Source: Tubulanus polymorphus (lineage: Eukaryota > Animalia > Nemertea). Taken from it: a DNA stretch of 64,000 nt. A model generated the notes under the pieces. The model had not been told where the DNA came from. It searched no databases and worked only from the letters and a program-made list of their open reading frames with translations. Shown one piece after another: positions 1 through 64,000 of the stretch. Position 1 is the first letter of the stretch; every line of letters begins with the position of its first letter. Where the stretch lies: positions 22,130,345 through 22,194,344 of the forward strand of contig NC_134028.1 of assembly GCF_964204645.1 (NCBI RefSeq), written 5' to 3'. The translations under genes were made by a program, and so were the position numbers.

Positions 1-380
1 CGCGATATCAATGTTTATGAGACATGTTCGAAGGTCAAAGCAATTAATCAGACAGACAAAAGCGGACAAAACAATTTTGCATAAACTTTCGACACGGTGA
101 ATGAATTATTGATCAAAAATATGCGCGACCTAACAAGATCAGACGATTTTCGTTTGTATACCAATTAAAGTATGCCCCTCCAATAGGATAGGCTTATTAA
201 TCACATTTCAATTTCAACCTGACCTGTATTTGAAATTACGATTTTCATTGAAAAATTATCGAGATTGAATATAATTAAGGAAACCTTCAAGGATTAGCCG
301 GCCCGTTGGGAACGGTGCATGGGTTTTGACGTGCCACCGTTTGTTTATCGGTATAATTATCTAGTGCACCACGTGATTGA

Positions 381-388
381 TATAAATA
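381..388 (+). promoter_or_regulatory. Candidate TATA box for cPLA2
   Basis: TATAAATA at 381-388, followed by a GTAAGT donor at 415 and a CAG acceptor at 454-456 just upstream of the ATG at 479. Confidence 0.3.
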
Positions 389-478
389 GGGCTCTATACA
401 ATGTGGGGAACTTTGTAAGTTTATTTAGTGCGTAAAATTCGGTTAGTTAATAACAGATATCGATATCTCAGCGGCATA

Positions 479-3400
479 ATGGCTGAAACGAAAGCAGTTA
501 CATTTTCTGACGAGGGGAATAACGTCGAAAAAGTAAGTCACCAGTGTAGTATAACATCGACCCGACAAACTGGATCCAGTTCCACACTTATGAGTTAAGT
601 CTCTTCATTTTCAAATGAGTTAACTCCGAGTCAAATCTTAACTTGGAACTGTAGAACTTGATCAATTGATGTAGGTAAAGTAATTCGTCAAAACCGATGT
701 AGTTTTTCCGAAAGTATTTATTTGTTAGATTCTATTCCTTGGATATATCTGCAAATTAGACAATTATTTGATAGAATAGCCCGTACACTCTGACGCGGAG
801 AACGGTAATAAGACCTGTACAGAATTTAAAAGATTTCATATATCAAAATCAAGAAGTCGTGTTTTCTGATTTTAATTTTCGATTAGATTTAATTCTTAAT
901 CTCTCAAATTCTGTATATAGTGGATTTTTAACTTATGAGACGATTCTTTATTTATTCGATTCCGTAACGAGTGAATGCGACATTTTGAAGACGAATAATT
1001 CGACAATCGAAATTTGTTTTGTTTTCTGAACTGTTTACCATTGATGAAACACTCTGAGTGTTCGGAATATTTGCTCGTGCTAATATATCAATTCGACGTT
1101 TCGACAATATCCTAGTAGTCATCTCGGTTCCAAGTCCAGTATAGCGGTTTGTTGGTATGTCGGTATGTTTGTATGGCATTAGGTAAAAATTAGTTAAGTC
1201 CAATATAGGCGGATTAATTTCAAATACCAGTCTGATGTGATTGGTCTCGCTGGAACTATGGACCTCAGGACCCAGTTCCACAGTTGTGAGTTATGGTTAA
1301 CTCTGAGTTAAAGTTAGTTCATTTTCAATGAGTTAACTCTTAGTTAATCTAATTGAATCTTAACTCAGATCTGTGGAACTGGACCCAGGAATAACAAAAT
1401 GATGAGATGCATTCCAGGACAACTAGGCATACAAAGCGATTTCGTTCTTGAATGGGATTTTATATTGTTTTAAAGTATCTTTCATTCATTCGTTTACAGG
1501 ATTTGAATGAACAGCGCCGTCACCGCCTTCCTGGCCACGAAACACAATCCCCAATCGAAGAAGCCATGGAGGATGCGCCGGAGTAAGTGTAGAGACATAA
1601 CATAGATCTTGGAGTAATCAGACTGATTACTCCAAGCATAGACATCGTGTCTAGAATGCGTGTATATATTTCCAATGTCATACGAGTTGACTGTCTGAGT
1701 CTACTAATTAAAAATCAACAATATACAAATGCATATAATATATAAGCCCACACTAACAATAAAATGAGTCCAAAATATTTCCTCGAGCTCATATCTATTC
1801 GACGTTTCGACAATATCCCATATAATGCCATGCGAGCTTTCGCATTAAAAAGGACCGTCCTTCTGTTAACGAGACGACGCTTATAAAGACAACTTTTTTA
1901 AATGTATTTATATGAACGAAACGCATTCCTCAAAGTCGATTAACGAATTTGATACTGTCTGTGACGGAAATACCGCGACGGTAATAACCAAGAGATATAT
2001 TTTCCACTCAGCTTATGCACCAACCCGTTAGAATTTTAGCAACAAGATCACTGTATTATACAACTCCTCGAAATTTTCGAAAACTTTCATCGAAAATCGT
2101 GTGTGAAAAACTATCTTTCGCAGTATATTATTTCTTCTGGTTTATTTTCCTCTTCTTCAGGTTTGACCCTTACCAAGTATTTACGGTAAGCCTTCACAAT
2201 TTCTCTATAACTTAGATTATCAAAAGAGATTGCACGAAAGTCCATACAATAGTGACGTCTCTCGTTTTGATGTGTTTAAATGGAGGCAGCAATCGACCGC
2301 TAGCCAGTGCATGTTTATATAATAATCAATTACTCTTATTTGTTTTCACATCGATTAGGTGACCCATCCAGTTTGCAAAATACTTACAGTTACGGTTCTT
2401 TGCGGACGCAACATATCAAAAGGCTGGGAAGATTACGGTACGAAAAGCTTATCTTAATGAATTAGAGACGAATTCAATTCCGCGTAAATCATGGTTGAAT
2501 AAGATATCGAGGCCTAGTACTACTCTGGGATGGATTGTTTTAATATGATAAAAAGCCCACAAATGACACACGGGGATATTTCAGCCTCAGAAATCATCGT
2601 CAAGCAAGACACCGAAAATTAAAAAAAAATATATTCAGAAATCTATAAATTTTTATGAATATTTGAATGTTATAGTTGATGAGCCGGACCCGTACGTACA
2701 GCTGCGAGTACCAAACGCACCCGACGGCGTCAGACAAACGAAAGTTTTCACCAATGAAGTGAATCCCGTCTGGAACGAAACGTTTACGTTCTTACTCGAC
2801 CCGTTGAACGAAAATATTCTACGTAAGTAAAGTTTTTCAAACCTATATTCTATTTAGAATATCTGGAGTCCAGAATTTAGAGTCGTCTCACTCGCGCCCG
2901 GACTCATGCGTCAGTTTTATAGCTTTAGGTGATTATAAGAAACAGACTCCAAAACAGCGCGCTTGACTGTGGAGTTTTAAGCCAGGTTTTAAGCTTTGGT
3001 CGGATAAGATCTGACTTGATAGTCGGATCTTATAGGGAACCGGCTGCCAGTCACTGATTTTTAAGTCGGGGAGTTTGTCATAGTTGTACTAAAGCCTGAT
3101 TCGGGTCGCCCGTACGATCCGTCGGCGATTCGTAAGGCCGTAACCAATGAACATGTATAAATCACATGACTATATACATTGAATATTGGCTATACGACCT
3201 TACGAGCGGTCGCTAGGGCACTCGGTTCACATAAGATCCGATCCGATCCGATTTATACTTGGAGTGAAAGGAAAACTGAAAAAAAATTGTGATCACTATA
3301 TCAATTCCAGAGTTGGAATCAACGTCTCTTTATTCCTGTTTTTATAGAGCTGACATTATGGGAATCGAACTACATGATGGACACGGTCATCGGCACGACT

Positions 3401-6400
3401 ACTTTCGATTTGAACAGTTTACCGTGCGTGAAAAAAACTACTGAAACATTTTTCTTGAATCAGGTAATTCAAACGTATCCACTCACGGTGAGCATGTCTA
3501 CACGCAATTTACCCACGTGGTATGACGTCACGAGTAACTGGTCATATTAGGTCTTCATTTTTGGTGGTAAATCTACCGGGCGTTTGTCCGAGCGATTAGG
3601 GTCACATACAGCTATGCAACCACATCACAGAGGACCTAACTGTGAATTCTTCTATTAGTTTTTATTATTCATTTGATTAGTTATTTAGATGCTTCCTCGA
3701 TATGAATCAATGTATTTGTATTGTTTATTGCCAACCGATAAAACTGCGCTCGAATTTGACGTCGCAAGGTCGACCTACGCCCGGCTTTAAGCAATCGTCG
3801 CGTTGCGTCACAAGTGGGGGCGTAAGTCGGTTGCGACGAGGTTGTCAGCGACTGTGTGCGACTAGTTGCTCCCAGTCGCAAGAGCGCGTAGATCGGTTAC
3901 GACGCTCGCGTCGCGTCGCAGAAAGTAGAACATGTGCGACTCATTGCGACTGGCGTCGCTGGCAGTCGCAAGGCAGCGTAGGTCGGTTGGTCGTTGCGAC
4001 GCGATCGTCGCTGGCAGTCGCAGTGAGTCGCGTCGCAGTGAGTCGCAAGCCGTCGCAAGGCCGACCTACGCCCGGCTTAAGGTTGCAAGAATAGGGTTGC
4101 GATATCTTATCATTGACGTATACCCCACATACAAAAGAAAAGAAAGAAGGGACCGAAACGTTTCCTTAAGATCACCATCATCATCATTTTTCCTTCGAAC
4201 CGGTATATAAGATTTGTTGAAAAAAACTAGAAATACCTACTTCGACGTTTCGACTATATCTTAAAAGTAACCTTCAGTTATAGCACGGACGCTGGGAGTG
4301 TCTTTTATCAAGGTTATAACGAGGGGTAAAATCTTTCTATTTTCAGACTAGTGAAATAGATGTCGAATTTCAAATTGAATACGAGTAAGTGTCATTAAAC
4401 ACATAAACCGTCAGCGCGACGACACGGAACCCAGAGACAATTTCAATGGTCAATGTAGGAATGATAGAAATTGTCAGATATTGATTTTCTTTGTAGTAAC
4501 AATCCGTCGCTTAGATACAGCCTGTGTCTGCATCCTAGTGAGAAGAAATTCAAAGAAACAAGAAGAACAAAATGTATGAAAGCGATGCAGAAATTGCTGG
4601 GATCAAAAGGACCGACCAATACAAGACAGGTATTTGAAATACAAAACTCTGAAATGTTTAGTAGTTATATATGCTAATGATATTGACTTCTGCAACATGT
4701 TACATATGAATATATAGTTTGTAATTACTTGCATGATAAATCGGTACACATTCATCCCCCTCCCCATCCCTCCCTCTCTCCACTCTCTCCCCTCTCATCT
4801 CTATCCCTCTCCCCTCTCTCCACTCTCTCCCTCTCCTCACTCTCCTCATTCTCACGCTATCCCTAATCGATGCGCGTTGCTGATGATTTACGCTTGGTTA
4901 TCTTATTTTCGATTTAGACCCCGACGATTGGAATCCTCGGATCTGGCGGTGGTTTCAGAGCTATGGTCGCTATGAGCGGAGTTATTAAAGCTCTCAAAGA
5001 ATCCGGTGTACTCGACTGCGCCATGTATATGTCCGGACTATCGGGCTCATCATGGTAAGTAGGTGCTTCTGGGATTTAGTGTTAATTTCCGATCACCTAT
5101 CCTCGATTGAATGTCTTTCCCATCCCAAACGGTTAGCGCTAATAAGGTACCAAGGTACCAAAGTATACCAATAAGGTCTCTCTCATCACTTTCGCAAGCA
5201 TTTCGTTAGCCATCAATTTTCCTGTGGTCAATTTCGCGACTCCTAAAAAACACTCGAAAATAGTAAATATACTGTGGTTAGATCGTTCGACTCTGGGGAG
5301 CAAGGTCTTGGGTCCGAACCCGTACATTATCGAATTGTCCTCGGGCAAGACACTTATCCTCATCGCCTCTCTCCCCACCCAGGAGTAAAATAGGAACCTG
5401 GTCTGATAGATGACTCCTTAGTCCTAGCAGCTGCTCGGATGTTACTTCTCCCCAGGGAGAGCTGGTCTGATAAATGGTCAGAGTCATAGGCTGTGGGTAA
5501 TGATGGAAAGCGCCGTTGAACATCGTATCATAGTGAAAAGGGCGCTATCAAAATTAAATGACTTATGGTTTACTTACTTACTGTGATGCTATTTCACAGG
5601 TGTATCTCCACCTTGTATTCGCATCCTGATTGGCCGAACCTGGATATCGCTGATTTCCAAGACGAAATGAAAAACAACATCGACTCGAGTTTATTTTATC
5701 TGTTGTCGCCGCAGAGTATTTACCGTTACATAGACAGCATCGTTAGCAAACGGAAAAACGGCCAACCGGTCAGCTTTACGGACTTCTTCGGTCATCTGGT
5801 CGGCGAGACACTTCTCAGAGGGGTAAGTAGTAGGATTAGATGCCAGGGAAGGAAGTTAGAGACAGACATAGATGTAGAAGAGAAGAGGGAGACGGAGAGA
5901 GGGACGGAGAGGGAGAGGGAGATGGAGAGGGAGATGGAGATGGAGAGGGAGACGGAGACGGAGACGGAGAGGGAGAGGGAGAGGGAGAGGGAGAGGGAGA
6001 GGGAGAGGGAGAGGGAGACGGAGGGGGAGACGGAGAGGGAGAGGGAGGGGGAGGCGGAGAGAGGGAGACGGAGAGGGAGAGGGGGAGGGAGAGGGAGGCG
6101 GAGAGGGAGACGGAGACGGAGACGGAGAGGGAGAGTTCTTCTAACATATCATCTATTAGCAGAACCTTACTCAGTTCATCCTGTCTTGTGATGATATATC
6201 AAAATTAGTATTTTATAATGACGAGTGACGAGAATTTCTCATTTCGTAGAGAATGGATTCGAAATTGTCGCATCAACAAGCCAAAATCAACGATGGAGAC
6301 GCACCGTGTCCATTATACACATGTGTTCACGTGAAGAAAGACGTCTCAGCCCAAGTGTTCCATGGTAAAACCAAAACCTTCGTGAAATATATTTTGTCTT

Positions 6401-9400
6401 ATTTCAAATTGAGAAAAAAAACCTTTAAGCATAAATAACTCATAGATTTAAAAAAAAATACTCTTTTAAGTACGTAATACACATAACTCTAAATGACGTT
6501 TTTTTCAAATCGTTTTAGAATGGGTTGAATTCTCGCCTTACGAAATCGGAATGCCTAAATATGGAACGTTTTTAGACTCACATCTATTCGGGAGCAAGTT
6601 CTTTCTTGGAAAATTGTGCCGCCAGTTCCCGGAACCGCCGCTATTCTTCCTTCAAGGTGCGTATACAGTCAGCAGACAGAAAAAAAAATCCAATCCGATT
6701 CGAACAATTCAGATACCGGTAATATTCAACTCGTTATGATATTGACAATTGAAAAAAACTGAACCTGAACCTGAACCAACCGATTTTCCAGGAATTTGGG
6801 GAAGCGCATTTTGCATTTTGTTCAAAAGGCTGACAGACAACAACAAAAAGATCGACCCTGTTGAGATGGTTCGCGAAGAAATGGGTAAGGCATTTAGAGC
6901 GACGACTGCGATTCGACCGGGATACGTCGAACCAGTTTATTGCGGTAGCTCAGTGGGTGGTCAGCAGCGTAGAAACACGATCGTCATTTCTCTTTTTTTT
7001 CATCTAAAATCTATAGAGAAACAATTACAAGAAGAAGAAACTGACGAAGAAAGCGACCTCAGCGAAGACGAGGGAAACCAGCAAAATAAAACGGATAAAC
7101 AGAAACAGCCGCGTGAAACTGGTTCATCTAGTGGCGGATTCTGGAAAGATTTCCTACAAGGAATTTTCAATTCGTAAGTCACGTAAAATCCAGGGGCCAG
7201 TTGCACAGTCGTGACTTATGTCTAAAAGTGGTCTTAAATCTCAAGACTGGTCTTAAGTTGTTAGATTGGTTATAGAACTAAGTTGGTCTTAGACTGGTCT
7301 AAAGTCTAAGCCATGACTATGCAACCGGCCCCAGGACCCAGTTCCACAGTTGTGAGTTAGAGTTTAATCTGAGTTAAAGTTAGTTTATTTCCAATGTTTT
7401 AACTCGGAGTCAAATCTTAACTCAGAACTGTGGAACTGGATCCATGGGTAGAAAAGTGTTTTTGGACAAAACTTTCTAAAAGGATATTCTACGAATTTTT
7501 TTATAACATCACAGGTCCAGCCCCAGGCATTTCAAATCCTGTGCTTTTGGAAATTGACAGTTCTTCCAGTATCCTCCAATTTACCCTACCAATTTGGTCA
7601 TTCGGGGACTCTACAAATGTACAAGTAAATGACAAATTTCGCTTTTAATAATTTAGGAATTCATTATTGAATTCGCGGTCTGGACGCGCCGGAGTGATTC
7701 ATAACTTCATGAGAGGCCTTTCTTTGAACAAGAGTTACTCGCTGACTCCGTTCATCAACGCGCTACAAGAAGACAACGGTTAGTCTTAACACGGACGTAT
7801 AAACTAGTTTAAACGTCCGTGGTCTTAATGAGATACGACGGTTTTACCTAGGAAAAAAATTCTGTGTATTTCGCATGAATACTGGCTTCATTTATGTTCT
7901 TCAAAAAAGTCCGGTCAACAGAAACGAACTCTTTATTTTTTGTTGTAATTTATTTAATTTTTTTTTTATCTTATAGAGGATACTTTCGACGGTATTTTCG
8001 ACATGGCTTCTACTCAACAGAAGAAGTTGTTCGTAGTTGACGCCGGATTGACGTTCAACTCGCCGTACCCGCTGTTACTGAGACCGCAACGAGGGGTCAA
8101 CCTGCTGCTGTCTTTCGACTTCAGCGCCAGACCGTCCGACGATCATCACCCGTTCAAGGTTCATATCTCCCAATTTTCGATTACCTTTTTCATCAATCGA
8201 TACCGCTACGAAATAGTACACGAACCAATTTGTCCACAAAGAAATATATACATCTCTATTACATATCTATGAAATAGAGATGAATTTCGGTCGTATGGTT
8301 ATCACAATCGTGTGTTAATCTTCCTATTTTCATTACTCTGCACTTTGGTTCTGCCATTAAGAATTCTGATTCTACGAGGTTACTAGAACGAGTGGGTTTT
8401 GGATGGACCCACATTCTGTGTGACCTCATTTGCAGCTTCGGAAGACACATTTGACAATAGTTCATTTTAGTCGGCGCCCTGAACGTATAAGTCAGGTCTT
8501 GGGCAACAGTTTATACGATCCACATATCTGGCCCACGAGCATAGGTTGAATATCTAATTTCTGAATGATTTTTTAGGAACTGCTTCTGGCGGAGAAATGG
8601 GCAAAACTGAACAAGCTTCCATTCCCACCGATAGATACGTGCGTGTTCGATCGAGAAGGAATCAAAGAGCTGTACATCTTTCGACACCCGACTGATCCTC
8701 ACTGCCCGATAGTCATGCATTTTGTATTGCTCAATAAGACGTTTAGGGAATACAAAAGTCCAGGTAAGATGCTCGCGCTAACTAACTTCAAATTGTAAGC
8801 CCAAGCCCTGCGCACACGCTTGGGGTATCGGTCTGTTAAGCGTGTGCGTTGGGAAATGCTATTTTGCTTCATATCATGCTTGATATGTTCTAATAGGAGC
8901 ATCATTTTTAGCAGGGAGACGACTGAATGCATACAAAAACTTCACATAAAATCCAACGCTATGAATAAAAAAGAGTTCAAAATATTTCATTGCAATCATT
9001 GATATCAGTGGCGGATCCAGGGCCCCATTTAATGAATAAAACGCGATGAAATATGAATAGCATGAACTTAAAAAGGGCTGCTATCCAGGCCTGTGAGAGA
9101 CGAGGTTTCGAAATTTGAGTATCTTCAAAATTTATCAATTTCATTTTATTCTCACTTTAACTCATTTGCTTGACACTCGAGAGAAAAATGTCAACAAGTC
9201 AGATTCTAAGTGAAAAGTTTTCATTTTGAATTTTTCCAACCTGTTGCGCACAGCGGCTGCTTTTTCGTGACAATTTCTCGAGGGCACTTGTAATGGCGAC
9301 CTCGCACGTGCTAGATGTTGCGACAGTCTGGATCCGTCCCTGAATTCGACGTTTTGACAAATATCCTAACTGTCATCTTCAGGAATACTTAAGTTACGTT

Positions 9401-9958
9401 GAAATGATGGGATATACCGAGTCTATAAAAATTGTTTCCAATTTGTTTTCTATTTCATTAGGAGTCAAACGAGAAACTCAAGAAGAAAAAGACTTCGCAG
9501 ATTTCAGCATCTTCGACGATCCGAATACGCCTTATTCGACGTTCAATTTCACCTACCCCCATCGCGCTTTCGAACAGCTCAGCAAACTGGCCGAATTCAA
9601 CACTCTCCTGCACATAGACGACATCAAACAGTGCATGGCCGAACTGGTGGAAAAACGCGTGCAAAGCCCGCCGAATATTCTCTTCTCGTTGAGCAGTTTG
9701 AAGATGATCGAAATGCGCAATCGACGAATGCGGGAAAGAATGGGCAAAATGTTGCAAAACGTCCGCGATCGCAAGAAATCGGCAGCGACCGACTCGAAAA
9801 ACGACGACGACGACGAAGATAGCGACGTATTCTACGAAGCGGCGTCCGAGATCTTGTCCGGACACTCTCCGACTAAATCGCACGTATCAGTGAACTCGAC
9901 TACGGCTGGCAATGGCCGTCGGAAAACGGATTATTATTCGACTTCTTCAGAGATCTAG
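479..9958 (+). CDS. PLA2G4A: Cytosolic phospholipase A2 (group IVA-like; C2 domain + catalytic domain), 18 coding exons
   Basis: Phase-consistent GT-AG exons: 479-532, 1500-1582, 2161-2185, 2359-2437, 2676-2822, 3348-3463, 4347-4384, 4497-4629, 4918-5054, 5600-5822, 6250-6364, 6519-6656, 6792-6884, 7017-7173, 7657-7778, 7977-8158, 8577-8763, 9462-9958. Hallmarks: FDPYQ, DEPDPYV...NPVWNETF (C2 domain), ILGSGGGFRAM (catalytic Arg), GLSGSSW (catalytic Ser), STLYSHPDWP, EWVEFSPYEIG, GRAGVIHNFMRGL, VVDAGLTFNSPYPLLLRPQRGV (catalytic Asp), PYSTFNFTY. The first two exons are less certain than the rest. Confidence 0.95.
1269..1385. mobile_element. MITE with G(A/G)(C/T)CCAGTTCCACAG terminal inverted repeats and CAG/CTG target (PIF/Harbinger-like); other copies ~570-650, 7335-7442, 14321-14407
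   Basis: TIR GACCCAGTTCCACAG / CTGTGGAACTGGACC flanked by CAG on both sides. The internal tgagtta...taactc palindromes recur in the other copies. Confidence 0.75.
3761..4081. mobile_element. GC-rich non-autonomous DNA-transposon-like element with internal GTCGCA/TGCGAC repeats
   Basis: A ~30-bp motif GTCGCAAGG(T/C)CGACCTACGCCCGGCTT(T)AAG occurs at 3761-3791 and 4052-4081, with many GTCGC/GCGAC subrepeats between. Lies in a cPLA2 intron. Confidence 0.5.
4755..4855. repeat. CT-rich low-complexity tract (intronic)
   Basis: Runs of ccctctctc. Confidence 0.8.
5271..5570 (+). mobile_element. tRNA-derived SINE with conserved core domain and LINE-type tail
   Basis: tRNA-like head (GTGGTTAGA...GGGTCCGAACCCG), then the widespread SINE core TGTCCTCGGGCAAGACACTTATCCTC...CCTCTCTCCCCACCCAGGAGTAAAATAGGAACC, and a tail AAAGCGCC...GAAAAGGGCGCTATCAAAAT resembling L2/CR1-type 3' ends. 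Confidence 0.7.
5879..6134. repeat. (GAGAGG/GAGACG)n purine microsatellite in a cPLA2 intron
   Basis: Hexamer repeat; source of the spurious ER/GE/PS-repeat ORFs. Confidence 0.95.
7194..7331. mobile_element. MITE with GGGCCAGTTGC TIRs and CAG/CTG target; related copies 14411-14495, ~35887-36009, ~56949-57074
   Basis: CAG-GGGCCAGTTGCACAGTC ... GACTATGCAACCGGCCC-CAG; directly abuts the CCAGTTCCACAG-type MITE at 7335. Confidence 0.7.
9342..9388 (-). ncRNA. Degenerate minimal type I hammerhead ribozyme motif (CUGAAGA family)
   Basis: Minus strand reads ATTC-CTGAAGA-TGAC-agttaggatattt-GTC-AAAAC-GTC-GAAT. Stem I ATTC/GAAT and stem II GAC/GTC are present, but GAAA is mutated to AAAA in this copy (intact GAAACGTC in copies at ~1093-1122, ~4241-4277, ~53296-53331). 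Confidence 0.55.
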
Positions 9959-10483
9959 TAATAAAAAAACATTTTCGCGCGTAGAAAATGTTGTAATATA
10001 GTCGCTACTAAGCATGTGTGTAGTAGGTTATCGCATTTTTCCAAAGTTTCTATTTTTCAAATCTTCGGTCTTTTCTTATCGTGTATATGATTACTTTTAC
10101 CGAAAATACTAAGGAGGATGTATTTTTGATTTTACTTGTAATAAATTTACAGCGTTGTTACAAATACATTGTATCAAGAGGCTTCTTGTCTCTATAGAGT
10201 GGACTATTGCGTTTACCTCTGTACAAACTGAAATGCATGACAATCTACTGTCTGTCTGTCTGTCAGCCTGCTTGCATGCCTACCTGCCTGTCGGTCTGTC
10301 TGTCTGTCCATCCGTCCCGTCCGTCTGTCGTCTGTCTGTCGTGTCGACAAGTCTTTCCGTCAACCAGTTTTTGGGTCCCATAACAGAGTATAAGATTAAA
10401 TGAACTCAATGTGTATTCAGTGACTGCTCGATTAACATTTATTCATGTTTCTAAATGTTTAGCATATTCTCATATTTCTAAAT

Positions 10484-10729
10484 CTAAACCTCCGCATTGC
10501 GCCCTGCTATCACGGCCGTAAGCGCTGCATGCAACAAGGGTTTTCTGATTTTTCCCCAGACTCTCTTGAACCATCCTCGTTTCATCAGTTTAACGGTTCG
10601 TCTGGCCTCCATCAACTCCAGCGGGTCGTGTCCAGCAGTCTCAGCGTCTCGAAGAGCTCATTCTATTTGATCACCAGTAACGGCGACCACCAGTAAAACA
10701 CACAATACAAAAACTGCCGACAATTTCAT
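10484..10729 (-). pseudogene. Secreted cationic amphipathic peptide (antimicrobial peptide/toxin-type) prepropeptide with one in-frame TGA
   Basis: Translation: MKLSAVFVLCVLLVVAVTG-DQIE*ALRDAETAGHDPLELMEARRTVKLMKR-GWFKRVWGKIRKPLLHAALTAVIA-GR-NAEV*. Signal peptide, acidic pro-region, dibasic KR site and Gly-Arg amidation signal. TGA at 10660-10658. Splice acceptor at 10746-10747, GTAAGT donor at 11377, TATATAAA at 11454-11447, AATAAA at 10443-10438. Confidence 0.75.
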
Positions 10730-10785
10730 TTTACCGGGGATTCTTCTGTAATCAATGAATTACAGGCCATTATTAAAAAAATACA

Positions 10786-10950
10786 GTTAAGTTAAGTTAA
10801 GTTAAGTTTATTTTGCATAATAGATTGATACAAAGATATGTAATTATACAATACGATACATTATGAAAATATAATAACAATCAATCATTGTAGCAATAGA
10901 TTATGCGAGGAAACAGGAAAAGCCAAAGTTGGCTTAAACAGTAAACCCAT
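10786..10950 (-). mobile_element. LINE (CR1/L2-like) 3'-end relic with (TTAAC)n tail in the peptide-gene intron
   Basis: (GTTAA)5 tract directly adjacent to TTTATT (AATAAA on minus), the usual layout of a microsatellite-tailed LINE 3' end. Confidence 0.4.
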
Positions 10951-11446
10951 ACCGCCAATCCCGTCTGAAGCCGGGTTTATTGCCGAGAACGGAACAGTTA
11001 ATTTGTCTTGGAACTATAGTCAAAATCAACCTATAAAATAACGCCATAGCCTATACTCACCCAAAATCAAAATCACCCATATGGGCGCGGAGTTGATCAG
11101 GGGTTGATTCGTTTGTACTGATATTAGCTCACTGAATGATGGATGTCAACAATCACCAAGTCATTAGTTACCAAACATGTAGATGTATTTATTCCCCGTA
11201 GAATTGAATTTGCCAATCTTACAATAAACGATTCTAGGTAGATATAGTCTTGCAAAGTGCCCAAACATTCTATTTTCTATAATTTGAATGAGGGAATATT
11301 ACACTTTCTACTATTTCCCCTACGGTAAGAAAAAAGTACAGTAAAACTAAAAACAAAGAACATATATCTCTACTTACGAAATCTTTCACTGTGAAGCAAA
11401 TCGAAATGCTTTCGATGAGAGTTAAATGTTTCGATTTTCATCTCTG

Positions 11447-11454
11447 TTTATATA
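11447..11454 (-). promoter_or_regulatory. TATA box of the minus-strand peptide gene
   Basis: TATATAAA on the minus strand, ~70 bp upstream of a canonical GTAAGTA donor (11377). This implies a ~40-nt non-coding first exon. Confidence 0.55.
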
Positions 11455-12586
11455 CAACAGCCTTAATTCGTTTCTGATAGAGGAGCTTTCGGACAAAATA
11501 CCGCATAGAAGTAACAAAATCCCGAACTCAAAACAGTTGTTTGTTATAGACTTAGGATCCCATTAAACATGTGTCAATTGAACTGTTGTTATTCAACAAA
11601 GTATAGTCTCTCAGAATCATATCATCCTAGCAGCTTTTGAACATCAAATCTGATTTAATGATTCGCCCTAAAATACTGAAATCCTTTGAGCGCGAGCGTT
11701 ACGTCTCATACTGTAGTTTTGTGATGTGAATGAATAGATTTTGCAGGTGTCGTTGACTGGAGATTATCATGGTTTTTCCAGAACGGTCTATAGACAAATG
11801 ACGGGGCTTAAATTCGCCCATCTGTCCTTTCAAATCTGTTTACGGATTGGCCACAAATTTTTTACTCCTTATCACGTGAGTCCAGATATTTTGGGAAATT
11901 TTCAAGATGGCTTCAAATGGATTGTCTCATCCTCGCTTGCCAGGGGTCCGGTATCACTCCCGAACTCGCTTCCACCAGCGGAACAGCTTTAGCGTAGTGG
12001 GTTCGAATCCCTTGACGGTTGAAGATGGGATTGTCTCGGCGGGTTGATAAACCGCCTCAATCGAATCATTTTTTTCTTCAATGTTTTTGGCTTTTCTCCC
12101 AATGACGAGATCCTGCGAGGCCATGTGGTCCGTGGATACAGGTGACCTCAAACGAGTTTCAGAGATCCATGTGCGGCACATTAGTCGTGGCGACGGCTCT
12201 TACGACGAGTCGGCCGCGCAGTCCGGCCCAGCTAGTCACGGCACCGGCGGCACACTGCAGGCCGGCTCGTAGTTGAAGTTTGGGGGCGAATAGTAACTTA
12301 GATCCGCCAGCTTTCAAGCAACTTAAATATTGGAGGATCTTGGAGGATTGGAGGAACACGGAAACAAATATACTTTCAAATATATTGAATTGAGTTGCCT
12401 TCGGTAAGCGAGGTTTGAATTGAATTGTTCAGTCAACATTAACCTTTTTGAACCCGAAAGTAATTTGTTATCTTCGACAAAATGTAGATTTTCTTTCTTT
12501 TTTTGGTGAATAAAACCACGTTTTCCAGACGATTGAGCGCGACGACATCCCGCCTGATACCGTTAATGGTTTCTCTCGGGTTCTAA

Positions 12587-15500
12587 ATGGATTTTTATGA
12601 AGGAATAGATGCTGCTGGTGTAATCATGATGGATGAAAATTACTGGTATGAAAACGGTAAGAAAAGAACTGGAAGAACTGTCGTCAGCAGTCAAATGCCA
12701 GCAGAATCGAGAAATGAATGAGACATTTTTGCACTGTCACTTTCTGAATTTGAGCTTTGATGATATAATTACGGATAAATGCACCAGTAATGTGTTACGT
12801 CCTACCCCTCCTCCGATCACCCGCCATTTTTACGGCACTTTCTTAGTCTCTCTAGTCTGGATTGGAATCATTAAACCAAATGATATCTGACCGCACCATC
12901 TATCATCAGTGTTGAGTCTTTTACATGTGCTCTAAACAGAGTTTTGTGATAAACCAGGGAATTCATTGAATGATCGATTTTTACCATGGCAGATTCTAGT
13001 CAGTAACCTGTCTGTGGTTTAGTTTCACGATCGGATATTTTCACAAACCACAGTCAGGAATGGGAAGGTCATTTTTCAATGAAGTCTTCGTCAGCCAATT
13101 CGAGTGACGAGTAATTTGCCTGGCATTTCATTGTCTCTTAAGATAACCGTCTAATTTTTGTTGTAATCGACGCACAACAGATTCGTAGTTTGTCTGATAC
13201 CTATAACACCTCACCTGACGATCTTAATCCATGTGCAAATCGGCCGTAAAGTGAGAGTAAATTTCCGTCGAGTCAACAGCTGCCATTTTGCAAATTACTG
13301 GAGGTGAAACTCACGAAGCGAAACAACGAAATTGAAAAAATTAAGAAATCAACACTTATTCACATTTTTCTTTTACCAGAATTTATTATTTCATTATTTT
13401 TTATGGAAAACACGAAGATTTGAATCAAAGTTGGAAAACCATCAAAATTGAAAATTGTCGTTTCGTCTTGGAAGTTTTATATAAATCATTGTAGGTCCCC
13501 TTGCCTTATCATGCCACACATGCAATACAGAGAAATGGCGGCCAATGGCGAAATTTGTGGAGAAATTAATTAATTTCTGAAAATAATGTTGATTAATCAC
13601 TCGAAACATACATAAAATTGGATTATTTCGAAAGGTACCTGTGTTAGTTTGTGAATTAAGCCATTAATTGTGGACTGAAGTGAATAGAAAGTATATTTTT
13701 GAAGTGTTACTTTTTTCAACCGTGTTTTGGCCCTTGTCATCCCTAACGTTGGTATAAGCTCATCCGATTATAAAAAGCTTACCACCAACGATTAGGTAAC
13801 TAACTAGGCAGATTCATGCATTAACATACATCATTTCTCCTAAGAAGGGATGTATTTTGGCCTACAATAACATATACAATAAATGTATAATAAAAGCAGT
13901 TTTCAGGTCCAATTTTGAGCCTTATATACATTTTGGAAAGGTCCACCTCTGACCTAAACCTTGTTTTGATATAAAACGCTTTTGAATAATGAATTGATTA
14001 GATGGCCCTATAACCAGTATGAATGGCGTTCTAGAATTATAATGATGTTTAGTAATTGAAATCTATTCTATTTTCTTCGTTTATCTATTGATTGAAGAAC
14101 TGAAGCTGGCAGCCGAACTCGGGAAGACCTTACTAGAACGCAACAAAGAGCTCGAAAACCAACTAAACCTCGCTCATCAACTCAGCCATGACCGCTATAC
14201 AGAAATCACCGTAAGACATCAGCCTCGAGATGTTGTTGTTTTGACCGGGGCAAAATAATCCTAGTTGCGAACATCCAGAAATTTGTCGGTTAATTACTGT
14301 GGTTTCTCATTGTTACTCAAAACCCAGTTCCACAGTTGTGAGTTAAGATTTGACTCTGATAATGAACTAATTTTAACTCCTCTAAATAACGATTGTGGAA
14401 CTGGATCCTGGGTTGCAGTTGCTTAAAAGCGATAGATAACTGGCAGATAAATACCATAGAAACAATGAACTTTCAAAATTTCGAGCAACTGACCCCTGGG
14501 TGAATATTACCTCCGAGTATATAGAGACTTTGATACCCAGTCCACCTATGGTTCAACAGGGTACAGAACACTGGTGTTGTGATTCCTAATGAATTCAGGG
14601 TCCCTACAACTCCTTGAATCCTTGAAAACTCCTTGATTTTTGAACATATTTTTCAAGGTCCTTGAAAATCCTTTAATTTTGAGAAATATCCATAAACTCC
14701 TTGAAACTCCTTAAATTCTGGGAAAGTCCTATTAAAAATTTTCAAAAGGTCCTTTTCAGAAGACAGTGTATTCTATTATTCTTCATTGTGTGACTTGTGA
14801 GTGAAAGTTGTTTCACTTTGAGATTTAAAACATGTAAAACCAAAACGGCACACACAACAACTGATCAAAATTTGAGAAAAACTTGGTTTTTTTTTCGAAT
14901 TTTCGACTTTTTTTCCTTATATATGACCGCGAAAACCTCCTTGAATTTTGAAAATTACTCCTTGAAAATTCCTTGAATTCTGGATACCAGGAATTGTTGG
15001 AACCTTGGAATTAAAAAGTCTATCTCATTCAGATTTCTCTGGACTGACCAGAGCCGGTCGGTTTCAATCTGGTCATATATTTCAGAATTTTCAGTGAAAT
15101 TATAAAGAAAAATAGAATCCAACTCATAATGACGATGAGGGTGTGATGAAATTGATTAGTAATTTTGGTCATTGTTTTCACGATAGTTTTTACGCCAACA
15201 AGTCGACACGCTACGAGAGATGAATCAATCGAAAATGAGAATCTACGAAGAGATCGACAGAAATTCGCAGGAAACCGAAAAACTCAACAAGACACTGGAA
15301 AGAGAAAATAAATCCGATAGAGAAAAAATCAAAAGGTATTGGTTTGAATACTGAATAATTTGTAGTCCGATAAACTGCAGTCCAGTTACTGACTAAACTG
15401 CAGTCAGATTACTGACTAAACCATAGTCCAGTTACTGTTTGAACCACAGTCTTGCTACTGCACAGTTCAGTTTGTAACTAAACCATACTCAAGTTACTGA

Positions 15501-16836
15501 CTAAGCCAGTCCATTCACTGACTAAAACACAGTCTTGTTACTGCCTTAACCACAGTCCAGTCACTGAATAAAACATAGTTCCGTTACTGACTAAACCTTA
15601 GTCCAGTTACTGACTAAACCATAGTCTGGTTACTGACTAAATCCCAGTCCGGTTACTGACACTTAACAGTACAGTCCAGTTACTGACTAAACCTTACCAC
15701 AATCTAGTTAATGGCTAAACCACGGTCCGGTTACTGGCTAAACTGCAGTCCAATGACTTTCCAGGAGACCCTGTTGAAATATTATTTGCGAAACAGTACC
15801 ACCTAGTCTACATGTATGTCCATGGAACTAGCTTCTGTTGTTCACATTGATGGATGGAACCGCAGCTGTATCTAAAGAATTTTTCCATGTCTTGTTTTTT
15901 CGCAGGTTGCAAGAAGCGGTTGAATCTGTGGAATCTCGGTGTCAGGATCTACAAACAGAAATCGACCAACTACAAAAAGAGAAACGCGCCGAGTCGAAAA
16001 ACGAGAAGTTAGCGTCAAAGCGAATGTCGTCGAGTTTCCCGTCGCTGCACGACATCGGCGATTTCGATCGGTTGCTCGGCAACAACGGCAACAATAACCA
16101 GTCGATGAATTTACGAGAAGTCGAGATCGTTCGTCTGCGGGAAAATCTGCGAAACGTTCGCGCGCGTCTCGCGGTGGACGAGCACCGGCGCGACGAGCTG
16201 CAAGCACAACTCGAGCTCGCCGAGCAACTCAATAAACAACTCACCGGTGAACTGGCGGCGTCGCGTGACGACTCGAAGCGACTCCGGGTCGTCGACGCCG
16301 AGATGAAAGACTTGGAGCTGAGAGTCGCGCGCGCCGAGAACAACAAACTGTGCGAGAAATGCCGCACGCGTCTGGAGAACGTCGACACGGAGCCGGCACT
16401 GCCGATATCCGACCTGGAACACGACATAAACGAGATCCGACACGGGCAGGTTTTGAAAATGGACAACGGCGGAAGCGTGTTTGGCAGCAAGGAGTCGCTG
16501 CGCACGGCCGGCATCGACACGTACGACTTCGAGTCGCAGTTCGACATCAATCTGCTGTCGGAACTCGACCAGCAGTATCACCGGCTCGTGCAGAAATACG
16601 AGTCGTTGATCGAGGCGAAGCGTCGCAGTCTGCACGTCGACGGCGCCGCGTCGCCGACGACGAAGAAATCGCAGGAGGTGCAGACGTTCGCGGCGACCTC
16701 GACGTCCGAGGCCGAGTACAAGAAGATTTTCGAGGAGATTTTCTCGACTTTGCGACGGTCGATTAGTTACGACGACGTGACGAGTCGCGGAGCCGCCGCA
16801 ACGAGCGTCGGTAAACACGATCTGATGAAGTCGTAG
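12587..16836 (+). CDS. CDR2L: Cerebellar degeneration-related protein 2 (CDR2/CDR2L)-like coiled-coil protein
   Basis: Exons 12587-12656, 14098-14210, 15187-15335, 15906-16836 are in consistent phase. MDFYEGIDAAGVIMMDENYWYEN-ELKLAAELGKTLLERNKELE (CC1-box AAELG motif), FLRQQVDTLREMNQSKMRIYEEID, NLLSELDQQYHRLVQKYESL and C-terminal EYKKIFEEIFSTL match CDR2-family blocks. CDR2 vs CDR2L cannot be resolved. Confidence 0.85.
14596..15007. mobile_element. MITE with CAGGGT-type TIRs, (TCCTTGAA) subterminal repeats and 5-bp TSD
   Basis: CAGGGTCCCTACAACTCC ... GGAATTGTTGGAACCTTG flanked by GAATT at 14591-14595 and 15008-15012. Confidence 0.7.
15365..15755. repeat. ~23-24-bp minisatellite (CCAGTTACTGACTAAACCATAGT) in CDR2-like intron
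   Basis: About 15 degenerate tandem units. Confidence 0.85.
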
Positions 16837-17110
16837 ATGGTTTTTCATTCCTCAGTAGAGAGTGATATTAATCTCAGTATTTCTGGGTTAATCAGCTAAA
16901 ACCGACATTGCGATTATTTGACAATTTATTGCGACAGTTTCGAAGTTTTGACTAAACCTCGTTTATTCTTCGATGATGAATATCGGTGTAAATTTCTTAA
17001 CTGTGAGAATAAATTGTTGATTCATCGATTGTGGGTTTTGCTCGTTTTCCCGGTTGTTGTTCGAAGCCCCGGTCAAATTGGCAGCCGATTGAAGATGAGA
17101 TTTAGATAAA

Positions 17111-17445
17111 TGGGGAACCCGTAATACCAGCTATCCCACCAGATGGCGTAATGAGCAGTAGGTCGTTCATTGTCAAAATTAGTTCATTTTCGGTAAACTT
17201 TGAACTGGATTTTTAGACCAATTATCTATCATCGCAGCACCAACCAAATATACAATACTTTCATTCCTCTACTCGGATATCGGTGTAGTTTTTCTGAAGT
17301 AATTGATTCATTAAAGAAAAAAGTTCATTTAGTCTTATTGAAATGTAGAAGAAATCGAACGTGGACGACCGACTATCTTCTAGCAAACCAGGCGGATCCT
17401 CACCTGCCATAAGTGGAATCCTCGATTGCCACAGTTGCACTGAGG
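17111..17445 (+). mobile_element. ~330-bp dispersed repeat; other copies 29660-30020 (-), 30715-31030 (+), partial 39230-39390, ~50950-51230, 45005-45055, 46280-46315
   Basis: Shared blocks: GTAATACCAGCTATCCCACCAGATGGCGT, TTCATT..CTACTCGG, CTAGC(G/A)AACC(T/A)GG..GGAT..CCTGCCA..AGTGGAATCCTCGATTGCCACAG. Confidence 0.75.
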
Positions 17446-17942
17446 GAACCCCATTAGATAGACTTTGGAGGCTTTAGTGTGATCGGGGCTCTGAATGCTT
17501 GAATTTAGAAATATGAATCTTATTAACAGTGTGAACAAGAGAGTTTTGAATCTGAATATCTTCACAGAATGAATTCTAATACCTAGGCTACACATCTATT
17601 AGCGATCTGTCTGTCCGCATTTCTAAGTTGACTCGCAAGTTAACTCATAGTTCCACGGTTCTAATTCGGTCGAGTTTAATTCTTGCAGTCGAGTGCCTAT
17701 TTGAATCTAGTTGAATATTTTCTGTGGAACTGACGCTCTTGTGAATTTCCGGCTTCAATAACAACTGAACTATATATGCTATAGCTAGCTCCAAAACTGC
17801 GGAGTAGTTTCTATTGACCACCTTAATTTACATCCCTTCGCTGCTACCAATTTTCATCGATTCGCGGTTGATTTGCTGGTGCCGGCGCAAGTCCTCGTAA
17901 AAGTCTGAATGCGTCGTCGCCAGAGCCGAAATATACTCTTAA

Positions 17943-18228
17943 CCATTTCAGTGTGTCTACACCACAGTGCGGTGTATAAATCGGTGATGGATTTTGCTAG
18001 TACACCGCACTGCCGTGTTTCGATTTAATTAGTTATTAGTAATTATCTCTCGAAAGATGGCAGCACCTGTCAAACATAGTGAAATATTAGTTACTAATGA
18101 TACACCGCGGCGCGGTGTAGACGCATTATAGTGCTTTTCCCGTTGTTCAACACACTAGGGTGGAATTTCCCCAAATTTTCACATTTTCTCCAGCACTATA
18201 GGGTATTAATTAGTCAGCACGGAAAGGG
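17943..18228. mobile_element. piggyBac-like MITE
   Basis: TTAA-CCATTTCAGTG ... CACGGAAAGGG-TTAA (TTAA TSD, CCC/GGG-type termini with one mismatch). Confidence 0.7.
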
Positions 18229-18623
18229 TTAAAAAACTCAATAACTGTGTAAAATATAGGAGCATAATAACTAACTACGTTCAAACTAAAAACATAACCA
18301 TGACACCATCGCGGGTTTAACAAACATGCGTCACAATGATATCTGAAAAGAAAAATCACGCAATTGAAGACACTAGAGTTTTAAGTTTATGGACGCTACA
18401 ATGTTCCAGCTGTTTTCCAACCGAACCTAACTGAACGGAAACAATTAAATCAACTGATAAATGTAAAATGTGGGAGTGGACACAGACGTCAGACATCAGT
18501 TGTTCAAAAGTTAGTCAGTATCACATAAAGTTGTCGTTTTTGGTCGTCATTTGTTGGATTTGGCTTTCATTATATATATATATATTTATCACAGATTCGA
18601 ATATTTCCGTTACAATAATACGA

Positions 18624-18779
18624 CGGTGAAACCTCGTTACAGCGAACTTCATGGGACCCTGAAATATGTTCGTTATAACCAGTATGAAATTAGTCAAATT
18701 GTCTTAGTTGGATGAAATTCTATATTTGTTATATCCGATGAATCGTTGTATTTGAGTTTGTTGTAACGAGGTTCCACTA
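18624..18779. mobile_element. Tc1/mariner (pogo/Tigger-like) MITE; related ends at ~30480-30500 and ~61200-61219
   Basis: CGGTGAAACCTCGTTACAGCGAAC ... TTGTTGTAACGAGGTTCCACTA inverted termini, followed by TA. Confidence 0.6.
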
Positions 18780-20096
18780 TATGCTAGACTTGTTGTTAGG
18801 CTTTATCACGCGTTATTACAGTATCACTGTTTGCAATCGTTGTTGATATCGAAACACTTATAGATGGATTCAGTTCTATCATTCTGTGGGACCTGTGGGA
18901 TCGGGTCCTGGTTAGTTAAGCTTGAGGCTAAACTTAAAGAAAATCTAGAGTTATCTTTCAATTCAAACATCGTACATGTGCTTGAGAAATATTATTGATG
19001 GGTCGATGTATTGAATTTAAGTTCAAGGTTTTAAGGCGAGATCAAGTATTGAAACTTTCCACGCGTTTTGGAAATTTCTACTCAATTCAGTGGTAAGAAA
19101 CTTTCATGTTGCAATTTTGACTGATATGAAAGTTGACATTAAAACTGGTTTAAAACGGGCCCCCTTAAGTTTGTTGTGATGTTTCTGCTTTCGCCCAAAC
19201 AGATGTATATATACAATCTATGCATACACATTACGAAGCTAGTCCTTGAACTTTACACAAAAGCAGGGTACAATACTACAAGAGGTGCCTTCATATCTAG
19301 TCATCAACAGTATTCGAACTGCCAAAATTTGATTAACGTTCACCAGTCACAAATATACTTAAATAGCATTTGAAGATATTTCTATTTACCCTTAACGCGA
19401 TTATTATAGAAATCGACGTAATATTCTATATCTAAGGTCAAGTATGAAATGATATTGATAGTAAAAGCTTGGACTTTCTATCTAGAGTCCATGGTTAAAG
19501 TACGTATTGATGTACGGTACTTATTTAGAATTGCTATACAGTAGTCTGCGCGCGCTTGCTTCGGATCTCGTGGGACCAATAGATTTGTTCTGAGGCTGCA
19601 ATTGAATTGCGTGGTTGTTATTAACGTGAATTGGATTAGGAACATTTTCGATATTCTAATCCGAAGCAAGCGTTGGAGTCTATTGTATATATATATGAAA
19701 CGCATGTTGATGTCAATATATGTCATATATTATAAAGTGTTGCATTTATTCTTACAGTCATTGGTTTTCATGACTATATATATATGTTAATAGTATGTAA
19801 TGTATTAATAATAACCCGTTATATCCCCAGAGGGTTGGATCTAGGTCCACGTCCTTAGCATTAAATCCGACTTAAACATATCAGACACTGATGTGAATGA
19901 TTTACGGTATAAGTCTGTCTACCGTTTATTCAACTGGGGCTGTTTTTGCTTTTACAAGTTTTACTCTTTATTTTGCCATGACTTCTCTTGATATTTCGAT
20001 CAAAGCACTTCGCATGTCAGTCATATGTTCGGTGCAGTGATTTAAAACAGAAAACTCCTTAAAATTTCAATTTCGCCAATTCGCAGCTCTGTATCC

Positions 20097-20523
20097 CAGG
20101 GGCGGATCTAGCACTTTTAGGGGTGGGATCCAGGGACGTAAAAAGGGACCACGTAAACTGTTAGTTACTGTAAGGACGACGCAAGACGCATAACATTACG
20201 ACATAGCCCTTATGGCAAACGACAGCGAGGGGTTATTCGATGATAGAAATATTTTGAAATTTTCAGAAGAATTAGAGGTGAGATTTCCACGAAGCCGAAC
20301 AAGGAAATAGATGAAATAAGTCATAAAATACACAATACCACAACCAAAATCATGATACCATTGTCTTTGCATATTCATCATCTTGCATGAGGAAAATACC
20401 ACTTCTGTTTATTTCATATTCACCTTAATTGAAAAATTAATTGTCACTTAGGATTTCTTGGGGTAGACATTTGTAGGGACCTTCAAAATTAGGGGGTCCG
20501 GACCCGCTCTAAATCCGCCCCTG
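20097..20523. mobile_element. MITE with CAGGGGCGGATC TIRs and 5-bp TSD; related elements 9006-9342 and ~52138
   Basis: TATCC-CAGGGGCGGATCTAG ... CTAAATCCGCCCCTG-TATCC. Confidence 0.75.
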
Positions 20524-22418
20524 TATCCAGTCAGTTTTTCCAAGGTGTCTATGTTAATGTACCGTTAAAGAAATTGTAGAAATAATAATGTTTTATCGCT
20601 CGGAAGTTTAGTTTTTTTAACGAGCCAGTAGCCGATGTTATCGTTTTAGCTTACTCATCGAGTAGATGATTAGAATATCGTTTTCGGTGAAATTTGACGT
20701 AATTTTATTATTTGGTGCTAGTACGTACATTGTACATATTTGTCGAGGGCGTCAGGTTAATCGATGTTCGCGGTTAAAACCGCGATTGTTACCGTAGTTA
20801 CCCGTAGTTCAAGCTCAGTTTCGTTCTATAGCCGATCTAACGACTTAAGACCGGTGATATGATCTAAGAACGCTTTCGAACTTGTTGTGACCGTGTGACT
20901 GGCCATCGGGCTCAGACTGGCTCAGATACTTAAAAGATGGTTTAATTCAAGTTGTTAGTTTGGCTGAACAACGAAGATGAGCTTTTATTCGTGACGGTGC
21001 TCTGTTAGTGGCCTGCGTTAAGTTTTATGAGAATGCGGTAAACCTCGCCTTACTTGCCTAACAAGTTTGTCCTAGTAAGGCTAAGTTTACTGTATTCAAC
21101 TTCCATTTAAGAAATTAGTTTCCTGGGGTAATATATTTTGGTTTCTGTTTTTTCTGGGAATATTATGTCTTAATGTTAAATGTTTTATACTGTATCTAAG
21201 GCCTTGGTGTGACACTAGGTTCAATTGCGTACTTACTTTTCCGATTTTGGGACCAGAATCTGCGTGTGATTTTATTCGAAAGTTGAATTATATAATGTGA
21301 TTAATTTGCAGAACTTAAAAAATGTTTGAGTCAAAACAAAAATTATTATCCAGAAGTTTGATTTACATTTTGAATTTTACTGAAACTCAATAAAACGTTG
21401 ATTTATTATCATCAGAGCTGATATTATGAGTTATGAATTGTATTTCAGTTAAAGAACATCTCATTCTTCTATGGAGGAACTTTGGAGTACAGATGATCCC
21501 TTACAATCCTGGCGAGTTGGAGCAGTAATGGGCTGTCATGATATCTTGAATTGGAGTGGGAATACAGGGCGCTCGACATTCCTCTGGTCTTTTCTTGCCT
21601 CGGATCATGCGGAACAGATCAATTTTTTCCAAGTAAATCCTGGGTAGTCTGAGCAGGGATGGGTTTTTTCGCATAAATAAATTGGAGTAGGAAAATCTAA
21701 AACATGTCCCGGATATGCCACCCTATGCAGCAGTCAATCAAGAATACGGCCCTGTGCTGTCGAGAGATTTTCCACTGCCTCGGCCAACAAATGAGTCCTC
21801 ATTCTGAGCCTCCTTCAGGAATTCCTGAAGGAATTTTAGGGCTCCAAATGACAAGTCTAATAAAAAGAGGTTAAATTTCATTAAAACTCAATGTTTATTC
21901 TGATACTGAATTCATACATTAATCACATATCGATGATATCTTACGCTAGTTATCACACATATAGTCGACATCCAACTAGTTCAACAGTTGTGAGTCAAAT
22001 CTTAAAACCAAGAACTGGTTTAATATAACAGAACGGCTTTTGTTAGGCTACATACAACTGGTCCTCAATCATTTCTTGAGATCCATGGAATAAACACCTC
22101 TGTAACCATTTCACGAAGTACATATGTATCGAAAAAATTTTCCCTATCCACAACTACAGGGAAAACTGTCTTATCCGAATCTGTTTAATTTTGATTTCTA
22201 TCTAATCAGTGTTATTCAAAGTCCACTTATACATAAACGTTTGTAAATGATGATGTTTATTCTTGATTTCTCATGATCTGGATACATTTCATCCGTTCCC
22301 AATTAACTGAGCTCAACTGTAAATTGTTCATATGCGGAGCTGAATGAGGACAACATGAAAATCAGCAAATCAAACGTACATACTTTATAAATGGCCCCTT
22401 CTACTCTCCGTACGTCTG

Positions 22419-24222
22419 TCAATCACAGCTACCATCTTTCCAGCCATGCAGCCATCGTTCGTCTACTTTACTACAGTTGAATTCCGGTTTTCCCAGTTTC
22501 CGACTGACTTCGTTGTGCGCGCGACAAAACCATTGCGATAAATTGTGCCTGGACGTCGTATCGGGCGGTTCTCTCGTCAAACTGAAAAACGCCGTAAGAA
22601 ATAAATCATTACCGAGTGCATTACAGACAAGCAGGGATCATTCGAACCTGATGGTATTGCCAGACCCTGCCACGGTACACAGCTCAGGGTCCGCTTTCTT
22701 GAAAAAGTTTAAGCTTGAATTAGATAAGTTTGAACTGTTGTCCTCATTGAAAACGTGTAGCTTTAACAAATAGAAATTAGACCAAAAATTTGAGTTAAGC
22801 TTTTTCGTGAAATGGGCTCCGGGGATATTTTTGTTGGTATACTGATTAGGTGACTTAGTTTATTTCTTACCTCTTCCTAAAGTCTTCAGCGCATATATCA
22901 CAAGGGTAGAACTTCGAAAATAGATCGATAAACTGTTTCATCTCCGACTGCTGATTGGTCGATGGTTTATCGGGGAAGTACGCCGCCATTGTGTGCAGGA
23001 AAGACCACGTACTCTTACCCAAACTATTCACATCTAATGGGCATTCTTTAGCTGGCTGAAATACAATGAATTTCACAGTTCACAAACTGACAAGTGGCTT
23101 TACAACTATCTTATTTATAAATGAAGAAATCCCACACTTCGAATTTAAGATTATACAATCAAATTTATTATTACGAAACCACAACGTTTCGGCTGTTGAA
23201 TGATTAGATTTGGGTTAACGTCACTATGTGTCACTCTGTTATCACCATCCTCTTCAGTCCACTTCACTTAGTTACATAATTTGTTTTTACTCTGAACTGT
23301 TTAGAATTGCTGTGGTTTCTACGGTACCCCTTGATGCTTTATTGCTTGGTCTGTTTATTTCTAGTTTTGACACACTGCTTCTATTTTAGATCCTGTGAGT
23401 TTATATGCTTGGTTAGGCCTGCGTTTTTTCTGGTCATTCCACCTGATGATGGCTGTTAGTCAACACCCGAAACGTTGTGGTTTCGTAATAATAAATTTGA
23501 TCGTATAAATCTTAAATTCGAAGTGTGGGATTTCTTCATTTATCTACAGTTTACACAGATTATAGTGTTTATTCGACAACTATCTTATTCATCATACAAA
23601 ATATCAGGATTTGAGTAGCCTAAGGCAAGCAGCAGGGGCTTGCTACTATGGCTTCAGTGTCCCTATTCAAACATAGGGCCTATCTAAAAAAAAGCTGAGG
23701 GTTCAAAATCAAAGATTTATAGCAGTATCTTTATTTTAAACATCTTTATTTACCACCAACGATTAGGTAACTAACTACCCTTAGTTTTGAATGATGATAA
23801 ATACCCTTCATGCATCGCAATACCTCCAAAGGTAGGCTATAGATCTACCTTTGATAAATAAATGCCATATGAAATTAACTCCCCAGGCTAAAGAGAAACA
23901 ACTTCCTAGGACAGATAAGACAAGTTAGAAAGTAAAGTATTCAACTTATAAGTTAATAAGCCTAGGTTCCTTTGGGTGCTAGATAATTACTGCCTGGCAT
24001 CGACTCGACCCTTCCCAGCTAGATTGCAGCTACCTTTAAATTAAATTTAGATATATCCTGGAAATGTTTAGTAGTAGTTGTCGAGTTGCTGTTGCTGCGT
24101 CCAGGTCCAGCCCCCTCCTGCTGTTGACTTTTTTGTTGATTTGATTTTGACCAGGTTTTGAAGTCAGTGCAAGCTCTGCACGGTTTCTGTCGACGCCCGT
24201 AATAATCTTCGGGCTCCGTCAT
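22419..24222 (-). CDS. GFER: FAD-linked sulfhydryl oxidase ERV1/ALR (augmenter of liver regeneration)
   Basis: Exons 24222-24034, 23055-22871, 22581-22419. N-terminal [12 protein letters not shown] shuttle motif, [36 protein letters not shown] (redox CxxC), WFCRAHNEV...[24 protein letters not shown]. Confidence 0.95.
23116..23575 (+). mobile_element. Penelope-like element relic: pseudo-LTR with inverted partial copy and 14-bp TSD
   Basis: ~80-bp inverted arms 23117-23199 and 23460-23543. Direct repeat ACAACTATCTTATT at 23102-23115 and 23576-23589. Contains a hammerhead motif. A second, decayed copy lies at ~25350-25660. Confidence 0.75.
23439..23480 (+). ncRNA. Minimal type I hammerhead ribozyme
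   Basis: CCAC-CTGATGA-T-GGCTGTT-AGTC-AACACCC-GAAAC-GTT-GTGG: stem I CCAC/GTGG, intact CUGAUGA and GAAA cores, stem II with one C-C mismatch, palindromic ACGT in place of stem III, GUU cleavage triplet. Confidence 0.8.
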
Positions 24223-24819
24223 TTTTTTAAATAATAAACAGATCAACCAGATTTTCGGGCAGATTTTCTTTTATGGTTGCTAAAAAACTTCAAAAATTCT
24301 TCATTCACGCATGCACCGCATTACATCGCTCGACGACCTTGAACATGACGATCTCGAACAGTAAAACGTCAATGACGCGTCGCAACCGATACACTATTGA
24401 AATAAGATTCGAATCCTGAATTCCGAAAGACAACTACTGAATAGATAAACCATATCAATCAATCAATCGCATACAAAACAAATATGTGCGGTAGATGTAT
24501 ACGGTGCTTCAGTTTTTCTATTTGAAGAGATCCATTTCCGCGTAGATATAGACAAACCGAAGAAGCTGCAACGGCGACCCATTCGCCGCCTATCAGATTA
24601 CCCTATCATTAAAATAGACTGCCAGAGGCTTGATTCATTATAATGTACGTAATCAAACTTATTGTCGATAGCAATATTTTTTCATCGGGTGCGCGATGTC
24701 CACTAATTCTTGTTTGCCTAAAACATTAGCCCGTTTAATCCGCAACAAATCTCCCCCGACATGGATAGGGCCTATAGCTAAATCAGCAAAAGATGTTCTC
24801 CGAGTAATCAATACCTACG

Positions 24820-25230
<411 letters not shown>

Positions 25231-28200
25231 ATCTAAATAATTTACGTATCTAACATTAAACATATCAACTCCATATCTCTCCTTGTTACAGAACATCCAT
25301 GGGCCGGTTGCTCAAAGGTTGGTTAGAGTTAACAATCATTTTTAACTACTTAGAATTTTTGTGTGGTTTCTACGGTAACCTTGGTGTTTTTATTGCTTGT
25401 TCTGCGGATTTCAGGTCCGTAAAGCCCAACGCACACGGCATTGAAAAAAACGTTTTTCCGGTGCCGTGTGCGTTGGAGGCAAAACACAAAACACCGAACT
25501 GAAAAACTTAACATAGCTTCTGTAAAAATTCTGTGAATATATGCTTTGTTGGCTTCAGTTTCGGTAATAGTCGCCAAATATGGCTGTTAGTCAACAGCCG
25601 AAACATTGTGGTTTTTTCTTATAATACATTTTATCCTATACAATTCTATTGTGGGACTTCTTAATACAGCTATCAGTATTTTGGCGAATTATTCACGAAT
25701 GAAGTGAAACTATTCCTCTCGCCACGATGAGATTAGCCGGCCAATCAAACCATCAGAGAGGCCGGTGCGCGTCGGTGGCGGCACACCCGACTGGAAGCCT
25801 GCTGGAGATTGCCCCAGTGGCAGCACACCCGACCCTACCGGGTACCACCAATATGCTTATCTAATTGATTTCCAAATTTGATTACGATTTTCCTCACAAC
25901 GGAGGCAAATGCCACCTGGCGTCATTGACCGGAACTGGATCTGAACGGCGATGTCAACAAGTGGAATGTATTCGACGATTTGATATAGTGTCATTCATTG
26001 AGAAAAATAGAAGTATGACTAGATGTATTAGATTCTTATGCATCGATTTATATTGTGTTTAAATGTATTATTCATTGAGCTCTATATCGATTCTCTACAA
26101 CGGGCTAAATCTGAAAATAATATCGTCACATACTTCAGACATTGATGATTCAAATGAAAGGGATATGATTACGGAGATTCTTTCAATTGCGTAATAATAC
26201 CGTGCTCGTATATAACGATGGTTCCCATTTAAGTGTTTCATTCAAAGAGTGCAACTATAAAAATGTACAACCTAAATATACGATCGACTGAAATCCACAG
26301 ACACATTGTCTACATATTTTTATGTTTCATAGAATATTCGAATAACAATTTGGTGCTTGAGGGTATTTTGTGAAAACGGGTGTTGTAGTACCGCGAGTCC
26401 ATTTATATAGGAAACAACATAGCCAGCTACGTACTTAAATTGTTGGTATATTCTCAGTGACTTTTATTTATCGAGGACTGTTTTTCTCGGTATTCGAACC
26501 ACTCCTGTCCGGGGTTACTGGATGATGGTGATGATGATGATGATATCACGTGCGGAATACAGCTTCACGTCGGTCCCTGGTTAACGGGGATGGAATTTCA
26601 GTGTCTGTATCCTGTTACTGGCGAGCGGAGGCTGGGATAAAGATGTAAACGTAAAAATATCCCCCATCTGATATCAGAAGAATCACCCGCGAATGCTAAG
26701 AAGTTCTTTTTGCCTCGCTCTGTTCCTACGCGACAATCTGAATCCAATCTTGAAGGTCAAGGTTATTTCAGTCTCCAGTTACTGCAGTTACTTAGATATC
26801 GAAGGAAGTTCTTTTGATGGAAAGTACCAGTATGATATAAATCTTTTAGACGCGGTTTTCATTTATACCGAATCTATTTAAAAACCACTGACGTGTATAA
26901 TTGTATAGATATGATTAAAATCATTCCAAACACAAATCGTATTGCGACAAAAGACATTTTTTATGTTAATGTTTCGTTACCGAGAAAGGGCTGAAGATAT
27001 ACAGCTAAGCTAAAACACGACAGACAACGATACAGTCACACCTTCAGAATGAAACGGCGAGGCAGTTTCTGAAAATCTCAAAAGAGCGTCTTAAGTAAAG
27101 AAGTACGTGTAGTAAAGCATAATACGGCGAATCGATTTGAACGTTACAGCCATCTATTTTTCAAAGAGCTGTTTAAAATCATCCTTTGTCTTCATTCGCA
27201 GGGATTCGTTCTCGCTAACCTCGTATACTCCAGATATACGATTCGTACGCGCGTAGGCCTCCTGTCAAATCGACTCTGATTTTATCTACTTTGGTACGTC
27301 ATGTACTCGCGTGCGTTACAAAGAACAATCATTATACCATCTATAAATCTATCCCAGATATCGATCAATATTCACTGTCACCCTTACAAATTAACACCAC
27401 CTATACTCTACTATACGTGGCGTGACGGTTTAATTGATTTATTACGACATATGAATTTATATCGGGAATCCTCCGCCTTGGGTTATCTTAGTTTGCACAT
27501 CGATGTCGCGCTTGCTGCTTGTAGTTATTTTGGTACCGTAGACGATATCGAGGAAATGGCGGCATTTTTTTCTGTGTGTGTGTGACAACAACAACAAGAG
27601 CGGGATAGCGGCGCAGGTGAACCTAGTCTCCTGATGACGTGATGCGTGTGACGTCATCAGCAGCGTTGTACGGCGGCACTCTGGCAGACTCTTGCCATCG
27701 ATTTGATGAGACAGTCACCGCGTCGGAGATGTGATGATCTGCAACCGGCTCGGAATCAGTGATTTGTTCAGTCAGGTAATTCAGTTTCGTGTTAACTTTG
27801 TATATGGTATTGTCTTCGTTGAGTACGTTCATAGTCAACGTCGTATATGTTTAGCTGAATTTGAAGTTTTTACAACAGATCTCGAATTATTGAAACGAGG
27901 AGTCTGAACTCCTTGCAGCTCCTTAAAACAGTACAATAGTACTTTCAGCTGATTTAGTAAAGATAGTCCACAAGTCGATACATTTCATGCGTTTATTTAT
28001 ACTATTTTGGCGTTAATTGCAAATGAATTTTGTCATGAAACACAGTAGAGATTTTGAAATCAAGAAATTATTTAAAAAATTTTTTTAACTCATTCAGTAC
28101 GTTTATGCATTCCGAACTCCTGTCAATTTCAGTAGATATTCTGGCTTTCATGATTTCGTAGATTTTATCGCAGGAGAAATTGAATGAACTAAAATTCGGC

Positions 28201-31200
28201 GTTAATCTAATTAAGTTCCCCGCTTTATTAGATTCGCCCATTTGTCATCGTCCAGGGACGGTTAGATTTGTACTCAAGATAGGAATTGTGAATTGTAGAT
28301 TATACCTGGAGTAGAACGAACCGTTTCTAGATAACTTTTCTAATTCTAATTGTGCGCGAAAGAAGCGGGTGTAAAAAGACGAAATTAAATGATATTATCA
28401 AGGATCATGCGTGTATAAAGTTTTTTTAAATCTTAATAATTCAGAAGCGCACACATCAAGACGGAGATGATGTGGTGGAATATACACATATCATATCGAT
28501 TACGCATAATTGTTTAGTTTATTCATTTCGGGGAATGAAAAAAATACCTATTGATAATTCCGTGGATTTGATATAAGGCTTTTATTTTCTTTTTCAGAAA
28601 TAGCACCTACGTATTTCTGGATATAGTTAAGACGCAAACAAACTCCTCAAACGCGATATTGGGAATAGTGGAATATACAAACTCTATACTAAATAATATG
28701 GATTTTTGAATTTTGGAATAACCGTTACATATCCATTCGCCGGTATGTTTTTGGCGCCCCTAGCAAGTGAGGCGTGGAAGGAGAAGAAAGGGGTGAGTAG
28801 TTTAATTCACGATAGCCAATTATGTTTGTAGATAAGATTAATTTCCATATTGGAAATAAGCTAAACTGGCGAAATATAGCGAGAAATAAGTTTATGTTAA
28901 GTTTAAGGCGAAGCTTATGTTTTGTCGAGCTTCCTCAGCATTCAATTAATATCTAGTGCTCAAATCGATGGAAAATTGTGCATTCAAGCGCTATTCTATT
29001 CATATTTTATATCATGAATTCACGTGGCTGGTATACTTTCCTTTCGTATATACTTTTTACCTATTTCTGTTAACCTAAATACAAGCCGAGATATGATAGT
29101 TTGAATATAAGGTATATTTTACGAATTTTTGACGAGTGTTCATGTACGTACATGTATATCGAACCTATACCCCAGTGCTAGTAAAATATCATGGCTCCTC
29201 GGGAATCCGCGGGTCATGTGCTCTCCCGCCATTTTGATGTCTCGCGTAATGAATACATACGTAAAATGAAAATCGACCGAAACTAAAAATCTTTATAGAA
29301 CGTCGCTAGAATTTGTCACGCAAATAGAGCAGAAATATTGCGTGTCACAGTTCTCGACACAAACGACACACCACGATATCCTCCGCAACTGCCGTTCAGC
29401 CGATCTATGGCTTCGGTAATATTAAGACGTGTTTAGCGATGTATATATGTATGAAATATAATGAGTGAAATCCGAGAAGTGACTGTTATATAGAAAGACT
29501 GAGGTAGAACCTGAAAACCGCTTCAAACGTCACGATCAGCTAAAGAGTTATCCAGTTCCACAGTTATTATTTGGAGCAAAAAATGCACAAAGAGATAACT
29601 CTGATTTAAAACTTCGAATCTGGGGTCTACATGATCCTTTTCAGTTCAACGCAGTGACCAGCACGCTGTGGCAATCGAGGATTCCACTTGTGGAAAGCGA
29701 TGATCCACCAGGTGTCGCTAGCAGTTTTCCTCGTTGAATTGCTTTTACGTTTCATGTAAAAAGCGAACCAAAACATTTTCAGTGAAGTGAATCAATCATC
29801 ACTGAAAACTTAAACAATCACCGAGTAGAAAGTGAATGAATCTTTCTGGCGGCTCGTATGAAGATAATCGAATCCGGTTCAAATTGATCGGAAATTTACC
29901 AACTTTTGAGGCCAGACCGGGCCAAAAACTTGCAGTCGCGGCATAATCTATCGATTGTGTGTGGGATAGACGGACTGTCAGTCACGCCATCTGTTGGAAT
30001 TCCCGGTATTACGATCACCATTCGTTGAAACGCCAGCGTCTCGCTCGCGTACCAGTGTGGCTTCAACCGGCGTCATCATTGCGTCAAATGTGCACTTTAA
30101 AAATGTTAGATAGCCGTCTAATGAAAAACTGGACGGCAATGCGTAACTATCCGGTAAATTACCAACAGACTCTTGACTCAGATAACAGATTTAATTTCCT
30201 GCTGTGTCTGTTCATATATTACCGCGTGGCGACTATAATTCTCCCATCAGCTATCTTTCGGTTTTTCGGTGATGCGCCTTAGTTATTCTTAAACTCCATT
30301 CATTCGGCGTGTCCGTACAAAAACCGGCAGCGCACCAACCGGGAACGAAATCGGTGCAGAACGATTTTGGTGGTATAGAGAATATGGCGGTATATCGGGG
30401 GTGTTTTACTGTGTATTTGTATTGAGATATACATTGAGAAAACCTGGCGGTAGGCGGGGGTGGCGGTATATGAGAGGGCGGTATATCGGGGGTTTACTGT
30501 AATTGTACACAAGTAAAACACACAAATTCAAGATGGAGGGCGCATGAGGAAATCTGTTAGGGTTCATAACCTCGTACATCCACCACCGTACACCCACAAT
30601 CACACTCTCTTTCCAATACACTCGCGCAAAAGTATTTAAGCTTTTAGATTCTGGAATCGGACTGGAAGTATATGGAGCATTACAGAGAATATTCAGTTGA
30701 AATCGAAGTACTTGATGGGGAACTGCAACACCTGTATCCCGCCAGAAGGCGTGACGAGCTTTCGGTCTACATTACGGATTTTGATTAACTTTCCACCAAA
30801 TTCTTAGGCTTTCGAAACCATAGATTATCACCGCCAAGGGTACCCACCAAATATACTGTACTTGAAATTCATTTTCTACTCGGTGATCGGTATAGTTTTC
30901 ATTAATAATTGATTAACTTCACAGAAAAGCTCATTCCGGGAACTGAGGGCGCAAAGCCGAGTAATTACTAGCGAACCTGGTGGATATTCGCCTGCCATTA
31001 GCGGAATCCTCGATTACCGCAGTCGCGTTGTATATTCCCCCGTTGTACATTGTCCTTCGTTGAATGTCACCAGACGTTCTCGCCGTATTCTCGTTTCTCG
31101 AAGGAAAATTATTTTCGTTTTACTTCCATTCAAAAATGTTTTGAATGGAAGTAAAACGACCAATAACCAATAATTCACAACCAATTATTGTCCGTTCTTG

Positions 31201-32056
31201 AAGTTTCCACAAAGAGTTTTGAATGAAAATGAGATTGACTTTTCTTGTCTGAAATATGTGTAAGCGCTTGAAATCGGGATAACAGTTACCGTGACTGGGA
31301 GGAAAATACAGGCGTTGGCGTCGCGCGGTGCCTCACCAACGAGTGAACCTCAAATGAACTGGGAGATATGTTTAGGGGGATGGGGAGCTTGATAATTAAT
31401 AAGTTCTCATATGGGAAGTCGTGAGAAGTCAGTCATATACGTGTTTCTAGTTTTACATATGCTATTAAGAACGATGATGGGAACGACGGGAAATGTGATA
31501 TACAGTGTGAATGGCGTACGCGAATTAAGTTTCCACTTGTGGCTGCGGTGATGACGATGACCAGGTTGATACAATACGAACGAGCAGATATGCGAGACGC
31601 GCTATCGGCGTAAGAAGTTATCATAATCCATTAGGAAAATGACTTTCTAATTGTATCACACACGGCGCGGTATATACAATATTGCGTTACATTCGGTCCA
31701 CGTTTCGTGCTGATGCGATGTCGTCGTTATTGCTTTTGCATACACCAGACGTGCGCGCGCGGGCAGTCGATCCGACGCAGTTAGCAAAATGCATCAACGA
31801 AAACAAAATCCACTGTTTGAATTTCTTAGCATCGCGTCGAAGATGAATTTTCTTACTGCGGTATCTAATTACATATCGACATCTCATCGGAATTCGCCTA
31901 TAATGAACAATTAGCATTTAGCAACAGATTTGCTGATATCATCACTGAGGGAGTTGTTATACTGTGACTAGTTAGTGTATCAATTTCTATACCAAACGTT
32001 AACGACACCAATTAAAAATTGGAGCATATATGATCGGGGGATAGCGTCATCAACAT

Positions 32057-32160
32057 GCTGATGCTGCTGCTGCTGCTGCTGGTGGGGGTGGTGCCGCTGC
32101 TGTTATGCTGCTGCTGCTGCTGCTACTGCTGATGCTGCTGCTGCTGATGCTGCTACTGTT
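32057..32160. repeat. Imperfect (CTG/CAG)n trinucleotide repeat
   Basis: Interrupted GCT runs; the minus-strand poly-Q frame contains TAG/TAA. Confidence 0.85.
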
Positions 32161-35100
32161 TCTGTTATCGGCGAAAAAAGCGATGATGATGATGATGATG
32201 TTCGGATATCAAAGACGCCCTAGACATAATCGCGCCGAGCACAGGTGCTCGAGTGACATATAAATAATGTACTGATTTTACTTGCTCGGTCTCTCCTACT
32301 CGTCGCGAATCAATAAGGCGGATAAACCTTCCCCGATCAAGTAAAAAAGAAAAAAAAATCCCGACATCGAGAAGAACGATTTCATCCGTTTCAAGGCCGT
32401 AAAGCCCCGCATTAATCCGCTCTACACACCGCTCGTTCTGCATACACGCAAGCGTTCATGTTGGGAAAAAAATCATGAAGAAATTATTAGTTTCGTGTCT
32501 TGTCTATGAAGACGCTTTTGAATTTCAAAAATATTGCCTGTAAAATTTCGTTGTTTTATTATGATTATACTTCGTTGAAATAAAATTGGTGGGATAAGAA
32601 ATCGTTTTTTTTTTGGTTACCCTCATTTGGAAATTTTGAACGCTTTGGAAATTTGATTATTTGGATTTGAAAGTTATGGAAGAAAGACTCTTTTTAGATA
32701 TATACGATGAAGATTCTCTTTTTAGATTCGGTTGCCTGGATATATGTACCTGTATACAACATTCTTTCGTATAAACAACATTCTTTTATGTAATATTAAT
32801 GCTTGGCGATTTGCTGCAGGCGTCAGAAGATGGCGGTTTACGTCATTGGCTCGGGTTTCCATCGCGCTGACTTTCACGAAAAAAAAGAGAAAATTTCTTT
32901 TTCAGCAGATTCGACCGGGTACAACGCCGTTGTTCGTCCGCCGGTGTTTTCTGATAGATTTATATGGAACGATTCTTCCCGTCTCAGACGATGACACTCG
33001 ATGCGTAGCTGCCTCTCTATTAATCAAGGATACGCGCGTCATACAATCTTGAAAAATAACGAAACCTAACTTTTCAGGTAGGAATGATAACGACGATGGT
33101 ATTATGTCCGGGGACGAATCCTAAAAACAAAGACGTAATACGCGGACAATGGTTTATTAGAATATAACCGTTAACTGCAATACAAATTACAAAACATTAA
33201 GGTATACAGAATATTGCTGTTATTATCAAAAATCAATTAAATCGGACGAAAACAGAGGAAAACCAACCAACTTACAATTTATTCCGCTTCTTCATATAAC
33301 GAAACACTGCAGTGACCAAAACGCCACGCAGTCACAAACCCAACTGAACAGAAATGCACGTACATAATATTAAACCCGGAAATACTCAAACCATGAAATC
33401 AGAATCACAGCAGCGAAAAGAAACATATAGTAATCCAAAACCTCCGAAGCAACCAACAAACCCAACGGTCCGAAACAGTATATTTTGATGGACCACAGGT
33501 CTTATAACCGCGATGAAATTCTCCATTGAAGATAAAATACGACAATACAAAAGATAAATTAGTCTGGAATTTTTCCTTGCTCTATAGTTCAACTATATCC
33601 TATCACTGTAAGATGGAATGGTGCTTTGAAGAACTTTCTTAAGGGTGTACCGAGCACCGGGAGCACCGGGAGCACCGGGAGCACCAGAAACACTCTATGT
33701 TAGTTATAACAAGTTAATATTATGTGCTTAGAAGAACTTTTAAGGGTGCTATTACATGCCGCACTTGAAGCACCAGAAGAAACATGTCAGGCCAGGGAAG
33801 CATATAAGACCGCATTGAAGTCTTATAAACGGATATTTTCTGAACGATATTTTTTTGAAAATTAATTTGCAAAGTCGAGCGTTTTGAAATTAATCAAATT
33901 CGTACGGAGTTTCAATACACCTTTTACTTAAGGTGCAATTCAGCAACCTCTATGAAAATGGTGCCATATATAGAACTAAGATAATGGTATAGCTTCGCAT
34001 TAGAACCAAATATGGTTCAAAATAGAAGCCTTCATTTTTAGAAAATATAACCCCAAAACCGTCGAATATTAGGTATATCTACGTAAACATTTTATTTTCA
34101 TCATATTCATTCTTCAATCAAAATTCACAATAATCAGGAATGCTGAGAAATTTGAAGAGAAGTCTCGACTTGATCCCGACGAAATTGACTATAATAAGGT
34201 CTAGAGAGGTAATCTCAATGGAAAATCGCACGTGTGCATGTGCCACGTGTACCACGTGAATGATGCATCTTCATGCCGCGTGATAATTACCCTTAAGTAG
34301 TGAACCATGTCTGCCCGACAATCAATCCAGGGTGGTGAATCGAGGATCACGATCCGTGAGTCTTGCCAAATATATCAATCGCTTGAAAACGGTAATGTGG
34401 TAGAGTCCTTCGGAGAGGGACCCCTTTCAAGAATTTCTGAGAACGTTTTGTCTATGTTATAAAGAATTTGCCTTTTTAGATTTTTGTTTCGACGGAGTTG
34501 TGTCCTCTCTGAAAAACGTGCCTAAAATAAATGGGCCCTCAAATTTTGAGGGTCTCGTGAAAGTCTCGTAAAGGAATTTACACCCCATCAATTTAGAAGT
34601 TGTTCGGTAAATCGAATCAATTAATCAAATGTATAGATGGAAATCGTAAGGAATACGAAGGCTTTCCAGGGTTCGGACTAAATCATCATGTACTTATGAC
34701 AAATGTAGGTCCGAAATCGCTGTTTAACCAGAAAATGCAACCCAAATATGATGTTTGTCGTAAAAGTCCCGTATTTTTCCCGTGTTTACTAGTAACTTCG
34801 AAGGCTAATTCCCCCTTCGGCCAAAAGAGCGGAAATACATCGAGCAGCGCGGACTTTGGCGGTGTCAGAAAGCTCGGCGATCACCGACTCCATTATCGCA
34901 ATTATCTCTCTTCACCTATACGAAAATGATCCCTGCAGGGGGTGAGAAGCTTATACAGGGTCAACCCGAACTCTACGCGACGATAATGTTCATATGAATA
35001 TCTGTTTACGTAAGCTAAACGGTATCGATCGTCTTGCAGGGTCTAAGCGAAAGCTGCGTATGACACATATTGTATATACATCTAAGTATTATATCTGATG

Positions 35101-38100
35101 TATTCTATATGTTTATGCTTGGTTTATGGTGTCCGTTGCCTGATGATGACAACTTATTTGGCGGAAGTGATCGAATCGTCGATAATCGCTAATCTAACGC
35201 GGACGGCGTTCCTTTCTGTAAACAGACAAGAGAACCACCGAACGATCGATCGATCGCCGAGATCGGGATGAAATTCCCCCATTAAATGGTGTTTATGTCC
35301 GTTGGACAAACAATACAATGGTTACTCCCGTTGATTCATCATCTATAGTCGGTTCGTAATAATGTCGATAGTGCGCTGACCTGTGCCGATACTTATAATA
35401 CAGTCATATCTATATATGCAGATGTAATATTGCGTCCTTTTGTTAAACGCCTGAATAATTAAAACGGGAGATCATTTTATACACCTTTTGTTTATGTGTG
35501 ATAAGTGCGAGGCTGTGTGATTAAATTTAATGCGCAGTAATATTCATAGTCAAATCGCGTGCAGACACATTCGCTGAACTGTAAAGGTGCGAGGTCAGTC
35601 AACCCGATTTGGCAAGGATGGAACTGCATTCCATTGATGAGAAACCTAATTGATTAGGCGTGGTGATTGATTAAATTAATCACGAAATTATTAGAAAGCC
35701 TCCGACCCTCTATTTCTGTTACTAAAACTACCGTAGTCTAGTTTATACATCTATACCGATATCTAATTACGGAAATAAACTTGTGTATCCTTCAAATGAA
35801 TATGTTTCGACGCTAGGCAGGGGTAAAAATCAGTTTATTTCTAGATAGTGTATCTCAACATTTCGGGAAGTTATAAAAAGGACAGGGACCACTTGCTCAA
35901 AAGTTGGTTGTAGTTAACCAGTGGATATAACAATCAAAAACCCATTGTTAATGCGGTAGTTGGCATTTATCCGCCGGTTACCTTTAACCAACTATTGAGC
36001 AACTGGCCCCAGAAATATCATGGCTTAAAACCATGACATTTCTGGGGCCAGTTGCTCAATAGAAATCGACGCAGGTAACGTTTTAATCGTAGTAAAATAT
36101 CGAAACTTTCAGACCCGCGGCGCTGTCAACGGGTGGCTTAAAATTCGATAGATTCCTGAGAACCCCGCGCGTCATCGAACGCGCCCCGAGGTCACAGCCG
36201 TATTCGCAGGGGCTGCATCGGAGAACTCACAGAAGAATGTCGTAGATATTTTGAAGATCTTTATTTGCTATCGAGCCCTTCACGACGCAAACATCATGGC
36301 TACATTTATTACTTTTCAATTTTTTTTGGGTCGCAGAAACATATTCATTCAAACAGAAAATCGATCGGTACTGATTTCTGTTATCAGTTTAGGTGATATT
36401 TCACACCGATAATAACGGAGCACTATATGAAAAAATGATAATCAATACAAAAATAAAAACTATTTGTTCCCGTGTGAAATGTACTGAAACATTAACGAAT
36501 TATCATTAACCGATGAAATCAATTCTTTTCACGACAGGCCAAAAAACCGAAACCACGCGTTGAGACCAGGCCGGTAAGTTCGCCCCGTTCCAAATTGTAT
36601 ATATCTATGTGTCCGCACGCGGCAAACACCTCTGGTCCGCCATATTGTTTTGTAAATCACGCCTCCTTGTTGTAAAGCCATCCATAATGTATAAATGTCA
36701 CTGTGTATAGCATCGCAGTGGCTTCCACGCGCAAAACCCTACATATCATATAGTCGTCATTATATACCACGTTGGAGCTGTTTGTGTTTATGTAAATGTT
36801 GTAAGATACGAAAAGCGCTTGTTGTTCATATTTCTGCGATGTCAGTTTTTCGTTTCAGGTGCGCGCGCATCGTCGCAACTCGTAATTTGCATGAATCGAT
36901 AATGTATGCGGACGGAGAAAATCTCTCCGATTAAAACACTCATCGCACAACAGGTCCTGACCAGGCGTATCGGAAATATCCGCCCCGGCTAAATTCAATC
37001 GTTTTCGAACTTAACCATTTCGTTTCTTACAAGAATAGCGCGCAAAGTTTCGACTCAATAAAAGAGTTTCCAGTTTCTAGACGCCATTTTATGGCGGTCC
37101 CTCGACGGTCCCATTGTAACGATAATTTTCGCCCATTTTTTGAAACGAATGTTTTCATTGAATTTCAATTAGCTCTGCGATACCTTGCTTGATAAAAATA
37201 ATTTTCACACCATCATAAAGGAAATGGAATTTAGATTTTTGCCGTCGATCCATGGATTTTTCGAACGCAACGATTGACAGCGTTACCGAAATGAAAACCG
37301 GGGGCCGCATATTTTAATCGCGCGTCAAAGAATTCTCGAATTTTATGTTTCTAAAACCCAATTTTTCGAGAGGTTGAAGGCGTTATTTGTAATTATGGCT
37401 TTAACTATGCGCCTTTACAAAAACATTTTCAAAAATGATTTTGAAAATGGCCTATATAATCCCCTCTTAGTTTTTCTACATAATGGTGGGTTTTCTTCAA
37501 TATTGAAATAAAGACTATTGTCTACGGAAACCAATTTTTTATCATCAATTCCTCAACGATTCACTTCCGGTCGTAAACTTTTGAGAAGATGCCCATGCGG
37601 TAAGAACAGTTCGTGCTTTCCAGACATCGAACGAATATGAAACACGTAATAACGAACGAGCGACGTCGAGCGACGCTTTATGTCGGATGGCGGTTTATTT
37701 CGTCGAAGCAAAGTTTATTGTTTACTAACGTTATCTTTCATGCGCTTGTAATATCAATATAACTCGTTTAAAGCCGTCATTTTCCGTAGCCATAGCAGCG
37801 GAACTTGGCTGTAAGTGACAACATTGTAAAATCGACGATTTATGCCACGCGAGATTCACGTTACCCAGCTAGTTCTTTATAATCTCGACACAACGCGGAT
37901 TAGTGACATTTTCACGAAGTAACGACGGCCGTTCCCAAGATATTTTTGTCGGCTGCTGATCTAGCGACAGATTTGCAAGCGATGTTTATAGCGGTATTTG
38001 CCGTCAAAAATTGAATGTTTAAAGGTCACAAATTAGACGTCGCGGTCGCTTTTATTTCGTTTCACGTATATGGCTTTCGCTTCGTTTTCAAGAACTGGGT

Positions 38101-41100
38101 GGAAAGGCGACACGCGGTCGACTTAATCGATTATCAATATTTCCAAACGGCGGCAAAGTGGCACAAGGAGCTTCTCGGGGATCCTGTTCTACAGCCCCTG
38201 CGTGATATCGTATATGGAAGACGCCGCCGGCTCAAAACTAGAAACAATTCGAATTTCGCGTAGCAAGAAACAAACGTCGATTCCACAACAGAAATCAAGC
38301 AGTTTTACGTCACGAATTAGATTACCCCGGTCCGGTGTTAAACGTGCATTTCATGTTGACCAGTTTGTAGTTGTCTGATTGGTGATTGCCAGCCCTGTAC
38401 CGATAATTGAATCGGGTAGAATAGTCCCTGTAGTCATTGATTGAAAGCCTTTTCCTGCAGTGGCACCAGCAAAGAAACAGTTTTCTGTTCACGGCGATAA
38501 TGAAGTGAATAAAACGTAGTTGTGATCCCTGTGCTCGAAGATGCTTCACTTCTCCCATTCTCTCTCTCAGCTTCTCTCTCTCTCCTCTCTGTCGTCTGCG
38601 ATGCGTGTATTTGTTTGTTGAGTGGGCGTCGAGCCAAATGAGCCAAATGGACCATTTTTAACGTGTACACCAAAGGAAGATGGGGATTACACGCAATCGT
38701 AATTATTCGACTATCAAACGATTACTCTAAGATGCCGCTCAGTTTCTTTCTAGCGTTTACCTTCCAATTTACTTTGTCGATTTCTAAATAGCACACGACG
38801 TATCGCACTTGTTACGGACCTGTTCTACGAACAACAGCTCAAACTCTAAAATCGATTGAATTTCTTCACTGATTCAGTAAAGGACGATGATCTCTATCTG
38901 TGATATCGAAACGTCGTGTTTTTTACATTTTAGAAATAAATTCTCGATACTAAATTCTTTTAATTGTACATAGTGGGTCTTTATCCTACTATCAGTAAAG
39001 CAGTCTTGAAAACTGGGCCCTGATTCTTTAAACGCTAGGCAACACAATCCTACCTTCACTGGAAGCCTACGATCCACCTAAGATGGCTTACGACAACATG
39101 TTTATTTTGTTGAAACATTGTTTGTTGTTAGATACATGTAGAAATTGACGAATCGAATGAGCAAACATTCGATATCATCATATTTGGATTTCGTGGTCAG
39201 TGCTGCAGCTTATGGCATTCACCTTAGCATGGGGAACCCGCATCACCAGCTATCCCACCAGATGGCGTGACAAGCAGTTGGTCTATAATGAACTTTGAAC
39301 TAGATTTTTAGACTCCCGAATTCACATATTGTCACAGCCCCCGTATACAATACTTCCATTCTTTATACTCGAATTTCACTGCTAGGACTGAGGTACCCCG
39401 TTGACGTCATGAATCGGGTACCCTATCGTCATGTTTCACGTTCCGGTTTGATGACGACACGCTTGAATGCCATTGTTCCAATCGAGCTGAGCCACCGCGC
39501 ACCAGCAGCTGGTTGATGCCAGTTCGTGATTAACACCGCTTATCCTAAATCAACAGTTCAATATTTACTGACATTGATTAACGCGTCCTTTAATTACGCG
39601 GTATCTCTGATGCCGAAACGAGATTTCTTGTTTTGCTTCCGTGGATACCCTCGTCTCCAGGGAGACCGACGCCGTCATTCCGTTACCAAGGTTACTAACC
39701 CGTGAACGAAATCATAATAAATTCGAATTATAATTTTCGGAACGTTCCCCGAGGAGTTTCAGACGTTAATGCGACTGACTGACGTTTTCAAATGCGGATT
39801 TAAAAATCATTTTTTCATTTTCGATAATTCTCTCCCGCAGATACGACGGCGCTCGGCCCATTTTCAAATTGAATGTAACGATCTTTTTCGCGACTGTTTC
39901 TATATCCCGAAGACTATATATCCGTCCATCCATTAAAGCTCGATATAACGCTATAAAGATCCGTCTTTCTTCTCCCCTATCGTTCTGTTACTAATTGGCG
40001 CTAATGTATCGCGCGTGGATCTTCAGAATACACGAGATTTATCATCGGTTCGACGTAGAATTGAAGAGGCGAAATCGTGTGTCAGTTCCATCAGCCTTTA
40101 CATTCGCGTTGATGATAATCCCTTAGTTTTATACTCGAACAGAAATCAAAATAGATCTAAGACCCGGAGCCAGTTGCGGCAGGCGTCGCAGCTTGAAATA
40201 GGCTGTCTACAATTAATACGTGCGTTTTCTCTTATTGACGAAATAAATTCACCCATGCCTTGCACCTTCTATCAAACGGAGACACAAGTGGAAAATTCTG
40301 AAAAAGCACCATTTGGGTTTACCCAGTCGTGTAGTGTGGCTGTCTCCACAGTAATCTCCGTCACTCTACTATCCTAGTGTACCCAGTGTGGTACATGAGA
40401 CACTAAGGTTCTAGGTGAACCTACCCATAATCATGTATTCTACGGGTTTGTCGGTATGTCAGTTTGGCGGTTTGTCAGTATGTCGGTTTGCAGGTATGTA
40501 GGTTTGTCGGTATATCGGTATGTCTCTACGTCTGTGTGGCGTAATGTAGGTAAGATTCAACAAGTCGAATATTGGCGGATGAATTTCATGTGATCAGTCT
40601 CTGCTCGAACTATTTAATGCTATTATGGACTGGAGCCATATAGATAGATGAGTGCAGCTTGGCGCTATAGATTGTATATTTTGACAAACATATTTTCTTT
40701 AACGCCCTAGAATGCCAGAATACTGCTAAAACATTTTATAAGACGACCCTCGGATTTTACTCGTGGCAACTTGCCATCTAGCCCCACATCGCGTGCACTG
40801 TGAACACACCACATATAGTTTTTTTCCTAAGGTTGTTTATTTTACCCGCGCTGATTCGTCCAAATAGCGACGGTCAATCCTAAACCTTTCGTGCTACGCT
40901 TATCAAAAAGATCCGTCGTTCGACGCAAAAGAGAATGCGAGCGCGCAAACAATGAATATAAGGTAATGGTTTTGAGTGCAATGCCGTGTTTCCTATCGAC
41001 GCCGCCGTAAAACGAAATTCACTTGAAACCATCTTCCGTGACGTCATCGCACACCGGTGCGGAATCAATACGATCTGATCTGCTGATGAATCTTTCGCAA

Positions 41101-43769
41101 CAGAAATCGTAGAATTATTTTTCACCCTCGGAATCCATCAAGATTATCGATCCTGGCATCTAGACTTTCACGCGCGGCTGTTAAGACCTATTTAATTATT
41201 GGTCTCTGACGTCACGACCTGCGACGACTCCGACGCTGTTTATGACGGAAGTGTCTTTTCAATAGCTGGTTTCGGGTGTGATTCATTTTCTGTTTAAGGT
41301 GTTTGATGGAATCTCGTTTCGATAGAAAGTTTACCGCCATACGGTTAGAACAATATAGAGGCTCTATTGAGTAATTCTAATTCACTAATACGTCATCATC
41401 AGCGTCATCTACACGGCTATCAGATGAACTAAGCGATGTGAAAATTCCTTCAGATTTACACTTTTCAATCGTTAATATTTCAGTTATCCATCACTCATTA
41501 CAGCTGAAATTTCACGAGATGGATTATGATGTATTTATGACGTAACATTATCTATCGTCAAAAACCAAAGCTATTTTGGGCTACACTTTGATCTTTAAAA
41601 ACCTACACGCAAAAAGGCTTTCGCTGGTTATTATAACTTTTCTCGGCGCACCGCACTTCATTTGCGAATCGCGCAAAACGACAAATTCTATATAAAATAT
41701 GAATGGATTAATGAATGCTTTGGCTTGGCATTAAACGGGACGTTTATTGTGTCTGCAATCGCTTTTGATTTATCGTCTCTGATAGAGATTAATGTTTAGT
41801 CGTGTCGGTTTTACGCATAGAATGAGAATTCACAATCTGTTCGCCTCGATAAGCGCGCCCGGCCCTGTGAATCACGTCATCGTCTTAATCTGAGGCGACT
41901 TATTGTTTTTCCATTTTCGCCAGTAACCGCGGAGTAATCGCGTTTACTCGCTCGATTATCACGTTCTCTCGGGGAAGAGTCGGCGTCGTACATTTATGAC
42001 CGGTTATTTCGTCTTTCCAAATGAGATATTTTGACCGCTGGGGACTCGGAAAATCGCTTTTCCATATTTGCAGCTTATTCGCCGTCACCCGACGACGTTT
42101 CGGTGTTATCGATCGCCGATGGTCACGCGAACTTGATTTTCTTTCTTCAAGTATTTTTTGCTGTCGGGAAATTTATCTATGAAAGTATTCATTTCAACAA
42201 GACATCTATTGTACCCGGCCATAACGTTGAAAATTTACAACGAACAAACATGTTACTATATTCATAAAACCCTAATTACATATGAAATCATTGGACGAAC
42301 AGCGAGACATAAACCAGGACTCGAAACCGATGATTCGGTTCGCCAGCTGCCGCACACAACAATACATGAACCACGGAAACGAACCTACAGCACCACCTGG
42401 TGGCGAGAAACATAGTAGCGTTGTATAACACGATACCAGTTTTCTTCATATTCTGGGATTTTAAAGGGGCTACATTCATTGATAAGTGTATCGTATCGTG
42501 GCTGTTGCTATGATGGTGTTATCTTCTATTTTCAACATCAGCTGAATATATTTCGAAGCAATTATCAGCATTGGTAGAATATTTACACGCACTCTAGCAG
42601 ATATTTCATAAGAGGGCTAATTTTCCGAGGGGTGAATGTAAAAAAGAAAGGGGTATAGTCACACCTTTAAAGCCTGTTAACGGAGAACACAGGACGCGGA
42701 AATGGTGGCGCCCAAGAATCAGCGTCTGTCTCTTGTTTCTGGTTTCGTGGTGTGCGTTGGGAATGAGATCGCTATAACGACTGTGTTAATCAGATCGCTA
42801 TCATTACTCGTACACCGACTGCCTAGATGTTTTCGAAATGCCCTCCGCAGCCGTGATATTTTTACACCTTCTCCCATTATTTTCTCAGGTACCTCTAATC
42901 ACATTTTGTCGCTTGTATTCGCAATAATTACCTCGACGTGGCGAACGCGAATTAAATCCATCTATTTAGGAAGTATGTATATATATGTAGACCTGTTTCC
43001 AAGCTATGTGTTTAGAGATACGATACAATGAACCGATGTGTATAATTCGAGTTCATTGTTGTCGATTGATCCGGTTGCTATGGTCGTCGCGCTCGCGTCG
43101 TCTGGGAAAAGATGAAAACAATTCGCGTCATTTCCGAGAACTGCGAACGTTTTAAGTTCCGTTCAGATAAACAAGACGACAATTCTGAGACAGGTTCTAG
43201 CATTCTTGCGGTATACGTACATAAGCGTCTCAAGCAGCGCTGAAAATCGTTTTTGTTGTTTTGGAAGAACCGCTTTTTACCGAAGTTTTTTTCTTACCGA
43301 ATCTAGCTTTCTTCATTAGAGCAGTTCCCCCCAAGCGCTGACATAAATTACTTATAGTTTCTTTGCAAAGGTTTCGTCACACGCAATATGGTGATTGTTG
43401 ATCACTATGGCCAGGAGGGTCATTTCGCTGACTGTCAAAAGTTCCATAAGTATTAGATGTTGTATTTCAGTGAGATGGACCGAGCTCGTCAAAACCGAAA
43501 CGACAATATTTCTAATTTGAATGTTCGTGAGCTTGAGGAATTCTTTTTGTAAATTCCCGTAGATTATCTTGGTACCTGATTATATCTACTTTCTCGACGC
43601 TGTTCAGCTGGTGGCAATAATTATGTTATTTACGGATGACAGTCGTCGGAATGTGTAGTTTGAAATTAGCTTTGTTTTGGCGCGATGAATTTATCCCGCA
43701 CTGCAGAGAAATGCACTATATACGGACTTCACCAGTCGCCTAGCGAGTTCCTTCATGGACGTATATAAA

Positions 43770-43822
43770 CTAGATTACGGCCCGTACCTGCGAACGTGGA
43801 AACTATAGAAACCAACAGACAG

Positions 43823-43904
<82 letters not shown>

Positions 43905-43926
43905 AATATATAATATTTAATAAGAA

Positions 43927-44005
<79 letters not shown>

Positions 44006-44045
44006 ACAGTATATATATATAAGACAGTCTGTTGGTTTCTATAGT
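43770..44045. mobile_element. Helitron-like mini-element(s) around a (TA)n tract forming a ~245-bp foldback
   Basis: Minus strand: (TA)n-GACTGTCTGTTGGTTTCTATAGT-TT-CCACGTTC-GCAG-GTACGGG-CCGTAAT-CTAG-T (hairpin plus CTRR, a Helitron-type 3' end). The same leader appears inverted at 44023-44045. Confidence 0.5.
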
Positions 44046-44515
44046 CAAGTGCCTGCCGGATATCAGTAAAGTGAAAACCAAAAATAAAATGAAGAAAACT
44101 ACAAGAGAATCTAACATTTCGACTCAATTGTATGAGCAATTTTCAAAATCAGATTTTGAAAATAGCTTGCATGATTGAGTCGAAACTCTTTTTTCATTTT
44201 ATATTGGGTTTATACTTCACTAACTAACTCTAGTCCGTACGTCCCTACCGGAACGGACCGATCTAGAACGGACCAAATCAATGCTGCGCGTTGGTCACAT
44301 ACGTTTTAAAGCGGCTCCATCGCTGATACAGCTAGGAGCAACACGGTGATTGACAGGCAATCAGAGCAAAGATTCGCACGCAGAAAGAATAATGGTCAAT
44401 TCTAAAATCTCGAACGGACCAGCGATTCAATGTTTTGGTCGGTCTAAAACGGATTGGAACGGACTCTCCGCTACGTGTACTGAGAACACTAAGTCAGCTC
44501 TGATTTAGTAAATTA

Positions 44516-44581
44516 GGATGGACTAGATGTTGGACATGGATGGACTAGATGTAGGACGTGGATGGACTAGATGTAGGACGT
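44516..44581. repeat. 22-bp tandem repeat x3 (GGATGGACTAGATGTAGGACGT)
   Basis: Direct reading. Confidence 0.85.
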
Positions 44582-45385
44582 TCTGAAAATAAAGTAGTGC
44601 GGCTCATGATTCGACGATGCATTTCCTAAAAGCGTCTCCTCATCCGCGCAGTAAAGCACGCGTGCATTAGTCGAAAATGATATATTCCGAAATGCGAATG
44701 AATTCAATTCGGTAAAGATGCCGATTTTTGACTGAAATTGATGCCTTTTTATTGACCGCGTTCACCCGTTCTCTTCGCCAGATATAAACCAATGTCGCTA
44801 TTGTTCTGAAAGCGCCTCGGTTAGAAAATCTAATGCGGATGATAGACTTTTGTCTAAAATTTCTCTATTCATTTTGCGACGCAACGAATATTAAAAAAGA
44901 CCAGTTTCTCGGAAATATCGACTGCGCAGCAGCGATGGCTTTTGTTGGTGTTTTTTTTATCTTTCTTTTAGTTTCGCGTAATTAATGAGGACTTTTTGTC
45001 CGACAGTGTCAGATCCCGCTTGTGGCAAGCGACGATCCACCGGGTGTCGCTGGTGTGCATTCGGTCAAAGATATCGGATTTTTTCTCAGATTCGTTTTCT
45101 AATATTTGATAACTTTTCAAATTCTACAGATGGTGAAACGTCGCGCAATATACGAACCTCAACAATGAATCAGAGTTTATCAAGATATACGATTTTCCTG
45201 ATACCCCTATAAAACCCTAAACCCATCTAAACCCCAACCCTCTTCCATAGTGTGATGTTTTATGTGGGAGACTACAACTCTAGTATTTACATTTTAACTT
45301 CTGTAATATATGTATCTATTTAATTATGTGTCTACAAATAAGAGTATTATACTATGTTATAATTCCAATGTAAATAAAGATTAGT

Positions 45386-46068
<683 letters not shown>

Positions 46069-47644
46069 AAGTTTATTGAAATTAACCGAACTTAAATTTG
46101 GTTGTCCTAGGGAATTAGGATTGTATCTACACTCCAAACATAACAAAAAGACTATATAAGATACACATACAATATCTACAAAACAACAGAAAATTTTTCT
46201 TGACAACATGTAGCAAAGTTATCAACAATATGTCATGCATTATCTACAATATTGAAGGGATCATATTGATTCGTACGCGCGCCATCTAGTGGGATAGCTG
46301 GGGTACCGGAGTCCTCCAAGTAGAGCGAGCAGATTTTGTTGTTGTTTGTTTCGGCATCATCGTCGTCGCGACGACCGAACGCTATACGAAACACGATAGC
46401 GAAAACGACAAGATTGGCCTTTTATACGCATCGTAAATCAATAGGCGACTGTCGTGATAAATTGGAAAGTGCAGTCAGCATCATCAGCTGCAGCCGGCAT
46501 CTGCGGCATCTGCTATGCCGTTTCGTATCTAAGTGTGATCCAATTTCCACAGTCGTATAGACTCGGTCTCTTCGCCGTCGACTGTGTATAAACGCGGTAT
46601 ATCACTGAATCCATATGGTTTAATATCGTTATCTTCGATGGAGCCAACAGTTTGACAGTCGAATAATCAAATCTTCTACTTCTTAACTGATGGAAATACC
46701 GCCGTATTATACGACAATAGATCGGCACTGAACCAATTCCGCCCTCGGTAGGTAAATATGCCATAACCCGATCTCTGAATCGTCTGAAAAAGCATCTTCG
46801 CAGAATCCTTCATGTTTCTGTAGTTCCCCGAGGAGTGTTCCCCGTGTTTGCGTATATGCTAAGTCCACGGGTGTAGAATAATAAAAAAAAACGTGCGCCA
46901 GAAGAAACTGAAAAGCACGCACGTGCACACATCCTGATCAAATATATCATCTCTAGAAATAAATCTGATTTTCAGGAAATTTCAACGGCACAATAAAGCG
47001 ATGACGCCGTTCTGGTAACAGCGTTTATCGAATCACCAAGTCGATAAATTCGCTATTCGATTCCCGACAACCGATATACGGTTTTTTCCAGCCGATGCAT
47101 TGTTGGCGTGATGAAGTAAATTGGTAAGAAATTCGATCATTTGTGACGTGTATGCAAGCATGAAATTACTTTGTACACGCTTGTGGGGCATGTTGTTTAA
47201 ATAGTTCTTCGGCAGTCATCGAGCAACTATTATGTATATGGCCGGACTGTTTCCGCCGCGTAATACTAGACGCAGGGGTCCGTATGTACCACGTCTGACT
47301 CAATCAAACTCGCCGAATGCACGATGGAGCGATCGGGAGACCTTGAACTATAACCGTTTCACCGGTATATAAATACGGCAAGGACGTTGCTCTTGTTTAT
47401 GGAGTGGAGCGCGTTCGTCGGTCGATTCGTTGGAAACCGACGTTACGTCGAAAGAAACAATATTATGCATCGTGGTGCTCCGTACGACTCGGCGACTTAA
47501 AGACAATAGAAGAAATAGAACAATACAGGAACATGAACTAATATTGCCTTTTTTGTTAAAATGTTATTCGAAAAGATGTTTAGATATTTTGCTGGGCTGA
47601 GTCATTCATAGTTACTACAATGTATAGTGTTTGTCACCCGAGTT

Positions 47645-48435
47645 AAGAATTTACACCAAGGGGTAATTTTGATAGCCAGCCGGTCTATAAAACCGGGCCC
47701 CGGTTAGGGATTTATTCGTTTGGGTAATGTTGATACCCAGTCTATAAAACCGGGTCCAGATATAAGAATCACACCTAAGGGGTAACTTTGATAATCGGTC
47801 TATAAAACCATAGAACTATAAGCGAAAGGGAAGGCCAACTCCGTGAAGTCCTATACATTTGCTTTTGCTATCTTCGAAATTGATCAGCGCCCTCACCGGT
47901 GGCGATAAACGATAGGTTCTCGGAAATATTTTGGATTATCTTAATTTGTGAGAGCATTGCCGTTTTGACCGTTTTTCAAGATTTGGTATCAAGACTTAAA
48001 GAAATCAACGAAAAACGCTAAATTTAGTCTACAAAATCTATTGTTTATTGCCACCGGTGAGGGCGCTGAACAAAACACACGATTACTAGCGCTACCGAGC
48101 GGATTTTATAGTTGGCCTTCCCTTTCGCTTATAGTTCTATGATAAAACCGTGCCTATAAGTTGGGGATTTATACCTCGGGATAACTTGAATACCCAGTCT
48201 ATCAAATCAGGCTCAGGTGGAGGATTAACTCCTAGGGGTAACTTCGATACCCAGTTTATAAAACCGGGTCCAGGTTGAGGGTATACACCTAGGGACAACT
48301 TTGATACCCGGTCTATGAAACCGGGTCCAGGTTGAGAGTACAGACCTAGGGACAACTTTGATACCCAGTCTACATAAAACCAGGCCCGGGTTGAGGATTT
48401 ACACCTACAAAGTAACTTACTACCCTGCCCAGGTA
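47645..48435. repeat. 57-bp minisatellite interrupted by a MITE
   Basis: TACCC recurs at 48191, 48248, 48305 and 48362 (57-bp period); the same unit occurs upstream at 47650-47808. Confidence 0.85.
47809..48141 (+). mobile_element. P-element-like MITE, CATAG termini, ~32-bp TIR, 7-bp TSD
   Basis: CATAGAACTATAAGCGAAAGGGAAGGCCAACT ... AGTTGGCCTTCCCTTTCGCTTATAGTTCTATG; ATAAAAC duplicated at 47802-47808 and 48142-48148. Confidence 0.85.
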
Positions 48436-49870
48436 TTCTATGATGGTAACTCATACGGGAAAGGGATTTCATGCCGCAATATACAATTTTCTTACAGGAA
48501 ACTCTATCTGATTGATAGCGGTGTTGTCCGATCGTGCAGCAGTGAACACGAGAACAAACATCAGTTCGATTACTAGCAATATCCGCGCTAGAATTATGAA
48601 CCTTTATGGAGACGGATTAGTCGAAGTTGCTGATCGGTCTCGGATAAACCCGTTAATAAAGCGACCGTTGTGACGACTATTTCAATAGATGTCATTCTTG
48701 TCGATTAATAATAAACAACATTTGTACAGGTCTCTTACATAGACGTATCGACGACAGGTCTATTATCACCGACAGTCAACATAGTTATCAGTTCATTATT
48801 AAGATCTTCGTGACGTTTGTTGTCCGTATTCTTAGAACGTTCAATAATCAAGAGCTCGACTTGAAGTACTCCATCCATAAGTTCAACCAGTCATCCGGCT
48901 GAAATTTGACTCTAAGCGTTAAAAAAGTCATCATACCATATCACATTTATTTTCTCAATAATTACATCAATGTACATTAGGATACATTAGAATTACAATA
49001 CAAAAGTACTATAATCAATTTGGAACATTGCAAACGAAATGATCAGGAACCAGTTGCAATTCAAAAGCAATCAATTGAGCCGTGCTAAAATTTGGCTTGC
49101 GCATTTTTGGTCGGGTCAAATTTGCTCGCGTGATCGCGGCTATACACCAGGACTGAGGCCCACGAGGCTCCCACTGAATATAAAAGCATCAACCACTATG
49201 AGTAAGAAAAACTATTTTGCTGGTTGTTTTTTGTTGGTTTGTTATTCTCGGGTCCTTTATAAAAAAAAAAACAGACGCACGACTCGTAGGGCGGTAATGT
49301 ATGGCAACTTCCCGGATACAGTCGGTTATAAAAGAGTCGGATTAATCAAAAACGCATGTCTCTGGATACTCGGGTATTTTCTGTATGTAGCCGTCTGTAT
49401 CCCTGTCAGTTGTTGTGTCTCGCAATGTTTTTCACTGTCACGACGCCGTAGCCGTGATAAATGGCCACTTTTACTGCCCTCGATTCTCGTTCCCGGCGGT
49501 AACATGGTCGAGTAGGCATCGCTAATTCCGACCGTTTCTCAAAGCGCAATTCTATACCCGGCGCAAACCGGAGAACGCCAGTAGCGCCGTGGAGAGACCC
49601 GATCAGACTCGGCGCGCCGTGCCATTCACTCGTTCGAGAAACGCTCCACGGGTTGCGGATTTTAATTGAATTAATTATCGTTGATCAACGCGACGCGGTT
49701 AAACGCGACCGCGAGAACGATCAGACCATCCTTAAACACGTATAATTTCGGGAGCACGTTCTTCCCGTGACGTGTCACATGTTTGAAACCCATAACGACG
49801 TAACGGTTACACGGTTTTGAATTCAATTATGATTAAGCTAACGTATTTCCATTTACTCGTTGTAACAGAC

Positions 49871-50216
49871 CATAGAACTATAAGCGAAAGGGAAGACCGA
49901 CTCCTCTAAAATCCGCTAATCACTGCTAGAAAAATCTTGTATTTTGTTCAGCGCCCTTACCGGTGGTGATAAACAATAGATTTTGTAGACTGGTTGCCGG
50001 TCGGGTCTTTATTCTCAATTTATCTTACTACAAAAGTCTTACTACAAAATCTCGAAAAACTTTTCAATGCTCAAAAAGATTAATATAATCGAAAATATTT
50101 TCGAGAACCTATTGTTTGTCGTCACCGGTGAGGGCGCTGATAAATTTCGAAGATAGCAAAGGCAGATGTATAGTGACGTCACGGAGTTGGCCTTCCCTTT
50201 CGCTTACAGTTCGATG
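49871..50216 (-). mobile_element. Second copy (opposite orientation) of the CATAG-terminated MITE
   Basis: Same TIRs, interior inverted relative to 47809-48141; TSD AACAGAC / AACAGAT (6 of 7 match). Confidence 0.85.
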
Positions 50217-51390
50217 AACAGATGCGTCAAGCGAGGGCACAAAATAGTGACGTAATACGCAACAATGTGTTTCAATTCTCACCCGACACGGGGTAACCGT
50301 ATACATTCAAAACTCTAGCCGCGATCACACGACCGATTTTCGCCCTGGCCAAAACGTCGGACCAGGCCCGAGCGAATCTTTGCACGGGACAAATGATTGC
50401 GTTTTAATTGAAACTGGTTCCGAAATGACTCATTTTGAGAGTTTTTAGTATCGAGTGAGTGGTTTGCGTGTGAACGCGCTCTCTGATTGAGCACGGGTCA
50501 ATTCTTCTTCCCCGTGCAATCGCGCCGCTTCTTTTACACTCAGAGTTCTCATTGACCCCGAATTCAGCACATATTTACTTCCCATCTCAAATTACAGTTA
50601 TTACCCGTTAACGTATACGCGAATTGCCATCAAAAAACACTCAATTCGCCGTAAAATTGAATGGTTATTATCAACGACCTAATGGGATACGGCACTTCTA
50701 GGCGACTACTATGGCAAGCGAGGTATCGATGAGGGTCCGTCGTGGTTCGGTGTCTCCTGCGTTCGATGTAAATCGAGCAAACCTGACGTAAATCTTCGGG
50801 GAATCCGTATATCACCGACAGATGACGTGACGAGCGCCCAATCTGTATATATTGTAAATACCTTGTTATGTTTTTAAAATGATTTTGTGTTCTTTTGATA
50901 TGAAAATATTTGTAAACAAAATCATTTTCCTTCCACGTACCATGGACATGGTTGGGCAGTAATGAATTATCTTATCTCTAGTCGAAAATAGTTCATTTCT
51001 AATAAAGTGAACTGAATTTTTAAACTCCTGAATCCAAACATTCTTACACGTTCCACCGATTATACCAATTTCATCTTTCTACTCGGTGTTTGGAATAGTT
51101 TCTATTCACTTATGGGAAAAGTCGATTAGAAATAAAGAATTTAAATTGACTGCCCTGAAGACGTTTACAACCAGCGAACCTGGCAGATCCCCGCCTGCCA
51201 CAGGTGGAATCACAGATTGCCACAGTCAGCGTATCGTCAACCATTGAAAACTTTACCAAAAACCCGATAGAATAGTCAATCTTTTTTTGGTGATACAGTT
51301 CAGTAGATGAGTCATCGGATTGTTGCAGATAAACTTATTCCGGGGTTTTTTGGAACTAAAATTACACCAAGTCCGACTTCTTTTTTTCAG

Positions 51391-54300
51391 ACCAGCGATC
51401 GAATCCAGTATGTTCCGAACTCGATCACGGGCATACGGGTTGATTTGATGTTGGATCACAGACGCAGGCAAAACCAGAGAAAACAATGCTGTCAAACGGG
51501 TCGAATGAGTCGACTGATATCGTGCATTATGGCGTCTACCGTCAGTTTGCTGTTGTTTCTGCTAACGATGTTAATAGTGAACGTCGGCTCTCTGACTGGT
51601 AGCGGGAATAACGAGGGTTCGGCGAACGGCACCAAAGAAAAACAGTGGTCGAACAGGGACTGTTTCGGACCTTGCAGGTAGGCACTTTTAATCATAGCTC
51701 TTTTATCCTTCTCATCAGAACGTAGGTTCCGATAAAGGTAATTATCGATTGAACCATAGACCATATAAAAGCACAGGGACTATATAAACCGAAATCGTTC
51801 CATCTCCTTCGTTTTAGAGTCCATGATTGAATGTTAGGTTGATGAAATATCAATTCCGGATTAAAGATTCCGGATTCTCTCTACCGGCCGCTTCTATCGG
51901 GTTCACAGATATTACGCTATTCCAGAATAGGTAGAGCGTATTCCGGTCGAAACAAACGCGCCCGAAGAGAATCGCAGAATCGGTAGAGACCAATCAAAAC
52001 CTACCAAACTCTCTACCGGCCACTTCTCAGGTTTACAGATTATACTATTCCGGAATAGTTGGAATGTATTCTGGTCTACGTAGGTGCAGCCTAGAAGTAG
52101 AATAAAACAGAGAATAATTCTTGTATCAGCCTCCATGCAGGGGCGGATCCAGCCTACCGCTACCATCGCCCGAGTTTATAGAAGTGCCTTTCTTTTTGCA
52201 ACTTCTGGTAGAAGTAATTAAAAACTGAAATTAACTTAAATCTAAAATTCTTATTTTTTGTGAATTAATTTCTTGAACGGGTTAGAATTTCATATTTTGT
52301 GGATGAAGAGAGAAGGATTTGATGCCCCAAATTGACGGATTGCATCTTAGAGCCCTAAAAGTTCAAAATGTTCCAGGTGCCCTTCCACAGCTGAGCTGCA
52401 CTGGGAAACCTAGGCTTTTAGTTCCGCTTCTATGCCATTGATCGGGATTTCTAGCTTTATGTATATTTAACCTCACCAGACATGTAGCATGTATCAGATA
52501 GAGCTGTATCCGATAAATAAACAATTTGTCACGGTTAGTGATTGGCAAAATATGATCTACCGTAGTGATTATGTAGGCAGACGTGAGACCCGCCGACTCT
52601 ATCGTCTCATCATCAAATCATCATCATTATCATCATCATTATCCCTCTCTCTCTCCTCCGCGTTGTTTGCTGCTTCGTGTCGCAGGTAATTTCTATCGCG
52701 CATTTGCCAGGATTTTTCGCCGCCCGCTGTCATAAAAACCAATCTTTAAATGGCGCACGTTATACAGAGATACAAATCTATGCGAACGCATGTACTTAGC
52801 TCATCCATCAAGCGAACATCGACATTGCTATAATTGCTGAAACGGCGGGGTACGTACCGAGGATTTTCAGCGGATCGCACCCCGGGGACGTTTGCCAGTA
52901 ATTTCTGAACACACTTTCCCAGAAGATAATTAGTCTTTTGACATTTTGGGGGACAATACTATATTATATATACTGTCTACCACAGGACATGTAGTCACCA
53001 AATCATCGACCACACGCTAGCGCATACATACATTTAGAATTGACGTGCTCGCAACTCATTCAGTTATACACTAGTTCATTTGCTCCTTCGTTTGCTTCAT
53101 TCCTTGGATGGAAATGTAATTTAAAGTCACCCGTGTTGCGTGATGTTTGCGGTCGGAAGACAGGCGCGATTACTTTCGTGTTTTCTGGATACGCGCGCGG
53201 ACCAACCAGGGCAGAGGGGCACGGCAAGGATAACTTTAGATGAAATCCCACAAAAGAATGACGGGTCCGATATGTTACCGTGAGCTAGGTAGTTTTTCGA
53301 CGTTTCGACTTTTTCCTAACAGTCATCTTCATCTGGAATACGGATGTTGTCCTCATTATAATCATCGATGAAACACTCCGAGTTCGTGTTGTAAAGATAA
53401 TATAAAATCCCTGCACACTACGAATGAAAGAAGTGATTGAAATGTTTCCATGTGCTAGGTAGTTTTTCGACGATTAGACTTAATCTGTAAGAATACTGAA
53501 GTTGTCCTCATTATACACATCGATAAAACCCTCTGAGTTCGTGTATAAAATAGTTTGGAATATTTCCATGAGCTAGGTAGTTTATTCGACTTTTCAGCTA
53601 CGTATATCCGTATAATCTTCAGGAATAATCAACTATTATCATTATTAACATCATCATTATTGTTTCTATATGTATTACATTATTATCATTATTCGTTAAT
53701 TTGGTAACTCCTAATTGCCCCTTCCTTGTGGCAGCACTCTTGTAAAATTGGGTGTTAAACTTTGATTTATGCAATTAAGAATACGCGATTGATGATTCTG
53801 TTACTAGTAGACTAATTATGATTCCGTTGAGGATACGAATCTAATCCGATCATTGAGATATAAAGGCAATCTCTCGTGTCACGTGTAAATATATGAAATA
53901 GGATTGTACGCAATATGTTGACTAATTGTCATTCCACTTGGTCACATCCTCGTTTGTCAGGGTTTGATTTCTGGCCGCCGAAGCTCACGCCAACACAAAC
54001 CCTGTTCGCAAACCATTTATTGGTCCATTAACATGATGGCTTGTAAGAACAGCCGAAAATTCGGGGTGTCATTTTGATGATCGCATAAGAACCTATTGTG
54101 GCACTCTTTAATCTATGTTAAGGCTTGCTATTATCAACTCTTGAATATGTCGATTTAGTTTCAAGGGGTTCTGTTGTCTGAACCATGGACTCTAATGTCT
54201 GAACCGAACAAAAACGCTCCCTTGCGACCGGTCCCTGATGGGAAGATCGTTCTCTCTCTCCACGAGTCTGTGAGTTTTACTGCAGTCGTTGCCTCTTTCA

Positions 54301-57300
54301 CCGATCACTACTACAACGCCGTTTCTTCTTCGTTGTATTAACACATTTACCACGCTATTCGCATTGCCATTCATCATTGCACAACACGTTCCGTACAAGC
54401 ATAAAACACCATGAAAAATGGACCACTCGGGACTTGTTACTAACTATGCGTCTTCCTGTGCGCGCGTACTTCGCTTGGTTTGTTGTTGTGTCTTCGACGG
54501 TCTTCGCCGTTATAGTATAGATTCCGAATGCAGAGCGCAAACGCTCTCGCGTAAAAAACAAACACCAAACAATCCACCGGAACAGTATTAATCGCGTCCG
54601 CTGGAACTAAATTAAGCGGGCCTGTGCTCTGGTTGTGAAGTAAACAATTAATTAAACCGTGGAATCTATCTGTAGATTGCTTTTCTTTCAAACTGGAAAC
54701 AAAGCTATTTCTAGCTGTACACTGCCTGCCAGACTGGCCTCCCTGTGACTTCTCGATTTTCATGAAACTTTTTGCAGGACACCCACGCAAATGTCGGGTC
54801 CTGTTTCGCTCCCGGCAGGTGTGGTGGGTCTGTAAGGGACACTCAATCAAAAAATCTAACGAAATTTACAAACCAAATAAACAACAGGGACAATCCCTAT
54901 TTTAAGATCAATGTCGAGTCCTGTGGGAGTACCGGTACGTGTGGGAGAAATGACATTCAAAGAGAAGCAATTTCACAACTTCTAGCATATTGCGTTGAAC
55001 ATTTTGCTACTTTTTCCTACAATTTGGCCTCAAATCCAATTAGTTTGGAAGCACGTGCATATTTTGAACGAAAACGAATGAACCAGCGGTACCAATAAGT
55101 GAATCATTGGAAATCGATGCTCAAATTTTCTTAAGGTCGGCATCTGAGCGGAACTTCGTTAATGAGCGTCATTCCGACCATCCGACCCCCGACCCCGACC
55201 CCCACCTCTAAATACGGGCTGTTTTATTATTCATTAATTCGTTCAGAAATATTAGTATCAGAATTTAGCCGTGAAATTGCATTGTTTCAGTATGTCATGT
55301 ATCAGAGCTTGCTGCTAAAGCGCGTGGAGTGGAGTTTTCAGCTTTTCGCGGCGAACATACGCGCTCATTTAACAGCAACTGATTAATGACAAAAAACTCA
55401 ATTTCGCGAAGAAACAATTTATTTCCGAAAGTATCTCCTCGAACAAATCGACGCTTCGTAAAAGGCGGATCAATCAACGCTAAGGTCACGTGACCGACAG
55501 ACTGAGACGTCGACCAGCTCTGGTCCGCTACACCGGCCAATAGCCGTCACTAACTAAGATGTATGGCGTCCGTGGCATCGACTTATTGGTCGGGGATCTC
55601 TGATTCTAGGTATACCGGATGATATCAGCCACAAATGCGACCAGGGTATATACATTTATAATAACGAGTCCGCGGCAAATGTCAGTTTAACCGACAAAAT
55701 GTTTATTGCAAACATTAATAAAAGATGAACTTATTATTATCATTGTCACGTGGTGCGTTAATATCCTGTATGGTGGGCAACCTTCCTTCCGCAATATAGA
55801 TTGATGAAATATATACCAACCTACCGGCTGGTTGTGTGTGTGTGCGCGGGTGTGTGCGGCGTGTTCGCGAGGTTAAGATCGTGTGACCACGTCGTGATAT
55901 ATCGTATCCTCATCTTCCGCGGCGCGATTGTGGCTTAAAGACGATGAAATTCTTTACGATAATCTTTCGTTCGATCGATTTGATCAGAATTCAGGTTTTT
56001 ATTTCGAAATGTCAACACGTATTCCAGTCCAACGCACACCGCGAGTGGTCCGGCGAGAGTTCTTATTCTAAGCGCGTGCGCCGGGGCACGAGAGGCCGCT
56101 CTTTGGTCTCATCAGTCGTTGATACATCCGACCTTTCAACCTTTGATCTCCTCGATAGCATCCTACAGTTTCGTTTTTTAATGTCGTATGGTGAGGGGGG
56201 GGGGGGTTACGGAAGTGGCCAAGTTAGTTATTGTTTACATCAATTTATGTACTGCTAGGGGAGAGAGGAGTTGCTTGTTAAAGCTCCCCCCCAAGCAGAA
56301 AACCCTGTACATTAACTATCAAACTATACGCCGTCGTGTGGGGTGGTTTCTTTCTTTTTCTAGTTGTCTTGTCTTGTTAGTACGCGTAGTATGTTTATTG
56401 ACATGTATTACCCATTTGTATTTGTATCCTAAGGCGTCAATAAATATGAATTGAATTGAATATAACGAAACCTACCCGGTGCACGCGTTCTTGGTCGCAC
56501 TCATGGCGGTTGCGACGGGCTTTACCCTGAATTACCCTGATTAACACGTATACCTGATATAAGGAAAACCTCGCCGTGTGCGTAGGACCATAAGGTACAC
56601 ATCAGTGTGCACAAACTAGTCAACGTAAGTCGACCATACAGTTTTTGATGGTTCGGCCAATTCATTGCGAGTGTAAATAAAAATATACAATCGCGACATG
56701 AGCCGCAGTTAATACTGATAGTTCCCAACCGCGTTTTATCGGTAATGAGAGTGGTACACGCAACATTTTTAAATCTATTTTTCGAAATGAAGCCATTTAA
56801 ACTGCAGCACAGCAGCGGCGGCGGCGCAAATAACGTCGCTTTCAGGTGTATTATTGGAGCGTGAAATAAAGATTACAAGTCGAATTACAAAATGGACCAG
56901 ATCGAAGAAAAAGATTCGTTACTTATGAAACGCTGTATGGGTCAACTGGGGCCTGTTTACACAGTTAAGGCTTAGGCCTTACGTCTAAGACTAAGTCCAT
57001 CTTAGTTCTGTATCTGACATAATCACTTAATACCAGTATTCATATTTAAAACCACATTTGGACTGCAACCGGGCCCTGTTTTTAAAGTAGCATAGTTTAT
57101 ATCCATATATGGAATAATTATGCCGGTTTTTCTATAATGGTCAAGGTGATGTCGTTTTAGCACGTAGCACTGCGCGATTATGACCATTCAGTTCGGCTGA
57201 CCCCATCATTGTTAAATTGATATGCATCAAGATCTTGTCTGTGAAGTAGACTATAAGGCCTCTGGTCTTTTAAGTGCGTCGCGCATTAGTATGCACGGTG

Positions 57301-60300
57301 TAACATTGTACTGACATTTTTTTGTATGAACCTCTTTGTTCGGCTACGTGTTATGAGTTGAATTCTGTGTTAAAATGTTGAAAGTTATGCTTTTCTGTAC
57401 GTTGTCAACCTCGTATATTTTCCTAAACCTTTCGTATCTTCAAATTGGTTCATCGGAAATTAATCCGTTAAAAGAAGAAAAAAAGGTACAAGGATAGTGC
57501 ATCAAGGCTACACTTAGTTAATGTAAAATGCCTACTAAACATTGCCGACTACGGAAGCGTCCTGGGGAAATATCTTCCCCTCAAAAATCGCATTTAACTG
57601 AGAAAACTAGTTTATTCCGAGTTGCAAACTCGGAATTAACCTCGAAAAACTATCTTTAATAGATATGTCCCCAGGACGCTTCCGTAACCCCTCGGCACTG
57701 AGGTATCTCGTTACGAGCTTATCCGTTTCTCAGTTTCCGTCAAGTCTTCTCTTTAGCGACTTTTAAGGCGTTAAAGGGCCCACGTGCAAATACGCGCTAC
57801 AATATCTCTAATGTATTTTCCTCATTTTTCCTCAAAAATGGATTGTTTACCTCATTTTTCTGATGTTATCTATCTGCTTTTCCGTGAAATAGAATATTGA
57901 AATGAGCTAAATCTAGCCACTGGCGATATCTGCCATCTTTTTCTCTGGCGTTCTACTTCTTAGAACGTGTGTTCAAATCGCGCTCAATCGCTCGTTACTA
58001 TCTTACCAACCCGGTTTTTGCGCTTCGAAAAAACGGATGTTCGCCGAGTTGCCGGATTTCCCTCGCAGACAACGTTGGATGTACGACGTAAGCGATTGTA
58101 GAACGTGCGATGTCACGTTGCTTCGCGTCTGTTGCGGATTAACAACATGCGCACGACGTTGAACGGTTTTGTCGTCGTGTCACATGGCAGACGGTATATA
58201 CGCACGCTCCCGTACACCGGCGCCTGCGGTAGAGACCGGCACTCGATCGTGAACCGAACCTCCGCAGCGAAACTCAATGCTTGAAGTGTTAATTGATGAT
58301 GCTACGAACCCCTGTAGGCTGGAGATCCATCATCAACTACATCTCGTCGTACGCGTTAAGATAAAGCACATACCAAACGCACCGGTAGCTGGTTACGACG
58401 TCTTTTGCAGTCGAGAGTATCACACCAAGACAAACTCTTGTCTTGTTTGTTCAAAGCTCGATCGAATTTCCCAAGCCGCCGTTGCGTCTTGATATAAACG
58501 ATCAGTGCTGTTGGAATTGGGAAGACATCAGTGTTGTTTGCGAATTTCAGAATTCAAAACATCAAAAAATTACGAAACAAGTCTATATGAAGTCGATGCT
58601 AATTTGACGCGTGAAGAGACGCCGTAGACGGTCGTTCGTATATCATCCAAAACGGTTGAAGTCGTGTTGCGGCGAATATAAGACGGTCGTTTAAAATGTC
58701 ATCATCGGCGCGTGAGATTCTAAATTCAATCATACTCGAAATGCGCGCGTTGTTGATTGCTTCGCTCGTCAATACTTGTTGGGGGGGGGGGGGGGGAGAG
58801 GAGATATGATTAAAGCTTGTGGTCGATTTCGACGATTTCAACGACTCCTCTTCAGATATCACAATCACTCGACAAATAATTCGGTTGTTTCCGAGAGTTG
58901 GTTATCGTAGCGTAAGTTATTCGATGATAAATGGCGACCAGTGAACGAAATTTAATTCCCGACCGAATAATAATTAGTTTAATATATATAGTTTAGTTTA
59001 GTTTAGTTTAATGCTCAACAAAAAGCAATTTGCACAGAACAAAACAGAAAATTATAATAACTACAGAAAACATATAATTCGGCTTGACAAGCCCAAGTGA
59101 AACATATTTCAATTCCTTTTTGATGAAAATGATCCTGACGTTTTTTCCTGATTTTTCCGGTCGCATACATAAACATCTTAAATTTTTCAATACTAGGGAA
59201 TTTCCTGTAATACCGTTTGCAAGCATGTTCCTGAAATCGGTTAGGAAGGGGCACTGTGATATAAAATGAAATCGTTGCAAACGGTATTCTGGTTACCTGG
59301 TTATCTAGAGCAAAATGACTTATCAAGAGATCAGAAGTGATACGAACTAAAGCATGAAAACAGTAACGAGCTACATTTCAGTCGTTTACAGAACGAAATT
59401 ATTCAATCCATTGTAAACCTACACGTTTGCATTCGATGTCTTACCATCCGTTCAAGGATGGGCTTCGGGCCGCTGGGATTCGGGCAGATATATCTTATGA
59501 CGGATGAGTACTGGGCAGCTGGTATGTGGGCAGAATTATCTTTAGACGGACGGGAATTAGACGCACGGGATTTGGGCAGATTTATCGTCAGATAAATGAG
59601 CAGCAAGGGTCGGTGATAACTTTGGAGAGATAATGATCGAACACGCCTCGCTAGTCAAACCGACGAACGCATAGAGCCCATGAGTGACTCGAACTTAAGT
59701 AAAATGAAGAAAATGATTTCGCGATAGCGTTTTATTCCCAATTTTCGAAATCATTATCTATATGCGATACAGAAAAGATACTAAATGGACAGTTAATATG
59801 AATTGTAGAACCGAATCCTATATTTTCTAAGGGCACTAGTAAGATTAAATTGAGAACACTAATATAGCGAGAAAGATGAAATCCGAAAAGTCTCCTTAAG
59901 TTTATGATTTATTTGAAATCATAAACACAAATTCAATCAATTTCACCAACGGTTGGAACGAGTAAATCTGAGACCGTATTCAGGACCGAATCGGTAAATA
60001 CGATCCGGACTCACCGGCCACTGTGCGAGCAAAAAAAATATTCATCACCGAGCTGTTTCAGGGCAGGACAAAAAAATCATCGCTTATTGATAGTCGTGTC
60101 AGGGTTAAACGAATGTCAGGGGAGTCAGACCCGTCATCGGGTGACAGGTATCAATTTCAGCACGCGTTTAATAGGCGACACACGTGGCGAAAATCGATAC
60201 GTGAAAATCAGTGTGGCAAATGGGCTGAGAAACCTTCATCAAGAAAACATTATCGACGGCTGCGTTACTTTTTACGATGTCAGTTTAGCGTGCGTTCATT

Positions 60301-63040
60301 GATAGTATGGATATTGTTAATCGTGTCGCGATCGAAGAGGAAGCGACGGCCATATCCTGGTCTTTTCGATCGCGCGGACATTTCTTTGAAAATGGAGTGT
60401 ATCTGTGAAACTTGCCAAATCTATTTTGCTTATCTTATAAAAAGATAAAGGGCCGTGCGTAAAGTACGTGCGCACGTAGGGGAGGAAGGCTTTTAGAAAT
60501 CCGTGCAAAAGCGTACAGGGGGAGGGGAAGGGCGAGCTCGAAGCTTACATACTTTTCTAAGGGGAGGGTTCATGTTTATAGTGCGTACTTTGTGCACGAA
60601 ACACAATGCGATTTTTACATTTATGGGATTTCCTGGGAATTCCCCGCTCTTGATGACTTCGTCAATACATACATTGTCGCCGGAGCCCTGATGAATCCTG
60701 GTGAATTTTGCCCATTTCACATCATGGATCCTGACAGATTCACTTTTACAGGGAGGGATCAATCATAGAAGTATGTACGCAAGAGGGGGATTTGTATTAT
60801 CGCTGAAGGAAATTTCACGGAAGCACTATAAACGGAAAACCCGGGCTGAAAATAAAACGGGATTCTGATTGGCTAATAATGACATCATCTAAGTAAGCTG
60901 CACGTGTAGCTGCGCACTCGGTCTAGTGTGGCAGGGTTTCGTACCGTGTCAATCTCGATGCCATCAGGTTCGAATCCCTGCCGGGGAGGACTGCAATGAG
61001 TACCTGGCCTGGTCGATTCAATTCAATTTAATTCAATATTTATTCATCATGATAGTATGGATCGTCGTTTATTGTATCACGCTCGAAGATGAGATTGTAT
61101 CAAACGGGTATTATTCAAAGTTTCATTGATATAAATATCTTCGCTGGGGCATGTTGGAAATCATCGTGATAAACGGGTTTAATCTAACAGAAGAATCGTA
61201 CTAACGAGGTTCGACTGTATATGTCAGAGGTTATCAATTAGCCTTTGAGTCCAGCTTTATACAAAGCTTTTTATAACATCCGTTAAATAAAAACAATGAT
61301 AATAATAATCTAACGCTAGTTATTCAAAGAACTTTATATACCGAGTGTGAATCGTCGTTTCAATAAGAACGACAATAATTCAGACTAAGGGTATAAGGTT
61401 CTTTTTGCTGTTTGGACTGTAGATATCAATAAAACCTCTGATAAATCAACACTCAGCTTCTGAAGCAGGATTACACCAGAGCAAGATTGTGATTTACACG
61501 AAATTAAACGGGTGAGACCGAGTCGGATAATTGCGAGTGGGAGTTGAGTGCGACACTTCTGCTGTTTTTGGAGTTGTTTACTCTGCGACGAGTAGTGCTT
61601 CTTGCACGCGTAGCGGGGAATGTATCTCATCAATTATCACGATGAATGCTGGTAGTATTCGTATGATTTTAATTAATACATGATAAATCGGCTTATTGCG
61701 AGTGCGCGCGTTGACGACGATGATCATTGATACTAAAGCCTATGGTGCACGCGGGCGATGTTTCCGAGCATATCTCGAGCAACCACCCGATTTGATCGGC
61801 GTCGAACCAAATCGCTCGTCTTCGGTAACAGGACACGGACATTGCTCGTTGTCGAAAGGGGACGCCCGATATCAGACATTGAACATGATCGCATTCGAGC
61901 GCGCTTGTCCCGGGTTAAATTTGGTGCCAAGTGCTTGTTCGACGCGGGCCATGGTCCGACCAAAAACATAGGTTCAGGCTCCTGCCAAATTTCAGCACTG
62001 GTAAAATCATTCTGCGAAATCATTTTTCCGTCGTAATGTTGTCGCAGTATTGACACTTATTATCATACCATATGTCCCCTTCTCAAAAAATCTAAATCGA
62101 CACAAACGATAATGTACGAAAGATAATACATAATTTTGTAGTCAGTATATCGTAGTTTTCTTGTCAGTTCAGATTTGTCTTTGCAAGCGGTAACCCAAAA
62201 ACGTTTTGACGTATATTATCATATCGTGATATAGAAATGAAAGAATATGAAACTTTTGTTCTTTTTATGGACATTCAACTATATATTCGAAGACTGTATC
62301 GTAGATTTAACGATGATATCCTATCTTCATTCAGATTTACGTTAGTTGAAACGTCACCGTACGGTTTACCGGCGACTGTTAGCGTGCGAACTACGAGTGA
62401 AAGTTGGCTAGGTTTGATCTCATCCGCCACGCAGTCTATAGATATAGTATCCGATACTTGGGACCTTTCGCAGGAATCCGCGTCGACGAAACAGGTAATA
62501 TTTCCGAAGGTTACATTTTCTGTTAGGCAGCGATGAACGTTTATAACCCCTTTTTAAAGAATGCATACTTCTAACGACCGTCGAAAGAAGTAATTCACAT
62601 TCGATATGTATGGTGGCTCTGATTCGGGCCGTAACGTAAAATTCCTGGTAAAGTTCTGGCGCCCTCATTTGCATACCAGGAACTAAGCGTTATGGCCCTA
62701 ATCGTAGATATCAGCTAAATGATATAGTCAAATCCGCTTCAGTAATCCGGATCGGCTTAATCCAGACAATATTTACAGTCCATTTGTTTATTAATATATT
62801 AGAAAATTACTTTTATTCCAGATTTCCCGTGTAACCGGAATTTTTATTGGTCACAAATGATCCCGAACTACGCGCGGATTCTATACTGCATTTCGAATGA
62901 AATTGATTAGATCTATTTCTTACAGGGTGCTGATGTGGTAAAACAGTTAAATGAGGCATCGGGGACACGAGGTGTCAAAATCCGAATCCTCTTCAACGCG
63001 AAAGATGCTCAATCGTCCGACATTATACAACGGACGAACG
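51391..63040 (+). CDS. PLD3/PLD4/PLD5-family (lysosomal exonuclease-type phospholipase D) gene, 5' partial; continues beyond the window
   Basis: Exons 51391-51677, 62335-62494, 62926-63040 are in phase: basic cytosolic tail, transmembrane anchor (LISCIMASTVSLLLFLLTMLIV), then CFGPCRFTLVETSPYGL...TSESWLGLISSATQSIDIVSDTWDL...QGADVVKQL...RGVKIRIL. This parallels PLD3 CYDPC..LVESIPEGL...AWLGLL..A.SSLDIASFYWTL...QGEEVL..L...GVNVRI. HKD motifs lie outside the window; the start codon is uncertain. Confidence 0.8.
53270..53630 (-). repeat. Tandem array (~2.5-3 units) of the CUGAAGA-hammerhead family (retrozyme-like)
   Basis: GAGCTAGGTAGTTT(T/A)TTCGAC recurs at ~53282, ~53452 and ~53570; GTTGTCCTCATTATA...CATCGAT.AAAC.CTC.GAGTTCGTGT occurs twice. 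The minus strand carries GAAGATGAC...GTCGAAACGTCGAA. Confidence 0.65.
57550..57686. mobile_element. Small foldback MITE
   Basis: TACGGAAGCGTCCTGGGGAAATATCT ... AGATATGTCCCCAGGACGCTTCCGTA, with an internal hairpin ATTCCGAGTT-GCA-AACTCGGAAT. Confidence 0.7.
58990..59280 (-). mobile_element. Frameshifted LINE ORF2 C-terminal relic (CR1-group) with (AAACT)n tail
   Basis: FHFISQCPFLTDFR / KRYYRKFPSIEKFKMFM in adjacent frames resembles the 'FHF...CP....R...YY...PS..KF' ORF2 end; pentamer tail at 58990-59010. Confidence 0.55.
60805..60988 (+). repeat. B-box-containing hairpin element (tRNA/SINE-like head) with conserved upstream segment; copies 63412-63585 (+), 63275-63360 (-), short 22631-22685 (-)
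   Basis: AAGCTGC.CGTGTAGCTG.GCACTCGGTCTAGTGTGGCAGGGTTTCGTACCGTG.CAATCTCGATGCCA.CAGGTTCGAATC.CTGCCGGGG is shared between copies. Confidence 0.65.
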
Positions 63041-64000
63041 GTAAATATATAATCGCGATCATTTTTAGTGATTTTAACGTTTTGGTCGGTGTACCGGGAT
63101 TCGAACCCGATTGAATAGTTTTGGCACCGTGTACGCATAACGCAACGTCGTATCAAAGATTCATGTGGATTTTTGATCATATTCATAAGCTACTTGATTA
63201 TAAGTTTTCATTTAATGAAAGATTTTTACGAAGGGAAATGTGATTTTGTCGAGTGATGCATCGTATGAGTGAATCATTCGAACCTGATGGCATCGCTACA
63301 TTCAGCCACGGCACGAACCCCTTCCACAGTAGACCGGGTGCGCAGGTACACGCGCAGCTTCGTCGCACGAAAACTTGCGGCACCAATCAGATTGCTCGTT
63401 GTAAAATCAATGAGGAAAATTTCACGGAAGAACTACAAACCCGGGCCAAAATAAAATGGCATATCTGAATGGCTAATAATGGCATCATCTAAGCTGCGCG
63501 TGTAGCTGTGCACTCGGTCTAGTGTGGCAGGGTTTCGTACCGTGGCAATCTCGATGCCACCAGGTTCGAATCTCTGCCGGGGGAGCATGCGTATAGTGAC
63601 TCCGTCGTTGGCGTCGTGGGTGGATGCGCCTGGTAGAGATGTTGGGGAATAAAACATCTCCCGCGACACGTAATCAGCATATCTCATCTAAGCAAAATTG
63701 AATACGAAATTAATAGGGTTTATATCATATATACACTGAGTAGGAGGTGCACGAGGTGATAGGTTCACTGTGATAAGCGCTTCTAATAGCGCGAGGAATA
63801 TCTATCCTCCGAAGATTTATCTACGTATCCTATTTCGATTTCACGTGTTTTCCCGACTAAGGGATGATGAATTCGTCTTCGTCTCCGGTGACATCGAATC
63901 AGAGGCGTACACAACGTGTAGACAGTCGTGTGGGTAGAGGCAGATTACAGCCGTGATTAATAATTCAATTAATGACATCGGCTTCCGTGGAAATGACATT

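Follow-up and report, generated by a model that had tools for sequence, protein, structure and literature searches.

The minus strand of the DNA analysed here, a 64,000-nucleotide stretch from the palaeonemertean ribbon worm Tubulanus polymorphus (hereafter the window), probably carries a disabled gene, either a null allele or a young pseudogene, that belongs to a multi-copy family of ribbon worms. From intact members of this family, secretion of a short host-defence peptide is predicted, which would be cationic, likely amidated and membrane-disrupting. An earlier note had described a complete frame of 82 codons at this site; that frame is not open, as codon 24 (10660-10658) is TGA, five codons past the predicted end of the signal peptide. 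The premature stop leaves a product of 23 residues, and because of it a secreted precursor cannot be made from the copy as assembled. At the same position, all seven contigs covering it carry a sense codon that differs by one base and does not encode Cys. The contigs belong to four runs, from at most two samples of one study, and were mapped onto positions 10300-11700; the runs cover the intron and the upstream DNA, and hence behave like DNA runs.

The motifs named in the earlier note were confirmed on the minus strand (TATA box at 11454, GTAAGT at 11377, GTGAGT at 11060, acceptor at 10746 and AATAAA at 10443), and the gene is laid out as follows:

11447..11454, minus strand: putative TATA box, TATATAAA, read in the sequence
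11378..11425, minus strand: exon 1 (5' UTR), with the 3' end set by the GTAAGT donor and X3 record 17, and the 5' end estimated at about 30 nt below the TATA box
10746..11377, minus strand: 5' UTR intron of 632 nt, GT..AG, with the donor GTAAGT at 11377 and the acceptor TTACAG ending at 10746
11061..11131, minus strand: putative optional middle exon with a GTGAGT donor at 11060, unsupported and skipped by X3 record 17
10730..10745, minus strand: 5' UTR part of exon 2, 16 nt, with A at -3 of the ATG
10729, minus strand: ATG, confirmed in the sequence
10673..10729, minus strand: predicted signal peptide, codons 1-19, judged by eye (GRAVY 2.39, Lys at position 2, small residues at -3 and -1)
10583..10672, minus strand: pro-piece, codons 20-49, acidic in 20-42 and basic in 43-49, interrupted by the stop and in frame in other copies
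10658..10660, minus strand: premature TGA, codon 24, the break in the window copy
10577..10582, minus strand: Lys-Arg (KR), predicted convertase site, invariant with the snail and nematode precursors considered below
10505..10576, minus strand: predicted mature peptide, 24 residues, net +5, with an amphipathic cationic N-half, a Pro and an uncharged hydrophobic C-half
10499..10504, minus strand: Gly-Arg (GR), predicted amidation signal; both snail units likewise end in Gly before KR
10484..10498, minus strand: four-residue tail and TAG (10486-10484)
10438..10443, minus strand: AATAAA polyadenylation signal, 40 nt 3' of the stop

Read through codon 24, the frame agrees with its first description, with a signal-like N-terminus (1-19), an acidic pro-piece (20-42, net -6), a basic linker, KR, a 24-mer, GR and four final residues. 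The ORF list holds only a 42-residue ORF from Met40 in the precursor frame. A layout filter, devised only after the gene had been seen and allowing one read-through stop, retained one of the 574 ATG-started frames in the window, namely the peptide gene, and none in 30 block-shuffled windows. This favours a real, small prepropeptide gene that is organised like those of linear cationic helical defence peptides. The gene had been placed between cPLA2 and CDR2-like genes: it does lie between the two flanking frames, on the opposite strand, but the supposed last cPLA2 exon, whose frame ends at 9958, had no Pfam match. The next gene, on the plus strand, encodes a coiled-coil protein in exons from about 12587 to 16833 and shows a match of about 99% to Tubulanus polymorphus XP_074648533.1. 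Over its 312-residue last exon the identity is 99.4%, and because it is only that high, the window may represent a different haplotype from the annotated reference. Elsewhere in the window, an Erv1/Alr sulfhydryl oxidase gene lies on the minus strand at 22422-24270 (extent by eye; Pfam Evr1_Alr, E 4.6e-18 for 22870-23079), an exon resembling phospholipase D3/4 by eye, with no Pfam match, lies on the plus strand at 62210-62533, and long simple repeats (AAT-type, GA-type and GACA-type arrays) occupy 45385-46092, 5840-6200, 24782-25024 and 10240-10340.

The proposed splice from 11378 to 10745 is borne out by one contig, X3 record 17, which is continuous from exon 1 into exon 2 and from which the intron is missing to within one base. 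Its path runs from exon 1 at 11397 through 18 letters into 10746; together with base 10746 these equal in length what is left of exon 1, namely 19 letters, of which 12 agree by eye, and because of this equality the join coincides with the predicted donor and acceptor, give or take one base. The contig retains some 240 nt 5' of the TATA box yet lacks the 632-nt intron. It looks like a genomic copy with a precise intron loss behind its own promoter; alternatively, this one contig may be a cDNA with a longer 5' end. The upstream region occurs in divergent versions across several contigs. The extra non-coding exon proposed in the earlier note fared less well, for X3 record 17 skips the middle exon (11061-11131), which moreover contains an ATG at 11080 that, if spliced in, is in frame with the main ATG at 10729 and adds 12 codons. 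With regard to that frame, the only indel recorded for other copies within the exon-2 UTR likewise measures 3 nt.

The contigs of all four runs carry divergent versions of the gene, in line with the suggestion of a lineage-specific family with other copies. Within sample S2, the intron is of window type in X2 record 14, which shows no differences, shortened in X4 record 24 and lacking in X3 record 17, so that this one sample contains at least three distinct versions of the gene; X1 contained four intron versions. Because these are more versions than two alleles allow, the family is multi-copy if each sample is one animal; contig depths were not taken as copy numbers. In other copies the intron is shortened or replaced, and 10746-10765 is kept. 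Inside the window intron, 10817-10960 shows a peak of summed contig depth with many short pieces and loose ends, and is probably a fragment of a dispersed repeat. By tblastn and blastn, no second copy was detected within the 64-kb window; among the listed contigs of the four runs, no single one spans a whole intact copy.

Two contigs, X2 record 10 and X4 record 24, match the window from 10765 to 10556, covering the signal, the pro-piece, KR and seven mature residues with only a 3-nt gap in the UTR, after which 105 letters are swapped for 83 others before the match rejoins in the 3' UTR. Defence-peptide families show this pattern, in which the signal, pro-piece and N-half are conserved and the C-half is replaced. 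X1 record 1 retains the mature region; three residues of the hydrophobic half are swapped in the Ala/Val/Ser manner, there is one exchange involving Thr, and one codon is deleted. X3 record 16 diverges from codon 61 on (window 10548), its loose letters resembling the window C-half out of register (by eye), and it could represent another broken copy or else carry a different C-half; it overlaps X3 record 17 by 30 nt at similar depth, and the two may be the same copy.

The differences between copies point to constraint. Excluding the codon-24 break, 7 of 14 coding differences are silent, whereas silent sites make up 25% of the frame (p=0.037, pN/pS ~0.33); the 14 were classed by hand among 40 listed difference rows, with 71 further rows outside the count. 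By region, the signal and pro-piece have 4/7 silent differences (p=0.076) and the mature region 2/6 (p=0.42). The only listed coding indel is of 3 nt, and outside the coding part one of 11 is a multiple of three, with 9 further indels and 91 pieces outside the count; indel density by itself did not reach significance (p=0.36). The family is real and probably under purifying selection.

Taking these observations together, the window copy is very likely a null allele or young pseudogene. Window letters at, for example, 10699, 10706, 10394 and 10398 differ from every X1 contig covering them, and because several nearby letters are absent from all of these contigs, a distinct haplotype in the assembly fits better than a single base error. 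The loss appears recent, because nothing else in the gene has decayed: the TATA box, splice sites, Kozak context, KR, GR and polyadenylation signal show no further damage. The same lack of decay, together with the absence of the stop from all seven contigs over codon 24, is what would be expected if the TGA were a consensus error of the assembly and the locus intact and working. We regard such an error as rather doubtful, given that the neighbouring letters point to a different haplotype, that rare variants get dropped from contigs and that nonsense copies are usual in such families (cf. myticalins, PMC5577615). Close precedents are known, in that mussel myticalin nonsense pseudogenes are 97% identical to working genes (PMC5577615) and null alleles of the antimicrobial peptide (AMP) gene Diptericin segregate in Drosophila (PMC6857651).

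A functional copy with a recoded TGA, by selenocysteine or read-through, is scarcely credible even though TGA is a recodable stop and the frame is intact beyond it, given that an Rfam search of 10200-11700 (E up to 10) returned two chance matches only and no SECIS, that just 40 nt separate the stop from AATAAA, that other copies have a non-Cys sense codon at the site and that codon 24 falls in the disposable pro-piece; nor do the bases after the TGA form a known leaky read-through context. A selenoprotein was accordingly rejected, with no SECIS in the 3' UTR and no Cys/Sec homologue at the UGA.

Judged by sequence, the read-through frame and the other copies would be secreted, cationic, amphipathic, Cys-free and precursor-released, as is typical of the linear cationic alpha-helical class. 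The 24-mer contains five Lys/Arg, with no Asp, Glu or Cys, and has Trp at mature position 2. Its two halves are equal in length. The N-half (12 residues, 52-63) bears all five positive charges and has a hydrophobic moment of 0.71 with a peak at 90-100 degrees, a value reached by 378 of 10000 shuffles, and the C-half after Pro is uncharged and strongly hydrophobic (mean 0.87). The amphipathicity holds for the N-half and not for the whole 24-mer, whose moment of 0.25 is unremarkable (reached by 2984 of 10000 shuffles). A single-sequence structure model of the Met40 ORF gave one continuous helix with no hinge (pLDDT 81.6, pTM 0.37), although helix models of this kind say little for such peptides.

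In intact copies, a two-exon mRNA would be translated into a prepropeptide of about 81 residues, which the signal peptide would route into the secretory path and in which the acidic pro-piece would mask the cationic peptide. A convertase would cleave after KR, and a cut after GR, followed by carboxypeptidase E and PAM, would yield an amidated peptide of about 24 residues. Gly-Arg is an amidation signal in a centrocin light chain (PMC4805251) and is predicted as one in myticalins (PMC5577615). The cut sites leave some ambiguity, in that GR is monobasic, a KR lies inside the peptide and an RR lies upstream. The Trp/Lys/Arg N-half would lie as an amphipathic helix on anionic membranes, and the hydrophobic C-half would insert into the membrane, as in cecropins. 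In the window copy, on the other hand, translation would halt after those 23 residues, and reinitiation at Met40 would yield a product without a signal peptide.

As to activity and tissue, we infer that an antimicrobial function is most likely, cytolytic defence second and a neuropeptide function unlikely. The intact peptides could mainly be cytolytic parts of a defensive mucus or proboscis secretion, or aid small toxins across predator tissue, a role compatible with an antimicrobial one. The strongly hydrophobic C-half fits such a role, as hydrophobicity in helical peptides often accompanies haemolysis, and so does a multi-copy family with a variable C-half; nemertean skin contains lytic peptides, with an amphipathic helix important for lysis (PMC6410017). 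However, the known nemertean peptide toxins that this review lists are larger or cystine-knot, unlike the Cys-free window peptide, and the motif is absent from the toxin tables of PMC9415933, which include Tubulanus polymorphus but only matches to known toxins. The look-alikes, moreover, come from a freshwater snail and a Panagrolaimus nematode. To our knowledge, neither the freshwater snail Bulinus nor Panagrolaimus is venomous. A mainly cytolytic role is thus conceivable but unlikely.

A neuropeptide or peptide hormone, for instance a short Trp-amide released by cleavage at the Gly-Lys that follows the second Trp, appears decidedly improbable. A signal peptide, a dibasic site and an amidation Gly are common to neuropeptide precursors, the snail and nematode matches contain repeated units, and in two contigs the match stops just past the second Trp codon. 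Yet Gly is missing from the corresponding position of the snail units, and the units are 22-27 residues long with a net charge of +3 to +6. Copy-number and C-half variation within a species is also unlike conserved neuropeptides. The motif is furthermore absent from the supplement of the nemertean neuropeptidome (PMC8557429). An antimicrobial function thus stands as the preferred reading for the intact members.

Database searches returned few relatives. A word-index search among proteins of 44-142 residues yielded three candidates of near length and no match; Pfam gave no family for the read-through precursor (E up to 1), and the downstream ORF, like the two look-alikes, drew none at E up to 10; the PDB gave no match, and the Atlas no result for the window's own precursor. 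By phmmer against 1.84 billion representatives, two unannotated proteins matched at E ~1e-4, namely KAH9489823.1 of Bulinus truncatus (160 residues) and a Panagrolaimus protein (304 residues). A three-row profile search, in which 7996 candidates were scored, found only the snail protein and two Panagrolaimus proteins (A0AC35FDZ9 and A0A914Q0T5); it found no annotated Tubulanus member, though the proteins of the species are in the database. Each look-alike begins in signal-like fashion and contains acidic spacers together with two cationic GW units, which are flanked by KR, measure 22-27 residues and have net charges of +3 to +6; snail unit 1 is identical to the window precursor at 15 of 34 residues. 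The snail and nematode precursors have two units each whereas the window precursor has one, and both snail units end in Gly before KR whereas the nematode units have no terminal Gly. The Atlas clusters nearest to the snail protein are bombinin- and dermaseptin-type frog AMP precursors, at 0.83 and 0.76, values below the reliability level of the tool. By their sequences, the two-unit precursors of Bulinus truncatus and Panagrolaimus are themselves candidates for undescribed AMPs; a literature search on Bulinus gave nothing relevant among the entries listed.

Descent and convergence are indistinguishable here, because nothing is alike beyond a short cationic helix and the sites at which it is cut. 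It is only tentatively proposed, as a possibility of low probability, that the family comprises the first linear cationic helical defence or venom peptides of Nemertea and shares descent with the KR-GW precursors of the snail and nematodes. If true, this would be an old protostome peptide family overlooked by annotation owing to its size, and turned over by duplication, nonsense loss and reverse-transcript-mediated intron loss.

No report of a linear cationic peptide from ribbon worms was found in the literature searched, the scope of which lay outside subscription papers, bioRxiv supplements and APD/DRAMP. A proteomic screen of Amphiporus gave no AMP-like sequence (PMC7460313), two AMPs predicted in Cephalothrix are among cysteine-rich peptides (PMC12846013), and a defensin-like candidate has been reported (PMC10674772). 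A 2025 review of marine invertebrate AMPs leaves nemerteans unmentioned (PMC12466427). The word 'antimicrobial' is absent from the text of PMC9415933 and the peptide motif from its supplement, and a motif search of the text and supplement of PMC10414684 gave unrelated matches only, among the matches listed. The surprise is moderate, as the kind of molecule is familiar and the window copy is broken. Nevertheless, an expanding palaeonemertean family offers a direct route to ask whether mucus defence and immunity use the same peptides, supplies natural variants of a short antibiotic scaffold, and draws attention to unannotated candidates in a snail that is a schistosome vector.

The likeness to centrocins, styelins, pleurocidins and cecropins suggested in the earlier note holds as an analogy but not as membership. 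With cecropins in the broad sense (insect PF00272, nematode cecropins/anisaxins and styelins) the peptide has in common the Trp near the N-terminus and the predicted amide, and it resembles them in its amphipathic cationic N-part and more hydrophobic C-part (PMC4874388), although cecropins have a long amphipathic N-helix and a shorter hydrophobic C-helix, and the window peptide has halves of equal length modelled as one unbroken helix. Non-insect 'cecropins' are only superficially similar to begin with (PMC4874388). It differs from them in being shorter (24 residues) and in having a long acidic pro-piece ending in KR; no PF00272 model matched, and membership of the Pfam cecropins was rejected. 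Frog-skin AMP precursors (bombinin/maximin and dermaseptin) have a layout of signal, acidic spacer, KR, cationic helix and Gly-amide. The window precursor is alike in layout, but matches no Pfam model and comes from a distant phylum, and the likeness is likely convergence. For styelins and pleurocidins, neither Pfam nor the PDB gave a match. The nemertean toxins (A-cytolysins/parborlysins and nemertides), the A-toxins included, are disulfide-bonded, whereas the mature window peptide has no Cys; nemertides are cystine knots.

With the centrocins of sea urchins the gene has in common a signal of about 20 residues, a first pro-piece of about 30 residues, a cationic chain starting with Gly-Trp, and Gly-Arg (PMC4805251). 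Centrocins are, however, disulfide-linked heavy and light chains from precursors of 119-121 residues (PMC4805251), and membership was rejected, as the window precursor lacks a light chain and a second pro-piece, contains no Cys beyond the signal peptide and has a tail of only four residues. The myticalins of mussels are likewise lophotrochozoan multigene linear cationic AMPs with a non-coding first exon, an intron just 5' of the ATG, Gly-Arg and nonsense pseudogenes (PMC5577615), but their mature peptide comes before the anionic piece, they have a second intron and they are Pro/Arg-rich (PMC5577615). Membership was rejected here too, as the anionic piece precedes the peptide in the window gene, and a non-coding first exon with an intron before the ATG is too common to show kinship. 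The family is best regarded as new within a class of molecule that is already known. It belongs to none of the named families, its precursor would work like one of the cecropin or frog-skin type, and neither this sort of molecule nor its evolution by birth and death is new in itself.
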